The notes beneath the pieces are model-generated. The model saw only the letters and a program-made list of their open reading frames with translations. It was not told the DNA's origin and did not search any database. Shown here in pieces: positions 1 to 64,000 of a stretch of DNA of 64,000 nt (position 1 is its first letter; every line of letters begins with the position of its first letter). Source of the stretch: an uncultured Gemmatimonadota bacterium (lineage in GTDB: Bacteria; Gemmatimonadota; CAZMKB01; CAZNLH01); the NCBI GenBank assembly GCA_964577985.1, contig CAZOAR010000007.1:659-64658 (forward strand), given 5' to 3'. Both the position numbers and the translations under genes were made by a program.

Positions 1-1038
1 CGTTCCGCCGGGATCTACCTCGAGGAGCTCGCGGAGGGGATAGAGAGGGCCGGCAGGGGCAGGGTCGCCACAGTCATCGGCAGGTACTGGGCAATGGACC
101 GGGATACTAACTGGGACAGGGTTCGGGTCGCGTACGACGGGATGACCGGGCTCGAGGGGGTCCGCTGTGATGACTGGCGGGAGGCGGTCGATGACGCGTA
201 TGCCGCCGGCGAGACCGACGAGTTCATCAAACCGAGGATCATAAAGGGATTCCCGGGGATCCGGGATGGCGATGCGGTAGTCAACTTCAACTACAGACTC
301 GACCGGGCAAGGGAGATCACCCACGCACTTACCGACTCCGTTTTCGAGGGTTTCGAAAGACCCCGGCTCGACCTCAGGTACGTCGCCTTCACAAATTATT
401 ACAACGATGGCGAGTTCGAGATCGCGTTTCCCCCGGTGAAACAGGCCAACATACTCGGGCAGATCCTGAGCGACCACGGGCTGAAGCAGCTCCGGTGCGC
501 CGAGACCGAAAAATACGCCCATGTGACCTTTTTCTTCAACGACTCGGACGAGACCCCATTTCATGGCGAGGAGAGGATCCTGGTCAATTCTCCCAAGGTG
601 GCGACGTATGATCTGCAGCCTGAGATGAGCGCGTACGAGGTGAAGGATAAACTCCTCCATGCTGTCGCCTCAGACAACTACGACGTGATTATCTGCAATT
701 ACGCCAATGGAGACATGGTTGGCCACACGGGTGTATTCGACGCGGTGGTCAAGGCGGGCGAAGTCGTGGACGAGTGTGTGGGTGCCGTGGCCGATTCCGT
801 CCTGAAAAAAGGCGGCGCGGTACTCATCACTGCCGACCATGGCAACGGCGAGTGCATGTTTCTGGATGACGGATCCCCCATGACGGCCCACACGACCAAC
901 CCGGTTCCCATCATCCTCTGCGGCATGGGCGCCGTCGAGCTGAGAAGCGGAGGCAGGCTCTGTGATATTGCCCCGACCATCCTCAAGATCCTCGATATCG
1001 AACAGCCACCCGAGATGACCGGGATTCCCCTCTATTAA
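1..1038 (+). CDS. gpmI: 2,3-bisphosphoglycerate-independent phosphoglycerate mutase (5' partial)
   Basis: Frame open from base 1; motifs GRYWAMDRD, AETEKYAHVTFFF, NYANGDMVGHTG, TADHGNGE, TAHTTNPVP. Confidence 0.95.
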   Translation, partial: RSAGIYLEELAEGIERAGRGRVATVIGRYWAMDRDTNWDRVRVAYDGMTGLEGVRCDDWREAVDDAYAAGETDEFIKPRIIKGFPGIRDGDAVVNFNYRLDRAREITHALTDSVFEGFERPRLDLRYVAFTNYYNDGEFEIAFPPVKQANILGQILSDHGLKQLRCAETEKYAHVTFFFNDSDETPFHGEERILVNSPKVATYDLQPEMSAYEVKDKLLHAVASDNYDVIICNYANGDMVGHTGVFDAVVKAGEVVDECVGAVADSVLKKGGAVLITADHGNGECMFLDDGSPMTAHTTNPVPIILCGMGAVELRSGGRLCDIAPTILKILDIEQPPEMTGIPLY

Positions 1039-1156
1039 TCAATTCCAATGTTCAGCCACCAATTCCTGGAAAAAGGGCTATTCGCGCAGGTCAAGGAGCG
1101 GATCCGGCTCGATCAGTTGCAGTCTGAACCAGACATCTATGGAGATGGCGAGCTCA

Positions 1157-1191
1157 TTCCCTGCCGCAAGGGCCATCGTGTCGGCAGGGAA
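1157..1191. other. Inverted repeat between convergent gpmI and phoU
   Basis: TTCCCTGCCG-15 nt-CGGCAGGGAA perfect 10-bp stem; no U-tract. Confidence 0.4.
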
Positions 1192-1225
1192 CACGCCTCG
1201 TCGAAGGAAATGGCGAGTGCGGCGT

Positions 1226-1879
1226 CTATTCCCCCTTGTGGTGCTTAATAACCCTCCCACGGGACATGAAGATGACGTCCTCGCCAATGTTCGTGGAGAG
1301 ATCAGCGATCCTTTCGAGGTTCTTGGAGATGCGAACCAGGTGGAAGGACCGCTCTATACTGGAGGGATCTTCTCTCATCACATCTATAAGCTCCTTCAGG
1401 ATCCGTTCCTGCAGGCCGTCCACCGTGTCATCCCTGCCGCACACCTCCTCGGCCAGCTCCACGTCCTCGTGGATAAAAGAGTCGATGCTCCCGTTGAGCA
1501 TCTTCTTCGACACCTCCGCCATCTTCGGCATATCTACAAGCGCCTTGACCGGGGGCCTTTCGATCAGGTACAGCGCGCTCTCCGCTATGTTGACCGCATG
1601 ATCGGCGACGCGTTCCAGGTCGTTGTTCATCCTCAGTATCATTAGCACCGTCCTCAGGTCCTTCGCCTTCGGCTCGAACTGGGCTATCAGGATCGTGCCA
1701 TGTTCGTCGAGGGCTATCTCCATCCTGTTCGCCTCAGGTTCATCTACCTCCATCGTCTCGAGGAGCATGGATTTTCTTCGCTCGAGCAATCCGCGGATGC
1801 TCTTGTCTATCATCCGCTCCACCAGCGCGGAGTATTGTATCAGCTCCGATTTCAATGTCCTTATCCTGTCATGCAGCAT
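1226..1879 (-). CDS. phoU: Phosphate signalling complex protein PhoU
   Basis: Duplicated ExxxD/ERxADH motifs (DLERVADHAVNIAE, NLERIADLSTNIGE); follows pstB. Confidence 0.95.
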   Translation of the reverse strand: MLHDRIRTLKSELIQYSALVERMIDKSIRGLLERRKSMLLETMEVDEPEANRMEIALDEHGTILIAQFEPKAKDLRTVLMILRMNNDLERVADHAVNIAESALYLIERPPVKALVDMPKMAEVSKKMLNGSIDSFIHEDVELAEEVCGRDDTVDGLQERILKELIDVMREDPSSIERSFHLVRISKNLERIADLSTNIGEDVIFMSRGRVIKHHKGE

Positions 1880-1888
1880 CGATTGCTC

Positions 1889-2647
1889 CTATCCGAATTT
1901 TCCCGTCAGATACTCTTCTGTACGTTTGTCCTCCGGCACCGTAAACAACTTCTCGGACGGCCCGAACTCGACCAGCTCCCCCAGGTAGAGGAAAGCGGTG
2001 ACGTCTGAGATCCTTGCCGCCTGGGCGATATTGTGCGTGACCAGCACGATGGTGACAGACTCCTTCAACTCCGCCATCAGCGCCTCGATCTTCATCGTTG
2101 AACCGGGATCCAGGGCGGACGTGGGCTCATCCAGCAGTATCACCTCGGGATTCATCGCAAGCGCCCTCGCTATGCAGAGCCGCTGCTGCTGTCCACCCGA
2201 GAGAAACGACCCCCTCTTGTGGATGCTGTCCTTCACCTCGTTCCAGAGGGCCGCTCGTGTCAGAGACTCCTCGACTATCCTGTCCTTTTCCGGCCTGCTC
2301 AAACGGATTCCATTCAGTTTGTAACCCGCTATGACGTTGTCGTATATGCTCATGGTCGGGAATGGGTTGGGCCGCTGGAATACCATCCCGACCTTGCGTC
2401 TGAGCACAATCGGCTCCATCCTGTAGATATCCTGGTCCTGCAGATAGATATTCCCGCTTACGCTCGCGCCGGGCACTAGTTCATGCATGCGGTTGACACA
2501 GCGGATCAGTGTCGTCTTGCCACACCCCGATGGGCCCATCACCGATGTCACCCTGCGACTGGGGATAGAGAGGTCTATATCCTTCAATATGCGTGTGTCA
2601 CCGAAACAGGCGGAGAAGTTCGATATTCTTAAGACTGTATCTTCCAT
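1889..2647 (-). CDS. pstB: Phosphate ABC transporter ATP-binding protein
   Basis: Walker A GPSGCGKT, VFQRPNPFP, LSGGQQQRLCIARALA, DEPTSALDP; start placed at MEDTVLR overlapping the pstA end. Confidence 0.95.
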   Translation of the reverse strand: MEDTVLRISNFSACFGDTRILKDIDLSIPSRRVTSVMGPSGCGKTTLIRCVNRMHELVPGASVSGNIYLQDQDIYRMEPIVLRRKVGMVFQRPNPFPTMSIYDNVIAGYKLNGIRLSRPEKDRIVEESLTRAALWNEVKDSIHKRGSFLSGGQQQRLCIARALAMNPEVILLDEPTSALDPGSTMKIEALMAELKESVTIVLVTHNIAQAARISDVTAFLYLGELVEFGPSEKLFTVPEDKRTEEYLTGKFG

Positions 2648-3543
2648 CTCGAAGCTACCATCCTCGATATCAGATTCAAAGAGAGTATGAGTGTGATCAG
2701 AACCACAGACGCGCCCCACGCCAGCGTATGCCACTCTTCATACGGGCTCACCGCATAGTTGAAGATCAGTAGCGGCATGGAATGCATCGGCTTCAGTATA
2801 TTGATGTTCATAAAGGGATTGCCGAAGGCCGTGAAGAGGAGCGGAGCCGTCTCACCGGCGACCCTGGCGATGCTCACGAGGACCCCCGTTATGATGCCGC
2901 TGGCTCCAACCGGCAGGACCACCTTCAGGATGGTTCGGTAATACGGTACACCCAGCGCCAGTGATGCCTCCCGTATATCCGCCGGGACCCTCCTCAAGGT
3001 CTCCTCCGTAGTCCTTATTATGAACGGCAGCATCATGATCCCGAGGGCGATCCCACCGGAGAAGGCGGAAAACGTGCCCATCGGCCTGACGACCCAGAAG
3101 TACGCCATTATCCCAATGACAATCGACGGTATCCCCTGAAGCACCTCGGCGCTCAGCCGGACCCAGGAGGCTGTTCCTTTCCACTCCGACTCGGTCAGGA
3201 ATATCCCGGCACAGATACCGAGCGGCCCGGATACTGCGAGAGACACAACAACAAGGATCAGTGTGCCTGCAAGTGCGTTGGAGATCCCTCCTCCCATCTC
3301 TCCTACGGGCCTGGGGAGACTGATCAGAAAATTCCAGTCCACGGCGGCCACTCCCTCTCTGAAAATATAATAGAGGATGAAAAAGAGGGGAAGCACCGCG
3401 AGGAGGCTCAGAAACAGCATGGCTCCCATAAATAGCCTGTCCTTAAGTCGCCTCAATTCGGGTCCGCCGGCCACGGGGCGCCTCGTGTGACCCGGACCGG
3501 TAGTCGCCGACCGATTTCCCCCTTTAATCACTCCACTCGGCAT
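2629..3543 (-). CDS. pstA: Phosphate ABC transporter permease PstA
   Basis: GIPSIVIG, EAA-like loop REASLALG, ARVAGETAPLLFTA. Confidence 0.93.
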   Translation of the reverse strand: MPSGVIKGGNRSATTGPGHTRRPVAGGPELRRLKDRLFMGAMLFLSLLAVLPLFFILYYIFREGVAAVDWNFLISLPRPVGEMGGGISNALAGTLILVVVSLAVSGPLGICAGIFLTESEWKGTASWVRLSAEVLQGIPSIVIGIMAYFWVVRPMGTFSAFSGGIALGIMMLPFIIRTTEETLRRVPADIREASLALGVPYYRTILKVVLPVGASGIITGVLVSIARVAGETAPLLFTAFGNPFMNINILKPMHSMPLLIFNYAVSPYEEWHTLAWGASVVLITLILSLNLISRMVASRWKIQS

Positions 3544-3546
3544 AGG

Positions 3547-4542
3547 CTATCCGTCCCTCCTCCAGCGATCGATCACGTACTTACTCAAGAGATTGATTAC
3601 GGTCGTGACGAGAAAAAGCAGCAGCCCGATCTCGATCAGAGCCGACAGGTAGACCTCGCCTGTCGCCTCGGTGAACTCGTTGGCGATGAGACTCGCCATC
3701 GTGTTGCCGGGACTGAACAGGCTGTCGGGCACGGTATTCATGTTTCCGATGACCATCGTCACCGCCATGGTCTCTCCCAATGCCCTTCCAAGCGCGAGCA
3801 TCATCCCCGCGGCTATACCGGAACGGCTGTGCGGGAGTATCACCTTTCTGATCACCTCGTAACGAGTGGCACCCAGCGAGTATGCTGCTTCCTTTATGTC
3901 CCCTGGAACCATACCTATCACCTCCCGGCCTATCGACGCGGAATATGGAATTATCATCACCGAGAGTATAAGAGAGGCGGTGAGGATCCCGACTCCATAC
4001 GGGGTGGCACCGACCTCCATCTCCAGCGTGCGGACAATGGGAACAAGGATGAAGAGTCCCCAGAAACCGTAAATGACCGATGGCACCCCTGCCAGCAACT
4101 CCACGGTACTTCCGAGGAAAGCGGATGGAAGCCCGCCACGGAGGTATTCCCCCAGGGATATGGCGATCGCCAGCGAGAGCGGGGCCGACAAGAGGAGGGC
4201 GAGGGCCGCAGTCACCAGCGTACCGGCAAGAAAAGGCAGCGCGCCATACTCACCCGAGACCGGGTCCCAGGTCCTCCCGTACAGGAAACCGAATCCTGTC
4301 TCGCAAATCGACGGCATCGAATGAATGATAAGCGTGAGGAATATCCCGAGCAGGAGGACCACTATCAGGAGCGCGGAGACCGTCAGGCCCCCGCGGAACA
4401 GCGACTCGACGATACGCACCGGCACACGGCACCACCCACGCTTCGACTCGACCACCATTTCACCGGCCAATTCCAGCCGATTCTCAGCCACCCTGTCGAC
4501 CACTTCTCCCGGCTTTTTCCTGTCTGAGTCGACAGCCTTCAC
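3547..4542 (-). CDS. pstC: Phosphate ABC transporter permease PstC
   Basis: WDPVSGEYGALPF, ELLAGVPSVIYG, GRALGETMAVTMVIGN; GTG start overlapping the pstS stop (GTGA) inferred. Confidence 0.92.
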   Translation of the reverse strand: MKAVDSDRKKPGEVVDRVAENRLELAGEMVVESKRGWCRVPVRIVESLFRGGLTVSALLIVVLLLGIFLTLIIHSMPSICETGFGFLYGRTWDPVSGEYGALPFLAGTLVTAALALLLSAPLSLAIAISLGEYLRGGLPSAFLGSTVELLAGVPSVIYGFWGLFILVPIVRTLEMEVGATPYGVGILTASLILSVMIIPYSASIGREVIGMVPGDIKEAAYSLGATRYEVIRKVILPHSRSGIAAGMMLALGRALGETMAVTMVIGNMNTVPDSLFSPGNTMASLIANEFTEATGEVYLSALIEIGLLLFLVTTVINLLSKYVIDRWRRDG

Positions 4543-5579
4543 TGAATCAGTCCCTCTCCCAGATAGTCCACGGATCTCAGGATGGCCTCCGCCCTCTGCT
4601 GTGCCTGAGCCGGCAGGGGTGCATAGTCGAGCTGGCGCGTGTACTGTTGTCCCTCGTGAGTCATCCACCACACGAGCCTGACCAGCGCCCCGGCCTTCGC
4701 GGTCGTTCTCGACCCGTAGTCCTGATCCCTGTAGAGAATAATCCAGGTAAATCCGGCGATCGGGTATCCATCCGGAGCGTCGGTATTTGTGAGTGAGACA
4801 CGGGTGTCCTCAGGCAGCTTTGTGTCAGCCGCCAGGCTCGCCGACTCGAGGCTTGGCCGGATGAATTTTCCGCTGGCGTTCTTGAGCCAGACCTGCGGCA
4901 GATGGTTCTGCGTGGTGTAGGCCAGCTCGGCGTAACCGATCGAACCCGGGATCTGTTTGATGAGACCGGACACACCCTCGTTCCCTTTCGCACCCAGTCC
5001 TACGGGCCAGTTCACGGATTTTCCTCTCCCCACCTCACCCTTCCACTCTCCGCTGACCTTGCTCAGATAGTCCGTGAAGATGAAAGTCGTCCCGCTGCCG
5101 TCCGAGCGATGAACGACCACTATCTTCATATCCGGGAGCGTCGCGTCAGGGTTGATCTCGACGATCCTCGGATCGTTCCACTTCGTGACCTTGCCGAGAA
5201 AGATGGCTGTCAGAACGTCGGGAGTGAGCTTCAACTCCTGATTCCCGGGAAGGTTATATGTCACCACCACCGCCCCCAGACAGGTCGGGATATGAACGAT
5301 CTCCGCCGCTGCTGTTTGAAGCTCCTTGTCGCCCATGAAGGCGTCGGTTGCACCAAAATCGACCGTCCGGTTCAGGAGTTGCCTGATGCCGCCGCCCGAA
5401 CCGATCGACTGGTAGTTGACCTTTACTCCAGTCTCTTTGTAATAAGCGTTGAACATCTTTGAGTAGAGCGGGTAGGGAAACGTCGCTCCCGCACCGAGGA
5501 GTTCATCTCCCGCAGCACAGGGTTTCGCCCCGAAAAACGCCAGCACTCCGATCAATACCAGCCACATAGCTTTCTTCAT
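4539..5579 (-). CDS. pstS: Phosphate ABC transporter substrate-binding protein PstS
   Basis: GAGATFPYPLY, YQSIGSGGG, HRSDGSGTT; signal peptide; SD GGAGG before MKKAMW. Confidence 0.96.
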   Translation of the reverse strand: MKKAMWLVLIGVLAFFGAKPCAAGDELLGAGATFPYPLYSKMFNAYYKETGVKVNYQSIGSGGGIRQLLNRTVDFGATDAFMGDKELQTAAAEIVHIPTCLGAVVVTYNLPGNQELKLTPDVLTAIFLGKVTKWNDPRIVEINPDATLPDMKIVVVHRSDGSGTTFIFTDYLSKVSGEWKGEVGRGKSVNWPVGLGAKGNEGVSGLIKQIPGSIGYAELAYTTQNHLPQVWLKNASGKFIRPSLESASLAADTKLPEDTRVSLTNTDAPDGYPIAGFTWIILYRDQDYGSRTTAKAGALVRLVWWMTHEGQQYTRQLDYAPLPAQAQQRAEAILRSVDYLGEGLIQ

Positions 5580-5631
5580 CTGTGTACCTCCTGTATGACT
5601 TTTCTTAAACTTGCTTCCCGAAAAAACCACC

Positions 5632-6732
5632 CTAAATCAACATCTGGAACTGCGCCCGGATCGCATACTCAGTGGGCGCACCGTCTGCGTTCGGCACGTT
5701 GACGTCCAGGTCGACAGCCAGGCGATTGTGCGTATCGAAGAAGATATCGAGGCCCGGCGTGAAGAGGGTCGTCCGCGTGGCGGCGTCGTCTCTGTTGCGC
5801 TGGGATGAATCCACCCGCAGCACCGGGCGCACCGAATGCAGCAGCGAACTGTTCGAAATCAGCACGTTGTAAGCAAACACGCCCATGAGGCCCACGAATC
5901 TGGTTTCCGTGTCGCTGAATTGCGGGTTTCCGCCCCATTGAACCTCGCCGATTATCCACGGACCGTTTTTCTCCACCTTGTGTGTGCCGTATTCGAGATC
6001 TGCCTCGACGGCCTGGAAATTGTGACTCGCGCTCGAGACCGTAGTATCCACCCCGGAGACGGATATCGTCTCGAAATGGCTCACCGTCCGGTTCGAGAGC
6101 GCACCACCCAGGCGGACACTCTTCGCCGCCTGCACAACCAGTCGCGCGCCTGCGGTCTTCCCGCTGTCGTTGTCTTCCTTCTTGTTGGTCCCGTTGCCGT
6201 TGAAGATGCCGAAGGCGTACTCCCCCCAACCCAGGGTCCCGTGCACCTGCACGCCTATGTCGCGGCCGGCGAAGCCGCCATCCTTGACTGCCACCTCGTT
6301 GGCCGAGTACCCGTTCGCGGTACCGAGGATCTTGTTGCCCCGCTCGATCACCGGGATCTTCGTCGAAGAGGTCAACTCCCAGAGGGAGAAGGGCTTGTGA
6401 AACTGTCCCATCTGCACCTTGATGGCATCGGCCAGCTTCAGGTCGACATACCCGTCCTTGAGCCCGGCCTTCCCCTCTCCCACGTCGATCTGGACGCGGC
6501 CTGTCATCGAGCCCGATTCATTCCTGTACATCGCCTTCAGTCGCGCACGCCTGACAAAGAACGTGCTCGACGGTGAGAATCTGTCCACGCTCGTCGTCTG
6601 AAACTGCGCGTGGACTCGGCCCGAGAACTTGAGCTTCGACTTGCTGGTGACCACTCCTGCTTCTCCCGCCTGGACCGAGGTCCACGCAAGGAACAGCATA
6701 ATCAACCATAACACACTTCTCAATCGTTTCAT
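5632..6732 (-). CDS. Phosphate-selective outer-membrane porin (OprO/OprP-like)
   Basis: Signal peptide, FFVRRARLK, LKDGYVD, GQFHKPFS, beta-strand pattern, position at the head of the pst operon. Confidence 0.8.
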   Translation of the reverse strand: MKRLRSVLWLIMLFLAWTSVQAGEAGVVTSKSKLKFSGRVHAQFQTTSVDRFSPSSTFFVRRARLKAMYRNESGSMTGRVQIDVGEGKAGLKDGYVDLKLADAIKVQMGQFHKPFSLWELTSSTKIPVIERGNKILGTANGYSANEVAVKDGGFAGRDIGVQVHGTLGWGEYAFGIFNGNGTNKKEDNDSGKTAGARLVVQAAKSVRLGGALSNRTVSHFETISVSGVDTTVSSASHNFQAVEADLEYGTHKVEKNGPWIIGEVQWGGNPQFSDTETRFVGLMGVFAYNVLISNSSLLHSVRPVLRVDSSQRNRDDAATRTTLFTPGLDIFFDTHNRLAVDLDVNVPNADGAPTEYAIRAQFQMLI

Positions 6733-6842
6733 TACAGCATATCCTTCTCTTAAGGTGAACAAACAGCTTCTGATGCTTCTGGCCGGCGGGTTCGGAAGCT
6801 CGTGACCTTCCCGGCAACCATTATCTTGATTCTTCTATAGCT

Positions 6843-6850
6843 CACCTCCC
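6843..6850 (-). promoter_or_regulatory. Orphan Shine-Dalgarno-like GGGAGGTG in the porin leader
   Basis: GGAGGTG begins 117 nt upstream of the porin ATG; nearest ATG is 19 nt beyond GGGAGGTGAG, too far for initiation. Confidence 0.4.
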
Positions 6851-6923
6851 TATCCAGTGTCTCGACCGACGCCCTTATCTCGTCCCTGAACTCCCGGACA
6901 AACCCATTCGCGATCGTGACTAA

Positions 6924-6977
6924 AGGATAGGCTGCAATGGTTAATCGTGAATAAAGGAATAGTTAATTTACTGTTAA
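6924..6977 (-). promoter_or_regulatory. PHO-box array plus -10 element
   Basis: Minus-strand TTAAC at 6977, 6966 and 6944 plus degenerate TTTAT at 6955 (11-bp period); TATCCT 10 nt after the last box. Confidence 0.8.
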
Positions 6978-6985
6978 TTCGCGAA

Positions 6986-8719
6986 TCAGGCGGGATCAGC
7001 AGGAAGGACGATCGTGAACGTGGAGCCATCTCCCGGGCGGCTCTCCACCGAGATCCGGCCATTGTGCAGCAGGACGATGTGCCTCACGATTGAAAGACCC
7101 AGCCCGGTGCCCCCGAGCGCCCTGGAGCGCGACTTGTCGACCACGTAGAACCGCTCGAAGATCCTGTCGCGATGGCTCTCCGGGATCCCGATTCCGGTAT
7201 CACTGACCTCGATGCAGACCCCTCTGTCGTGAGGTGCGAGTGTGATGGTGATCTCTCCTCGTTCTGTATATTTTACGGCGTTGTCGAGGAGGTTGATAAA
7301 CACCTGCTCGAGCCCAAGGGGATCCGCCTTGATCGTCGGGATCTCCCCCTTCACCTCCAGTGTCAGCGACACGCCCTTGCCGGACGCTCTCTTGCGCAGC
7401 AGGGATGCTGCGCGCTCGGCGACCTCCACGGCGTCGACCGGCTCGAGGTCCGGCCGCCTTCCGCTCTCCTCTAACGCCGACAACGTCAGCAGGTCTTCGA
7501 CTATGCGTGCCAGACGATCGGCATGTCTGTCTATGATCTCCAGTTGATGCCTCTCCTCCCCGCTTTTCTGAGAATCGAGCAGTGTCTCGGCGAAGCCCTT
7601 TATGGCGGTGAGTGGGGTCCGCAACTCATGCGAAACATTGACAATGAAGTCGCGCTTTACGGCTTCGAGTTTCCTCGCCTCCGTGACATCGTGCCACACG
7701 ACGACAACCTCTTCTCCCGGGGGGATCAGCGTGGCGCTGCACAGGTAAACACTGTCTTCATGGCTGATCTCTTCCACGGCGTCTCCGTCTTTCTCGACAC
7801 GCTTCAGCAACCCGCCGAAACCTGGTTCGTGGAAGATCTCCCACCACGGCCTACCCTCAACATGTACCCCGTCGATCATCCGACGGAAGGCCGGGTTCGC
7901 CAGAGCGACTGTTCCCTTTCGATCGAGCACTACCAGGCCTTCCCGTATAGAGGCGATGATTCCGTTCAACTCCTCCTTCTGCCGCGACAGATCACTGAAG
8001 AGTCCCTTTATAGTCTCCGCCATCTGGTTGAAGCCCTCTGCGAGTTCTTTCAACTCGCCCCGCTGTTTCAGGAAGACTCTGGCGTTGAAGTCGCCCCTGG
8101 AAAGTCGCCCGGCTGCGGAACGCAGTTGCGAGATGGGGCGTGAGAGTCCCCTGGAGAAAAGGAGCGCCCCCAGCAGAGAAACCGCCACTATTACCAGCGT
8201 AACCCAGGCTATCCTTGCCTTGAGGTCGCCGAGGAGTCCATTTATGTCCTTCAGGAAGAGGCTTACCCGCAAGACACCGACCAGATGGCCTCCTCTACTT
8301 ACCGGAATGGCAACGTACAGCATATCCTCCTTGACGGTCGTACTGTAGCGCAATGATCTCCCGAGTCCGTTTCTGATGGCCTGGACGATCTCGTCCCTCG
8401 TCCCATGGTTCTCCATCGACAGGGGCTCTTTCTTCGAGTCGGCAAGCACGACCCCATCCGGGGCAATTACGGTGATCCGGGTGCGGACCCCCTTTCCCCA
8501 ATCTTTGACGAGAGCGTCGAGATCATCATTATTTTCCCCTTCCAGCAGTGGCTCTATCCGCAGGCTCAGGGCATGGGCCAGGTCCTCCAGGTGCTCGGCC
8601 TTCGCGTCGATATAGGAGGTCCTGATGGCCCTGAAGGAAAAGACGAGTATGAGTGTCGACAGGAGGAGTACTCCTGATAGATAGCCGGCAAATATTCTGA
8701 ATAAGAATGTCTTTCTCAT
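6986..8719 (-). CDS. phoR: Sensor histidine kinase PhoR (HAMP-PAS-HisKA-HATPase)
   Basis: H-box VSHELRTPLTAIKGF, NLLDNAVKY, DTGIGIP, FERFYVVDKSRSR, GGTGLGLSIV. Confidence 0.9.
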   Translation of the reverse strand: MRKTFLFRIFAGYLSGVLLLSTLILVFSFRAIRTSYIDAKAEHLEDLAHALSLRIEPLLEGENNDDLDALVKDWGKGVRTRITVIAPDGVVLADSKKEPLSMENHGTRDEIVQAIRNGLGRSLRYSTTVKEDMLYVAIPVSRGGHLVGVLRVSLFLKDINGLLGDLKARIAWVTLVIVAVSLLGALLFSRGLSRPISQLRSAAGRLSRGDFNARVFLKQRGELKELAEGFNQMAETIKGLFSDLSRQKEELNGIIASIREGLVVLDRKGTVALANPAFRRMIDGVHVEGRPWWEIFHEPGFGGLLKRVEKDGDAVEEISHEDSVYLCSATLIPPGEEVVVVWHDVTEARKLEAVKRDFIVNVSHELRTPLTAIKGFAETLLDSQKSGEERHQLEIIDRHADRLARIVEDLLTLSALEESGRRPDLEPVDAVEVAERAASLLRKRASGKGVSLTLEVKGEIPTIKADPLGLEQVFINLLDNAVKYTERGEITITLAPHDRGVCIEVSDTGIGIPESHRDRIFERFYVVDKSRSRALGGTGLGLSIVRHIVLLHNGRISVESRPGDGSTFTIVLPADPA

Positions 8720-9402
8720 GTTTCCAGGCTGTAGCCTATTCCCCTGATGTTCCTGATGAACCGCGCGGCACTACCCAGTTTCCGCCTCAGGTTTCTGATA
8801 TGGACATCGACCGTCCGGTCAAGCACTATCTTCTCACCTCCCCAGAGGTGATTGAGGATCTCTTCCCTTGTGAATACCCTGCCCGGCCTCGACGCGAGCA
8901 TCTTCAGTATCCGGAACTCCGTGACCGTCAGGTCCACGGGAGCGCCGCACGCCGTTACGCTATAGCTGCCACAATCGATCCGGAGGGTGTCTGCCACTTC
9001 TATCACCCCTACCCCCTCCTTCTCTCCGCGGCCAGCCCTCCTCAAGACGGCCCTCACCCTGGCGACCAGTTCCCTGGGTGAGAAGGGCTTGGTGACGTAG
9101 TCGTCAGCTCCCAGCTCGAGTCCCACCACCGTGTCCACTTCCTCGACCCTCGCCGTCAGCATTATGATGGGAACAGACGAATACGACTCGCTCCGCCTCA
9201 CCTCCCTGCAAATATCGAGGCCATCCCTGCCCGGGAGCATGACATCGAGGATAAGAAGATCCGGCCTGTTTCCTTCCAGAAAGCGAAAGAGCGACTCCGC
9301 GTCGGCGAAACCCTCGACCTGGAAGCCCGCACCACGCAGATGGTGCGCCACAAGTTCAACGATATCCGGCTCATCGTCCACAACCGCTATCAAACCATTC
9401 AT
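8716..9402 (-). CDS. phoB: OmpR/PhoB-family response regulator
   Basis: Receiver DD/D/KPFS residues and winged-helix RTVDVHIRNLR; coupled to phoR and pst operon. Confidence 0.88.
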   Translation of the reverse strand: MNGLIAVVDDEPDIVELVAHHLRGAGFQVEGFADAESLFRFLEGNRPDLLILDVMLPGRDGLDICREVRRSESYSSVPIIMLTARVEEVDTVVGLELGADDYVTKPFSPRELVARVRAVLRRAGRGEKEGVGVIEVADTLRIDCGSYSVTACGAPVDLTVTEFRILKMLASRPGRVFTREEILNHLWGGEKIVLDRTVDVHIRNLRRKLGSAARFIRNIRGIGYSLET

Positions 9403-9779
9403 GGCGAAGGCATAGCTCCTTCCCGCACACTGGCATACAAACCACTATTACAGGATAAACCCGAACAACTCTTCATTTCGAGACTCGAGGCCGTTCCCGG
9501 ACACGTGGCCGTTCCCATGCGCCCACCACGATCACCCTGCTCCCGAGAACTCCAGGCCTGGCCTGTCTCTGAACGACGATGAACGCGACGCAGCACAAAA
9601 TCGTTGCAGATCGAGGGCCTCCTCGATGAATAGAGTCTACTGGAAGTTCCCTCTCCTGGCAAGCAGATTAAAGGTCAAGCAGGGACAGTAACCCTTTGCT
9701 TCTCTCCTCTCGATCTTGAACCGTGGATTAGATGAAATGGTTACTCTCCCCGTTCATACTATGTCCAGGTGACAAGCCG

Positions 9780-9808
9780 TTGACAAATTCAGGTTTTTCG
9801 GGTATAAT
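9780..9808 (+). promoter_or_regulatory. Consensus sigma70 promoter
   Basis: TTGACA-17 nt-TATAAT exact match upstream of the 9855 gene. Confidence 0.85.
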
Positions 9809-9854
9809 AGGGGGCATTTTGAGTGTTGAGAGGAATAACCACGAGGAGGTTTAG

Positions 9855-10547
9855 ATGAAAAGATCCCTGGGGCTGTTACTTTCGGGCCTGTTTCTGTTCG
9901 TGTCGAGTCAGGCAGAGGCCTACCCTGATTACGCACTGCTGATCCCGAACGCGTCGGTTAACGTGTGCGGAAACTGCCACATCAATCCCGCGGGAGGAGG
10001 AGCCAGGAACGCATTCGGCCTCGACTTCGCCGGAAACAATCACCTGTGGGACGCCACGCTGGCCGCCATCGATTCCGACCTGGACAGCTATGCGAACGGC
10101 CTCGAACTCCAGGACCCGGACGGGCTCTGGGTTTACGGAGATCCTGATCCCGGGGAAATATGTCTGGTCAGCAACCCCGGTGATTCCCTCGACATACCAG
10201 TTCCGGTTGCCGATCTGACGCTCAACTATGACGGTTCTCCGGTGGCACCGGGAACAAATATCGACTTCACCGCCGATCTCGTCGTCGACACCTGCTATTC
10301 GAGTCCCCGGACATTCGATGCCTGGATCGACGCATATCTGCCCGGCGGACAGCCTGTACCCAGCAATCCCGTATTCGGGCCATTGACCCTGACGCTTCCC
10401 CCGGGATTTTCAGTGACGGGTTATCCGATTTCGCTCTATGTTCCACCTCCCGCTCCGGCAGGAACCTACACGATGGTCGGACGAACCGGCGTCTATCCCG
10501 ACACAATCTACAGTGAGAGCTCATTTACGTTCGACGTGACGCCCTGA
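9855..10547 (+). CDS. Secreted monoheme (CxxCH) protein with temptin-like/TSP3-like domain and C-terminal beta domain
   Basis: SD GAGGAGG, signal peptide ending AEA, CGNCH, DSDLDSYANGLELQDPD acidic loop, own promoter and terminator. Confidence 0.8.
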   Translation: MKRSLGLLLSGLFLFVSSQAEAYPDYALLIPNASVNVCGNCHINPAGGGARNAFGLDFAGNNHLWDATLAAIDSDLDSYANGLELQDPDGLWVYGDPDPGEICLVSNPGDSLDIPVPVADLTLNYDGSPVAPGTNIDFTADLVVDTCYSSPRTFDAWIDAYLPGGQPVPSNPVFGPLTLTLPPGFSVTGYPISLYVPPPAPAGTYTMVGRTGVYPDTIYSESSFTFDVTP

Positions 10548-10565
10548 AGAAGCAAACTATACGCA

Positions 10566-10598
10566 GGGGGGCGCGGAATCAACCGTGCCCCCCCTTTT
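10566..10598 (+). terminator. Rho-independent terminator
   Basis: GGGGGGCGCGG-AATCAA-CCGTGCCCCCC followed by TTTTT. Confidence 0.85.
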
Positions 10599-10769
10599 TC
10601 GTGTAGAGCCCCTGGCACTCCCGATTGCAATGCCGGGAATGCTCAATTCCGGGCACTCTGTTCCCCCGAGTGGCGTAGTGAGAGTGACCATCCTCCTTTA
10701 TTACGATGCATCAGACCGGCGACTCGACTCGACTCACCGTCCTGCCCACGAGTCCTGGCATCAAAACGA

Positions 10770-12233
10770 TCAGGGAATTGTGATGTAGTCTTTCAGCGGG
10801 TCATCGACCGCCGGAATGTGGCCGTGGTAGCGACCATAGTAGACATCCTGCTCCCCATTGAAGGTTGCCGCCCACGCGAGATTGAAGCCACGATTGTCGG
10901 AGACCATATCGAAATAGTCGCCCATCTTGTCCTGCTGCGGCCACCCCACGTGTGGATCGAAGGAATCGGAGAGCCTCCTGTTCTGGGACCACGTGTTGCC
11001 CGCATCGAGAGACCAGGAATAATAGAGTTCCGAGCGATACCCGCCCGGATCGTTGCGGGTGTCGAGCCATATCACGTCGATGCGTCCGTTCGGCGCCACC
11101 GACATGGTCCCGAACCACTGCCACGCGGTGGTTCCCGGGTCGTCATTAACGCGCACGGGCGCGCTCCAGGTGACGCCTCCGTCCGTGCTCCTGGAGAACA
11201 TTACATCGAGCGGATCAAAGAAGGAGGAACTGCGCTGGACCGAGCAGAGGAGATAGACATTGCCCCCGTAAGGGCCATTCGACCGGTCTGTCGCGACCCA
11301 TGGCTGCCCGAGGAGGCCGCCCGGGTTGGGTCCCCCCCCGACGAGATCACCATCGAGAAAGACGCTGGCGTTGAGGTCCCACGCCACTGTAGCCGAGGAA
11401 TCCCACGGGCTGTCCGACCTGACCACCGTGAAATCCTGGTAGCTGGCTCCGCAGGCGTAGAGTTCACTCCCGGGTCCGACATCGAGTGTCCCCCAGTAGA
11501 GAATCGACGGGATCGAGTCACAATCCGGGTAGCTGACTCCCATGTCGGTAGAGCGGGTGAAATAACCGGGATAACATATGCTGTACCAGAACGACCAGTA
11601 GGAATAGATGCTGCCGTCGCCGATTCCGCCCGTCTTGTCTATCGTCATCCACTGCTTGTCTCCACCATGCGCGTAGGTGCCCGCGTCCCATGTTGCGCCG
11701 CCATCGGTCGACTTGAAGACATCGCAGTGAAAGTCTCCTCCCTGGACGGTCAAGCTGTTATAGTAGAAGTTGCCATCAGAGTCGCTATCCAGTACGGGAT
11801 CAGAGCGAAAAATACCCGGTTCGATCACCCCGGGGAAAGTCCAGGTCTGACCGCCGTCGGTTGTGTAACCCCATCCGGCCTGTCGAAAGTCGCTCTGAAC
11901 GGTGTCGAACTGCCGCCAGGCGATCGCCATCCTGCGGTGATCGGTCGGATCGACGGCGATCGAGGGCTCATTGGCCGCATCGCCGATGATGTTGTTGCCT
12001 GACCCATCGACATTCACCTGTTTGAAGAAGAAGTCCTGCAACGTAATGCCATATGCGGGTGATGTCGGCTGGCTCGCCGGCTGCACGGGTATATACTCGT
12101 CGCGTGGGACTTCGAGCTGCGGGGGTGTCACCGCGGGATCGTGCGCGTTCGCCTGTGACTCCCACGCCGCTACCGGCATGGACAAAGATATCGATAGAGG
12201 GAAGAAGAGAAAGAGCAGTGCTCTACAAATCAT
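10770..12233 (-). CDS. Secreted BNR/Asp-box beta-propeller protein (sialidase-like fold)
   Basis: Five Asp-box repeats (TTDGGQTW, STDGGATW, STDMGVSY, STDGGVTW, SLDAGNTW); signal peptide; SD GGAGG before MICRALL. Confidence 0.8.
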   Translation of the reverse strand: MICRALLFLFFPLSISLSMPVAAWESQANAHDPAVTPPQLEVPRDEYIPVQPASQPTSPAYGITLQDFFFKQVNVDGSGNNIIGDAANEPSIAVDPTDHRRMAIAWRQFDTVQSDFRQAGWGYTTDGGQTWTFPGVIEPGIFRSDPVLDSDSDGNFYYNSLTVQGGDFHCDVFKSTDGGATWDAGTYAHGGDKQWMTIDKTGGIGDGSIYSYWSFWYSICYPGYFTRSTDMGVSYPDCDSIPSILYWGTLDVGPGSELYACGASYQDFTVVRSDSPWDSSATVAWDLNASVFLDGDLVGGGPNPGGLLGQPWVATDRSNGPYGGNVYLLCSVQRSSSFFDPLDVMFSRSTDGGVTWSAPVRVNDDPGTTAWQWFGTMSVAPNGRIDVIWLDTRNDPGGYRSELYYSWSLDAGNTWSQNRRLSDSFDPHVGWPQQDKMGDYFDMVSDNRGFNLAWAATFNGEQDVYYGRYHGHIPAVDDPLKDYITIP

Positions 12234-12283
12234 GATCAAGACCTCCGAACAGCATTCATCACCAGACAACGTCTATTAAGAAT

Positions 12284-12312
12284 AGGATACCAGAAGTCTC
12301 GTCATCTGTCAA
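12284..12312 (-). promoter_or_regulatory. sigma70 promoter
   Basis: TTGACA-17 nt-TATCCT with TGn extension. Confidence 0.7.
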
Positions 12313-12360
12313 GCAGGGGCGATAGGTCATCTGGCTCGTCTGTTCTATTTCCCCGAACAG

Positions 12361-12394
12361 AAAAACCCCTTTCCCGGATCGGGAAGGGGGTTTT
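12361..12394. terminator. Rho-independent terminator of the heme-porin gene (potentially bidirectional)
   Basis: AAAAACCCCTTTCCCG/GATC/GGGAAGGGGGTTTT. Confidence 0.85.
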
Positions 12395-12423
12395 CCATAC
12401 TCTGATCGCAACGTTTTCAAACC

Positions 12424-13680
12424 TTAGAACATAAACTGCGTCTCGATGTCAACCTTGTGGTTCCTCTCACCGAAACCATCATCCGCGTTCGCGTTGTCGG
12501 ATGCGTCAAGCGCAAAGGAGGCAGTGACTTTGAGGTTCTGCTTAGGGGCGTAGACCAGCGCCGGTGTTACGTAAGTGGTCCTTGCATCACCCTCGACGAC
12601 AGCTCCATCCTTGAAGGTGTCAAATCTCAGGATCCCCATGAATCCCTTCGCCAGTTCAACATCACCTTCCAGGGTGATTCCCTGGTTGTTGCTGGTGCCA
12701 TCACCCACAACTACGTCGCTGTCCCAGACGTACGCACCGAAGAGGTCAATAATTCCTCCCGCACGGAGGTTGGCAGAAACATCGTATACGGTGAATTCAC
12801 CTACCGTAGTGCTGTCGCTGGTTGCTCCATTATTGGCACGATAAGCCAGGAAGGATACGGAACTACCCTTGGCGGGTCCGCTGGGCGCCTCTCCTCTCAG
12901 GACGATGTATGCGTCTTTCGTGTTGTCCGTATCGTGGGAGGCGTGATAGTTTCCACCCATCTTGTCGGCCACACCCACAGCCCAGAAGGCCGGGCCGGTG
13001 TATCCGAAATACTCGATGCCCGTCGTTGTCCTCAGATTGTACGGACTCGTGCCAGTCTTGGAAAACTTTCCGGGGCGGAAGGCTCCGGGGTGCGAACCGG
13101 GCGCGTCGAGGGACCGTTTCTGGTCGGAGAAGGATGTCCACTCTGTCGGCGTAAAGGCACCAACTCTCACGTTGGCCGCGCTATAGCCACCAATATTGGT
13201 CAACCCTATGAAGAAATTATGGAGTTCCGTCTCGCCGTTCGCCGTATTGGTCTCGAACTCAGCCCAGTACGGCATGTTCTCGGCGGCCGTACCGGCGGCA
13301 AAGAATGCTCCGAATATCGTGCTGCCGAAGGTCGAGGGGGTATCGTCCGATTCAGCGTTAACCTGCTGGTCCTCGAAGATACGCACCTTGCCCCTGAAGC
13401 CGACCATATTGCCGAGCTTCTCATCGAGGCTGAGGTCCTTGGCGATCGCCTTCTTCCCGGTCTTCGATCCATCCTGGCCACCGGGAAGCTGGAAACCGTT
13501 TCTCATGAACTTTTCCCCGAAGTAGTTGAGGCGGGGGAAACTGACGCTGTGGCAGGTATTGCATGAGAGCCCGTACTTTCTCGCGAAGCCCGATATAGCC
13601 AGGGCCTCGCTCTGGACCATTATGCAGCCAAACGCAAAGATAACAAGCGTTGCTGCCAACCCCTTGATCATTCTTTTCAT
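12424..13680 (-). CDS. Outer-membrane beta-barrel with N-terminal CxxCH heme motif
   Basis: Signal peptide, FARKYGLSCNTCHSVSFPRLNYFGEKFMRNGF, amphipathic strands, terminal Phe (ETQFMF). Confidence 0.8.
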   Translation of the reverse strand: MKRMIKGLAATLVIFAFGCIMVQSEALAISGFARKYGLSCNTCHSVSFPRLNYFGEKFMRNGFQLPGGQDGSKTGKKAIAKDLSLDEKLGNMVGFRGKVRIFEDQQVNAESDDTPSTFGSTIFGAFFAAGTAAENMPYWAEFETNTANGETELHNFFIGLTNIGGYSAANVRVGAFTPTEWTSFSDQKRSLDAPGSHPGAFRPGKFSKTGTSPYNLRTTTGIEYFGYTGPAFWAVGVADKMGGNYHASHDTDNTKDAYIVLRGEAPSGPAKGSSVSFLAYRANNGATSDSTTVGEFTVYDVSANLRAGGIIDLFGAYVWDSDVVVGDGTSNNQGITLEGDVELAKGFMGILRFDTFKDGAVVEGDARTTYVTPALVYAPKQNLKVTASFALDASDNANADDGFGERNHKVDIETQFMF

Positions 13681-13751
13681 GATTTCCTCCTTTTAATACT
13701 TGTCAAATATGGGTGTGCTCTCTCCACGCGGGCCTCGCGATCTCGACGATT

Positions 13752-13762
13752 CACCTCCTTTC
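13752..13762 (-). promoter_or_regulatory. Orphan Shine-Dalgarno GAAAGGAGGTG in the 5' leader
   Basis: Near-perfect anti-SD complement 82 nt upstream of the ATG with no start codon at usable spacing. Confidence 0.5.
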
Positions 13763-13957
13763 AAACCCGCGGGAATATCGGCCACCCCGATCCAGTAACT
13801 CCCTTTAAAACCTCTCGTCCACAAATCTCCCGTGACGTTTATTCCCTGTAGCTATTATTCACAAGCATATTTCACCCGGTCGAAACAAACCATCCTGCTG
13901 AACCGGCTGATCTGCTCTTTACATTACTGAGTGGAGGGTCGAGGGGTATTCCGCCTC

Positions 13958-14272
13958 CTACTTGCACTCCAGCGAAGAAAAATAGGCCGCCAGGTTCTCG
14001 ACGTCTTTATCGGTCACAGATTCTACCGAGGCTGACATGACGTCATTGTTCCGCGTACCATCCTTATAGCTCTTGATGGCTATAACCAGATAATCCTCCT
14101 GCTGACCGGCCAGGTTGGGTATTTCCGACATCTCGGAGATTCCCTTCTCGCCATGACACGCCATGCACGTAGTGGCCAGTTCCTTGCCCGCCTTCGCATC
14201 ACCGGCCCAAAGAGAACCAGAACCCGCAAAAAGGAAGGCACAGAACAGAGAGATAGAAAGCAGCTTTTTCAT
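13958..14272 (-). CDS. Class I monoheme cytochrome c (c553/c554-like)
   Basis: Signal peptide, CMACHG, PNLAGQ, distal Met region RNNDVM; SD AGGAG before MKKLL. Confidence 0.92.
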   Translation of the reverse strand: MKKLLSISLFCAFLFAGSGSLWAGDAKAGKELATTCMACHGEKGISEMSEIPNLAGQQEDYLVIAIKSYKDGTRNNDVMSASVESVTDKDVENLAAYFSSLECK

Positions 14273-14374
14273 GGTGCAACTCCTGAATATTGTTGTACAA
14301 GCCTGTATGTTCGAGGCTCGTACGTCCACAACGATCGCAATGAATGAAAACCCGGCGCACAGAAATGCTGAATC

Positions 14375-14403
14375 AACCTATTGTTGGTCAGGGCATTTGT
14401 CAA
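14375..14403 (-). promoter_or_regulatory. Putative sigma70 promoter of cytochrome c
   Basis: TTGACA-17 nt-TAGGTT. Confidence 0.55.
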
Positions 14404-14656
14404 GGAAAAAGTCTCTTGCAAACACGTCCGCTGTCGGGAAGACCTTTCAGATGATGACGTGTGCCCCTTGACAGGGGCCTGTAAGGTGCGTTTGGTTCAT
14501 CTGTTGAGGGCAGATTCAAGTGGGGCGGGATGCCCTTGAACCGGTACAAGTTTGAGCTGAAAGAAGTCAAGCGATTCCTGTTTCATCCCTCAAGTCCCCG
14601 AATCACCGGGTGCACTTCTATCATGACGTTCTCTTGTCTCGCCTCACATGTCGCTC

Positions 14657-14685
14657 TTGCATTGACCCGGATATTCTGATAGACT
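14657..14685 (+). promoter_or_regulatory. Putative sigma70 promoter of the GT2 pair
   Basis: TTGCAT-17 nt-TAGACT with TGn extension. Confidence 0.5.
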
Positions 14686-14763
14686 CCTCCCATAACGGAC
14701 TTCTTCCGGCTGACAGCAGTGCAAGGAGTCTGGCCGGGAATAGAGCCGACGGCAAGGAGAACA

Positions 14764-15705
14764 ATGAACGCTCTGGTCAGCATCATAGTGCCCGCCTACA
14801 ACATGGCACGGTTCACGGAAGAGACGGTCGAGAGCCTCCTCGATCAGAGTCATCCTCATCTGGAAATCATAGTAATAGACGATGGGTCTACGGACAATAC
14901 GGGAGAAGTTCTCGAACGCTTCTCCGAACGAATCACGTATGTCTATCAGGAAAACCGGGGTGCGTGCTCGGCCCGCAACCATGGATTCCTACTCTCAAAG
15001 GGAGATTTCGTCGCGTTTCTCGACTGTGACGACACCTATCACCCGGAAAAGGTCGAACGGTTTCTGGAGAAGTTCCGCGCAAGACCCGATGTCGGGATGA
15101 TCTACTCCCCCGAATACCTCATCGACGAGGACAACCGTGTGATCGGGATCAATTCTCCGCGAAGGCCCCCCACGGGACGTGTCTTCCCGCGACTTCTGAA
15201 CAACAACTTCATAGGTTCGTCGACTCCCGTCATCAGGAGAGAAGCGTTTGAGAGGGCCGGCAAGTGGGATGAAGCGATATTCACCACGGCTGACTGGGAG
15301 ATGTGGCTGAGGGTCTCGAGATCCTGCGAGATAGACTTTATCAACGAGCCTCTCTCCTCCAGCCGCCAGGTCAGTCTCTATAATCAGAGAAACGTGGAGA
15401 AGACGGAGAGAGAGGCGTGTTACGTGCTCGAGAAACTCCGGAAGGAGGGTGTCGCTTCTAAAAAGCTTCGCGCTGCGAAGAGCAACGTGGACATTCTCCT
15501 TCACCGGTACGCCTTCGAAAACAAGTGCTATAGAGACTCACTGGGGTATCTCTCGGAAGCGATCGCCGCCAATCCCTTCCAGCTGAAGGCATACGCTCAT
15601 CTTACTCTCTCTGCTTTTTCCCGTCCCCTTTACCGGGCCATCCTCCAGCGAAAACGCCGAGCCGGTTCTACTCGTCACGCGGGGCTCGGAGGAGAAACGC
15701 CATGA
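14764..15705 (+). CDS. Glycosyltransferase family 2
   Basis: VSIIVPAYN, IDDGSTD, ARNHG, FLDCDD, DWEMWLR; SD AAGGAG. Confidence 0.9.
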   Translation: MNALVSIIVPAYNMARFTEETVESLLDQSHPHLEIIVIDDGSTDNTGEVLERFSERITYVYQENRGACSARNHGFLLSKGDFVAFLDCDDTYHPEKVERFLEKFRARPDVGMIYSPEYLIDEDNRVIGINSPRRPPTGRVFPRLLNNNFIGSSTPVIRREAFERAGKWDEAIFTTADWEMWLRVSRSCEIDFINEPLSSSRQVSLYNQRNVEKTEREACYVLEKLRKEGVASKKLRAAKSNVDILLHRYAFENKCYRDSLGYLSEAIAANPFQLKAYAHLTLSAFSRPLYRAILQRKRRAGSTRHAGLGGETP

Positions 15706-16637
15706 AGCCCGCAAGCGTCTACAACGGGCAATATCTGCTCGTGACGCCACTTCGCGACGAGGCTGATCATCTGGAAAATGTCGTTCGGCACGTCGCCGGC
15801 CAGTCCGTCAGGCCGGTAATATGGATACTCATAGACGATCAGAGCCAGGACGGGTCATCGGAGATATGTGCAAGGGCCGCGAGGGAATATCCATGGATCA
15901 GGACCATGACCTTCGAGGGGCCTGTCATCAAGAGACAACTGGGCGTGCATGTCTATCAGGTCCTCAAGTCGGGCTACGAACGTGGCGCTGAACTGTGCCG
16001 CGAGGAAGGGGCCTGTTACAGGTATGTGGCCTTCCTGGACGCCGATATGTTTCCCGCGACTGATTATTTTGAGCGGCTTATGGGAATTCTGGAGGAGAAT
16101 CCCTCGATGGGCGTCGTGAGCGGGGGCGTATATGTGAGAAACGCGGAGGGAGGGCTCGAATGGGAGAAGACCCCCTATCAATGGCCATGGGGGGGAGCAC
16201 GAATATTGAGGCGGGAATGCCTCGAGGAGATCGGAGGTGTAAAGCCGGTCAACTCCGCGGACACCGTAGCGGCTATCAGAGCGATGAAATTCGGGTACGA
16301 AATCCGCCAGTTCAAGGAGATCAGGGTCGTTCAGGCGCGCGCGACCAGCTCCGCGGAGGGGCTTCCCGCCGGCTACTTCCAGAAGGGGATGGACGACCAT
16401 TTCCTCGGCTATTCCCTGCCATACGCGGTGGTCAAAAGTGTTCAGCGTAGCTGCAGCGTAGCTGCTCGGCTCGGCGTTTCTTATCTGGCCGGATACGTAT
16501 CCTCGATGCTCAGTCGCAGACGTCGGATCGATGACCCCATCGTGAGAGAGTTCTGCAGATGGAGGCTCCTGAGGAGAATCACGTCACGGGATCTCCCGCA
16601 AGGCCGCGGCGCCTGGCCCCGTAAGATGAGAACTTAG
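15702..16637 (+). CDS. Glycosyltransferase family 2
   Basis: LVTPLRDE, IDDQSQDGS, FLDADM; ATGA overlap with the upstream GT2. Confidence 0.85.
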   Translation: MKPASVYNGQYLLVTPLRDEADHLENVVRHVAGQSVRPVIWILIDDQSQDGSSEICARAAREYPWIRTMTFEGPVIKRQLGVHVYQVLKSGYERGAELCREEGACYRYVAFLDADMFPATDYFERLMGILEENPSMGVVSGGVYVRNAEGGLEWEKTPYQWPWGGARILRRECLEEIGGVKPVNSADTVAAIRAMKFGYEIRQFKEIRVVQARATSSAEGLPAGYFQKGMDDHFLGYSLPYAVVKSVQRSCSVAARLGVSYLAGYVSSMLSRRRRIDDPIVREFCRWRLLRRITSRDLPQGRGAWPRKMRT

Positions 16638-16705
16638 AACGCCCGAAATCCTTGAGAGGCTGCATTGCTGCGCGCAATCCTATTGTGTTGTCCCACATAT
16701 AACCC

Positions 16706-16948
16706 GACATAGTCGTGGATGGCCCTTCCACATAGCCCAATCCCGGCGGAAGCAATGGCTGAGTCCGGTTGAGGGCTTGAACCCAACTCTTTTCATCCAC
16801 GCACAAGACCATCGCCTTGTCGGGAGTGGTTGAGATAAAGTCCCAGAGAGTCCGAGCAGGCTCTGCTCGATGAAACGCCTGCGCCACAGCCCCACGGTCT
16901 GTCGGGACAAGCCGAGTCGCTCGGCGATCTCTTTATTGCTGACGCCCG
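16706..16948 (-). mobile_element. IS630-family transposase relic (internally deleted and frameshifted)
   Basis: HTH fragment GVSNKEIAERLGLSRQTVGLWRRRF joined to GLYLN..PDKAMVLCVDEKS..QALNRTQPLLP..GLGYVEG..IHDYV over several frames. Confidence 0.85.
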
Positions 16949-17005
16949 GAATATCCCCTTCTCGCGGTTGCAGCAAAGGAAATTATCGTCCGCGTGAGGG
17001 AAGAA

Positions 17006-18277
17006 TCAATCAGCCTGGAAAAAACGTCTGTAGAGCAGGTCGTATCTCATGGCCGCCAGTTTTTCGAGATCGAAGTCCCGCGAGCCAGCAATCGCGTTCG
17101 CCCTGCACGTACTGAAGAAATCCCGGTCGTCCATGAGCCGGGTCAACGCTGCGGTCATCTCCTTTACGTCGGGCTCTATGCAGATTCCCACCCGATAGTG
17201 GTCGATTATCCGCTCCATCTCCATCCCCTTGTTACCTATGACCGGCAGCCCCATCGCCATCCATTCGACGACCTTCAACGGGAAGGCGTATCGCCTGAGA
17301 AGATTGCGGGGAGATATCGCCAGCCCTATGTCACACCGGCTCATGATATCCGGCAGCTCGCCGTATTCAACGCGGCCTAGGAACGTCACATGTTCTGTCA
17401 GGCCAAGCTCGGCGATCAGTGTCTTCAAACCTTCGATATATTCGTCTCGTCCTGTCCCCACGATCTTCAGATCCAGTTGAACACCCTCATCTATCTTTTG
17501 CTTCATCGACCCGAAGATGCATTCGAAGTCCACCCAGCTGCTCGAGAGCGTGCCAACGTACATCAGGTGACGTGGAAGAGCATTTTTCTTCACGTCCACC
17601 ACTCCGAAACGGTTGAAATCGACCCCGTTCGGGACGACATGGACCTCCCTGCCCGTCCGTTCGCGCCAGTAGTCGGCCAGCAGATGTCCGATCGTGATTA
17701 TCAGATCTGCGCGGCGGGCGCACCAGGTGTCCCAGAAGATCTCCCAGCGTCGGCGAAGACTATTCCTCATGTAACCCGGGTTGAAATCGTTGTCGTCGAA
17801 AACCAGATATCTGACCTTTCCGATGCTCCGGAGGAATAGAGCCACTACCCCCTCCCAGAAAGTCTCCACGATACAGAGCTGGAATCCCCCGCGAAGGTGT
17901 CTCAGCGACACGTAGAGAATGGTGGAGATGACGAAAAACTCGCGGATCAGTCCAAAAAGATTGAGGGCAGATTTTATTCGAGGGCGGCTGACTTCGCCTC
18001 CGCCCCCTTCTGAATATCCTGTCGTATAGTTCAGAGGCGGATTGTACTCGACAATGGTAAGGTTCCCCTCCCGGAATATCCGGGTCGGCAGGGGAAGCAC
18101 GTTTCTTATCGTCGTCGCAACGCCTCCAACGGCCGGCTCCGCGCGGCACAGAAGCCATACCTCTTCTACATGCTCCCTCAGTGCCCGGATTGCATGGCCC
18201 GTCCGGTCATTGGGCCTCGCCCGGAAGTCGAGAAGCGTGATCAGCAGGAGTCGCTTTTTCGATTTCTCTCGTCGCAA
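17006..18277 (-). CDS. Glycosyltransferase family 4 (GT-B)
   Basis: VVPNGVD, YVGTL, FPLKVVEWMAMGLPVI. Confidence 0.88.
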   Translation of the reverse strand: MRREKSKKRLLLITLLDFRARPNDRTGHAIRALREHVEEVWLLCRAEPAVGGVATTIRNVLPLPTRIFREGNLTIVEYNPPLNYTTGYSEGGGGEVSRPRIKSALNLFGLIREFFVISTILYVSLRHLRGGFQLCIVETFWEGVVALFLRSIGKVRYLVFDDNDFNPGYMRNSLRRRWEIFWDTWCARRADLIITIGHLLADYWRERTGREVHVVPNGVDFNRFGVVDVKKNALPRHLMYVGTLSSSWVDFECIFGSMKQKIDEGVQLDLKIVGTGRDEYIEGLKTLIAELGLTEHVTFLGRVEYGELPDIMSRCDIGLAISPRNLLRRYAFPLKVVEWMAMGLPVIGNKGMEMERIIDHYRVGICIEPDVKEMTAALTRLMDDRDFFSTCRANAIAGSRDFDLEKLAAMRYDLLYRRFFQAD

Positions 18278-19494
18278 TCGGAAACAACCTTATTCAGATA
18301 CCTCTCCATCTTACCGACGACATTCTCCCACGATGTGTGTTTCGCTATCGCCAGCCCCTTCGTGATGCGCGCGTCACTGTCATCCACTGTTGCCATCTCT
18401 TTTTCAAACGATTCAACATCACCGGCAATTCCGACGATGTTCGAGAAGAATCTCTCCACGTCCGGTATGGCACTGGAGATCACCGGTTTGCCCGCGGAAA
18501 AATACTCGAGAAGCTTCGTCGGGTAGATATGGCGTGTCAGATCGTCTATCTTGAAAGGAATCAGGCAGACATCCCATCCCCGGACATAGTCGGGGAGCTC
18601 GTCATAGCTTCTCTTCCCCAGTATGTGGACGTTCTCGAGCCGATCCATATCCCTGTTCCTCTTGGTCACCGTACCGATCAGGACGATCGCCCACTCCGGA
18701 TGCCTCGTGGCAATCCCTTCGATCAACGGCCAATCGAAGCGCTCTCCCACATCACCGAAATACCCGAGTATCCTCTCGCCCCCGATATCGGCCACATCGG
18801 CGGGTGTCTCCAGAGAGTCGTCGCACGCCCGGTTGAAATGATCGAAATCGACCCCGCACGGGATGAAGTGGATATTCCCTGCGTGTTCCTTCTTCTTCAG
18901 ATAGAGGGAATATGTCCCCGTAAACACGACTCCAGCCCGCTGGAGGAGACTGATCTCGCGCTGACGCGTTCCCTTCTGCGCCGTGGGGACGGCGGCGTAC
19001 TCGTCCTGCACGTCGTAGGCTACTGGAGCCCCCTTCCAGTAGCGGGTGAGCGACTCGGCGAAGGGATGAGAAAACCACAGAATTCCCGGCGTAATCCCGA
19101 TCCGCCTGCTCTTGCTCAGGAGGAACGACTTCATATACAACCGGTTGATGTGTCGTACGATCGGCAGTCTGCTCTCTCCGACAAGCACGGGCAGCGAAAT
19201 GGCAAAAATGTTGTCCGTCACCCAGGAACCCCGGAGGCTGAAGGGATGCCTGTCAAACTGCACCAGGAAATGAAACGGAAAGGTCGAGACGTAGAGTATC
19301 TTTCTGGTGCTGGAGAGGTGCTTCGCCACATGCTGGTTCCTCAGCCAGACCTTGTCCCACGGAAGATGCGAGATGAAGAGGATGTCGCCGCCGCCGTGAT
19401 GATCTCTTTCGCTGCAGAAGCAGCCGCGCATTATGATGAAGGGAAGTCTCAGGAAAAACATGGCGATGTGGAACAGGCCGGTGAGTAGAGCCAT
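18241..19494 (-). CDS. Glycosyltransferase (GT-B, GT4-like)
   Basis: IPCGVDFDHF, GYFG, DVCLIPF, PTKLLEYFSAGKPVIS. Confidence 0.88.
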   Translation of the reverse strand: MALLTGLFHIAMFFLRLPFIIMRGCFCSERDHHGGGDILFISHLPWDKVWLRNQHVAKHLSSTRKILYVSTFPFHFLVQFDRHPFSLRGSWVTDNIFAISLPVLVGESRLPIVRHINRLYMKSFLLSKSRRIGITPGILWFSHPFAESLTRYWKGAPVAYDVQDEYAAVPTAQKGTRQREISLLQRAGVVFTGTYSLYLKKKEHAGNIHFIPCGVDFDHFNRACDDSLETPADVADIGGERILGYFGDVGERFDWPLIEGIATRHPEWAIVLIGTVTKRNRDMDRLENVHILGKRSYDELPDYVRGWDVCLIPFKIDDLTRHIYPTKLLEYFSAGKPVISSAIPDVERFFSNIVGIAGDVESFEKEMATVDDSDARITKGLAIAKHTSWENVVGKMERYLNKVVSDCDERNRKSDSC

Positions 19495-19587
19495 TTATTA
19501 CGTACTCTCTCTCTGCGATGTCGATACCGTGTCGGAATAACCCGTCCGATGAGACGCCGAACGCGACCCCATTGTGGGCTGGACGAA

Positions 19588-19617
19588 ACTATAGCACCGA
19601 AGGGAGGTTCATGTCAA
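19588..19617 (-). promoter_or_regulatory. Putative sigma70 promoter of the GT4 pair
   Basis: TTGACA-18 nt-TATAGT with TGn extension. Confidence 0.65.
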
Positions 19618-19810
19618 GAAAGCGGAGACGCTCGCCGGTCTGTCCCCACCCGCCAATGCAACCGGAAGGATCAAGGCGTGGGATATTGCAGGATGAAGGT
19701 TAGGGAGAGGAATCTGTAGCACCTCCGCCTTATTCAAGGCGTATTCATTGGGAGTAACGGGAATTGCCGCCACGCCTGCGTGGGAGTCTTCCGAAATACA
19801 ACGTGCCGGA

Positions 19811-22639
19811 TCATCGATTTCCTGATTCCTTCCACTCCGGCAACTCGAAATAGAAGGTAGTACCAATATTCATTTCCGTTTCGAACCCGATACTTCCGCC
19901 GTGCCTCTCCACGATCGATTTCGCGATATTCAGGCCGAGGCCGGTCCCTCCCTTTTCTCTCCTGACCGAGGAATCCGCCTGCGTGAATTTCTGAAAGATT
20001 CGATCCCTGAAATCCTCGGAGATGCCCGGGCCGTGATCCCTGACCGCAACGCGAACGTGCTCATCGGATCTGATGACCGAGATCTCCACGGACGCGTCTG
20101 GAGGAGAATACTTGGCGGCGTTGGAAAGAAGATTCGTCATGACCTGCATCAGGCGGCCCCCGTCTCCATGGACCTGGACCTCCGGCATCTGATCGTCGAG
20201 TACAAACTCAACATCAAACTGCTCTGCAAACGTTCGGTTATCCTCTATCGATTGCTTGACCAGCGGTTTCAGCGCAAGTGGCTCAAAATGAAAGTCCATT
20301 CTGCCCGACTCGATCTTCTGAACATCGAGCAGGTCGTCAATGAGCCGAACGAGCCTGGCGCTGTTCCGGTTGGCTATCTCGACAAGTTCTCCGAACTGGC
20401 TCTTGAAATCGCCCGACATCTCTCGCACCAGGAGACCTATCGCCGCATGAATCGATGTCAGCGGCGTCCTCAATTCGTGGCTGACCGTCGAGACAAATTC
20501 ATCCTTCATCTGCTCGAGCCTTCTTTTCTGGCTGATGTCCCGAACGACGCCGTTAACGCGGTACACCTCACCGTCTTCCGTGAACTCTATATCCTTTCTG
20601 TCACTCACCCAGATTACCCGGCCATCGCTCCTTACAACACGATACTCCGTAGTGACGAGGGCCGCCCCCTCTCCGAGCCTGATATGTTCATCCACCTTCG
20701 CATTCACACCGGCGATATCGTCCGGGTGGATGATCCGTCGGGCAAATCCGGACGGGTCCGCCTCTATCTCTTCGATGGAATATCCGGTCTGCTGCGCGAA
20801 CGACGGTGAGATAAAATCGTAGCGGTTCAACGACGGATCGTAACGGTAGATGACATCTGTCACCGATGAGACGAATCGACGGAGGCATTCCTCGCTCTCC
20901 CGCAGTTTCTCCTCCATCTCCCTGCGCGCGGTTATGTCTCGAGCGAGCGCCACATAACGTGCGTCAGGGGACTCTCGATCTCCCTTCGCCGCTATCGACA
21001 ACTCAAACCACTTTACGCCTCCGGGCAAATCCATCGAGTAGCATGCCCCGGAGTGGCTGCCGGTCTCGACGGCCTCGCGCAGAGCGTCCATGATAATTCG
21101 CGCGGGCTCAGGAGGAAGGATTTCCTCAACCGTCCTGCCGATGAACATGTCCGGCTGGACATACAAGCTCTCGGGGCTCGAAGCACTATAACCGTAAAAC
21201 CTGCCCTCAGCATCGATTTCGAACATGAGATCCGGCAATGCTTTCAGCGTTGCCTCGTTCATCTGGTGAGCCTCTCGCAGCTGCCTCTCGCTATCCCTCC
21301 GCTCGGTAACATCATGAACCGTTCCCACCATCCGCAAAGGCTCTCCATCCGGGCCGAAGGTCACCTCCGCGCGTTCACGGACGATTCTCACACTGCCGCC
21401 AGGCTGGACGATACGATGATCGATGTCATAAGGCTGTCCGCTGTACTGCGCTTCATCTATCTTCGTGCTGACGTAAGCCCTGTCGTCGGGATGTACACAG
21501 TTGAGAAACGCCTCGTGCGTGGCGCCGAATTCGCCGACGGTTAACCCGAAAATTCGATATATCTCGTCCGACCAGATCAGCCTGTTCTCCGCAATATCCC
21601 AGTCCCAGTTTCCCATGTGGCCAATGCGCTGCGCCGCGGCCAGGCTCTCCCTGCTTCGGCGAAGCGCTCTCTCCGTTTCCTTTCGCCCGGTGATGTCGTG
21701 CAGAAATACCAGAATCGCCTGCCCTTCCCCACATGACGTGGCGGTCGCCGCCACCTCCACGTCGATGACCTCACCATCGAGCCTGATGATCTTCTCTTCG
21801 ATCAGTTCCACACTGTCACTCTCTCCGGAGAGGAGCTTCCGCATGCGCTCCAGGACAATATCGCGTATCTCCAGGGGAGAAAACTCGATGACATCCCTCC
21901 CGACGAGTTCGTCAGGGTTCTCCGCGCCGACCAGCCTGGCCGCCGCATTGTTCGCGTATCTGATCTTCCCTTCGCTGTGAACTACGATAGCGTACGGCGC
22001 CTGTTCCACCGCGTTGTGGTAACGCCGCTCGCTCGTGCGGAGCGCATCCTCCATCCGCTTTCGGTCGGTGTTTTCCACCACCTCCCATCGCCCGTTCTGC
22101 CGCGTCAGGACATAAGGATGGCGGTTCACCACATCGATCATCTCCGGCATATCGAGTTTGTCGGATGCGTAGGAACATATGCCGATCAAGCGCAGTTCGT
22201 CGATTGCCATGTTTACTTCCGTTTCATACCGAAGGAGTTCTTCCCACTGCACACCTTCGGCGCCGCATATATTCCCCGCCGCGCGGAGTCCGGCGAATCC
22301 CGCATCGCGCACATGTTTCATCTTGTCGTCCCAACGCCGCAGCACCCTCTGCGGGTCGAGTACTCCTGAAGAGAGATACCACTCCTTGTAATCGATAATC
22401 CCGAGCTGCTTTCGCTCGAAGTATTCGTCAAGGCTCCCGACTTCCGCCTCCAGACTCGTCCGGGCCGATTCCACATCGATCGGCGTCGATGTTATCCAGA
22501 GGCAGGCCTCGTTGTTCTCCAGACCGACCTTGAAATAAGGGACCAGGACGTCCAGAAGGTCCTCTCTCGTCTTGTAGAATTGGCAGATATGCGTGCCCCA
22601 CGGCACTTCATCGAGGAAATCGAGTCCGAGCTTTCTCAT
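19811..22639 (-). CDS. Cytoplasmic histidine kinase: MEDS + multiple PAS/PAC + HisKA + HATPase
   Basis: PWGTHICQFYKTREDLLDVLVPYFKVGLENNEACLWI (MEDS); repeated HPDD PAS motifs; VSHELRTPL, NLLSNAAKYS, GGTGLGLNI; no TM segment evident. Confidence 0.88.
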   Translation of the reverse strand: MRKLGLDFLDEVPWGTHICQFYKTREDLLDVLVPYFKVGLENNEACLWITSTPIDVESARTSLEAEVGSLDEYFERKQLGIIDYKEWYLSSGVLDPQRVLRRWDDKMKHVRDAGFAGLRAAGNICGAEGVQWEELLRYETEVNMAIDELRLIGICSYASDKLDMPEMIDVVNRHPYVLTRQNGRWEVVENTDRKRMEDALRTSERRYHNAVEQAPYAIVVHSEGKIRYANNAAARLVGAENPDELVGRDVIEFSPLEIRDIVLERMRKLLSGESDSVELIEEKIIRLDGEVIDVEVAATATSCGEGQAILVFLHDITGRKETERALRRSRESLAAAQRIGHMGNWDWDIAENRLIWSDEIYRIFGLTVGEFGATHEAFLNCVHPDDRAYVSTKIDEAQYSGQPYDIDHRIVQPGGSVRIVRERAEVTFGPDGEPLRMVGTVHDVTERRDSERQLREAHQMNEATLKALPDLMFEIDAEGRFYGYSASSPESLYVQPDMFIGRTVEEILPPEPARIIMDALREAVETGSHSGACYSMDLPGGVKWFELSIAAKGDRESPDARYVALARDITARREMEEKLRESEECLRRFVSSVTDVIYRYDPSLNRYDFISPSFAQQTGYSIEEIEADPSGFARRIIHPDDIAGVNAKVDEHIRLGEGAALVTTEYRVVRSDGRVIWVSDRKDIEFTEDGEVYRVNGVVRDISQKRRLEQMKDEFVSTVSHELRTPLTSIHAAIGLLVREMSGDFKSQFGELVEIANRNSARLVRLIDDLLDVQKIESGRMDFHFEPLALKPLVKQSIEDNRTFAEQFDVEFVLDDQMPEVQVHGDGGRLMQVMTNLLSNAAKYSPPDASVEISVIRSDEHVRVAVRDHGPGISEDFRDRIFQKFTQADSSVRREKGGTGLGLNIAKSIVERHGGSIGFETEMNIGTTFYFELPEWKESGNR

Positions 22640-22840
22640 GGTTCCCGGGTCCTGTCAGTGTTGGTTGCGAATCGCTGATTGCGCCGAATATGATGAATTA
22701 CTCATACAGCCATCCTCTACAATGTCTGGCTGCAAACATCATGCTTTCTACACCTGAAGTCGGTTTTATATCAACAGATACGGCTTCCTCCGGGGAAGAA
22801 ACCGCTGATGAGCGATCCAGCGGACGATCGGAGGTGATTC

Positions 22841-23017
22841 ATGAAAAGATCCTGCTTTCTGGTATCAACCAGAGTAAATATAACCGCCCCTTTTTCCTAT
22901 CGCAAGAATAATATCCGTGTTGTATGGACGCGCCGAGTCCCGACGAACGTCACGGGGAGAATCTTCCCCGGATACCCCGTTACATGCCTTACTGCCCTGA
23001 ACCCTCTTTTACCTTGA
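22841..23017 (+). CDS. Possible 58-aa small ORF
   Basis: Strong SD GGAGGTGA before ATG (MKRSCFLV...); no recognisable family. Confidence 0.25.
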   Translation: MKRSCFLVSTRVNITAPFSYRKNNIRVVWTRRVPTNVTGRIFPGYPVTCLTALNPLLP

Positions 23018-23042
23018 TTTTTTCGTTACGGTTTATTATCTT
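23014..23042 (+). promoter_or_regulatory. Putative sigma70 promoter of the atp operon
   Basis: TTGATT-17 nt-TATCTT. Confidence 0.55.
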
Positions 23043-23091
23043 GATTGTCTTTGTTAGCTTGCTCCTGCACCCGCGCGGGGAGGGCGAGACG

Positions 23092-23307
23092 ATAAAGATA
23101 GACGCGAGAGCCTTCGGGAAGTTCGCGGGGCTCGGGATACAGCTCGGGGTCACAATAGTGGCCTTCTGTTTCCTGGGTTACTATCTCGACGGCCGTCTTG
23201 GAACGCTCCCGCTGCTGACCATTCTCGGAACTTTTATCGGAGCGGCGGCGGCATTCTACAGTATTTACATGCAGGTGTTTCCTGGAGACGACACCAAGGA
23301 GGAGTGA
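23092..23307 (+). CDS. AtpZ/AtpI-family F0F1 assembly protein (gene 1); apparent ATA start
   Basis: LGIQLGVTIV..LGYYLDGRLGT.P two-TM signature; SD GGGGAGGG 7 nt before in-frame ATA. Confidence 0.75.
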   Translation: MKIDARAFGKFAGLGIQLGVTIVAFCFLGYYLDGRLGTLPLLTILGTFIGAAAAFYSIYMQVFPGDDTKEE

Positions 23308-23314
23308 TCGCCTT

Positions 23315-23698
23315 TTGAGTAACCTGTTCGGGAGATACCTGGTGAGGGCCGTTCCATTGACGATTGGTATCGTGGCCCTTGCCGCATGGCCAGCGGAAAA
23401 GTGGCTGGGAGACAGGGTACTCTGGAGCCTCATCACGGGGGCGGTGGCAAGCGCAGTGGTCGTGTCGGTAACGTTCGCCGCACTCGCGTGGTCGTTCGAG
23501 AAGCCGAACCGGACATTCATGACGGCGTACGTGGCAGGGTTTCTGGGAAGGATGGCCGCCCTGGGCGGGTCGATCCTGATTTTCAACATGGTCGACAGCC
23601 TCGACGTGGTATCGGGAGCCATAGCGATGCTTTTTGTATACCTCGTCCTGACGGCTCTGGAGATAAGACAGATCCACAGGTTCAGATCGATTTTTTAG
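23315..23698 (+). CDS. atpI: ATP synthase I-chain-like membrane protein
   Basis: Four hydrophobic segments, GFLGRM motif, position directly before atpB; TTG start. Confidence 0.65.
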   Translation: MSNLFGRYLVRAVPLTIGIVALAAWPAEKWLGDRVLWSLITGAVASAVVVSVTFAALAWSFEKPNRTFMTAYVAGFLGRMAALGGSILIFNMVDSLDVVSGAIAMLFVYLVLTALEIRQIHRFRSIF

Positions 23699-23715
23699 GC
23701 TCGCGGGAGAGTTAA

Positions 23716-24567
23716 GTGACAGGACAGGAAGGATTGGAAGCAGCGACTCAAGCAGAGAAGGGCGCCGGAGAGATAGTCGGCGAGGCCCTTCATCATATAC
23801 AGGATTCGCACTACCTCGATTTTTTCGGTCATCACGTCAACCTTCCCCATCTCTCTCTCATGGGACTCGACATATCGATCACAAAGAACGTCGTTATGAT
23901 GTGGGTCGCCGCCGTGATCCTTCTCTTCATCTTTACTCTCTTCGCCAGAAAGAGAAGCATAAAGCCGAGGGGGACATTCCTTAACTTTTTCGAAGCGTTC
24001 GTCTTCTTTGTCCGCGATGACATGGTCTATAAGATTATGGGCGAGGAACAGGGAAGAAAATGGCTCCCCTTCTTCCTGACCCAGTTCTTTTTCATCCTCG
24101 TCTGCAACCTTCTTGGACTCGTCCCGTTCGGGGCAACCGCGACCGGCAACCTTGCCGTCACGGGCTCCCTCGCAATAATTACACTCGTTATGATCCAGGC
24201 GGGCGGGATGGTAGAGCAGGGCTTTTTTACCTATTTGAAAAACATCGTGCCACCGGGCATTCCTCTCTGGCTCTATCCGATAATGGTTCCGGTGGAGATC
24301 CTGTCACAGTTTACCAAACCTTTCGCCCTGACGATTCGACTATTCGCGAACATGACGGCTGGACATGTCGTGATGCTTTGTCTCATCAGCCTGATCTTTA
24401 TATTCAAGGGCTACGGTACAGGGGTGGCTGTCGCAGTCTCAGGTCCCGTTCTGTTCTTCGTGCTTTTTATCCAGGTACTCGAGATTCTGGTGGCGCTTAT
24501 CCAGGCCTTTATATTCACGTTTTTGTCGATCCTTTTTATCGGTTCGGCCCTCCGTCCCGAGCATTGA
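23716..24567 (+). CDS. atpB: F0 subunit a
   Basis: CNLLGLVPF, KPFALTIRLFANMTAGH, LEILVALIQAFIFTFL. Confidence 0.96.
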   Translation: MTGQEGLEAATQAEKGAGEIVGEALHHIQDSHYLDFFGHHVNLPHLSLMGLDISITKNVVMMWVAAVILLFIFTLFARKRSIKPRGTFLNFFEAFVFFVRDDMVYKIMGEEQGRKWLPFFLTQFFFILVCNLLGLVPFGATATGNLAVTGSLAIITLVMIQAGGMVEQGFFTYLKNIVPPGIPLWLYPIMVPVEILSQFTKPFALTIRLFANMTAGHVVMLCLISLIFIFKGYGTGVAVAVSGPVLFFVLFIQVLEILVALIQAFIFTFLSILFIGSALRPEH

Positions 24568-24629
24568 AGAGGGACAGTGGAGGTGCCCTGACACACCCAA
24601 CAACCTCTTATTGTTAAGGAGGATGCAAG

Positions 24630-24848
24630 ATGGAACTCACTTTTTTTGGCGCTGCCATGGGAGCCGCAATCGCAGTTTTCGGAGCCGGCTACGGTATCAG
24701 CGGGCTTGCCAGTAGCGCTCTCGAAGGAATCTCCCGGCAGCCGGAAGCATCCGGCGACCTGAGAGCGACCATGATCATCGCCGCGGCCTTAATCGAGGGA
24801 ATTGCGCTCTTTGCACTGGTCATCTGTCTTCTCATCGGCCTGCGCTGA
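24630..24848 (+). CDS. atpE: F0 subunit c
   Basis: RQPEA loop, AALIEG carboxylate. Confidence 0.97.
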   Translation: MELTFFGAAMGAAIAVFGAGYGISGLASSALEGISRQPEASGDLRATMIIAAALIEGIALFALVICLLIGLR

Positions 24849-24864
24849 TCGGAGGATTATTCAG

Positions 24865-24886
24865 GGCACGGGATGTCACCCGTGCC
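24865..24886 (+). other. Stem-loop after atpE
   Basis: GGCACGGG-ATGTCA-CCCGTGCC perfect 8-bp stem, no U-tract. Confidence 0.6.
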
Positions 24887-24907
24887 GACAGTTTTTCGGA
24901 GGGATAA

Positions 24908-25414
24908 ATGTCCCAGGAGCTTAACATCCTTGAAATAAATCCCGGTCTGATGTTCTGGACGATTGTGACGTTTGTCATTCTCTTCCTGGCATTGAAGAAA
25001 CTGGCGTGGAGGCCTATCCTCGGCGCACTGGAGAATCGGGAGAAGACAATCAGGGATTCACTTGAGGAAGCGGCGACAAACAGGGAAGAGGCTCAGAGGC
25101 TCTTGACGGAACACGGCAGGAAGCTCGAAGAGATCGGATCCGAGGCCCAGAAACTCCTCGAAGAGGGAAGAAACCTGGGTGAGAAGATGAAGAAGGAGAT
25201 CCTGGCCAAGGCGCGGGAAGAGGCTGAGGAGGTGCTCAACAGGGGGAAACACGAGATCAGTCTCGAGAAAGACAGAGCCGTAGAAGAGATCCGCAGGAAC
25301 GCCGTTGACCTCTCTATAGCCGCCGCCTCGAAACTCGTAAGGAAGAACCTGGACGAGGAAGATCACAAGAGAATAGTCCTCGAAGCCATCAACGACCTTG
25401 AAGAGATGAAATGA
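24908..25414 (+). CDS. atpF: F0 subunit b
   Basis: N-terminal [21 protein letters not shown], coiled coil. Confidence 0.95.
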
Positions 25415-25986
25415 TCGAGAGAACGGTGGTCAGGATATACGCTGAGGCGCTCTTTCAGATCGCCGACGAGAAGAAACGGGTAGAAGAGACCTGCGAGGAG
25501 CTCCGGGAACTCGAGAGCCTCTTCAATGGTTCGAAGGAGCTTTCCGCGTTCCTGATATCACCGCAGGTGGATCGGCGGGAGAAGAAACGCGTCGTGCAGA
25601 AGACACTCGGCCAGGCCTTCTCCCCTCAGATAATCCACTTCCTCCTGACGCTGATCGACAAGAACAGGGAGCCGCTGATCCCGTACATGGCAGACGAGTT
25701 CAAGGATATCCTCGACAGGATCCACAACAGGATCGATGTCGAAATCACCAGCGCCGTACCACTTCAGGAAGACGCCATCCGGAAGGTGAAGGAGACCCTC
25801 TCAAGATCTCTCGAGAAGGAGATAATCGTCCACACGAAGACGGACCCTGACATTATAGGGGGCATTGTCGTCAGGGTGGAGGACAGGGTACTGGATGGAA
25901 GTATTCTCGGACAGCTCGAGAGGCTCAGGATGCGGATGCTTGGAAAGGACAGAAGGAGAGTTACTGTAAATGAAGATTCGGCCTGA
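25411..25986 (+). CDS. atpH: F1 subunit delta
   Basis: [33 protein letters not shown]. Confidence 0.95.
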
Positions 25987-27511
25987 AGAGATAACCTCTG
26001 TCATCCGCAAGGAGATAGAGGCGTACGAAAAGGAGCTTGATGTCGAAGAGGTCGGGACAATTCTCGAAGTCGGAGATGGCATCGCTCGCATCTATGGACT
26101 GAACCGCACCATGGCCGGCGAGATGCTCGAATTCCCCGGAGACGTGTATGGACTCGCGCTGAACCTGGAAGAGGACACTATCGGCGCGGTCATCCTGGGG
26201 GAATACATAGAACTCAAGGAGGGCGATATCGTCAAGCGGACAGGGCGAGTCCTCGAAGTCCCCGTAGGCAAAGGGCTGCTCGGTCGCGTCGTGGACCCGA
26301 TGGGAAACCCCCTGGACGACAAGGGGCCGATCCAGGCGGAAGACCACATGAAGATCGATATCAGGGCTCCGGGCGTCGTAGAGCGCCAGCCCGTAAAAGA
26401 GCCGCTCCAGACAGGTCTCAAGGCCATCGATTCGATGATTCCTATCGGACGAGGTCAGAGGGAGTTGATTATTGGCGACCGGAGCACCGGCAAGACCGCC
26501 GTCGCCATCGACACTATCATCAATCAGAAGGGCGCGGATGTAATCTGTGTCTATGTCGCCATAGGCCAGAAGGCATCCACTGTGTCCCAGATCGTCCAGG
26601 GATTGAAGGAACATGGTGCCCTCGACTATACCATAGTCGTATCCGCAACATCAGACAAGCCAGCTCCCATGCAGTATATCGCCCCATACTCGGGCTGCGC
26701 GATGGCGGAGCACTTTATGTACCACCAGAATCGCGCTACGCTCTGCGTCTACGACGATCTCTCCAAGCATGCCCAGGCATACCGCCAGCTCTCTCTTCTG
26801 CTGAGAAGACCGCCGGGTCGCGAAGCGTATCCCGGTGACATCTTCTACCTCCACTCGAGGCTCCTGGAGAGGGCGGCCAAGCTCTCGGATGAAGAGGGTG
26901 GAGGCTCGCTGACAGCGTTGCCGATAATCGAGACGCAGGCGGGTGATATCTCCGCGTACATTCCGACGAACGTCATTTCCATCACGGACGGTCAGATTTA
27001 TCTCGTCACGGATCTATTCTACGCGGGTGTCAGGCCGGCCATTGATGTGGGTTATTCCGTCTCACGAGTCGGGGGGAACGCGCAGAACAAGGCGATGAAG
27101 AAGGTGGCAGGACGGCTCCGGCTGGACCTGGCTCAGTTCAGAGAGCTGGAGGCGTTCGCTCAGTTCGGCCAGGAACTCGACAAGGCGAGCCAGCAGCAGT
27201 TGACCCGAGGAGAGCGGATGGTTGAGATCCTCAAGCAGGGACAGTACAAGCCAATGCCCGTGGAGGATCAGGTCCTCATCATTCAGGCGGGGACCAGCGG
27301 CGCGCTCGACGATGTCCCGATAGACCTTGTCAGGAAATTCGAGACCGCGTTCATTGAACATATGAGGGCGAAGAAGAGCGAGATAATAGAGGAGGTAGCA
27401 ACAAAGAAAGAGATCTCGGCAGAGCTGGAGAAGAAGATCAACAAAACCATCTCCGCGTTCAAGGCCTCGTTCATGGCCTCCGAGGCGAAAGCATCTAAAG
27501 GGAAGAGCTGA
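25970..27511 (+). CDS. atpA: F1 subunit alpha
   Basis: [28 protein letters not shown]. Confidence 0.98.
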
Positions 27512-27523
27512 GGATAACAGAGG

Positions 27524-28402
27524 ATGGCCAGGGCAAGAGAAATAAAACGACGAATCAAGAGTATCAAGAGTACTCAGCAGATCACGAAGACCATGGAAAT
27601 GGTCTCGACATCGAAGCTGAAGAAGGCTCAGACCAGGCTCATCGATTCCCGCCCGTACAACGCCGCCCTGAGGGAGATGACGACCGATCTCCTCAGGGGA
27701 CTCGGAGGGAAGAGTGCCGATCCGCTGATGCAGTCGTACGCCGATGTGAAATCGGTTATCCTGTTGCTGATCACATCGAACAGGGGGCTCTGCGGCGCAT
27801 TCAACAATAATCTCATCCGTCTCTGCCGGGAAACCATAGACAGTTTTCGCGAGCGGGGAATCGAGGTCCGGCTCTTCATCTCCGGCAAGAAGGGGACTTC
27901 CGCCATTCGCTACATGAAATACCCGATAGAAGAATCGTTTACCGAACTCTCGGAACTCCCCGCGATCGAGACCCTCACCCCGCTGACGGAGAAAATGATC
28001 GAGGAATTCTCCTCCGGTCGCGCGCAGGAAGTGCATCTCATATACAGCGCTTTTCAGTCCGTGATGAGCCAGAAGCCGGCACTCGAAAGAGTCCTGCCCA
28101 TCGGCGAGCAGAGCTCAGCCTCGGAAACCACCACCGGGGAGGACAGATACATTATAGAGCCCTCGGCGGAGTCGATTCTGGAGAGTCTGTTGCCCGCTTT
28201 CGTGAGGAACATGGTCTATCAGGCGTTTCTCGAGACGCACACGAGTGAACATGGTGCCCGGAGAACAGCGATGAAATCGGCGTCAGAAAACGCCGACGAC
28301 ATGATCACAACGCTAACCAGATGGTATAACCGGGCGCGGCAGGCGCAGATCACCCAGGAGCTCTCGGAGATCGTCAGCGGAGCGGAGGCACTGAAGGGAT
28401 GA
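27524..28402 (+). CDS. atpG: F1 subunit gamma
   Basis: QITKTMEMVS, RGLCGAFN, YNRARQAQITQEL. Confidence 0.97.
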   Translation: MARAREIKRRIKSIKSTQQITKTMEMVSTSKLKKAQTRLIDSRPYNAALREMTTDLLRGLGGKSADPLMQSYADVKSVILLLITSNRGLCGAFNNNLIRLCRETIDSFRERGIEVRLFISGKKGTSAIRYMKYPIEESFTELSELPAIETLTPLTEKMIEEFSSGRAQEVHLIYSAFQSVMSQKPALERVLPIGEQSSASETTTGEDRYIIEPSAESILESLLPAFVRNMVYQAFLETHTSEHGARRTAMKSASENADDMITTLTRWYNRARQAQITQELSEIVSGAEALKG

Positions 28403-28470
28403 GCCCCGCATATCATCATTATGAAGGGTCGGCTTTTCGCACGACGATATATGACAGGTTGCACGCGTAG

Positions 28471-29988
<1,518 letters not shown>

Positions 29989-30148
29989 TGCATCTCACGA
30001 GCCGATCACTGGTCCCGACGATCCGGGAGGCCCATGGCTGTGTTTCTCACGCTCGAAGTGCCCGTGGGTACGCACTGCGTCGTCGCGCCAGGCAGGGAAC
30101 CTTGATAGATCCACATAATTGTCAACGAACTCAGGAGAAGGTACGCTG

Positions 30149-30550
30149 ATGCCGGACAACACGGGGAAGATACACCTCAAGATACTCACCCCCGAGAAGA
30201 CCCTCTTCGAGAAAGACGTTGATTCGGTCGTCCTGACGGCGCATGACGGTGAGATGGGCTTCCTCCCGAAGCATGCCCCACTGATAACGTCTTTGGGCAT
30301 CGGCGAATTGAGGGCGACTACCGGGAGTGAAAAGCTGCATTTCGCCACTCACAACGGCTTCGCCCGCATGGAGGACAATCATCTCCTCGTGCTGGCGGAC
30401 GTCGCGGAGAGTCCCGCTGAGATAGATGTCGCCAGGGCGCAGGAGGCGCTGGCGCGGGCGCGGGAAGAGGGGCGCAAAAAAGGTGGCTACGAATATCTTC
30501 GAGCGGTGCAGCGAGCAAGAACACGCCTGAAAATCCTTCCCGGGAAGTAG
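30149..30550 (+). CDS. atpC: F1 subunit epsilon
   Basis: ILTPEK, GEMGFLPKHAPL, IDVARA; SD AGGAG before MPDN. Confidence 0.93.
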   Translation: MPDNTGKIHLKILTPEKTLFEKDVDSVVLTAHDGEMGFLPKHAPLITSLGIGELRATTGSEKLHFATHNGFARMEDNHLLVLADVAESPAEIDVARAQEALARAREEGRKKGGYEYLRAVQRARTRLKILPGK

Positions 30551-30678
30551 CCCCGCGGCGAACGTTGCATGTCTGGCGACACAGGGCCATGTCGATACTT
30601 ATCCCGCAGTTGCATAACCTGGTGAAAATAGGCAGATTAACTTGATCACTGTTACGAAAGGGTTCGGTGTCTGGTCAA

Positions 30679-32718
30679 ATGAGAAGAATTAGACCGTTTT
30701 TTCAGCTCAAGGTGGCGCTTCTGGCGGCGGCATTCGTGACGGCCCCCCACCTCCTCTCCCCATTTGGCCCGCACGAGGCTATCGCCTCCGGGGCGGTATC
30801 CCCCGAGAGGGTCATTGTCCTCGGTTTTGATGGGGCAGATCCGAACCTCATGGCGAAATGGATTGACGAGGGTCAGCTTCCCAATCTGAAGAAGTTATCG
30901 GAGACCGGCTACTTCCATCCGCTCAGGACAACCAATCCGCCTCAGTCTCCTGTCGCCTGGTCATCCTTTACAACAGGCACGTGGCCTGGAGATCACGGAA
31001 TATTTGACTTTCTCAGGAGGGATCCAAAGACCTACATGCCGGACGTCTCGTATCTTTCGACCGTGAAACCGACGTTCCATTTTTTTGACCTGCTCCTCGA
31101 CGAGCCCGCGAAGGCGATAAACAGACGGCGGGGAGAGCCCTTCTGGAAAACAGCGAGCGATCAGGGCCACCGGGTGGTTGTCCTGAGTGTTCCATACAGC
31201 TTTCCACCGGATACCCTGCCTGAGGGAAAAATGTTGTCTGGGCTTGGAGTCCCCGACCTGAGGGGTACCAACAGCACTTTCACATTCTTCGGGACCAACA
31301 TTACAGCGTCAGAGGCAGCCAGGGGCGCGGGCGGCGCTAAGTTTGTCAGGATCAGAAAGAGTGGCTCGAAACCGATTGAGACGGTTGTTGAAGGCCCGGT
31401 AGACCCGACAGCGGAGGAATACACGAGACTGACGGTGCCTCTCACGTTCGAGGTGAACGGCCAGGCCTCGTCAATAGGCATCTCGATGCAGGGGCAGACC
31501 GAGAACGTCAAGAAGGGCGAGTGGAGTCCCTGGTTCGAGATATCATACAAGATAACTCCTTTCTACACGATAAGCGGAATATGCCGCTTCTATGTCAAGC
31601 AGGTAGCGCCTGAGGTGCAGGTCTACCTGTCGCCGCTCAGCTATCACCCGGACGATCCCTATATCCCTTTCACCTACCCCCGCTCGTTCTCCAGCGAACT
31701 CAAGGAAAAGGTGGGGTTCTTCAAGGCCGTAGGATGGGTCCATGACACGTCGGCGCTAAACTCCGAGAAGATCACGGAGGATCAGTTCCTCGACGAGATG
31801 CGTCAGATTATGGACAAGCGTCGGGAGATCACGCTCCGCTGTCTCGAAGACGAAAACTTCGAGCTTCTGATCTCAGTCTTTACCGCCACCGATCGCGTGT
31901 CCCACATGTTCTGGCGCCTTACAGACCCGCTGCATCCGAGGTACGACGAGGATCTGGCAGGGAAATATGGCGACGCCATCCTCAATACTTACAAGAGGAT
32001 GGACGATATCGTCGGTGAGATAATGGATAAACACGTCGACGAGAAGACCGTTCTGATGATCGTTTCAGACCATGGTTTTCACAGCTACCGGTACGGGCTC
32101 AACGTCAACACCTGGCTCGTGCGGAATGGCTATATGTTCCTGAAAGGGATGGTCGCGGGCAGGGATATTCCGGATAAGCTCTTCAGCAGCAGGGAGTTCT
32201 TCCCCAACGTCGACTGGAAAAGGACCAGGGCGTACGCTATCGGTACCGGCCAGGTATTTATAAATCTCAAGGGCAGAGAGGGCCAGGGGATTGTAAAACC
32301 CGGTGAAGAGGAGGATGCTCTGATCCAGGAAATAAAGACGAAGCTCCTGGCGATCGAAGACCCGGCGACCGGCGTCAAGGTCCTCTCCAATGTATATCTG
32401 AAGGAAGGAGAATCTCTGGGCGCGTCATCCGGGAAAGCGCCCGATATCCAGCTCGCCTTCAGGGAGGGCTACTGCACGTCATGGGAGACCCGCCTCGGCG
32501 GTATACCGAAGGAGCTGTTCCTCCCGAATGAGAAGAAGTGGAGCGGTGAGCACGCGGCCTCCGATGTCGCGGAGACGAGTGGAATCTTCTTCTCGAGCGT
32601 AAAGCCATCCGATCTGGAACCGAGAATTGTTGACGTCTCGGTGACTGCTCTTGAACTCCTCGGAGCGAGTAGGAAACCTGAAATGAAAGGGGTTAACCTC
32701 TTTGACGTTGCGCATTAG
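30679..32718 (+). CDS. Exported alkaline-phosphatase-superfamily (type I phosphodiesterase/NPP-like) protein
   Basis: VIVLGFDGAD, TTNPPQSPVAWSSFTTG, DRVSHMFW, VSDHGF, WSGEH; N-terminal signal-like segment (start 30667 or 30679). Confidence 0.85.
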   Translation: MRRIRPFFQLKVALLAAAFVTAPHLLSPFGPHEAIASGAVSPERVIVLGFDGADPNLMAKWIDEGQLPNLKKLSETGYFHPLRTTNPPQSPVAWSSFTTGTWPGDHGIFDFLRRDPKTYMPDVSYLSTVKPTFHFFDLLLDEPAKAINRRRGEPFWKTASDQGHRVVVLSVPYSFPPDTLPEGKMLSGLGVPDLRGTNSTFTFFGTNITASEAARGAGGAKFVRIRKSGSKPIETVVEGPVDPTAEEYTRLTVPLTFEVNGQASSIGISMQGQTENVKKGEWSPWFEISYKITPFYTISGICRFYVKQVAPEVQVYLSPLSYHPDDPYIPFTYPRSFSSELKEKVGFFKAVGWVHDTSALNSEKITEDQFLDEMRQIMDKRREITLRCLEDENFELLISVFTATDRVSHMFWRLTDPLHPRYDEDLAGKYGDAILNTYKRMDDIVGEIMDKHVDEKTVLMIVSDHGFHSYRYGLNVNTWLVRNGYMFLKGMVAGRDIPDKLFSSREFFPNVDWKRTRAYAIGTGQVFINLKGREGQGIVKPGEEEDALIQEIKTKLLAIEDPATGVKVLSNVYLKEGESLGASSGKAPDIQLAFREGYCTSWETRLGGIPKELFLPNEKKWSGEHAASDVAETSGIFFSSVKPSDLEPRIVDVSVTALELLGASRKPEMKGVNLFDVAH

Positions 32719-32719
32719 T

Positions 32720-32814
32720 TGTCATTCCCGCTTGCCGGGAATATCTCTTATGAAGGATGCCGGACACGCCGGCATGACAGACGCTGTGGTGATTCCGGAC
32801 AAGCCGGCATGGCA
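32720..32814. repeat. Cluster of three REP-like palindromes
   Basis: TGTCATTCCCGCTTGCCGGGAATATC; inverted GGATGCCGGACACGCCGGCATGACA; inverted GATTCCGGACAAGCCGGCATGGCA. Confidence 0.75.
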
Positions 32815-32893
32815 AACCGCAGTGTTATTTTAGAGCGTGCTCAACTATTTCTGACGTTGTGTCAGGAATAGATCGTGACTCAGAACGGAGTGA

Positions 32894-34564
32894 ATGGTAA
32901 TCATGAAGACAATATTGTTAGGCCTCGACGGCGCGACATTCGATAACATTAAGCCCTGGGCCGAAGAAGGCCTGATGCCCAACTTCAAGAAAGCGATGGA
33001 GGCGGGTACATGGGGAGAGCTGAGGTCAACCATCCCGCCGACGACCCCGCCGGCGTGGGCGACGACCGTTACGGGAAAAAATCCCGGGAAGCATGGGATC
33101 TATGACTTCCGGGAATCGTTTCTCTTCGATCCAAGGAGGCCGATCATCAACTCCAGGTCGATCAGAGCGGCGAAGTTGTGGCACATCCTCAACAATCTCG
33201 GCAAGAAGGTCGGGGTCATGAATGTCCCGATCACATATCCACCCGAAGAGGTCGACGGCTTCATGATCTCAGGTATGATGACACCGTCACCTGACCACGA
33301 CTACACCCATCCGAAAAGCCTCAAGGAAGAGATTAAGGCTGCCGTGGGTGACTATGTCCCTAACATCGATATACCGCAGTACGATGTGGAGTTCCTCGAT
33401 GACGCCATGAGGTTTTTCAAGGACATGCGTTACTGTTTCGAGAAGCGGCGCGACGCGTTCTTCTGGCTGCTGGAGAATAAGGAGTGGGATTTCTTCATGC
33501 CGGTCTTCGTAATCACCGACCGGATCGGTCACCTCTTCTGGAAATACCTTTCACCGGACAGCAAGAAGTTTTACAACCACAAGAACGCGGAGAGGATCCG
33601 CCAGGAGATCAGGGATTGCTACGGGCTGGTCGATGACATGTTCGGCATGCTGCTGGAAAGACTCGACGACGACACTACGCTTGTGGTAATGTCGGACCAC
33701 GGCTTCGGATACACCTACAAGTGGATCAACGTCAACAGGTGGCTCAGGGATATCGGCCTCCTGACCCTCCAGGGCAGCGTGTCGTGGAAGAAATCACTCT
33801 TCTTCTCGATCATGCAGCTCAATGACTCCCGCCTCGTCAAGACACTCATTCCGGACGCCGTACAGAGTGCTCTACGCGGGAAGATCCGCAAGGGACGTGG
33901 CACGCTCAAGACCGACGTGGACTCGACGATAGACTGGACCAGGACAAAGGCGTTCTTCGCCAGTATACCGACGCAGGGGATATTCATCAATGTCAGGAAA
34001 GAGGGTGTCAACGGCATCGTCAACCCGGGGAAGGAATACAACGAGCTGAGGGACCTCATAAAGAAGAAACTCTACGAGATAAAGGACCCTGACACCGGAG
34101 AGCAGGCGATCCAGAAGGTGATATTCCGTGAAGAGATATACAGCGGGCCTGAGATGGAGATGGCCCCGGATATCCTCTTCGTCTCTCACGATTACGGCTA
34201 TCTCGGTCGACAACTCTTCGGCGCAAAGAAGTGGATAGAGACAAGCGAGAACCTGGCAAACGGTTTTCACCGCATGAATGGCGTCTTCATGGCGTTTGGC
34301 AAAAACATCAAGGAAGGCTACAAGGTGGAAGGAGCCGGGCTGGAGAATATCGCCCCGACGATCCTGCACGCGATGGGTTTCCCGGTGCCGGACGACATGG
34401 ACGGGGAAGTACTCACCTCTATCATGAAGGATGACTGGCTCAAGGCGCATCCCGTCAAGATAGAGCCGCCCGACAAGTTCACGGGCAAGGATCGCGACGT
34501 CTATTCGGACGACGAAGAGGATGTTATCAAGGATCGTCTCGCGGGACTCGGATATATCGAATAG
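32894..34564 (+). CDS. Alkaline-phosphatase-superfamily (NPP-like) protein without signal peptide
   Basis: LLGLDGAT, STIPPTTPPAW, DRIGHLFW, MSDHGFG, NGFHRMNG, C-terminal RLAGLGY. Confidence 0.88.
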   Translation: MVIMKTILLGLDGATFDNIKPWAEEGLMPNFKKAMEAGTWGELRSTIPPTTPPAWATTVTGKNPGKHGIYDFRESFLFDPRRPIINSRSIRAAKLWHILNNLGKKVGVMNVPITYPPEEVDGFMISGMMTPSPDHDYTHPKSLKEEIKAAVGDYVPNIDIPQYDVEFLDDAMRFFKDMRYCFEKRRDAFFWLLENKEWDFFMPVFVITDRIGHLFWKYLSPDSKKFYNHKNAERIRQEIRDCYGLVDDMFGMLLERLDDDTTLVVMSDHGFGYTYKWINVNRWLRDIGLLTLQGSVSWKKSLFFSIMQLNDSRLVKTLIPDAVQSALRGKIRKGRGTLKTDVDSTIDWTRTKAFFASIPTQGIFINVRKEGVNGIVNPGKEYNELRDLIKKKLYEIKDPDTGEQAIQKVIFREEIYSGPEMEMAPDILFVSHDYGYLGRQLFGAKKWIETSENLANGFHRMNGVFMAFGKNIKEGYKVEGAGLENIAPTILHAMGFPVPDDMDGEVLTSIMKDDWLKAHPVKIEPPDKFTGKDRDVYSDDEEDVIKDRLAGLGYIE

Positions 34565-34631
34565 CTGCTACGATTCCGGACAGAATCGAGGACGAGCAAT
34601 GGAAAAACAGTTGGGAAAGAGACGTTAGAGA

Positions 34632-35660
34632 ATGAAAAAACATGTCATCAACCTCGTGAAGTTCGCCGTCACGTTCGGTATAATCTATCTGATACTGCAG
34701 CGTTTCCAGATAGGCTGGACGGACATCCACACCGCGCTCACCGAATCGAACCCATGGTGGTTCGTGGCCTCGATAGCCACCCAGATAGCGGCCATAACAT
34801 TCTCTATCCTGCGGTGGAAAACCCTGCTCGATGGACAGGATCTGATCCTGCCGACCAGGCACCTGATCAACACGTATCTCGTCGGACGTTTCCTGGGCAC
34901 ATTCACCCCGACGGGTGTCGGCCTGGAGGCATACAAGGCATATGACGTGGCCCGATACACGGGCAAGGCAACCGAGTCAGTCGCTGTCATCCTCATAGAG
35001 AAGATAGTCGCCACCTTCTTTTCGCTGAGCGTAATGGTGCTCATCACGCTCCCCTTCGTAGAGCTGGGTACCACCTTTCTCGGCGTGTTTTTTCTCTTTT
35101 TCTTCTTTCTCCTGCTGCTGGCGTTGATTCTCCTCTTCAAACCATCCGTCATCGAGAAGATACTCTCTCTCAACTTCCCGATGAAGGGGAAAATCGAGGG
35201 GAAACTGAGAGAGGCGGTAGACGCCTTCACAGTTTACAGCCACCGCAAGGGATGCCTGCTCAAAGCCATGTTCTTCGGCTTCTTCGTCTATATCTCTCTT
35301 TTCGCGACGTATTATACGAACTCGCTCGCCCTGCACGCCGGTGTCGGTTTTCTCGACGTCCTGAGGGTGGGGCCTCTCACACAGATTGCAACAATGATCC
35401 CCCTCTCGATCGCCGGAATCGGCCTGAGGGAGGGAGCATTCATAGGGCTTCTCGACGCAGCCGGTGTAACATTCAACAGTTCGGCAACGGTGCTGACCGC
35501 GACTATGTGGTATTTCGTCAGTATCTCCGTCAACATAGTCGGGGCGATCATATTCCTCACCAGAAAGACCGATTACGAAAACATCCGGACAGAGAACGTC
35601 CAGACCCTCATGAGAGACGGCAGGATAGAGGAAGGCACAGGTAAGAACAATGGCAAATAA
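34632..35660 (+). CDS. Lysylphosphatidylglycerol-synthase-TM / flippase-like membrane protein
   Basis: RWKTLL, PTGVG.E..K, IEKI, IPLSIAGIGLREGAF; multi-TM. Confidence 0.85.
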   Translation: MKKHVINLVKFAVTFGIIYLILQRFQIGWTDIHTALTESNPWWFVASIATQIAAITFSILRWKTLLDGQDLILPTRHLINTYLVGRFLGTFTPTGVGLEAYKAYDVARYTGKATESVAVILIEKIVATFFSLSVMVLITLPFVELGTTFLGVFFLFFFFLLLLALILLFKPSVIEKILSLNFPMKGKIEGKLREAVDAFTVYSHRKGCLLKAMFFGFFVYISLFATYYTNSLALHAGVGFLDVLRVGPLTQIATMIPLSIAGIGLREGAFIGLLDAAGVTFNSSATVLTATMWYFVSISVNIVGAIIFLTRKTDYENIRTENVQTLMRDGRIEEGTGKNNGK

Positions 35661-37557
35661 TTCTGAGAACAATATCTGCACGCTGTCGCGTATCCGAATC
35701 GGGATCCTGTCCGCCCTGCCGGCGGGAGCGTTAGTAGGGATACTCGAATCGATCGTTGTGGTCACAGGCACCGCGGGGCTCCGTGACTGGTGGGTCTTCT
35801 GTTATGCCGCTATCACTTACGGGCTGATGGCCCTCCCGGTCGGGATCGGCCTCAGCGTGTCCGGCGCTATCCTGGCGGCTGTCACCGGGAAGAAAAGCAG
35901 TGCGGACCGGGCGTATTCCTTCTATTTCTCGGCGACATTTACCGCCGTGCTTCTCATCATCGGGAGGTTCCGGCTCATCCGCGACGTCTACCACGAAATC
36001 GGCCCTGGTGTTTCCCTCGATATCAAGCTCCTGGGGGGCGCAGTCCTGCTTTTCGTGACACTTCATTTTCTCCTCTTCGGCAGGCTCTTCAGCGCGGCTT
36101 CACTGCGGCGACTCGCGAGGACCGGGAGGGCCGTCTGTACCTACTTGATGATCATCATCCTTGCGGCAGCGGTTTCCTTTTTCGGTGGCCCGTCCGCCGG
36201 TACGGATCGCGTGGAGCTCACAGGCACCGCGGATGGTCCCAATGTGCTCCTGATAATTGTGGACACACTCAGGGCCGATCATCTGCAGGCGTATGGATAT
36301 GACGCCATTGAGACCCCCGCCATAGATGGGCTTGCGGCCGACGGGATACTCTACAGAAAGGACTTTTCCCAGGCGTCCTGGACGAAACCGGCGATCGCGT
36401 CCATAATGACGGGTCTCTATCCATCCACGCACCAGGCCATCCACAAGGCGAACATCCTGCCGGATGATGTCACCACGCTTGCTGAGTCACTCGAGGGCGC
36501 GGGATACAATACCATCGGGCTTCCGAACAACGAGAATATATTCCCGGCGAGGAATTTCCAGCAGGGCTTCAAGGTATACGAACCTCTCGAACCGGATTTC
36601 TTTTTCTTCGCGACCGAATCCGCCTTTCACCTTACGCTCTATAACCAGATGCGGCTGGTCCGCGAACGGTTCCTCTTTCAAAGCAAGCAGGTGCAGCACT
36701 ACTACCAGGACGCAGCGCGGGTTGATGAACACGCTACTGAGTGGCTCGACCGGATAGCGGACAAGGGGAGTTTTTTCCTCTTCCTTCACTACATGGAGCC
36801 GCACGATCCCTATTTTCCACACCCATATGACGGCACCGGCTTCGCCAGGGTGAACAACCCTCACCCATCGCCGGAGATGGCACAGACCTACATGGAGACA
36901 TACGACGGCGAGATCGTCTATCTGGACGAGCATCTCGGTGAACTCTTCGATCACCTCAAGGAAGCGGGACTGTACGATGATCTCATGATCGTCCTGACCG
37001 GCGACCACGGAGAGGAGTTCTTCGAGCATAACGGATGGTGGCACGGTACCACACTCTACGAGGAGCAGATCAACGTTCCCCTGATCATCAAGCTGCCTGG
37101 AAACGAACACGGCGGGACCGAAGTCGAGGGGCTTGTCAGATCGATAGATGTCGCTCCGACCATCCTTTCGCTTGCGGGCGCAGAAGCACCGCCGACGCTC
37201 CAGGGTCATAATATCCTCCCGGATTCAGCCGGCGTTGTGAGTGGACAGGACTTCGTCTTCTCCGAAGAACAGCTCGAGGGCAACGCTCTTCAGTCGGTAC
37301 GGGGAGAGGCGTGGAAACTCATCCTGGCCAATGACGGTAATCCTCGGGGGCTCGAACCCGAGGAACTCTACAATCTCCCTTCGGATCCGACAGAATCGGC
37401 CAACCTGTCCGGCGATGAGCGTGATGTAGTAGACTCGCTGCGGGAGCGGGCGGCGCAGACATCGTCGCAGGCCCTTGAGGTAGCCGTAAAGGCCGAGGCA
37501 CAGGAGATGGGAGATGTTGAACGCGAGCGTCTCAAGGCACTCGGTTACGTCCAGTAG
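35650..37557 (+). CDS. Membrane-anchored sulfatase-like hydrolase/transferase
   Basis: About 5 N-terminal TMs; LIIVDTLRADH, SWTKPAIASIMTG, HYMEPHDPY, TGDHGEEF, terminal RLKALGY. Confidence 0.85.
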   Translation: MANNSENNICTLSRIRIGILSALPAGALVGILESIVVVTGTAGLRDWWVFCYAAITYGLMALPVGIGLSVSGAILAAVTGKKSSADRAYSFYFSATFTAVLLIIGRFRLIRDVYHEIGPGVSLDIKLLGGAVLLFVTLHFLLFGRLFSAASLRRLARTGRAVCTYLMIIILAAAVSFFGGPSAGTDRVELTGTADGPNVLLIIVDTLRADHLQAYGYDAIETPAIDGLAADGILYRKDFSQASWTKPAIASIMTGLYPSTHQAIHKANILPDDVTTLAESLEGAGYNTIGLPNNENIFPARNFQQGFKVYEPLEPDFFFFATESAFHLTLYNQMRLVRERFLFQSKQVQHYYQDAARVDEHATEWLDRIADKGSFFLFLHYMEPHDPYFPHPYDGTGFARVNNPHPSPEMAQTYMETYDGEIVYLDEHLGELFDHLKEAGLYDDLMIVLTGDHGEEFFEHNGWWHGTTLYEEQINVPLIIKLPGNEHGGTEVEGLVRSIDVAPTILSLAGAEAPPTLQGHNILPDSAGVVSGQDFVFSEEQLEGNALQSVRGEAWKLILANDGNPRGLEPEELYNLPSDPTESANLSGDERDVVDSLRERAAQTSSQALEVAVKAEAQEMGDVERERLKALGYVQ

Positions 37558-37795
37558 ACCCTGTTTGCCCGATCATTCCCCGAATTGTCTTCCGCATCCC
37601 CTGGAATAAGGATCTCAGCAGCAGCCTCGCAATTCTCAACACGATTTATTCCATTAACGTCAACCGAGGGTGTCTCTCATGCTCAGACAAATAATATTCC
37701 TCTTCCGCCTCGCGAGCATTGTCTTCCCCGCAGCATCCCCGGGAGGCGAGATTGAAGACTGGACCAATCCGTGCAACTCATCAGATCCGCCTCCT

Positions 37796-38205
37796 TCAGA
37801 CCTTTTCTATCCTGACAGCGCATTTCTTGTAATCATTCTGCTTGGAAATCGGGCAGAAGGCATCCAGGGTTACCTTGTTTATCATAACGTCCACGTCGAA
37901 CCATGGCACAAAAACCATCCCCTCCTGGGGGGTCACCCGGCCACCCGGCTGGGCGCATACTTCCACTTCCCCCCGGCGTGAGACGAGCCGTGGTCCCCCT
38001 TGACCGCCATTATCTTCCCGTCAGCAACTCCGACGAGGACACTGCAACCCGTTCCGCAGAACCGACATGGCGCCTTGTCCCGGATCAGGTCCTTTTCGGG
38101 GTCTCCCGCGAAGGCTTCATACGGATTGAGGTAGATCGTTCCCCCCAGCACCGAGATGGCAATCGAACCCTTTCTTATGAACTCTCTCCTGGTAATCTTC
38201 TTCAT
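37796..38205 (-). pseudogene. napA: Periplasmic nitrate reductase large subunit, internally deleted
   Basis: Tat signal TRREFIRK and DKAPCRFCGTGC (71 codons) joined out of frame to the C-terminal 64 codons [44 protein letters not shown]. Confidence 0.9.
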
Positions 38206-38493
38206 CTGTCTTCTCCCATGCATGACTCCTCCGGGGGAATGTGTCACCGGGTCTTTCGGATTGAAGAATGATTATTGATTGCAAACAGAGGGGATGCGCA
38301 TCGCGTGCGTGTTAATATAACTGGCCCTGATGACTTCACAAATCTCCTGAATTTCAATGATGATTCCCGGACGGGGCCCCCCATGCTTTTCCCCGAAAGA
38401 GAATCCCCGTGTGAGCTTGACAAATTATCAGGGTGTGGTATGTGACATCTACCTTCAGACAGGCTTCCACGGCGATCGACCGCTGTGTCCTCT

Positions 38494-39510
38494 TCACTTT
38501 CTCCTCTTCACCCTCTCCAGCAGGCTTTCCATCAACAATCCCAGTATGAGGGCGTACATTAGATTGCCGCTCATGACCCCGGCGAGCCCCATGACAACCG
38601 CGACTGCGTGTTTCTCCCGAAGGCGTCTGATGAGCCACACGTGGCAGAGTGCGACATAGAGGAGCATCGACCCCAGGACCCAGGGCGGGATAGAGCTGAA
38701 GATCAGATCACCAGACCCTACAAAGATCACCGATATCAATACGAATGCTCCGCCGGTGATGAGTGTAGCCCCCGCCGTGCGGGCTCCGAAGCGGTAGTGG
38801 GCGGTGAAGCCACCGGATCCATGACAGACGGGAAGACCTCCGAGGAATCCGATCAGGATATTCGAGAACCCGAGAGACAGGGCCAGACGCCGGGGCGACG
38901 CGCGCCTGGCACTCTCTACAAAATAGTCCCGGGCTACATCGGAAGCGGCGTAGACCGCGTTGCCAAGCGTCAGGGGAAGTTGCGGCAGGACCAGCACCCA
39001 CAGGGCGGGCAGGAAGATGGAGAGCTCAGGCAACGAGAGCGGCGCGATCCGGGCACTCTCGACAACCGGGCAGGAAGAAAGTGTGAACAGGCCGACACTG
39101 GTCTTTATCAGCATCAGCCCCACTCCAAGCTGAATTCCCTTGACGATCGGGCGGGTGAAGTATCGTGACAGCCAGTCGATCTTGCCCGTCAGCACCAGCA
39201 GGAGAAGAATCAGACCCATCCAGATTCCTGCCGCGGAGATCATCGGCATCCCCAGTCCACCGGCTATGGCTATGGCCGCCATCGCCTTCAGCGGCTGGAC
39301 CGGGATCGGTAGCCTGAAGTAAAGCGCCGCCGTGATATATACGAGTCCGACAAGAAATATCGAGCGTGCCGGCGGCAGGCCATTCAAGGCTACAAGGCTC
39401 ATGTAAACCGGGACAAACGTCCCCAGGTCTCCCAGCGCTCCCGACCACTCTCTCAATCCGAGCCTGATCGGCAATGCGCCGCCTTTCTCGGGTCGCTCCA
39501 GAATAGTCAT
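38494..39510 (-). CDS. MOT1-family putative molybdate/sulfate transporter
   Basis: EWSGALGDLGTFVP, PIPVQPLKAMAAIAI, QLPLTLGNAV, PVCHGSGGFTAHYRFGART. Confidence 0.88.
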   Translation of the reverse strand: MTILERPEKGGALPIRLGLREWSGALGDLGTFVPVYMSLVALNGLPPARSIFLVGLVYITAALYFRLPIPVQPLKAMAAIAIAGGLGMPMISAAGIWMGLILLLLVLTGKIDWLSRYFTRPIVKGIQLGVGLMLIKTSVGLFTLSSCPVVESARIAPLSLPELSIFLPALWVLVLPQLPLTLGNAVYAASDVARDYFVESARRASPRRLALSLGFSNILIGFLGGLPVCHGSGGFTAHYRFGARTAGATLITGGAFVLISVIFVGSGDLIFSSIPPWVLGSMLLYVALCHVWLIRRLREKHAVAVVMGLAGVMSGNLMYALILGLLMESLLERVKRRK

Positions 39511-39634
39511 CCCCCGATCCCGCACACCGATAGCGTGCGCGCAAAGACACCGAAGTTTCCCGTCTCATGCCATCTTGTCGCGCAACCCGTCATGACGGCG
39601 CGACTCCGGCTTCATCACCATGGAGCTCCTGCCC

Positions 39635-40864
39635 CTATTTCAACCATCTGAAAGGCAGCACGTCGCCCGGTTTCAGTGTACGAGTCCCTATCGGCGAGAC
39701 CGCGAGCCCATTTGCCTTGCACGCCATACCCATCATCGCGGAACCCTGAGGGCGGATGATGTGAATTCGATAATCATCACCGTCACGCGAGACCCGGCAG
39801 AAGAGGTACTGCTGCCTCTCCTCCGGGGTAACGTAGTCGTTCTCGACGATACCTGAGAGGTGATAGGCGGGATGCTCCGGTCTATATCCCCGCAATTTCT
39901 CAATGGCCGGCCTGACAAATTCCTCCACGCATATCATGACGGATACCGGATTGCCGGGAAGCCCGAACACCGGCTTATCACTCCCCTCGTTCCCCGGGAA
40001 GAGCCCAAAGAGTAGTGGCTTCCCCGGTTTTATCGCAACCCTCCAGAAGACCTCCTCAAAACCGAGTTCTTCGAGGACGACCCGCGTGTAATCGAAATCT
40101 CCGACCGAGACACCACCGGAGATAATGAGCATGTCAAGCTTCGGCAGGGCACGGCCGAGCGTAGTTTTCATCTCCTCGGGATCATCACAACCGATCCCGA
40201 GGTCCAGGACTTCCACTCCCCACCTGGCCAGTGCGCTCACCAACGCGGGTCCGTTCGAGTTCCGGATCTTTCCGGGCGTAAGCCGCCGGCGAAAATCGAC
40301 GAGTTCATCGCCGGTCGCGAGGAGAGCCACACGGGGCTTTCCGACGACCGAAACACCGGCGATTCCCTCCGCCGCGAGAACCGCCAGTTCGTACGGCCTG
40401 ATTCGAGTGCCCGCATCGAGCAGGAGATCGCCCGAGTGAACATCCTCACCTTTTCCGCGGATGTTGTCGCCCTCGCGGGAAGTACGGAAAATATCCACCC
40501 ACTCGTCTCCCTTCGAACGCGTCACCTCCCTGATGACTACCGAATCCGCCCCCGCGGGAAGCGGCGAACCCGTCATGATCTTTATCGCCATGCCCCCGGC
40601 AAGCTCAGTAATGGCCATATCTCCGGCCCTGACGACCCCCTGGATATCGAGCCGCACGGGCGACTCCCGAGAAGCTCCGGCCGTGTCAGCGGCCCGGACA
40701 GCGAAGCCGTCCATCGCAGAATTGTGAAACGGCGGCAGATCTTCCGTTGCATAAATATCCGATGCGATGATCCTTCCCGGGGATTCCTCCAGCGATATAT
40801 CTTCAGGAGGAAGCGCCTCGATGTTGTCGAGAATCATCTCGAGGGCAAGGTCGGGCGATATCAT
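39635..40864 (-). CDS. moeA: Molybdopterin molybdotransferase
   Basis: PPFHNSAMDGFA, IMTGSPLP, ATGDEL, SGGVSVGDFD, KPGKP, GLPGNPVS. Confidence 0.95.
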   Translation of the reverse strand: MISPDLALEMILDNIEALPPEDISLEESPGRIIASDIYATEDLPPFHNSAMDGFAVRAADTAGASRESPVRLDIQGVVRAGDMAITELAGGMAIKIMTGSPLPAGADSVVIREVTRSKGDEWVDIFRTSREGDNIRGKGEDVHSGDLLLDAGTRIRPYELAVLAAEGIAGVSVVGKPRVALLATGDELVDFRRRLTPGKIRNSNGPALVSALARWGVEVLDLGIGCDDPEEMKTTLGRALPKLDMLIISGGVSVGDFDYTRVVLEELGFEEVFWRVAIKPGKPLLFGLFPGNEGSDKPVFGLPGNPVSVMICVEEFVRPAIEKLRGYRPEHPAYHLSGIVENDYVTPEERQQYLFCRVSRDGDDYRIHIIRPQGSAMMGMACKANGLAVSPIGTRTLKPGDVLPFRWLK

Positions 40865-40946
40865 TCTTCCTCAGTATCTCCTCATATGGCGCTCCTTGAC
40901 AGGCGCAGGAATGATGCGAATTCCAGGCGTTCTCCAACTGTCTGCA

Positions 40947-41189
40947 CTATCCTCCACTCAGAGGAGGGAGGAACGCGACCTCGTCTCCATCCCGCACAAC
41001 GAAGTCAAGGGCCACTATCTCGCTGTTCACGGCTACGTTAAGGAGGTCCAGGTGCTCCGTTATCGGGGAAAGTTCAGGAGTGGACTCTATCAACCGGGTC
41101 AGAGACATCTCTTGACCGACGCTGATTTCGATCTCCTTCCTCTTCATCCAGTCAGAGCAGCGAGCAAAAAACAGAACCTTCACAGCCAT
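40947..41189 (-). CDS. moaD: Molybdopterin synthase sulfur carrier
   Basis: VKVLFFA, AVNSE, GDEVAFLPPLSGG C-terminal diglycine. Confidence 0.9.
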   Translation of the reverse strand: MAVKVLFFARCSDWMKRKEIEISVGQEMSLTRLIESTPELSPITEHLDLLNVAVNSEIVALDFVVRDGDEVAFLPPLSGG

Positions 41190-41280
41190 CGTGTCTGCCT
41201 CTCTTCTCCCTTCGGCCCGGCTATCTGGCGTCGCCGCGAGATTCCGGTCCATGACTGGCCGGGATCGGCCGCAGGTTTCA

Positions 41281-41309
41281 AACATATGGAACGCCGTCAT
41301 GCAAGTCAA
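41281..41309 (-). promoter_or_regulatory. Putative sigma70 promoter of moaD-moeA-transporter
   Basis: TTGACT-17 nt-TATGTT. Confidence 0.65.
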
Positions 41310-41488
41310 GAGCCTCTCTCGATGCTTCCACAGGGAGGAATCTGTCTCTTCTCATCTCGAGCAAAAAAAATGTTTCCCAAATCACCGACAATCTCTTATT
41401 ATTTATATGCTGGATCTATTTGAGAGCTGAACGATATCAATCTTTTCTTTGCGAACAAGTGCCGTCAACCATATTGTGACGAACATGG

Positions 41489-41499
41489 GAAAGGAGGTG
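41489..41499 (+). promoter_or_regulatory. Orphan Shine-Dalgarno GAAAGGAGGTG in the 5' leader
   Basis: Same 11-mer and same 82-nt distance to ATG as at 13752-13762. Confidence 0.5.
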
Positions 41500-41570
41500 C
41501 TCGCTCTCGCTGTTTGTCTGATGATCTATCGGGTGAGTAGACACGGTAACCATGTTGAAAGGAGTGCAGG

Positions 41571-41804
41571 ATGATCAGGACAATCACTGCGTTGATGATT
41601 GCGGTGGCCATGAGCTTCGCGTTGTTCGGCTGCGGAGGAGGAAAACCCGCTGCAACCCAGAAGAAAGCCGAAAACACGGTAACCACTCCAGCGGAGACGG
41701 AAGCCGTGACAGAAGAGGCTGCGCCTGAGGAGGCAGCGCCTGCAGAGGAGGGTGCGGAGCATCCCGGTTCCGCTATGAAGACAGAGGGTTCTGAGGCCAA
41801 ATAG
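41571..41804 (+). CDS. Small low-complexity lipoprotein
   Basis: Lipobox ALFG-C, Ala/Glu/Pro/Thr-rich tail, SD AAAGGAG. Confidence 0.75.
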   Translation: MIRTITALMIAVAMSFALFGCGGGKPAATQKKAENTVTTPAETEAVTEEAAPEEAAPAEEGAEHPGSAMKTEGSEAK

Positions 41805-41905
41805 CCTTTCCCGCTGGAAAAACTTTATCGCCTCTTGGAACAGACAGGATTCTTGTTCTGAATCTGCGAAGTTCTCAAACGTTATTCAGGTGGGGGCTGT
41901 CGGGA

Positions 41906-43294
41906 GTGATCCTCGTCGGCCTCCACCTTGCTGTTGTTGTCCTGTCGCCGCGCCTCGGCTACGGCAGCGCGTATCTCAGTGGGTCCATCTTCACGCTCAC
42001 AGGAATTGTGATCCTCTCGGGCCTGATCTATCTTCATGCCGTCCTCACGCCGTCCGCCGGGCCTCTTCAGAGAGCACTATTCGCCTGGGTGCTGATCGTC
42101 GGCGCAGCCCTGCGTATCAGCATGTTTTTCTCGACCCCGATGCTGGAGGACGACTACTACCGCTACCTGTGGGATGGTGGCGTAACGGCAGGCGCGCTGA
42201 ACCCGTTTGCCTGGTCTCCAGATGAAGTCCGGGACGAAAGCGACGACGCAGAACAGATTCCCGAATCGCTGCGCATACTCGCCGATGAGTCTGGCTCGAC
42301 GATAAAGCGAATCAACCATCCACACCTGCGCACGATCTACCCACCCGTCGCGCAGGCCGTCTTCGCGATGGCTCACATGGCAGGCCCCTGGAGCCTCCTC
42401 TCGTGGCGACTCACGCTTCTCTTCTTCGACGCCATTACGCTCTGGTTGATAATCGTAATTCTTCGAAGGCTCCACCTGCCGCTGATCTCGATAGCCGTCT
42501 ACTGGTGGAATCCTCTTCTTATGAAGGAGGTGTTCAACTCCGGACACATGGACCTGCTCGTTCTCCCCTTTCTGCTTGGCGCGATCCTGCTCGAGGCAAC
42601 AGATCGTCATATCCCGGCCTTCATCGCACTCGCGCTTGCGACAGGGGTCAAGTTGTGGCCTGTGATCCTGCTTCCGCTCTTTCTCAGATCCGCCGCGAGG
42701 CACCCCGGGCGACGGACGGGCGCTTTACTGTCGTTCGTCGTACTCGCCGCCCTGATGAGCCTGCCTGTCCTGAGGGCTGGTCTGGGGACAACATCCGGTT
42801 TCACCGCCTATGGAGAGCAGTGGGAGATGAACGACGCGCTTTTCATGGTATTTCAGTGGAGCCTCGATGCGGCTTTGAATCTCACGGGGATCTTCGCGGG
42901 CGCAGCCGGTACAGGTGCACGTCTGCTGGCCTTTCTGGTCCTTGCGGGTTGGACCTGGAGAGTCACCTTCAGGAGCGGTTCTCTCGATCTTTCTGCCCTG
43001 TGCAGGAGATCGCTTCTCATAACAGCGGCGCTCTTTCTGCTCAGCCCGACGCAGTTTCCCTGGTACTATCTGTGGCTGCTGCCGTTTCTGGCGATTCAAC
43101 CGCGAGGCTCGCTCCTGCTCCTGACGGCATTGCTGCCACTCTACTACCTGAGATTCTATTTTAAGGCGGTTGGAGACGTTGGCACCTTCGACAACGGGAT
43201 CGTCTGGTTGGAGTATGCCCCCGTCTGGCTTCTCCTCGCCCGAGAGTGGTACATGGGGCGGTCTGAATCCATTCAGGCGAGCGCTGTTGTGTAA
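41906..43294 (+). CDS. GT-C fold polytopic glycosyltransferase (GT87/DUF2029-like)
   Basis: EDDYYRYLWDG loop, TIYPPVAQ, WWNPL, GHMD, PWYYLW; many TMs. Confidence 0.8.
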   Translation: MILVGLHLAVVVLSPRLGYGSAYLSGSIFTLTGIVILSGLIYLHAVLTPSAGPLQRALFAWVLIVGAALRISMFFSTPMLEDDYYRYLWDGGVTAGALNPFAWSPDEVRDESDDAEQIPESLRILADESGSTIKRINHPHLRTIYPPVAQAVFAMAHMAGPWSLLSWRLTLLFFDAITLWLIIVILRRLHLPLISIAVYWWNPLLMKEVFNSGHMDLLVLPFLLGAILLEATDRHIPAFIALALATGVKLWPVILLPLFLRSAARHPGRRTGALLSFVVLAALMSLPVLRAGLGTTSGFTAYGEQWEMNDALFMVFQWSLDAALNLTGIFAGAAGTGARLLAFLVLAGWTWRVTFRSGSLDLSALCRRSLLITAALFLLSPTQFPWYYLWLLPFLAIQPRGSLLLLTALLPLYYLRFYFKAVGDVGTFDNGIVWLEYAPVWLLLAREWYMGRSESIQASAVV

Positions 43295-43295
43295 T

Positions 43296-44000
43296 ATGAG
43301 AGATAACGCCTCGATATCAGTGATCATGCCCGCCCTGAACGAAGAGGATGCCGTCGGGAAAGTACTCGCCGATATCCCGGGGTGGGTGGACGACATAGTA
43401 GTTGTCGATAACGGCTCCACCGACGGGACCGCAGAAGTTGCCCTCTCCGGTGGGGCGCGTCTTGTGGAGGAAAAAAAGAGAGGATATGGCGCGGCATGCC
43501 TGGCGGGAATCGCGGCGCTCGAGGAGTGCGATGTTGTCGTCTTTCTCGACGCAGATTTCAGCGACCATCCCGAGGAAATGGCTCTGCTGGTAGATCCCAT
43601 AGTGAGAGGGCGCGCCGATTTCGTCATCGGCTCGAGAACCTCAGGCATGACAGACCCCGGAGCGCTGCACATCCCGGCGCGGCTCGGCAACTGGCTGGCG
43701 TGCAACCTGATCAACATCTTCTGGCGTTTCAGATACACCGACCTGGGGCCGTTTCGGGCAATCCGCTCCCGTTCGCTGGAGGAGTTGCGGATGCGGGACG
43801 AGGGCTACGGGTGGACGGTGGAAATGCAGATCAAGGCAGTAAGAGGCAACCTCAGGATTGAAGAGGTCCCCGTCGGCTATCGCAGGCGAATCGGCAGATC
43901 TAAGATATCAGGCACATTGCGGGGCATGATCGGGGCGGGTTCAAAGATCCTGTGGACCATCTTCTCCGAGGCGATGACACCCGGTCAGCGGTCTGGGTGA
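43296..44000 (+). CDS. GT2 polyprenol-phosphate glycosyltransferase-like
   Basis: VIMPALNEE, VDNGSTD, RGYGAAC, FLDADFSD, YTDLGPFR, GWTVEMQ. Confidence 0.88.
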   Translation: MRDNASISVIMPALNEEDAVGKVLADIPGWVDDIVVVDNGSTDGTAEVALSGGARLVEEKKRGYGAACLAGIAALEECDVVVFLDADFSDHPEEMALLVDPIVRGRADFVIGSRTSGMTDPGALHIPARLGNWLACNLINIFWRFRYTDLGPFRAIRSRSLEELRMRDEGYGWTVEMQIKAVRGNLRIEEVPVGYRRRIGRSKISGTLRGMIGAGSKILWTIFSEAMTPGQRSG

Positions 44001-44200
44001 TGCAGGAGCACAGATGCGCCGCGACACACCCGGAGCGGAAGGCCACATGAATCTGACCGGTGTGATGGAATTCACCCGCCGCATTTATTATATTCCGTAA
44101 AACCACATACCGTTTGCGTCTTGCTGACCCCGCATCAGGGGAAGCAGGTGAGCCCGGGAGCTCCTGAGAGATTCTTCAATCGAAAAGACCGGTCGGCACA

Positions 44201-44908
44201 ATGGAACATTTGTCGCAGAATTCAAGCATTTCCGTAATCCTCCCCGCCTACAATGAGGAAGGCAATATAGCCAGGGCCGTTGATCACGCGCGAGCGGTCC
44301 TGCTCGACCTCGGGCTTGAATATGAGATCTTGGTTGTAGACGACGGAAGCACCGACGCCACGGCGGAACTGGTGAGGGATTTGATCCCCACGCACTCATC
44401 ATCCCTGCGTCTGCTGGAACACGAAGAAAACCGTGGTTATGGCGCCGCCCTCAAATCGGGCCTGAGAGAGGCAAAAGGGTCCCTCCTTTTCTTCACGGAC
44501 TCTGACAGACAATTCGATGTCTCCGAGCTTGCAAGGCTGCTCGAGTGGATCGACACCTATACGATCGTTATCGGATACAGGAAAGACCGGCAGGACCATT
44601 TCTTCAGGAGAGCCATGGCCTGGGGCTGGGGCGTGCTCATTCGGTTCCTTTTCGATCTACAGGTGAGAGACATAGATTGTGCCTTCAAGCTCTTCCGACG
44701 CGAGGTGTTTGACGAGATATCCATCGACTCGATCGGCGCGTTCGTCAACAGTGAGATTCTCATCCGGGCCAAGAAGAAAGGGTTTACCATCAAGGAGGTC
44801 CCTGTGTCTCATTTTCCTCGGGAACTGGGAGTCCCGAGCGGCGCCAAGCCGAGGATAATCGGCCGGGCTTTCAGGGAGTTGTTGAAACTCTACAGGGAAC
44901 TCAAATAA
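44201..44908 (+). CDS. GT2 polyprenol-phosphate glycosyltransferase (DPM1/ArnC-like)
   Basis: LPAYNEE, VDDGSTD, NRGYGAA, FTDSDRQ, DIDCAFKLFR. Confidence 0.9.
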   Translation: MEHLSQNSSISVILPAYNEEGNIARAVDHARAVLLDLGLEYEILVVDDGSTDATAELVRDLIPTHSSSLRLLEHEENRGYGAALKSGLREAKGSLLFFTDSDRQFDVSELARLLEWIDTYTIVIGYRKDRQDHFFRRAMAWGWGVLIRFLFDLQVRDIDCAFKLFRREVFDEISIDSIGAFVNSEILIRAKKKGFTIKEVPVSHFPRELGVPSGAKPRIIGRAFRELLKLYRELK

Positions 44909-44921
44909 CGGTCGAGGGATT

Positions 44922-46091
44922 GTGAAGATGAAAGGGGACAAACGTGTCACGGGGATCGTCGCAGCGTGCCCCTTCCCGAGCAGTCAGGGATCACAGGTCC
45001 TGATACGTCAACTGGCCAGCGCGCTATCACGCAGGGGGGAATCTGTCCATATTATCACCTACCCGTTCGGAGATCTTCCTCCAGACCCTGGCTACACACT
45101 CCACAGGGCGCGTTCCCCTGTCCGGAACACCAAACTCGACCCCGGCCCGTCGTTTGCCAAACCGCTCCTGGATCTTACGCTGCTGCTGAAGGTTATCTCT
45201 ATCATTGAGCGAGAGAGAATAACCGTCATTCATGGCCACAACTACGAGGGAATCCTGGTCGCGTGGATGGCCGGCAGGTGGCTCGGCGTACCTGTGGTCT
45301 ACCACTGCCACACACTCATGGCCGACGAGCTCCCAACCTACGCGAGTGGCAGCGCGATTCGAAGCGCCTCCCGTCTCTTCGGCTCCCTGGTCGACTCGAT
45401 CACGTCAAGGATCCCGGACCATGTCATCGCGGTCTCAGAAGAGATTGTGGCGAAGATATCGGCCGCGAGAAGAAAAACGGGTGGGGTCACATATCTTCCT
45501 CCGGGGGTCGACCCGGAGGAGTGGAACGGCTTCAAGAAAGAGGAGAAAAAGGTGTCGGGTGGACCAAAGATCGTCTACGCCGGCAATCTCGCGGCATTTC
45601 AGAACATCCCGCATCTTCTCGACGCCCTTCGGATGGTTCGTGATGAATTTCCGACTGTCCTCCTCGAGATCATCACTCCTTCAGACCCGGCAAAGGTGCT
45701 CGATCTCGCTCGATCCATGGGGGTGGACACGAACATCTCCACGGTCGTGGAGAACAGGTTCCAGAAGATCGCACCCCGGCTCATGGGGGCTGATCTTGCC
45801 TGCTCGGCCAGGACAATCCGATCCGGCTTTCCGATAAAGCACCTCAACTACATGGCGGCGGGGCTGCCGACGGTCTGTTACAGAAGCGCGGCAAAAGGGG
45901 TCGTTAACGGTGAAACGGGCCTCGTCGTGGAAGATAACGATGTCAGGGCGTTGAGCGATTCCATTCTCTGCCTGTTGAAGGAGATGGAACTGTGCCGCAG
46001 GATGGGGAAAAACGCGCGTGAAACCGCCTTCCGTGACTACGCATGGGATGACCTTGCGGCCAGGGTGCAGGAAATCCATCGTTTTCTTTAG
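44922..46091 (+). CDS. Glycosyltransferase family 4
   Basis: IHGHNYEG, LPPGVD, YAGNL, GFPIKHLNYMAAGLP, GETGLVV. Confidence 0.88.
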   Translation: MKMKGDKRVTGIVAACPFPSSQGSQVLIRQLASALSRRGESVHIITYPFGDLPPDPGYTLHRARSPVRNTKLDPGPSFAKPLLDLTLLLKVISIIERERITVIHGHNYEGILVAWMAGRWLGVPVVYHCHTLMADELPTYASGSAIRSASRLFGSLVDSITSRIPDHVIAVSEEIVAKISAARRKTGGVTYLPPGVDPEEWNGFKKEEKKVSGGPKIVYAGNLAAFQNIPHLLDALRMVRDEFPTVLLEIITPSDPAKVLDLARSMGVDTNISTVVENRFQKIAPRLMGADLACSARTIRSGFPIKHLNYMAAGLPTVCYRSAAKGVVNGETGLVVEDNDVRALSDSILCLLKEMELCRRMGKNARETAFRDYAWDDLAARVQEIHRFL

Positions 46092-47245
46092 TCGGCCTCG
46101 GGCTTCTCCAGAGAAGTGGCGACGAGTCCCCGGGTCCCGAAGCGGGTCATGATGACAGCCCCGAAACCTATCGTCATGGCGAGATAGCCAACCAGTCCAC
46201 CCGTAAACCCCAGGGCGACCTTGACCGGCCACAAGATGCCACCCGTGAGACCAACGACGGCCGCCAGGATATCGAAAATCAGGAGTGTGATAATGCCGAT
46301 CGCCAGCGTTTTCTGCTCGGAAGATATCGGACCGGACAGCCTGCAGCTCACAAAGTTCCCCGCGAACATGGCTACGCCCAGGTATCCTAGAAAAGCTGCG
46401 GCAAAAACACCGAGCAGGCACAGGGGGATGATGAGAAAAAGGAGTGGGATGCCGATGATACTGACGCAGAGAACGATTGAGATCACCAGCAGCAGCGGCA
46501 GAAGCATTATCTCTCCAAGAAGCCCGACCACCCCGTTCTTGACCAGATTACGGTCAACGGCCTCCGATACACGCCTGAGGGGTTTAGGAAAGAAGAAAAG
46601 AGCCCCTGCGCCAAAAAGGAGAAGGAGCCCGAGACATATGATGCCCGCAAAGACGCTGACGCCCCGGTCGATAAATCCTCCGAAACTCTGGAGGCCGATG
46701 AATGGGCCTATCGTAACGCCGAAAGGGAATTTCCCGAAACCGACCTCCTGATCGCCGATCTTGGCGCCCGGTCGCTTGTCTATCTCCCCGCCGAAGCATA
46801 CAGCGGAGCCCCTGATATCTGCCGTCTCCTCGGCAATGAGATCTCCACCGAACACGACAACATCTTCCGTCACAACGCCCGCTATGGTCGCACTTCCTCC
46901 AAAAACGACCACGCTGCCGGAGATCTTCTCGTCCTCCTCCACGACCACGTCATCTCCGAACTTTACCAGTTCATTCCTCTTCCTGGTTGTACCAGCGTCC
47001 TTCTCCCAATCTTCGCTGTCGTCTATGATCGTGACGTTGAGCTCGCCCAGCCTTCGGATGTTCTCCTCGAGATCGTCCAGGTCAACCGTATCACCATCTA
47101 TTATGGCGTGACTCTGGGTGATGATTATCTTTGTCGCGCCCTTTTCCCCTTTTCCGCCATCGCCGAAAGCGATACTCCCGGCCGCAAAGGAGACAAGAGT
47201 CATCACACCAAATCCTATTATCGCACCTGTTAATTTCCTGCCCAT
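46088..47245 (-). CDS. Membrane protein with bactofilin-like beta-helix repeats and C-terminal TM bundle
   Basis: Repeated VVVFGG(S/D) units followed by 4-5 TMs incl. SIIGIPL. Confidence 0.7.
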   Translation of the reverse strand: MGRKLTGAIIGFGVMTLVSFAAGSIAFGDGGKGEKGATKIIITQSHAIIDGDTVDLDDLEENIRRLGELNVTIIDDSEDWEKDAGTTRKRNELVKFGDDVVVEEDEKISGSVVVFGGSATIAGVVTEDVVVFGGDLIAEETADIRGSAVCFGGEIDKRPGAKIGDQEVGFGKFPFGVTIGPFIGLQSFGGFIDRGVSVFAGIICLGLLLLFGAGALFFFPKPLRRVSEAVDRNLVKNGVVGLLGEIMLLPLLLVISIVLCVSIIGIPLLFLIIPLCLLGVFAAAFLGYLGVAMFAGNFVSCRLSGPISSEQKTLAIGIITLLIFDILAAVVGLTGGILWPVKVALGFTGGLVGYLAMTIGFGAVIMTRFGTRGLVATSLEKPEAD

Positions 47246-47296
47246 CTATCCTCCTGGCCTTATCCCTCGTTATTCACCGGACTTCGCTCCCCCGGC

Positions 47297-48004
47297 TCAG
47301 CATAAATGCATTGTCCTCGTCAATCCCGCGCCGCGACCCGATGGGCCGCTCAAGCCCGGTTTCAACAACCTTGCCATTATTACGGTCGAGACAACCTCAA
47401 TCATCGTGAGAACCGTTAGCATCAGCGCGAAGAAGGGATCCGACACCGTTGTGAACGTCGCGTTGAGAAATATCCTGCCGACGAGGAGCAGCGAACTGAC
47501 AATCCGCAGGTCTACCATGGCGGTCACCATCTCCACAACTCCTTTGACAGGACTCACACCGAGCCATTCCATCTCCCGCACGGCGCCCATAAATCCCCCT
47601 GTCATGATGGAGACAATCCTCCCGGATCCGTTGATTACCAGAAAAAGAGAAAGAGCGGACAGGGCCGTCAGTGACAAGCCATATGCCAGTCCCGGCCTGC
47701 CCCCGAACACTGCCCGCCACACTGGGACGTGCTCCTCTGCCGGGAACTTCAACTCGTTCAGGACAAGAGAGTTGAAGTCGGCGGACGGTTCTTCCAGCGG
47801 CATCCCGTCAAGCCCCGAGAAGAGGAGGGCAAGAACCTCCATCTCGGTCCTGCACGCGCTGCAACCCTCAAGATGGCGCTCCAGGGCCCGCTTTTCTCCC
47901 TCGGGAAGCGCTTCGTCAAGATACAACTGAATCGCCTCTTCGAATCTTCCGCAGATCTCTTTCACTCCAACTAATCCCTTCAGCACTCCACTTGCTTCAT
48001 GCAA
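47297..48004 (-). CDS. Zinc-binding anti-sigma factor (zf-HC2) with TM segments
   Basis: C..F..AIQLYLD and HLEGCSAC (Hx3Cx2C); hydrophobic C-terminal half. Confidence 0.85.
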   Translation of the reverse strand: MHEASGVLKGLVGVKEICGRFEEAIQLYLDEALPEGEKRALERHLEGCSACRTEMEVLALLFSGLDGMPLEEPSADFNSLVLNELKFPAEEHVPVWRAVFGGRPGLAYGLSLTALSALSLFLVINGSGRIVSIMTGGFMGAVREMEWLGVSPVKGVVEMVTAMVDLRIVSSLLLVGRIFLNATFTTVSDPFFALMLTVLTMIEVVSTVIMARLLKPGLSGPSGRGAGLTRTMHLC

Positions 48005-48006
48005 GT

Positions 48007-49077
48007 CTATTTCCTGTCTCCCCTTATCTCCACATCACCACTTACGGTGTCGATCGACAGTCCCACCTTCCCCTCCCCCGTGACGGCCCTCATGGAGGAG
48101 TTCGATATCTCTATTATCTTCAACCCTTCGATCTCGGTTTTCAACTCGCCGGAAACACTCTCCAGGTCTATGGCAAGATCGGTCTCAGCGGGAATACGCA
48201 ACCCTGCATCGCCACTGATGGAACTGATTTCGCTTTCCCGTACAGGCCCATCATCGAAGGAGACCTCTATGTCGCCGCTGATATTGTCGATGGAAAGCCC
48301 TTTCGTGATGCCCTCCAGGCTGATGTCGCCCGAGATGAGGTCGAGCGTAACATATCCCTTGATCGCCTCCCCGGTTACGTCACTGCTCGTTCCGTCTACA
48401 TCCACATTCCCCCCTATCCCCAGCAGCGAAACATGGCCGCTCGTATTGTCGACACGAACATTGCCCCCACACACCTTCACGACAACTTCGCCGCTCGTAT
48501 TGTCGACGGTGACATCGCCGGCTACACGTTTCAAATCCACACTGCCACTCGTCCCATCCACACTCACGTCTCCTCCAAGCGAATCGCCAGTCACTCCTCC
48601 GCTGGTCACATCCAGCGATACGTCCCCTGCGACATTGCCGATATCCACCCCCGAGGAAGTCGCGTCAACGGTGACATCGAGACCGGCTGGAAGAGAGATG
48701 TCAAAATCCACCCAGCTGTCTTGATCGTCATCGTTATTCTCGAAGATACAAGAGAAGAAACCATCCTTTCCCGGAAATCTGGCGACGACATCCAACCTGT
48801 CACCATGCCGCTTCATCTCCACGGTCAACTTCTCGAGTGCCTTTTTCGCCTCCTCTTCCTCTCCCCGGGCGTTCTTCACCGCCTTCACGCTAACCCGGTT
48901 CCCTTCGATTCCGGTTATTCTTATATTCCCCGACAGCGTCTCAACGTGAAACGTCTGCCCACCCGCAAAATCCTCTTCAAACTCCAGGGTCTCACTGTAT
49001 ACATCGGCTCGCATCAGACCGGGCAGACTCGTCAGGGCGATGGTCAGTATGGCGGGCAGGAACCTGTTAAAGATCAT
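48007..49077 (-). CDS. DUF4097 beta-strand-repeat protein
   Basis: Signal peptide; about 19-aa repeats (T/I)SG(D/S/H)V; SD AAGGAG before MIFNR. Confidence 0.85.
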   Translation of the reverse strand: MIFNRFLPAILTIALTSLPGLMRADVYSETLEFEEDFAGGQTFHVETLSGNIRITGIEGNRVSVKAVKNARGEEEEAKKALEKLTVEMKRHGDRLDVVARFPGKDGFFSCIFENNDDDQDSWVDFDISLPAGLDVTVDATSSGVDIGNVAGDVSLDVTSGGVTGDSLGGDVSVDGTSGSVDLKRVAGDVTVDNTSGEVVVKVCGGNVRVDNTSGHVSLLGIGGNVDVDGTSSDVTGEAIKGYVTLDLISGDISLEGITKGLSIDNISGDIEVSFDDGPVRESEISSISGDAGLRIPAETDLAIDLESVSGELKTEIEGLKIIEISNSSMRAVTGEGKVGLSIDTVSGDVEIRGDRK

Positions 49078-49145
49078 CCTGTTCTCCTTGATATTCACCC
49101 GGTATGTATAACCGGGAATGTCTGTTCGATCAACTCTCTTATAAG

Positions 49146-49172
49146 AACGAGAATGCCGCAGGAAAGGTTTCA
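49146..49172 (-). promoter_or_regulatory. Putative ECF-sigma promoter
   Basis: TGAAAC-17 nt-CGTT immediately after the sigma gene stop. Confidence 0.55.
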
Positions 49173-49177
49173 ACAAT

Positions 49178-49750
49178 CTATTCATCCTCAATTATGCGCA
49201 ATTTCTTCCTCAAGATGCGTCTGCCGCGAAAAAGGAGCGTTTTAACTGTGCCGAGGGGGAGATCGGTTACCTCGACAATCTCCTCGTAGCTCATGTCCTC
49301 GATGTGGCGAAGCACAATTACCCGACGATATTCCACGGGGAGTTCCATGATGGCTTCTTTTATCTTTTCACCGAGCTCGAGCGATTCGACACGATCAAGG
49401 GCGTTTTCACCGGGCGATGCTATCTGGACGGTTATCTCGTCTTCATCTGCCTCGATCGGGGCGTCGAGAGAATAGATTTTCTGCCTGTTTTTTCTGAGGT
49501 GGTCGATCGTCAGGTTGTTGGCTATCTTAAAGAGCCAGCTCGAGAATTTGTAGTCGGGATTATAGGATGAGAGCGATCTATACAGCTTGATGAATGTCTC
49601 CTGTGAGAGATCATTTGCCGTCTCATTGTCCCTGACCATACGAACGATCACCGTGTATATGCCCTTCTTGTACCTGTCGATGAGTTCGTTGAACGCTCCT
49701 TCGTCCCCTTTGAGAGAGCGCTTTACAAGTTCCTGGTCGGTTCGGCTCAA
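49178..49750 (-). CDS. ECF RNA polymerase sigma factor (SigW/RpoE-like)
   Basis: DLSQETFIKLY, FSSWLFKIANNLTIDHLRK, MSYEEI, LGTVKTLLFRGR; TTG start with GGAG SD inferred. Confidence 0.92.
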   Translation of the reverse strand: MSRTDQELVKRSLKGDEGAFNELIDRYKKGIYTVIVRMVRDNETANDLSQETFIKLYRSLSSYNPDYKFSSWLFKIANNLTIDHLRKNRQKIYSLDAPIEADEDEITVQIASPGENALDRVESLELGEKIKEAIMELPVEYRRVIVLRHIEDMSYEEIVEVTDLPLGTVKTLLFRGRRILRKKLRIIEDE

Positions 49751-49862
49751 ATCAACTCTCCGGGCGCTGCATCGCTTTCTGTTCCGGGAACCGTCCGTCC
49801 CTCCTTTTCGAGGGCAGACAACCTCGTCGTTGTCGGGGCTGATCACTTCGACGGAGACCCGT

Positions 49863-52800
49863 TCAGAATCGCACTTCGACGCCGATTCTGAATAACCGTG
49901 GTATGTCGAAATTCCCGGAGTCAGCGTCATATGCCCCACTGGAGAGGATCGCCATCGCCAACTCCTCCTCGACGGTTACTGTCCCGTCGCCATTGATGTC
50001 GAGCCGACGGATCAACTCTTCCCGGTCCGCTTCATCCTGGTCTCCGTCGCCGTCGATATCCGAAGGCGTCCGGGAGGGATCGTTCGGACTCACATAATCT
50101 CCCGGATCTGACAGTCCCATATAGTCCAGTGCATCGCTGATAGTATTTCCGTCCGTGTATGGACTGCCGCTCGTCTGGTAGAGACCATTCACCACGCCGG
50201 AACCAGCCACGGCATCCGCCTGGTTCGCGCTCAGATTGACCGCGCCGAACAGGTTTCTGATGTCCGCAAAGAGGGTATAATCGAGCCCGCCAAGGGCAAA
50301 GCCCTTCGTCAACCTCAGGTTGGTTATCGACGCCCAGCCGCTTTCGCTGTTTTCGATATCCTCCACGAACTCATAGCCGCCCGAAGTCGCGTATGGTCGC
50401 CCGCTGTGCGCCTGAAATGTGAGGCCGCAGCCCGTTTTAGAGAGGATCATCCCCGCTATCTTCCCTCGCATGAAGTCGCCGGGAAACCTGCCATCCAGAA
50501 CAAGGTCGACGGTGTGAGTCTGGTCGAAGTCATTGAGGGTCTTCTCAACAGGAGGAAGAGGGGGGCTGTCTCCAACCACAAACCGGCCTTCGTTTCTAAC
50601 AAAATCCTCCGGATTATTGCCGGTTCCTTCCGAACGGAGCAGCGAATAGGCGAGGTTCGCCGAAAGATATTCGCCGAAACGCTTCCTCAGTGCGACATCC
50701 AGCCCGCGTGCATTGCCGACATCATCGTTGGTGAAAACCGGGACATAACGGGCGGACTGCTCCTGCAGGACGTATCTGGCGGCAACATTACGCTCGAAGT
50801 CCTTGTTGTAGAAGGCGAGGTCGAGCGCCCAGTCCTCCAGAAAGAGGGCGGTAGCACCGATTTCGTAGAATGTAGTCTTCCTGAAGCGAAGGTCCGGATT
50901 TCCGAAAACAGCGCTGGTGCTCCCCTCCTCGTCGATATCAACGTTGATGGCGTCATACAGGTTACTGAATTGAGGGACCTGGTAGCTGATCCCCGTTTCA
51001 CACCTGAGGCTCATAACACTGCCCAGCGCGACCGAGGCCCCAAGACTTGGGGCCGCTTCGGTCTTCCTGTTCGGCCTTGTCTTTCCAGAGTATTGGTTTC
51101 CGAAGATGACCGGGTAATCGGCTCCCGCGTAGAAAGAATCGAGCCTGAGGCCGAGGTCAATCAGGAGGTCATCCAGTTCCATTCGACTCTGTAGATAGAA
51201 GGACTCCATGTCGGGCTCGGCGTGTGAATAGTCGAGGAAAGTGGACGTAGACAGATTGGAGCTGTACTTATCGAGATTCCAGGTCTTTACTTCCGCACCC
51301 GCCTTCGCGCTGATCCTGCCTCGAAATCGACTCTTGATGTCGACGCGGAAATCGTTTCTATCCTCCCTGTTGTTGTAGATAAAATCATTGAATCCCTTGT
51401 TCTGGTCCCGGAAGTTCATCTGAACACCGAAGGGGTTATCCCCCCGTTGACTGTCCGCCTGTGTGACGCCTTGAAACCGTTCCGCCTGCTCCATGCTTTG
51501 CGCGAAGAGATCATCCGCGAATATCGGCACATCGCCGAACATGAAGTTCATGAAAGAACTCTGGTCGTGATAACCCTCGCTCACCCCCGGGGCGGTTATC
51601 CTCGCGCTGGTGGAATCGAAAGGCGCGAAGAGATCTCCATTATGCCGCTCGAACCGTTGAATACCGGCCCTGAATGAGACATCGATACCCGACTTGTTCA
51701 CGGTGCCGAAGGTGTGGTCGACCCCGAAGATAGCGAGTCGATTCCTGTTTACGTACCCCTGGTTTCTCTCCTCCGTCCAGAACATCCTGCTACGATCGAA
51801 GATAATCCCCTGTTCCCTGTCCTCGAAGAAACTGGCCATCAGACTGGTCCCGGGAAGGGGTCTCCATGTGGCCTTTCCGTGGAATCGCAACTCGTCGCCC
51901 TGGTCTCCGGGGAGACGCCCCTCGAAGTCCTTCCCGCCGAAGCGACGCTTCCGCAAATCTGTCAGATTCATTATCGGCAGACCGGCATCGGCGCCGTTCA
52001 TCATGTCGACAAGATCGAGATCGTGCCCCAGCCAGTCACGGACCTCGGCGGAGTTGCTGTAACGCGCGGCGACATCGAACAGGTCATCCGTCGTGCCCTT
52101 GAATCCCGATGCCCTCGGCCGCCTGTCTCCTTGTCCGATGGCGTCGCCCGACAGGAAGAACGTGAGATTATCAAGAACGGGAACAGGACCCCCGATATTG
52201 AACTGCAACTGGTTGAACCCGTAGTTGGACGAAGAGGGATTCAGCTCCTCCGTCTCGAAGCGAACCCCACCCGATAAAGCGAATCCGCCCGTACGCGTAA
52301 CGATGTTTATAACGCCCGACTGGGCACCCCCATACTCCGCGCTGGGGTTTCCGGGGAGCAGATCTATCTCCTCAATGCCGAACTCCGGCACGTCGAGGAG
52401 GTTTTGGTCGGTCTCATAGCGCCTGACATCTATTCCGTCGATATAGACAATGTTCTCTCCGGGTCTGCCTCCGCGAACGCTGATCGCGTATTGCGGGTCC
52501 AGGGCGTCACCGATTCGAACCGTTCCCGCCTGAAGGGTCACCAGATCCCTGTAGCTGTCGACAGGCAGGGCCTGCATCGATCCGGAGGTCATGACATGCT
52601 TTGTCGATGCTCCCCCTGTTGCCACGGCAGGCCTCTTTTCGACGACCCTCTCGGGGAGTTCGACAATAGTGGATTCGAGCAGGAAAGTGGTCTTCACAGT
52701 CTCGCCCGCGAAGGCCCTCAGGTTTGTCGTCACGACGGTCTGATACCCCGTCCGTTCTGCCCGGACCGTCCAGAGACCCGCGGGGATGTTCGGCAGGAGA

Positions 52801-53009
52801 CAGATTCCCTTACTATCCGTGATCGCGCTACCGGGCAGGCCCTCGATCGTCACCATTACGCCGCTGATCGGCATGGCAGTGTCCGCGGCCCTGATCCGGA
52901 CTTCGACATCGCCCGTTGTAGCGCACCGGAGACCGGTCGAGGTCAAACACCCGGGAAACACCAGGAGCGCAGTAATGACGGAGGTCTTGAGCAGGTTCTC
53001 GATCCTCAT
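49863..53009 (-). CDS. TonB-dependent receptor with N-terminal carboxypeptidase-regulatory-like domain
   Basis: Plug motif SVRGGRPGENIVYIDG, GNPDLRFRKTTFYEIG, terminal RIGVEVRF. Confidence 0.88.
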   Translation of the reverse strand: MRIENLLKTSVITALLVFPGCLTSTGLRCATTGDVEVRIRAADTAMPISGVMVTIEGLPGSAITDSKGICLLPNIPAGLWTVRAERTGYQTVVTTNLRAFAGETVKTTFLLESTIVELPERVVEKRPAVATGGASTKHVMTSGSMQALPVDSYRDLVTLQAGTVRIGDALDPQYAISVRGGRPGENIVYIDGIDVRRYETDQNLLDVPEFGIEEIDLLPGNPSAEYGGAQSGVINIVTRTGGFALSGGVRFETEELNPSSSNYGFNQLQFNIGGPVPVLDNLTFFLSGDAIGQGDRRPRASGFKGTTDDLFDVAARYSNSAEVRDWLGHDLDLVDMMNGADAGLPIMNLTDLRKRRFGGKDFEGRLPGDQGDELRFHGKATWRPLPGTSLMASFFEDREQGIIFDRSRMFWTEERNQGYVNRNRLAIFGVDHTFGTVNKSGIDVSFRAGIQRFERHNGDLFAPFDSTSARITAPGVSEGYHDQSSFMNFMFGDVPIFADDLFAQSMEQAERFQGVTQADSQRGDNPFGVQMNFRDQNKGFNDFIYNNREDRNDFRVDIKSRFRGRISAKAGAEVKTWNLDKYSSNLSTSTFLDYSHAEPDMESFYLQSRMELDDLLIDLGLRLDSFYAGADYPVIFGNQYSGKTRPNRKTEAAPSLGASVALGSVMSLRCETGISYQVPQFSNLYDAINVDIDEEGSTSAVFGNPDLRFRKTTFYEIGATALFLEDWALDLAFYNKDFERNVAARYVLQEQSARYVPVFTNDDVGNARGLDVALRKRFGEYLSANLAYSLLRSEGTGNNPEDFVRNEGRFVVGDSPPLPPVEKTLNDFDQTHTVDLVLDGRFPGDFMRGKIAGMILSKTGCGLTFQAHSGRPYATSGGYEFVEDIENSESGWASITNLRLTKGFALGGLDYTLFADIRNLFGAVNLSANQADAVAGSGVVNGLYQTSGSPYTDGNTISDALDYMGLSDPGDYVSPNDPSRTPSDIDGDGDQDEADREELIRRLDINGDGTVTVEEELAMAILSSGAYDADSGNFDIPRLFRIGVEVRF

Positions 53010-53163
53010 TTCGGCCTCCTGTTCGGTTATCAAACTATTTCGAGCCACTCGACTCAAACCGGAAGGGTGCTGCTTCGAAGCCAGTCATGGCAAACAGCGA
53101 GAACGTATGCCCTTGACGCGCGCGATGTTGCACGAACCGGTACCTATAGTTATATTTCTGTTC

Positions 53164-53508
53164 ATGAAGCTCATGCTGCGCTGGATATTAAACGCGGTCG
53201 CACTGCTTGGAGTCGCCTGGGTCATGTCGGATCACGGTGTGGAGTTGACGGGAATCGGCGCGGCGCTCAAGGCCGCTCTCTTCCTCGGGGTCATCAACGC
53301 GCTTATTAGACCGCTGGTTATCCTCTTCACCCTGCCGATCAACATCCTGACCCTGGGACTTTTCACCCTCTTCATCAACGCCGCTTTTTTCAGTTTTACT
53401 GCATCTGTGATCGAGGGCTTCAATGTCGCGGGCCTCTGGGCGGCACTCTTCGGCGCGCTCCTCCTGACGATTTTCAGCTCCATCCTCAGTGCCGGGATCA
53501 AGAACTAG
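53164..53508 (+). CDS. Phage-holin-family (YvlD-like, 4 TM) membrane protein
   Basis: LRWILNAVAL, GVINALIRP, TLPINILTLGLFTLFINA. Confidence 0.88.
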   Translation: MKLMLRWILNAVALLGVAWVMSDHGVELTGIGAALKAALFLGVINALIRPLVILFTLPINILTLGLFTLFINAAFFSFTASVIEGFNVAGLWAALFGALLLTIFSSILSAGIKN

Positions 53509-54787
53509 ATATCTCCTCTCGCTTCAGTTCTCTCCGTCCTATGTCACGCCGACAGTACTTCCCTTCAAAGCGGACGCCGTCGCACGCGCTGTAGGCCTTT
53601 TCGATCGCGCCCCTGACATCCTCCGCCAACGCCGTTACGCCTATCACCCTGCCGCCACTCGTAACGAGTCTTTCGCCATCCATTGCCGTTCCCGCGTGAA
53701 AGAGGAAGACATCCTTCATATCTCCAACCCCTTCTTCGAGTCTTATCTGCTCCCCCTTCTCATAGGAGCCCGGATATCCCGACGCGGCCAGGACGACACA
53801 TACCGCTCGCATCTCCTTCCAGGAAAGGTCGGCCGTCACCAGCTTCCCCTCGGATACCCCCACCATGAGATCGAGAAGATTGCCATCGAGGAGAGGAACA
53901 ACGACCTGGGTCTCAGGGTCGCCGAACCTGCAGTTGAACTCCACGACCTTCGGACCTTCAGCGGTCAACATCAGCCCCGCGTAGAGGAGACCGCGATACG
54001 GCGTACCCCTCTCCGCCATCGCCCGGATCACCGGACGGAAGATATCTGCCTCTACATGCTGCAGGAGAGCCCGGTCCGCTATCGAAACCGGCGCGTAGGC
54101 GCCCATGCCTCCCGTGTTAGGGCCTCGATCACCATCGAAGATCCGTTTGTGATCCTGGGAGGGAAGCATCGGCAGAATATTGTCCCCATCTGTCAGACAG
54201 AAGATGGACAGCTCCTCCCCGTGCATGAATTCCTCTATCACCACCTCATCGCCCGCCTCTCCGAACCTGTGCTCCCGCATGATCGATGAGAGCGCGTCAA
54301 ACGCCTCTTCCCTCGTCTCGCAGACCATCGCCCCTTTTCCGGCGGCCAGCCCGCTCGCCTTGATCACGACCGGGATATCGCACGTCTCAACGTATTTCCT
54401 CGCGTCGGCGTAGTCACGTAGTGTCACATAGTCAGACGTCGGAACACCATGCTTTCGCATTAGATCCTTCGCAAAAGCCTTGTTCGTCTCGATCATCGCT
54501 GCCTTACTGGTGGGGCCGAAGACCTTTCTTCCCTTCGCCTCCAGGATATCCACAAGCCCCATGGCGAGGGGCACCTCGGGACCAACGACCGTGAGGTCGA
54601 TCCCTTCCTTCTCCACGAACCCGGACACCCCCTCCACGTCCGTCGGGGAAATCGGTATGTGCCTGGCCTGCTCCGCCGTGCCGCCGTTTCCAAGCGTGAC
54701 AAAGAACTCGCTCTCCGGATTGTCCCCCGCGAGCTTCCAGAGAAGGGCGTGTTCCCTCCCTCCGTTTCCCACGATCAGGACCTTCAT
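53498..54787 (-). CDS. purD: Phosphoribosylamine--glycine ligase
   Basis: GNGGREHAL, VVGPEVPL, KASGLAAGKG, SQDHKR, NTGGMGAY, EFNCRFGDPE. Confidence 0.98.
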   Translation of the reverse strand: MKVLIVGNGGREHALLWKLAGDNPESEFFVTLGNGGTAEQARHIPISPTDVEGVSGFVEKEGIDLTVVGPEVPLAMGLVDILEAKGRKVFGPTSKAAMIETNKAFAKDLMRKHGVPTSDYVTLRDYADARKYVETCDIPVVIKASGLAAGKGAMVCETREEAFDALSSIMREHRFGEAGDEVVIEEFMHGEELSIFCLTDGDNILPMLPSQDHKRIFDGDRGPNTGGMGAYAPVSIADRALLQHVEADIFRPVIRAMAERGTPYRGLLYAGLMLTAEGPKVVEFNCRFGDPETQVVVPLLDGNLLDLMVGVSEGKLVTADLSWKEMRAVCVVLAASGYPGSYEKGEQIRLEEGVGDMKDVFLFHAGTAMDGERLVTSGGRVIGVTALAEDVRGAIEKAYSACDGVRFEGKYCRRDIGRRELKREEISSS

Positions 54788-54851
54788 ATTGGACTGCCTC
54801 CTCGATTAGACCCTTACTTGCTACGGATATCGCCGCCGATTCATGAAGCAG

Positions 54852-54880
54852 ATTATATCTGATGGTTCAGGGGAAGTCAA
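54852..54880 (-). promoter_or_regulatory. sigma70 promoter of purD
   Basis: TTGACT-17 nt-TATAAT. Confidence 0.8.
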
Positions 54881-55121
54881 GCGGGGCTATCCAACCTCGC
54901 GCAGCACACGCTCGCGCCACAACGAATGCCAGATGTGGAAACCCCGTTGGATCGGCGTTATTGCTGAGTCAACACATACCAGCAGAACAATGCCTGAGCT
55001 CTTCCGACCCCGGACACGATCTGGATGTGGTCACAATCGATGGTGCTGTCATGCCTCGAGTAGTCTTGTTCGCGGCAAATGATTGCGGTCGGGCCATACA
55101 GATCGCGGGTGCAGGCACGGT

Positions 55122-56261
55122 CTACAGGATATCGAGGGCACGCTCGAGATCGGCCTTCAGGTCGTCAAATTCTTCAACTCCGACGGAGATGCGGACAAGT
55201 CCATCCGTCAACCCCATCTTCAGGCGCTCTTCTCTGGGTACGGAGGCGTGCGTCATCGACGCGGGATGCGATATCAGGCTTTCGACCGCTCCCAGGCTCT
55301 CCGCCAGCGCGAAGAGTTTGACACCCTCCAGGACCTTCTTTCCTCTCTCGAAGTCCCCTACCTCAAATGAGATCATGCCTCCAAAGCCGCGCATCTGCAT
55401 CCTGGCCAGGCCATACTGAGGATTGGAGGGGAGGCCGGGATAGAAGACTTTTTCGATCTTATGGTGGCTCTCGAGCCAGCGGGCGATTTCCCGGGCATTG
55501 CTGTCATGTTCCCGCATCCGCAGCGCAAGGGTCTTCAAGCCTCTCAGCACCAGCCAGCAGTCGAACGGCCCCGGCACCGCACCGACGGCGTTCTGGAGAA
55601 ACGACACCTTTTCCGCGACAGCCTCATCACTTGTGACCACGACACCACCCACGACGTCGCTGTGGCCATTGAGATACTTCGTGGAGCTGTGAACGACCAC
55701 ATCCGCGCCCAGTGTAAGCGGGTTCTGGAAGTAAGGACTCATAAACGTATTGTCGACAACAAGGAGAAGACCCCTTCCCCTTGTAATGGCCGATATGGCG
55801 TGGATGTCCGACAGCCTGAGGAGCGGATTCGTTGGAGTCTCGATGTAGACCATCCTCGTTTCGTCACGGATCGCAGTCTCGACGGCCATCGGATTGGAAC
55901 TGTCAACATATGTGAACTGAAGACCGTGGTCCACCAGGACATTTTCGAAGAGGCGGTAGGTTCCACCATACAGATTCTCAGAGCAGACAACGTGGTCTCC
56001 CTGTTTGAGCAGGCCCATGACCGTCGATATCGCGGCAAGGCCTGAACCAAACGCGAATCCGGACTTTCCCTTCTCGAGCACGGCGATGTTCTTCTCCAGG
56101 GCGGTGCGTGTCGGGTTGTGTCCCCTCGCGTAGACATAACCCTTATCGACACCAACCTCCTCCTGGACAAACGTGGATGTCTGAAAGATCGGCGTGACTA
56201 TCGCCCCAGTAGACGGATCGGGTTCCTGTCCCGCGTGGATTGCGTCTGTCGAAAACCCCAT
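55122..56261 (-). CDS. PLP-dependent trans-sulfuration enzyme (cystathionine gamma-synthase/lyase family)
   Basis: YARGHNPTR, ETPTNP, DNTFMSP, HSSTKYLNGHSD, SLGAVESL, RISVGVE. Confidence 0.93.
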   Translation of the reverse strand: MGFSTDAIHAGQEPDPSTGAIVTPIFQTSTFVQEEVGVDKGYVYARGHNPTRTALEKNIAVLEKGKSGFAFGSGLAAISTVMGLLKQGDHVVCSENLYGGTYRLFENVLVDHGLQFTYVDSSNPMAVETAIRDETRMVYIETPTNPLLRLSDIHAISAITRGRGLLLVVDNTFMSPYFQNPLTLGADVVVHSSTKYLNGHSDVVGGVVVTSDEAVAEKVSFLQNAVGAVPGPFDCWLVLRGLKTLALRMREHDSNAREIARWLESHHKIEKVFYPGLPSNPQYGLARMQMRGFGGMISFEVGDFERGKKVLEGVKLFALAESLGAVESLISHPASMTHASVPREERLKMGLTDGLVRISVGVEEFDDLKADLERALDIL

Positions 56262-56289
56262 TTCTCCTCCTTCTTTGATTTATCGGCGT

Positions 56290-57090
56290 CTATGGCTTCT
56301 TCCCTCCCTCTCCGGCGAGTTCTCTTGCCTTCAGATACATGAGTCGCGCCTGTTCCGGCATCCTCTTCTTGTCGAAAAGGATGCCCAGACTGTAATACGC
56401 CTTCGGGTTGTTAGGCCGTGCCCTCAGCGTCCTCTCGAAGGCCCCGATCGCCTCGTCACACATGTCTAGCTGATTGTACGACTCGCCCAGATAGTAATAC
56501 GCCGTAACATACTCCGAGTTTATTTCGAGTGACTTCTTCAGCTGCTCTATGGCATCCCTGTAGAGCCCCTTCTTGCAATACACAATTCCCAGGTTACAGA
56601 GCACCTCCGCGCTTCCCGGTTCTATCTGCATGGCTCTTTTCAGTTCCGATTCCGCCTTCGCGTACATCCCCTTCTCACCGTAAATCGCGGCGAGATTCGA
56701 GCGGATCTGGACATTATCCTGGTCGAGTTCGAGGGCTCTACGGTATTCCTTGATCGCCATGTCCTGTTCGCCCATCCTGTCGTAGGTAAAGCCGAGGTTG
56801 TTGTGCGCCTTGAGGTTCGACGGATCAAGCCTTATCGTCTCCAGGTATTCCCTGATGGCTTCCCTGAATTGTCCCTCGTTGGTGCGGGCGAGAGCGTTCT
56901 GGTAGTGCTCTTCCGCGGACACACCATTGTCCTCGCGCTCTTCCTCTTCGACCGTGAACGGCGGCTTTCCGGGATTATCCGGAGGATCGTCATTCTCGCC
57001 CGAAGATATCTTCCTGTTCTCCAGACCCTCCAGCAGGTCCTGGATCTTCTCGAGGGGGTCGTCCCCAATCGCCTTTTTCTTCCTCGACAT
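56290..57090 (-). CDS. TPR-repeat protein with basic N-terminal peptide and acidic linker
   Basis: About six TPRs (AHNNLG, NLAAIY, CNLGIVY, YYYLGESY, YYSLGIL); N-terminus MSRKKKAIGDDPL. Confidence 0.88.
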   Translation of the reverse strand: MSRKKKAIGDDPLEKIQDLLEGLENRKISSGENDDPPDNPGKPPFTVEEEEREDNGVSAEEHYQNALARTNEGQFREAIREYLETIRLDPSNLKAHNNLGFTYDRMGEQDMAIKEYRRALELDQDNVQIRSNLAAIYGEKGMYAKAESELKRAMQIEPGSAEVLCNLGIVYCKKGLYRDAIEQLKKSLEINSEYVTAYYYLGESYNQLDMCDEAIGAFERTLRARPNNPKAYYSLGILFDKKRMPEQARLMYLKARELAGEGGKKP

Positions 57091-57820
57091 CGTCCACTCT
57101 CCGTACTAACTTCATGAAATCCCTGGCGCCATTTGAATTGGGCGCAAATTCAAAGATCGTCTGGTGATAACTGATCGCTTCTGAAAGCCTGACGTTGGAT
57201 CGGATCGGATCGGAGACGCGGTCCCCGAAATGCCACTGCAGGACCTTCAGTATCTCCTTGCTCTTCCGGTGTCTCTTATCGTACAACGTCGGGATGACCA
57301 GTTTGATCTCCGGCATAACTCCTTCGGTGTCCACGACATCCCCGACGCCTTCGACAACCTGCCGTATCCCGATCATCGACAGATAGTCCATCGACACAGG
57401 CATGAAGACCTCGGCCGCGATGGTCACGGCGAAGCGGCTGAGGTAGCTCCACGAAGGAGGGCAGTCCATCAACACGTAATCGAACGTCTCTCCACCAATC
57501 GATCCATCTCTCTCGATGTCTCTCCACCAGGTAGACTCGACCCTGCCGTGTATATCGCTCAGACGCCTGTCACCGGGGAGAAGAAAGAAGTTCTCCCTCA
57601 CCTTGTACACCGCCCTGGCTGTATCTTCCGTTCCGGAAATCAGATCAAACAAGCTTATGTCGTGGGTCACATCGAACCATATCGAGAGCGCTCCCTGTGG
57701 ATCGAAGTCGACCATCAGCACTCTCCTACCCTCAAGCACCAGGCCGGCCGCCAGATTTCCCACTGTCGTAGTCTTTCCGGTGCCTCCCTTCTGATTTATC
57801 ACAGCGATACTTCTCACCAT
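56990..57820 (-). CDS. ParA/Soj-family ATPase (no adjacent parB)
   Basis: Deviant Walker A NQKGGTGKTT, DFDPQG, MDCPPS, YDKR, IRSNVRLSEA. Confidence 0.92.
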   Translation of the reverse strand: MVRSIAVINQKGGTGKTTTVGNLAAGLVLEGRRVLMVDFDPQGALSIWFDVTHDISLFDLISGTEDTARAVYKVRENFFLLPGDRRLSDIHGRVESTWWRDIERDGSIGGETFDYVLMDCPPSWSYLSRFAVTIAAEVFMPVSMDYLSMIGIRQVVEGVGDVVDTEGVMPEIKLVIPTLYDKRHRKSKEILKVLQWHFGDRVSDPIRSNVRLSEAISYHQTIFEFAPNSNGARDFMKLVRRVDDVEEEKGDWGRPPREDPGPAGGSGEQEDIFGRE

Positions 57821-58149
57821 ACACTCTCGTCTTCCCCCAATTCTCCCGTCGCCCACTTGATATATTCTTCCAGGCCGTCCGCCACAGGCAGGACGAGAAG
57901 TTCGGGGATGTCATAGGAATGAATCTCCCGGAGCCTCCTTTTCAGTCGCTCGATCACAGCTTCACCGCTCTTGATGATCAAAAGGGATTCACTCTCATCC
58001 TCGATCGCTCCCTTCCATCGATAAATCGACCTGACGGCGGGGATTATGTTGACACACGCGGCAAGCCGCTCTTCCAGGAGCGTACGCGCGATCTTTTCTC
58101 CCTCTTCTTCTCCACTTACTGTAACAAAGGCCACTCGAAGGTCGTCCAT
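57814..58149 (-). CDS. cutA: Divalent-cation tolerance protein CutA
   Basis: LAACVNI, SIYRWKG, HSYDIPE. Confidence 0.93.
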   Translation of the reverse strand: MDDLRVAFVTVSGEEEGEKIARTLLEERLAACVNIIPAVRSIYRWKGAIEDESESLLIIKSGEAVIERLKRRLREIHSYDIPELLVLPVADGLEEYIKWATGELGEDESVW

Positions 58150-58228
58150 TTCCGTTCCAGAGCTCCCGTGCGCCATCGTTGTCACGAATCAGAAAGATCG
58201 CCTGTGCGCTCTCATCACGCATCCCGGG

Positions 58229-59092
58229 CTACTGGTCCGAGTTGTCTGCGACAGGAATCCCGTCACTCTCCGTGTCGGCCGGACGATCCGACCGCTTCTC
58301 GCACCTGTGAACCGTGATGTCGTCGCCAGCACCAACTCCGAGGGCCTCGGACGCGCTTCCGCCGTTGACGCTCACCTCCAGGTATCCCGAGCTGCCGATC
58401 AGCGAGAGGACGTGGCCCTCCTGGACCGAGCAGTATGTCTTCACCAGTCCGACTATCCGTTTGCCGCCGGTCTTCACTATCGCGTCGCTCCCCGAGATAA
58501 ACTCCCTGAGCACTCCTTCCGGGACGTTCGTGATAATGTTGCCGAAACGGTCGACATGAATCACGGTCCCTACTATGGCTTCTCCTACCCTTTTCGCCTC
58601 CAGCGCGTCGAGCATCACAGGGTCATCTATCACCGTACCGAGACCGTCGAAACGCGCGGTGTCTAGAGACAGGTGCGCCGCAACCGGGGCAAAAAGATCC
58701 CGTCCGTGAAACGTGGGAGAGATTTTTCCCGCGAAGTATCTGCTTTCGGTTATCTCGATGACCGAAACGGCTTCGCGCCCGTCCAGGATCCGGGTGAACA
58801 GGCCGTTGTCGGGACCGACAAAGGTTCCCGATCCGCTCCTGACGGCAATCGCCCTGCGATCACCACCAACACCCGGGTCGACCACCGCGAGATGAACCGT
58901 CTCCGGAGGGAAACAGCCGCTGACACGTGCCAGCAGGTAGGCGCCGAATCGAATGTCACCCGGCGGCACGTCATGGGACACATCAATAAGGGCAGCCTTC
59001 GGGTTGATTGATAGGATGACTCCCTTCATCGCGCCGACGTAATAGTCTCTGGTGCCAAAATCCGTAATCAGGGCTATGGTCCCATCAGCCAT
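58229..59092 (-). CDS. SAM hydrolase / chlorinase-fluorinase family (DUF62)
   Basis: TDFGTRDYYVG, VVDPGVG, GPDNG, TFHGRDLF, VDRFGN. Confidence 0.92.
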   Translation of the reverse strand: MADGTIALITDFGTRDYYVGAMKGVILSINPKAALIDVSHDVPPGDIRFGAYLLARVSGCFPPETVHLAVVDPGVGGDRRAIAVRSGSGTFVGPDNGLFTRILDGREAVSVIEITESRYFAGKISPTFHGRDLFAPVAAHLSLDTARFDGLGTVIDDPVMLDALEAKRVGEAIVGTVIHVDRFGNIITNVPEGVLREFISGSDAIVKTGGKRIVGLVKTYCSVQEGHVLSLIGSSGYLEVSVNGGSASEALGVGAGDDITVHRCEKRSDRPADTESDGIPVADNSDQ

Positions 59093-59224
59093 CAGCCGTT
59101 TGCTCCCGATCTCCGTCGTGACAGAAAAAGCACATCGGCCGTCCCGAGTGCTCTTCAGTCAGACAATAAAAAGCGCCTTCCCCTTTGTCAATCGAAATAT
59201 CCCTCGAAGTCTCCCCGATGGCAG

Positions 59225-60112
59225 CTACTCGCAGAGGCCCCTCAGAAGAGCAAGGTTTTCCAGGTCGTTGCTTTCGTCCTCGCCCTTGGGGGTCTCGATG
59301 ACCTTCGGAATCGATCGAAGCCTCTCGTCAATCATTATCTGACGGAATCCCTCGATGCCAATATTACCCTTACCTATGTGGTGGTGTCTGTCGACGTGGC
59401 TGTTAAACTCCTTGAGGGTGTCATTCATGTGGAGCAGTTTCAGATGCCGGAAGCTGATCACCGCGTCGAACTCCCGCATGGTGGACTGGTACGCCTCCTG
59501 ATCACGCAGATCATAGCCCGCCACAAAGATATGACACGTGTCCAGACAGATCCCGAGCCGGTCGCCCATTCCCACCTCGTCGAGCAGCCACCGGAGTTCC
59601 TCGAACCGGCTGCCGAGGGAAGACCCCTGCCCCGCCGTCGTTTCGAGTAGTATCTCAACCCCTTCCGCCGGTGAGCCCTGCATCACCCTTTTCAACGACC
59701 CGGCGATCTTCTTCAGACCCTCCTCCACACCCGCGCCGCGGTGAGCGCCCGGATGCATGACGAGATAGTCGAGTCCCAGGAGATTCGCCCGTTCCACTTC
59801 ACCAGTCAGGGCATCTTCCGACCTCCGCCTCAGATCGTCATCCGGGGAAGCGACGTTTATCAGATAGGAATCGTGTGCGGTGACGTGGGAGAATTCGTGC
59901 TCGGCCACTCTCTTACGGAATTCGCGTGCGTCTGATTCCGGTATCTCCTTGCCCTCCCAGCGATTACTGTTCTTTGTAAAGAGCTGAAAGGTCGTGCAAC
60001 CGATCTTCGCCGCCCGCCTCGCCGCTTCCTGGACACCCCCTGCTATCGAGAGATGGGCTCCTATCAGGACATCCCGCCCCTGCCTGCCTTCTTTCTTTTC
60101 TCCACGAGCCAT
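59225..60112 (-). CDS. nfo: Endonuclease IV
   Basis: GAHLSIAGG, HDSYLIN, HPG, ETTAGQG, CLDTCH, HMND, DRHHHIG, ETP. Confidence 0.96.
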   Translation of the reverse strand: MARGEKKEGRQGRDVLIGAHLSIAGGVQEAARRAAKIGCTTFQLFTKNSNRWEGKEIPESDAREFRKRVAEHEFSHVTAHDSYLINVASPDDDLRRRSEDALTGEVERANLLGLDYLVMHPGAHRGAGVEEGLKKIAGSLKRVMQGSPAEGVEILLETTAGQGSSLGSRFEELRWLLDEVGMGDRLGICLDTCHIFVAGYDLRDQEAYQSTMREFDAVISFRHLKLLHMNDTLKEFNSHVDRHHHIGKGNIGIEGFRQIMIDERLRSIPKVIETPKGEDESNDLENLALLRGLCE

Positions 60113-60122
60113 TTATCCCCCA

Positions 60123-60905
60123 CTACGCGGGCAACATCCCGCCATCTATGCCGATCGCCTGCCCCGTTATCCCGCCGGCATTATCCGATGCCAGAAAAAG
60201 TGCGAGCGGGGCGATCTCGTCCGGCTGAAGATATCTGCCCATGGGAAGATTTTCGATCCGCTGACGGATGAACTCATCCTCGCCCTGGCCGTACAGACGA
60301 GCCTCGACATTCTTTATCTTCTCCGCCATCCCGGTCTGCACGAATCCCGGACAGATGGCATTGACCGTGACACCGAGTGGCATTACCTCGAGCGCGAGAG
60401 ACCTTACGAGGCCGAGAACTCCATGCTTGGAAGCGCTGTACGCGGCACCGTATCTACATCCCAACCTGCCGGCCAGAGAGGAGATACAGATTATTCTTCC
60501 CCATCCCCGCTCTGTCATCGCGCTGACACACTCCCGTACACATAGGAAAGTCCCCGTGAGGTTTACCGCGACCAGGTTCTCCCACTCCTCCAGGGCTGTC
60601 TCCGCGACCGGCGAGAGATCGAGGACACCGGCGGACGTCACAAGTACATCGATGCGCCCGAGACTCGCGGTGGCGTCTCTCACCATTTCTCTCACCGCGA
60701 CTTCTTCACGGACATCCACGGTCAGGCCCACGGCCTCCGCTCCGGTCTCCGCGCACTCTTTTCTGACGCGTTCCACTTCCATCTCTTTGTCCGACGCTAT
60801 CGCGACGCTGCAACCGGAACGTGAAAACGCCAGCGCCGTGGATCTACCGATACCGCTCCCGCCACCTGTCACAAGGACGGCCCTCTTATCGTTTTCAATC
60901 GTCAC
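60123..60905 (-). CDS. Classical SDR oxidoreductase
   Basis: TGGGSGIG, YSASKHG, NAICPGFVQT. Confidence 0.9.
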   Translation of the reverse strand: MTIENDKRAVLVTGGGSGIGRSTALAFSRSGCSVAIASDKEMEVERVRKECAETGAEAVGLTVDVREEVAVREMVRDATASLGRIDVLVTSAGVLDLSPVAETALEEWENLVAVNLTGTFLCVRECVSAMTERGWGRIICISSLAGRLGCRYGAAYSASKHGVLGLVRSLALEVMPLGVTVNAICPGFVQTGMAEKIKNVEARLYGQGEDEFIRQRIENLPMGRYLQPDEIAPLALFLASDNAGGITGQAIGIDGGMLPA

Positions 60906-60989
60906 TTTCCCATTCCCCTTATTACAAAAACATCCTCGTCGCGAAGGATTTCTGTCCCGGCAATTGTGTGTCCGTCTCTCGAACGCCCA

Positions 60990-61790
60990 TCACGTATTGC
61001 TCTGTTCATAGTAGCGATAACGACCCAGGTGCCAGCCACCCCCTACTGCCATCGTGCTGCCGGTCACGTATGCGGCGCGTTCCGAGACAAAAAAGAGGAC
61101 CGCTTCGGCTATGTCATCCGCTGTACCGAGACGCCCCACCGGGATCTCTCTGACGATCTCGTGACGCTTATTCTCTGACAACCGCGTATTGTCTATGACA
61201 CCCGGGGATACTACGTTTACTGTTATTCCGTTGTGTGCCTCCTCAACGGCCAGCGATTTTGACAGGGTCACGACGCCGGTCTTCGAGATCTCATATGGAG
61301 TGGTCGCCGGGGCGGCTTTGGTAAACTCGGCGTTAGACCATGCGATGTTTACAACCCTCCCCCATTGTCTTCTCCGCATCATTGGGATCGCGTATCTGCA
61401 GCAGTAGAATACGCTGTGCAGGTTGCTGTCTATGATAGTATGCCACTCGCTGCTCCTGATGAGTGAGATTGGTTTGACGAGGAAATCTCCCACGTTATTC
61501 ACCAGGATATCGAGCCCGCCCCATTCTCCATCGATCCGTTCCATCATCATCCCGACATCTCCCTCGACGGTGACATCAGCCTGGATTGTCATTATCGTCG
61601 CGCCCCGTCCTGTCAGCTCCAGGGCCAGCTTCTTAGCCTTCTCGCCGCTTGTGAGGTAGTTTATTGCGACGCAACAACCTTCCGCTGCAAGTCTCTCTGC
61701 GAGCCGCCGTCCAATCCCTCTCGCGCTACCGGTGATGAGCGCACGCTTTCCCCTGAGGTCCATGTCCCGGGAGTCGATCTCTTTACCCAT
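60990..61790 (-). CDS. SDR oxidoreductase (atypical catalytic-Ser region)
   Basis: TGSARGIG, NNVG, YEISK, NVVSPG. Confidence 0.88.
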   Translation of the reverse strand: MGKEIDSRDMDLRGKRALITGSARGIGRRLAERLAAEGCCVAINYLTSGEKAKKLALELTGRGATIMTIQADVTVEGDVGMMMERIDGEWGGLDILVNNVGDFLVKPISLIRSSEWHTIIDSNLHSVFYCCRYAIPMMRRRQWGRVVNIAWSNAEFTKAAPATTPYEISKTGVVTLSKSLAVEEAHNGITVNVVSPGVIDNTRLSENKRHEIVREIPVGRLGTADDIAEAVLFFVSERAAYVTGSTMAVGGGWHLGRYRYYEQSNT

Positions 61791-61796
61791 CTGAAA

Positions 61797-62612
61797 TCAC
61801 TCTCCTTCTTTCGTCGGGATGAGCATAATCTCTCTCCTTCCCCGGGGACTTGTTACAACCATGCTGATCTCCTCATCCGAAGGCAGAGCCAGCAGGACAT
61901 CATCGAATTCGCTGACGCCCGAGACCGCGGAGCCCTGGAGACTGAGGATAATATCTCCCCTGTTCAAGCCGCCTTCTCCCGCAGGACTATCCTCCTCCAC
62001 AAAGGAGACCAGCACTCCGTCCTTTTCCTCAACTCCCATCGCCTCCAGAAGTTCCGCCGTTACATTCTGTATCTTGAACCCGAAGCGCTCGGTCAGGCTC
62101 TCCTCTACCATCCATCCCGTCAGATCGGGACTCGCTGAGTTGTTCATTACGTCAGCGGATACGTATATCGGCGATCCCGAGCGTATGGCGAGTGCGATCG
62201 CGTCGCTCGGGCGGCTGTCGATCACCTTGTCCGAACCTTCACTTCGGAGGACTATCTGCGCGAAAAAGACATCATCCCTCAGATCGGTGATTATTACGCG
62301 CTCCACTCGCGTCTCGAGTCCATCGAGGATGCTCTTCATAAGATCGTGCGTCATGGGGCGCTCGGTATCGATCTGCTCCAGGCCCAGAGCAATCGCGCCC
62401 GCCTCCGCAGTTCCGATAAAGATGGGCAGCGCCTTTTTCACTTCTTTCCCGACGAGAATTACCACTGGAGATTCCGTCTTCGGGTCTATGACAAGGCCCT
62501 TTATGTCCACTTCGACCAGGCTGGAATCGTTTTCCGATCCTGCAAAATAGCTTGAGAATATCAGAGCGACCATGCCGGCGCACAGTACAACAAGTATCGT
62601 CGATCGCCTCAT
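61797..62612 (-). CDS. Bifunctional nuclease (DUF151) domain fused to a C-terminal PDZ domain, with N-terminal hydrophobic anchor
   Basis: LPIFIG..EA.AI, RPMTHDL, DSRPSDAIALA; GVLVSFVEEDSPA..GGLNRGDIIL PDZ signature. Confidence 0.85.
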   Translation of the reverse strand: MRRSTILVVLCAGMVALIFSSYFAGSENDSSLVEVDIKGLVIDPKTESPVVILVGKEVKKALPIFIGTAEAGAIALGLEQIDTERPMTHDLMKSILDGLETRVERVIITDLRDDVFFAQIVLRSEGSDKVIDSRPSDAIALAIRSGSPIYVSADVMNNSASPDLTGWMVEESLTERFGFKIQNVTAELLEAMGVEEKDGVLVSFVEEDSPAGEGGLNRGDIILSLQGSAVSGVSEFDDVLLALPSDEEISMVVTSPRGRREIMLIPTKEGE

Positions 62613-62689
62613 CTGCAGCCTCTCCGCGTCAACGTGAAATGGCCGTCATCATGCTTTCCGTCATCTCGCCGTTCGATCGTGCGCATCTT

Positions 62690-62923
62690 CTATCCCCCCG
62701 CCACGGGCTCAAAAAACTCGACGCTATCCTGGTCGCTGAGGGCACTCGATCTCTCCGCCAGGACTCCATTAAGGCCCACTACCCAGACATCCTCTTCCGG
62801 CATTCCAAGCTCTTCAACGAGATCATCCACAGACGCGCCGTCCCGCAACGAAACCTCCGACTCCCTGTTGCCTCCGCCATATCTTTTCAGGCCCGCCTGA
62901 AAGAAAACCGTCACACGGATCAT
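62690..62923 (-). CDS. MoaD/ThiS-family ubiquitin-like protein
   Basis: 77 aa, LNG, DSVEFFEPVAGG C-terminal diglycine; SD GGAG. Confidence 0.85.
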   Translation of the reverse strand: MIRVTVFFQAGLKRYGGGNRESEVSLRDGASVDDLVEELGMPEEDVWVVGLNGVLAERSSALSDQDSVEFFEPVAGG

Positions 62924-62948
62924 CCTGACTCTCCATAACGATGGCACA

Positions 62949-64000
62949 TTATCTCCCCTGACGCGCAGACGACAACGCCTTGACTCCACGGAGGAGTATT
63001 TCCGCGCCCACGAGCATGGCGTTCTCATCGAAGTCGAATCGCGGATTGTGATGGGAGATCTCGTGTCCCGACGATGGATCGTGCGATCCCACAAAGAAAA
63101 AACAGCCCGGCACCCGCTTGAGGAAATAGGACATATCCTCGGCCGTCATCTGAAGGCCCGGATCGATCACAGAATCCTCACCTACGACCATCCCGGCCTC
63201 TCTTCTCATGATACTGGCTACATCATAATCGTTTACGAGCGGCGGATAGCCCCACGTATTGTCGAGCCTGAACCTGGCGCCGTGGGCGCGTGCGATCCCA
63301 CCTGCGACCTTCCTGATCAGTTCGGGGAAGCGCTGTCTCACCTCGTCGCTGAAGGCCCTCGTCGTCCCTCTCATCGAGACCTCTTCGGCTATCGCGTTGA
63401 AACTCCCCTCCCCTGAGATCGTGCCGATGGAGAGTACAGCAGGCTCGACCGGGTTCAGCGACCGGCTGACGATACTCTGAAGCGCGTCCACAATCCTCGC
63501 CGCCACAAGGACAGAGTCGACCGTACGGTGCGGATTTCCGCCGTGGCCTCCCTTGCCGGTCACTTTCATGTCCAGTATGTCCGCGGAGGCCATCATCGGT
63601 CCCCCGCGAATTCCGACCCTGCCGACCGGGAGATGGTTCCAGAGGTGGAGCGCCAGGATAAAGTCGACATGTGGTCTATCGAGTACGCCCGCCTCGATCA
63701 TCGGAAGCGCTCCTCCCGGGCTCTCCTCGGCCGGCTGAAACAGGAACTTGACACCGCCTTTCAGACCACCACGGTAACGGGAGATCAGTCTCGCTACCTG
63801 GAGGGCGATGGCGACGTGACCATCGTGACCGCACGCGTGCATCACCCCCTTCGTCTTCGACCCATATTCCCTGTTCCCTCTCTCCGTGATCGGGAGCGCA
63901 TCCATATCCGCTCTGATTGCAACCGTCTTCCCCCTCTTCACTCCCTCCAGATAACCGCTGACACCGGTACCTGCAATTCCATCTCTGACCTCGTACCCCC
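62949..64000 (-). CDS. M20 family amidohydrolase (5' partial)
   Basis: IRADMDALP, MHACGHDGH, FQPAEE, GGHG, AEDMSY, HHNPRFDFDE; frame open to the window end. Confidence 0.92.
   Translation of the reverse strand, partial: GYEVRDGIAGTGVSGYLEGVKRGKTVAIRADMDALPITERGNREYGSKTKGVMHACGHDGHVAIALQVARLISRYRGGLKGGVKFLFQPAEESPGGALPMIEAGVLDRPHVDFILALHLWNHLPVGRVGIRGGPMMASADILDMKVTGKGGHGGNPHRTVDSVLVAARIVDALQSIVSRSLNPVEPAVLSIGTISGEGSFNAIAEEVSMRGTTRAFSDEVRQRFPELIRKVAGGIARAHGARFRLDNTWGYPPLVNDYDVASIMRREAGMVVGEDSVIDPGLQMTAEDMSYFLKRVPGCFFFVGSHDPSSGHEISHHNPRFDFDENAMLVGAEILLRGVKALSSARQGR

What the first reader, a model, noticed from the sequence alone, without database searches (positions are those of the whole stretch)
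56290..57820. Orphan ParA plus a TPR partner with a ParA-activator-like N-terminal peptide: candidate new cargo-positioning system
Seen: a ParA/Soj ATPase with signature Lys and the two basic positions corresponding to Soj non-specific DNA binding (YDKR, NVRLSEA), with no parB nearby. The next gene starts MSRKKKAIGDDPLEKIQDLL, then a ~35-aa acidic/Pro-rich linker, then about six TPRs. Known: ParA/MinD partners (Spo0J/ParB, SopB, MinE, McdB) use a short basic N-terminal peptide to stimulate the ATPase and a C-terminal domain to hold cargo. Inference: the TPR array is the cargo adaptor of an undescribed nucleoid-guided positioning system for a protein complex.
Basis: partly seen in the sequence, partly recalled or inferred. 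Interest (0 to 1): 0.7.

Follow-up and report, generated by a model that had tools for sequence, protein, structure and literature searches.

The report
ParA ATPase with a TPR partner
In a lineage of uncultured Gemmatimonadota, a ParA-type positioning ATPase is always followed not by a DNA-binding ParB but by a tetratricopeptide-repeat protein that starts with a ParB/ParG-like "tag", so it looks like a ParA system re-wired to an unknown protein cargo.

Summary
Window 56990-57820 (-) encodes a Soj-like ParA. Window 56290-57090 (-) encodes a cytoplasmic protein with a basic N-terminal peptide, a disordered acidic/Pro-rich linker and six TPRs. No ParB motif was found in the 64 kb.

The pairing is not unique. 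Eleven loci, the named ones Gemmatimonadota MAGs, with ParA 43-100% identical, keep the order cutA-parA-TPR. All carry the N-terminal motif [KR]n-A-[IVM]-G-x-D-P-L.

- Two TPR orthologues that follow cutA directly, with no parA, lack the motif.
- The same motif heads non-TPR partners of related ParAs: a 123-aa protein, and an RHH-like 109-aa protein whose plasmid homologues carry the canonical GGLNSLL ParB-type motif at that place.
- It resembles the ParF-binding tail of ParG (KKMTFGENRDLERVV).

So the peptide is very probably the ParA-binding tag. The cargo is unknown: the TPR domain is near-consensus and gives no clue.

The first 22 partner codons evolve in the partner frame. The last 8 appear to evolve in the ParA frame, giving a conserved ParA tail G-E-Q-x-E-I-F.

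Verdict: a new variant of a known kind. No binding or function has been shown.

The parts
57814..58185 (-). cutA (CutA1, PII-like trimer family). It is the conserved upstream neighbour, and its stop overlaps the parA start (ATGGTGA).
   Evidence: Pfam CutA1 116.8 bits. cutA precedes parA-TPR in L005, L006, L165-L167, L171 and L086. It directly precedes the TPR orthologue in the parA-less loci L002 and L003.
56990..57820 (-). parA: Soj-like ParA/MinD-family ATPase of 276 aa (core residues 1-245 plus a 31-aa acidic tail).
   Evidence: Pfam AAA_31 and CbiA above threshold. Best PDB match is Tth Soj 1wcv, E=1e-32. AF2 model has pTM 0.77 with residues 246-276 disordered. Twelve homologues at 66-82% identity have the same length.
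57767..57790 (-). Deviant Walker A, KGGTGKTT (residues 11-18), with signature Lys K11.
   Evidence: Read directly from the sequence. Aligned with KGGVGKTT of Tth Soj.
57272..57274 (-). R183 (in YDKR), equivalent to the non-specific-DNA-binding Arg of Soj (Tth R182 / Bsu R189). It is followed by the basic cluster HRKSK.
   Evidence: Alignment to 1wcv. Residue equivalence stated in PMC5393062. Nearly invariant in alignment A1.
56990..57090 (-). 101-nt overlap of parA (frame a) and the partner gene (frame a+1), apparently coding in both frames.
   Evidence: Substitution pattern by codon position. Chance that the ParA frame stays open, given the partner peptide and local codon usage, is 0.05-0.28 per genome.
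57002..57022 (-). Conserved end of the ParA tail, G-E-Q-E-D-I-F (residues 267-273; consensus G-[EG]-Q-x-[EDG]-I-F).
   Evidence: IF is present in all 12 clade ParA proteins (one has EEHEEIF). FF replaces it in the related DNA locus L085. Partner codons 23-30 show the ParA-frame substitution pattern, e.g. the partner's S/L alternation is a synonymous TTC/TTT Phe in ParA.
57099..57102 (-). GGAG Shine-Dalgarno-like sequence 8 nt upstream of the partner ATG, inside parA.
   Evidence: Read directly from the sequence. Conserved in all eight aligned DNA sequences.
56290..57090 (-). Partner gene: 266-aa cytoplasmic protein made of an N-terminal tag, a disordered linker and six TPRs.
   Evidence: Orthologues sit downstream of parA in 10 other loci.
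57031..57084 (-). N-terminal tag RKKKAIGDDPLEKIQDLL (residues 3-20). Family motif is [KR]n-A-[IVM]-G-x-D-P-L; G9, D11 and P12 are invariant.
   Evidence: Alignments. Evolves under purifying selection in the partner frame (nt divergence p1 0.18, p2 0.06, p3 0.37). AF2 predicts a helix at 14-20.
56917..57015 (-). Acidic, Pro-rich disordered linker (residues 26-58; net charge -6). Its length varies from about 35 to about 170 aa among orthologues.
56308..56916 (-). TPR domain (residues 59-261): 13 helices, i.e. six TPRs plus a capping helix, with consensus-like repeats.
   Evidence: Pfam TPR_11/TPR_1/TPR_2 and others. AF2 pLDDT >95. Foldseek top hits are designed consensus TPRs (36% id), the OGT TPR domain and MamA.

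Best explanation
**What it is.** This is a chromosomal, vertically inherited two-gene ParA module. It is usually preceded by cutA. In it the ParA partner is a TPR protein instead of a centromere-binding ParB.

**Proposed mechanism.**
1. ATP-bound ParA dimers bind the nucleoid non-specifically through R183 and the adjacent basic cluster.
2. The partner's N-terminal tag (basic residues, then A-I-G-x-D-P-L-E-K-I) folds into a short helix. It inserts at the ParA dimer interface as the ParG, ParB, MinE and McdB tails do. This stimulates ATP hydrolysis and release of ParA from DNA.
3. The long disordered linker gives reach.
4. The six-TPR domain binds an as yet unknown protein, or the partner itself multimerises. 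That body is then moved or spaced along the nucleoid by the usual diffusion-ratchet.

**Shown here.**
- The gene pair, its conservation and the motif.
- Purifying selection on the tag in the partner's reading frame.
- Absence of the tag where parA is absent.
- Presence of the tag on non-TPR partners of related ParAs.

**Inferred, not shown.** Binding, ATPase stimulation, DNA binding and the existence of a cargo.

**Likely origin (inference).** The module probably came from a type Ib, plasmid-like parA plus small-partner cassette. The nearest ParAs outside the clade sit in mobile-element contexts.
For: 1. **Conserved pair.**
   - parA is followed at once by the TPR gene in the window, L005, L006, L165-L168, L085, L171, L004 and L086. 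ParA identity in these loci is 100-43%.
   - L005 and L006 are Gemmatimonadota MAGs.
2. **The tag is the best conserved part of the partner outside the TPRs.** G9, D11 and P12 are invariant in 13 sequences. Substitutions fall mainly on partner-frame third positions.
3. **Co-occurrence with parA.** TPR orthologues in L002 and L003 follow cutA directly, have no parA, and start MGRRNNRGKKRG / MARKRGKSKKERE without G-x-D-P-L.
4. **The tag goes with the ParA, not with the TPR.**
   - L174: ParA 46% identical, then a 123-aa non-TPR protein starting MNETSDRRAIGHDPFADM.
   - L088: ParA, then a 109-aa RHH-like protein starting MSNKDNRKMGTDPLAWI. Its plasmid homologues, next to plasmid parA, start MSKKNFTGGLNSLLG / MAKKSFSGGLNSLLG.
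   - L172: ParA 46% identical, in a plasmid- or phage-like context, then an 88-aa RHH-like protein starting VSKKRTGESLKDLF.
5. **Likeness to ParG.** The ParG tail is KKMTFGENRDLERVV (sequence confirmed in 1p94). PMC5393062 reports that residues 15-23 bind ParA as a helix in the dimer interface and that Gly16 cannot be replaced without a clash.
6. **General rule.** Partners of ParA/MinD ATPases bind through a positively charged, disordered N-terminus (PMC10241942, PMC11407121 and bioRxiv 10.1101/2025.05.22.655647).
7. **ParA features.** It is Soj-like, keeps the R189-equivalent Arg and has no C-terminal amphipathic membrane helix.
8. **No ParB.** No ParB motif was found in the window.
Against: - No experiment and no complex model exist. 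The structure tool takes single chains only.
- The Arg finger of ParG (R19) has no counterpart in the tag. A Pro lies near that place.
- R211 of ParA is not conserved, and one close homologue has Thr for the signature Lys.
- The absence of the tag without parA rests on only two loci. At 37-39% identity their orthology rests on synteny with cutA and on shared architecture.
- No cargo gene is evident. The TPR domain is generic.
- The family is small and confined to uncultured Gemmatimonadota. Searches with the peptide alone found nothing more.
- Whether these genomes also have a canonical parAB could not be checked.
Confidence: 0.55

Rival explanations
1. The TPR protein regulates or anchors ParA and is not a cargo adaptor. 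It uses the tag to switch ParA off or to hold it at a site such as a pole or the division plane. ParA would then act on something else, for example the chromosome through a distant ParB, or division-site choice as MipZ and PomZ do. CutA, a PII-like protein, might feed a signal into it.
For: - The cutA-TPR adjacency is older than, or independent of, parA: in L002 and L003 the two genes overlap stop to start.
- One related ParA sits between ftsA and ftsZ (L173).
- TPR domains are common scaffolds.
- No cargo genes are linked.
Against: - The tag is of the kind that activates ParA turnover in ParG and ParB.
- No division or polarity genes lie in the conserved block.
- Nothing here separates 'adaptor' from 'regulator'.
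Confidence: 0.2
2. This ParA is simply the organism's chromosome-partition ParA, or a fixed remnant of an integrated plasmid par cassette. The TPR gene would be an unrelated neighbour whose basic N-terminus is coincidental.
For: - ParA is closest to Soj among solved structures.
- The whole block SAM_HAT ... cutA-parA-TPR-(metC)-purD is syntenic within the lineage, so adjacency alone could be inherited gene order.
Against: - The genes overlap by 8 to 101 nt in every locus.
- The tag is under purifying selection.
- The tag is absent where parA is absent.
- The tag recurs on other partners of related ParAs.
- No ParB was found within 64 kb.
- The nearest outgroup ParAs have small non-ParB partners.
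Confidence: 0.1
3. The basic N-terminus of the TPR protein binds DNA or membrane directly and has nothing to do with ParA.
For: Residues 1-8 carry a +4 charge.
Against: - The invariant residues are G, D and P, not the basic ones.
- The segment after the basic patch is strongly acidic, -5.
- The parA-less orthologues keep the basic patch but not G-x-D-P-L.
Confidence: 0.05

Closest known systems
ParF-ParG of plasmid TP228 (type Ib partition; also named ParA-ParB of TP228)
   Same: - A small Walker-type ParA is followed by a partner whose flexible N-terminal tail binds the ATPase dimer.
- The tail sequences are alike: KKMTFGENRDLERVV against RKKKAIGDDPLEKIQ. Both run basic pair, hydrophobic residue, essential Gly, acidic residues, L-E-[KR]-[IV].
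- The nearest outgroup ParAs have RHH-like small partners.
   Different: - The partner's body is a six-TPR domain, not a ribbon-helix-helix centromere binder.
- No centromere is evident.
- The Arg19 'finger' is missing, and the spacing after the Gly is one residue shorter.
- The module is chromosomal, vertically inherited and linked to cutA.
Chromosomal Soj/ParA-Spo0J/ParB (ParABS)
   Same: - ParA is most like T. thermophilus Soj. It has the signature Lys and the R189-equivalent Arg.
- In homologous plasmid partners the ParB-type N-terminal motif (hydrophobic-G-x-G-L-x-x-L-L) occupies the place of the tag.
   Different: - There is no ParB (HTH/CTPase) gene and no ParB box motif in 64 kb.
- ParA scores far below the NCBIfam ParA_partition cut-off (89 against 180 bits).
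McdA-McdB (carboxysome positioning)
   Same: - A ParA-type ATPase is paired with a non-DNA-binding partner.
- The partner's first 20 or so residues, with key lysines, are necessary and sufficient for the interaction, and the rest of the protein holds a protein cargo (bioRxiv 10.1101/2025.05.22.655647; PMC11407121).
   Different: - McdA is a weak PDB match: 6noo, E=5e-11, over the N-terminal half only.
- The partner is a folded TPR solenoid, not the McdB type.
- No carboxysome genes are nearby.
PomXYZ of Myxococcus xanthus (PomX N-terminal peptide activates the ParA-like PomZ)
   Same: An N-terminal peptide of a scaffold protein activates a nucleoid-bound ParA-like ATPase. This comparison rests on my own knowledge and was not tested here.
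   Different: PomX is a coiled-coil scaffold that marks the division site. There is no sequence relation, and no division genes are linked here.
MamA (magnetosome TPR protein)
   Same: It is the best NCBIfam hit of the TPR domain (109 bits) and a good Foldseek match.
   Different: - The score is below the family cut-off of 200 bits.
- The likeness is that of any consensus-like TPR: designed CTPR proteins score higher.
- No magnetosome genes are present.

Membership tests
ParA/MinD (deviant Walker A) ATPase family | Deviant Walker A xKGGxxK[ST] with signature Lys, and the P-loop NTPase fold of Soj/MinD. | tested here: met
   KGGTGKTT is present. Pfam AAA_31 scores 110 bits against a cut-off of 27, and CbiA 69 against 25. 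Tth Soj matches at E=1e-32 over residues 2-248. The AF2 model has pTM 0.77.
ParA-like (nucleoid-binding) branch as opposed to MinD-like (membrane-binding) | Basic residues for non-specific DNA binding (Bsu Soj R189 equivalent) and no C-terminal amphipathic membrane-targeting helix. | tested here: inconclusive
   R183 aligns with Tth R182 (= Bsu R189) and is nearly invariant. The C-terminal tail is acidic (-8) and disordered, so it is not an amphipathic helix. R211 is variable. DNA binding itself is not testable here.
Chromosomal ParABS | Adjacent parB (HTH plus ParB/Srx CTPase domain; box II GERRxRA) and parS sites. | tested here: not met
   The downstream gene is a TPR protein. No ParB box I/II or LG[RK]GL motif occurs in any frame of the 64-kb window. 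parS was not searched for.
Type Ib plasmid partition (ParF/ParG-like) | A small partner with a flexible N-terminal ATPase-activating tail. | tested here: inconclusive
   A tag with ParG-like sequence is present and conserved, but the Arg finger is absent. Activation is not testable here.
Type Ib plasmid partition (ParF/ParG-like) | The partner body is a ribbon-helix-helix centromere-binding dimer, and the module sits on a mobile replicon. | tested here: not met
   The partner body is six TPRs. The locus is a conserved chromosomal block.
NCBIfam ParA_partition (NF041546) and other named ParA equivalogs | Score at or above the curated cut-off. | tested here: not met
   The score is 89.4 bits against a cut-off of 180. 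All other equivalogs are also far below their cut-offs.
McdAB carboxysome positioning | McdA/McdB pair linked to carboxysome genes. | tested here: not met
   McdA (6noo) matches only residues 3-147, at E=5e-11. No carboxysome genes occur in the conserved neighbourhood.
MamA | NCBIfam NF040959 score at or above 200 bits. | tested here: not met
   The score is 109 bits.
TPR repeat proteins | Tandem 34-residue helix-turn-helix repeats. | tested here: met
   Pfam TPR_11, TPR_1, TPR_2 and others are well above threshold. AF2 gives 13 helices with pLDDT >95. Foldseek matches CTPR and OGT TPR domains.

The most novel reading that the evidence does not exclude
The same 100 nt would encode two reciprocal docking elements in two reading frames: the partner's ParA-binding tag, and ParA's own conserved acidic tail ending G-E-Q-E-E-I-F. 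On this reading the ParA tail is a ligand for the partner's TPR groove, in the manner of the Hsp70/Hsp90 EEVD tails that bind TPR co-chaperones. ParA and its partner would then hold each other by two contacts, and the overlap would lock their co-evolution and perhaps their expression ratio. The cargo would be a protein body of Gemmatimonadota not yet known to be positioned, possibly linked to CutA.
Probability: 0.1. Interest if true: 0.8.

Novelty: new variant of a known kind. Interest (0 to 1): 0.55.

Why it matters
ParA/MinD ATPases position chromosomes, plasmids, carboxysomes, chemoreceptor arrays, flagella and the divisome. Many remain 'orphans' because their partners are too diverse to recognise (PMC10241942).

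- **Recognising partners.** Here a partner can be recognised from sequence alone, by a short tag shared with plasmid ParG/ParB-type proteins. The tag is attached to a generic protein-binding TPR module. This would be a natural example of the 'luggage tag plus adaptor' design that the field wants to engineer.
- **A search handle.** The motif [KR]n-hydrophobic-G-x-D-P-[LF], placed directly after parA, could be used to find further non-canonical partners.
- **The overlap.** The dual-frame overlap is a small but unusual case of two interacting proteins sharing coding sequence.
- **Limits.** The lineage is uncultured, the cargo is unknown and nothing has been tested at the bench.

Tried and rejected
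- **Partner protein search.** A full-length search gave mostly unrelated TPR proteins. Only P0001, P0003 and the P0011 group were orthologue-like. The 450-aa and lipoprotein TPR families among the hits have unrelated N-termini.
- **Metagenome scan.** It added only L085-L088 as useful loci.
- **Peptide-only searches.** The tag profile against the 5.8-billion-protein set returned only fragments of L086- and L088-like loci. The 47-aa tag against 1.84 billion representatives returned only a fragment of an L085-like locus. phmmer against the PDB found nothing. A tag this short cannot be mined with these tools.
- **L088 partner.** Pfam scanning gave no family. Its RHH nature is inferred from sequence pattern and from its plasmid homologues.
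- **Foldseek of the TPR model.** It gave only generic TPR matches, so there is no clue to the cargo.
- **AF2 of ParA alone.** The tail does not dock back on the monomer (pLDDT about 33). This neither supports nor excludes a tail function.
- **Programmed frameshift making a ParA-TPR fusion.** Considered and rejected. The A-rich stretch in the window (GAAGAAAAAGG) is not a canonical slippery site and is not conserved in L005 and the others.
- **ParA extension as a pure by-product of the conserved partner peptide.** Considered and not excluded. Against it: all 12 clade ParAs end within a few codons of each other, the per-genome chance of an open frame is 0.05-0.28, and the substitution pattern flips in codons 23-30. 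The flip is only suggestive (Fisher p=0.07), and the sequences are related to one another.
- **Promoter and terminator scan.** It gave only chance-level consensus hits. A promoter-like site at 59191-59163 (-) lies upstream of the SAM_HAT gene, and there is no minus-strand terminator down to 55000. This is compatible with co-transcription but is weak evidence.
- **Expression.** No RNA runs hold this sequence, so expression could not be checked.
Full report
**1. What is there.**

Window 56290-57820 holds two minus-strand genes.

parA runs from 57820 to 56990.
- Its ATG (MVRSIAV...) overlaps the stop of cutA (57814-58185) as ATGGTGA.
- The product has the deviant Walker A KGGTGKTT.
- It passes the Pfam AAA_31 and CbiA thresholds but reaches no NCBIfam equivalog cut-off. 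ParA_partition scores 89 bits against a cut-off of 180.
- Its best solved relative is Thermus thermophilus Soj (1wcv, E=1e-32, residues 2-248).

- R183 (YDKR) pairs with Tth R182. PMC5393062 gives R182 as the equivalent of the DNA-binding R189 of B. subtilis Soj.
- R211 (NVRLSEA) pairs with Tth R211, but it is Ser in 4 of 12 close homologues.

The next gene runs from 57090 to 56290.
- It starts MSRKKKAIGDDPLEKIQDLL, with a GGAG 8 nt upstream and in-frame stops just before the ATG.
- AlphaFold2 gives residues 1-53 as disordered apart from a short helix at 14-20.
- It gives a very confident solenoid of 13 helices at 59-261, which is six TPRs plus a cap.
- The linker (residues 26-58) has net charge -6.

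A six-frame motif scan found no ParB signature and no second ParA in the 64 kb.

**2. The pairing is conserved.**

The ParA has 12 homologues at 66-82% identity. Below that there is a gap to 49% or less.

I read the DNA of eleven loci: the window, L005, L006, L165-L168, L085, L171, L004 and L086. ParA identity in these runs from 100% down to 43%.

- In every one, parA is followed at once by an orthologue of the TPR gene.
- The block is usually SAM_HAT-(NTP transferase-MBL hydrolase-NUDIX)-cutA-parA-TPR-(metC)-purD.
- L005 and L006 are Gemmatimonadota MAGs.
- The window sequence occurs in hydrothermal-vent and microbial-mat metagenomes.

All eleven partners begin with the same motif:

| Locus | N-terminus |
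|---|---|
| window | MSRKKKAIGDDPLEKIQDLLEGLE |
| L005 | MSRKRKAMGSDPLEEIQDLLKGLE |
| L171 | MAKKKKAVGSDPLQEIDLLIRDL |
| L004 | ...SGRKAVGHDPLADL |
| L086 | ...RRKELSAVGADPLDAL |

G9, D11 and P12 are invariant. A7 and L13 are nearly so. The linker that follows varies freely in sequence and in length, from about 35 to about 170 residues.

**3. The tag goes with ParA, not with the TPR domain.**

Two TPR orthologues have the same C-terminal architecture and ending, at 37-39% identity.
- They lie directly after cutA, overlapping its stop, with no parA (L002, L003).
- They start MGRRNNRGKKRG... and MARKRGKSKKERE... without G-x-D-P-L.

Conversely, related ParAs outside the clade have non-TPR partners that carry the tag or a close variant.
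- L174: ParA 46% identical, beside transposase genes, with a 4-nt overlap. The partner is a 123-aa protein starting MNETSDRRAIGHDPFADM.
- L088: ParA followed by a 109-aa protein starting MSNKDNRKMGTDPLAWI, with an RHH-like C-terminal half.
- L172: ParA 46% identical, between a restriction-modification system and a phage-type replication gene. The partner is an 88-aa RHH-like protein starting VSKKRTGESLKDLF.

Plasmid homologues of the L088 protein lie next to plasmid parA in Tenacibaculum and Flavobacterium. They begin MSKKNFTGGLNSLLG and MAKKSFSGGLNSLLG. That is the ParB-type motif hydrophobic-G-x-G-L-x-x-L-L, at the place of G-T-D-P-L-A-W-I.

The ParG tail of TP228 reads KKMTFGENRDLERVV. I confirmed the sequence against PDB 1p94. 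According to PMC5393062, residues 15-23 bind the ParA dimer interface as a helix, Gly16 tolerates no other residue, and Arg19 may act as an arginine finger.

The Gemmatimonadota tag, RKKKAIGDDPLEKIQ, shares several features with that tail:
- the basic pair;
- the hydrophobic residue before the Gly, and the Gly itself;
- the acidic residues, and L-E-[KR]-[IV].

It is one residue shorter after the Gly. It has Pro where the Arg would fall.

Reviews and recent work state that ParA/MinD partners in general bind through a positively charged, disordered N-terminus. For McdB, 20 residues with one key lysine suffice.

**4. The overlap.**

In the close clade the parA ORF runs about 100 nt into the partner gene. 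All 12 ParAs are 273-276 aa where full length, against about 245 aa for the outgroup. In the outgroup the stop overlaps the partner start by only 8 nt.

Geometry: ParA codon position 3 is partner codon position 2.

In eight aligned DNA sequences, mean pairwise nucleotide divergence by codon position is as follows:

| Partner codons | Partner p1 (= ParA p2) | Partner p2 (= ParA p3) | Partner p3 (= ParA p1) |
|---|---|---|---|
| 2-22 | 0.18 | 0.06 | 0.37 |
| 23-30 | 0.06 | 0.29 | 0.15 |

- In codons 2-22 the pattern is that of the partner frame. The partner peptide is also much better conserved than the ParA-frame peptide (amino-acid divergence 0.22 against 0.46).
- In codons 23-30 the pattern flips to that of the ParA frame.
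- There the ParA peptide G-E-Q-x-E-I-F is better conserved than the partner's L-E-x-K-K-x-S-[SL].
- For example, the partner's Ser/Leu alternation is a synonymous TTC/TTT Phe in ParA.

Given each partner peptide and local codon usage, the chance that the ParA frame stays open to that point is 0.05-0.28 per genome. Yet all clade members keep it open and stop within a few codons of each other.

The flip rests on eight codons (Fisher p=0.07) and the sequences are related, so it is suggestive only. The tail is acidic (-8) and predicted to be disordered. I could not test whether it binds anything.

**5. Mechanism proposed.**

Shown: two co-inherited, overlapping genes, and a selected N-terminal tag that tracks ParA.

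Inferred from family knowledge:
- ATP-bound ParA dimers coat the nucleoid.
- The tag helix enters the dimer interface and triggers hydrolysis and release.
- The TPR domain carries a protein body that is thereby spaced or segregated.

The cargo is unknown.
- The TPR domain is near-consensus. Its top Foldseek hits are designed CTPR proteins at 36% identity, then the OGT TPR domain and MamA.
- The MamA model scores 109 bits against a cut-off of 200.
- The only persistently linked gene is cutA, which stays next to the TPR gene even without parA. CutA is therefore a candidate partner or regulator. This is inference only.

**6. Rivals.**

- The TPR protein is a regulator or anchor of ParA, not an adaptor. 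This cannot be separated from the main reading here.
- The ParA is a housekeeping or relic ParA with an unrelated neighbour. This is disfavoured by the overlaps, the selection on the tag and the co-occurrence.
- The basic peptide binds DNA or membrane. This is disfavoured because the invariant residues are G, D and P.

**7. Comparison and novelty.**

It works most like a type Ib ParF/ParG module and like McdAB. [quoted passage not shown] It is not a member of ParABS, ParFG, McdAB or any NCBIfam equivalog.

Four full-text literature searches (one found nothing) and three papers read turned up no ParA system with a TPR partner. I therefore rate it a new variant of a known kind.

The limits are plain:
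- The lineage is small and uncultured.
- There is no experimental or complex-model support.
- The cargo is unknown.
- The negative-control set has only two loci.

Noticed in passing
window 56990-57090 (-); L005, L006, L165-L168, L085: parA overlaps the partner gene by about 100 nt in the close clade. The last 8 or so overlapped codons appear to be selected in the ParA frame, giving a conserved ParA C-terminal motif G-E-Q-x-E-I-F. More distant relatives (L171, L004, L086) have a 245-aa ParA with only an 8-nt overlap.
   Followed up: partly
L002 5631-6948; L003 5667-7020: In two relatives without parA, cutA is directly followed by the TPR orthologue, with an overlap of 8-14 nt. The cutA-TPR link therefore does not depend on ParA. 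CutA, a PII-like protein, may be functionally tied to the TPR protein.
   Followed up: partly
L173 2692-5954 (Bipolaricaulota MAG): A ParA 42% identical to this one sits between ftsA and ftsZ in the dcw cluster, with no obvious small partner. The FtsZ there has a long acidic N-terminal extension.
   Followed up: no
L001 1294-2453 (JGI contig identical to the window region); L165-L168: The public gene calls are wrong or inconsistent here. On L001 parA was not called; an antisense 228-aa ORF was called instead, and cutA was truncated to 53 aa. The partner's start is called at four different places in L165-L168, often removing the tag. Database copies of these proteins are therefore misleading.
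   Followed up: yes
alignment A1: P0125; P0124, P0126, P0127, P0129: One close ParA homologue has Thr in place of the signature Lys (NQTGGTGKTT). Four have Ser in place of R211 (NVSLSEA).
   Followed up: no
L174 4001-5154; L172 4001-4976; L088 1025-2172: Related ParAs in mobile-element contexts have small partners whose N-termini form a graded series between the ParG-type and the G-x-D-P-L-type tag: RRAIGHDPFADM, KKRTGESLKDLF, NRKMGTDPLAWI. This suggests a wider, unnamed tag family among type Ib-like systems.
   Followed up: partly
window 53057-49863 (-), 53100-53508 (+), and the neighbourhood in L165-L168: Downstream of purD the conserved block continues with a PF04020 (Phage_holin_4_2) small membrane protein on the opposite strand. 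After it come a large CarboxypepD_reg/Plug outer-membrane-receptor-like protein and an ECF sigma factor. These are ordinary and were not examined further.
   Followed up: no
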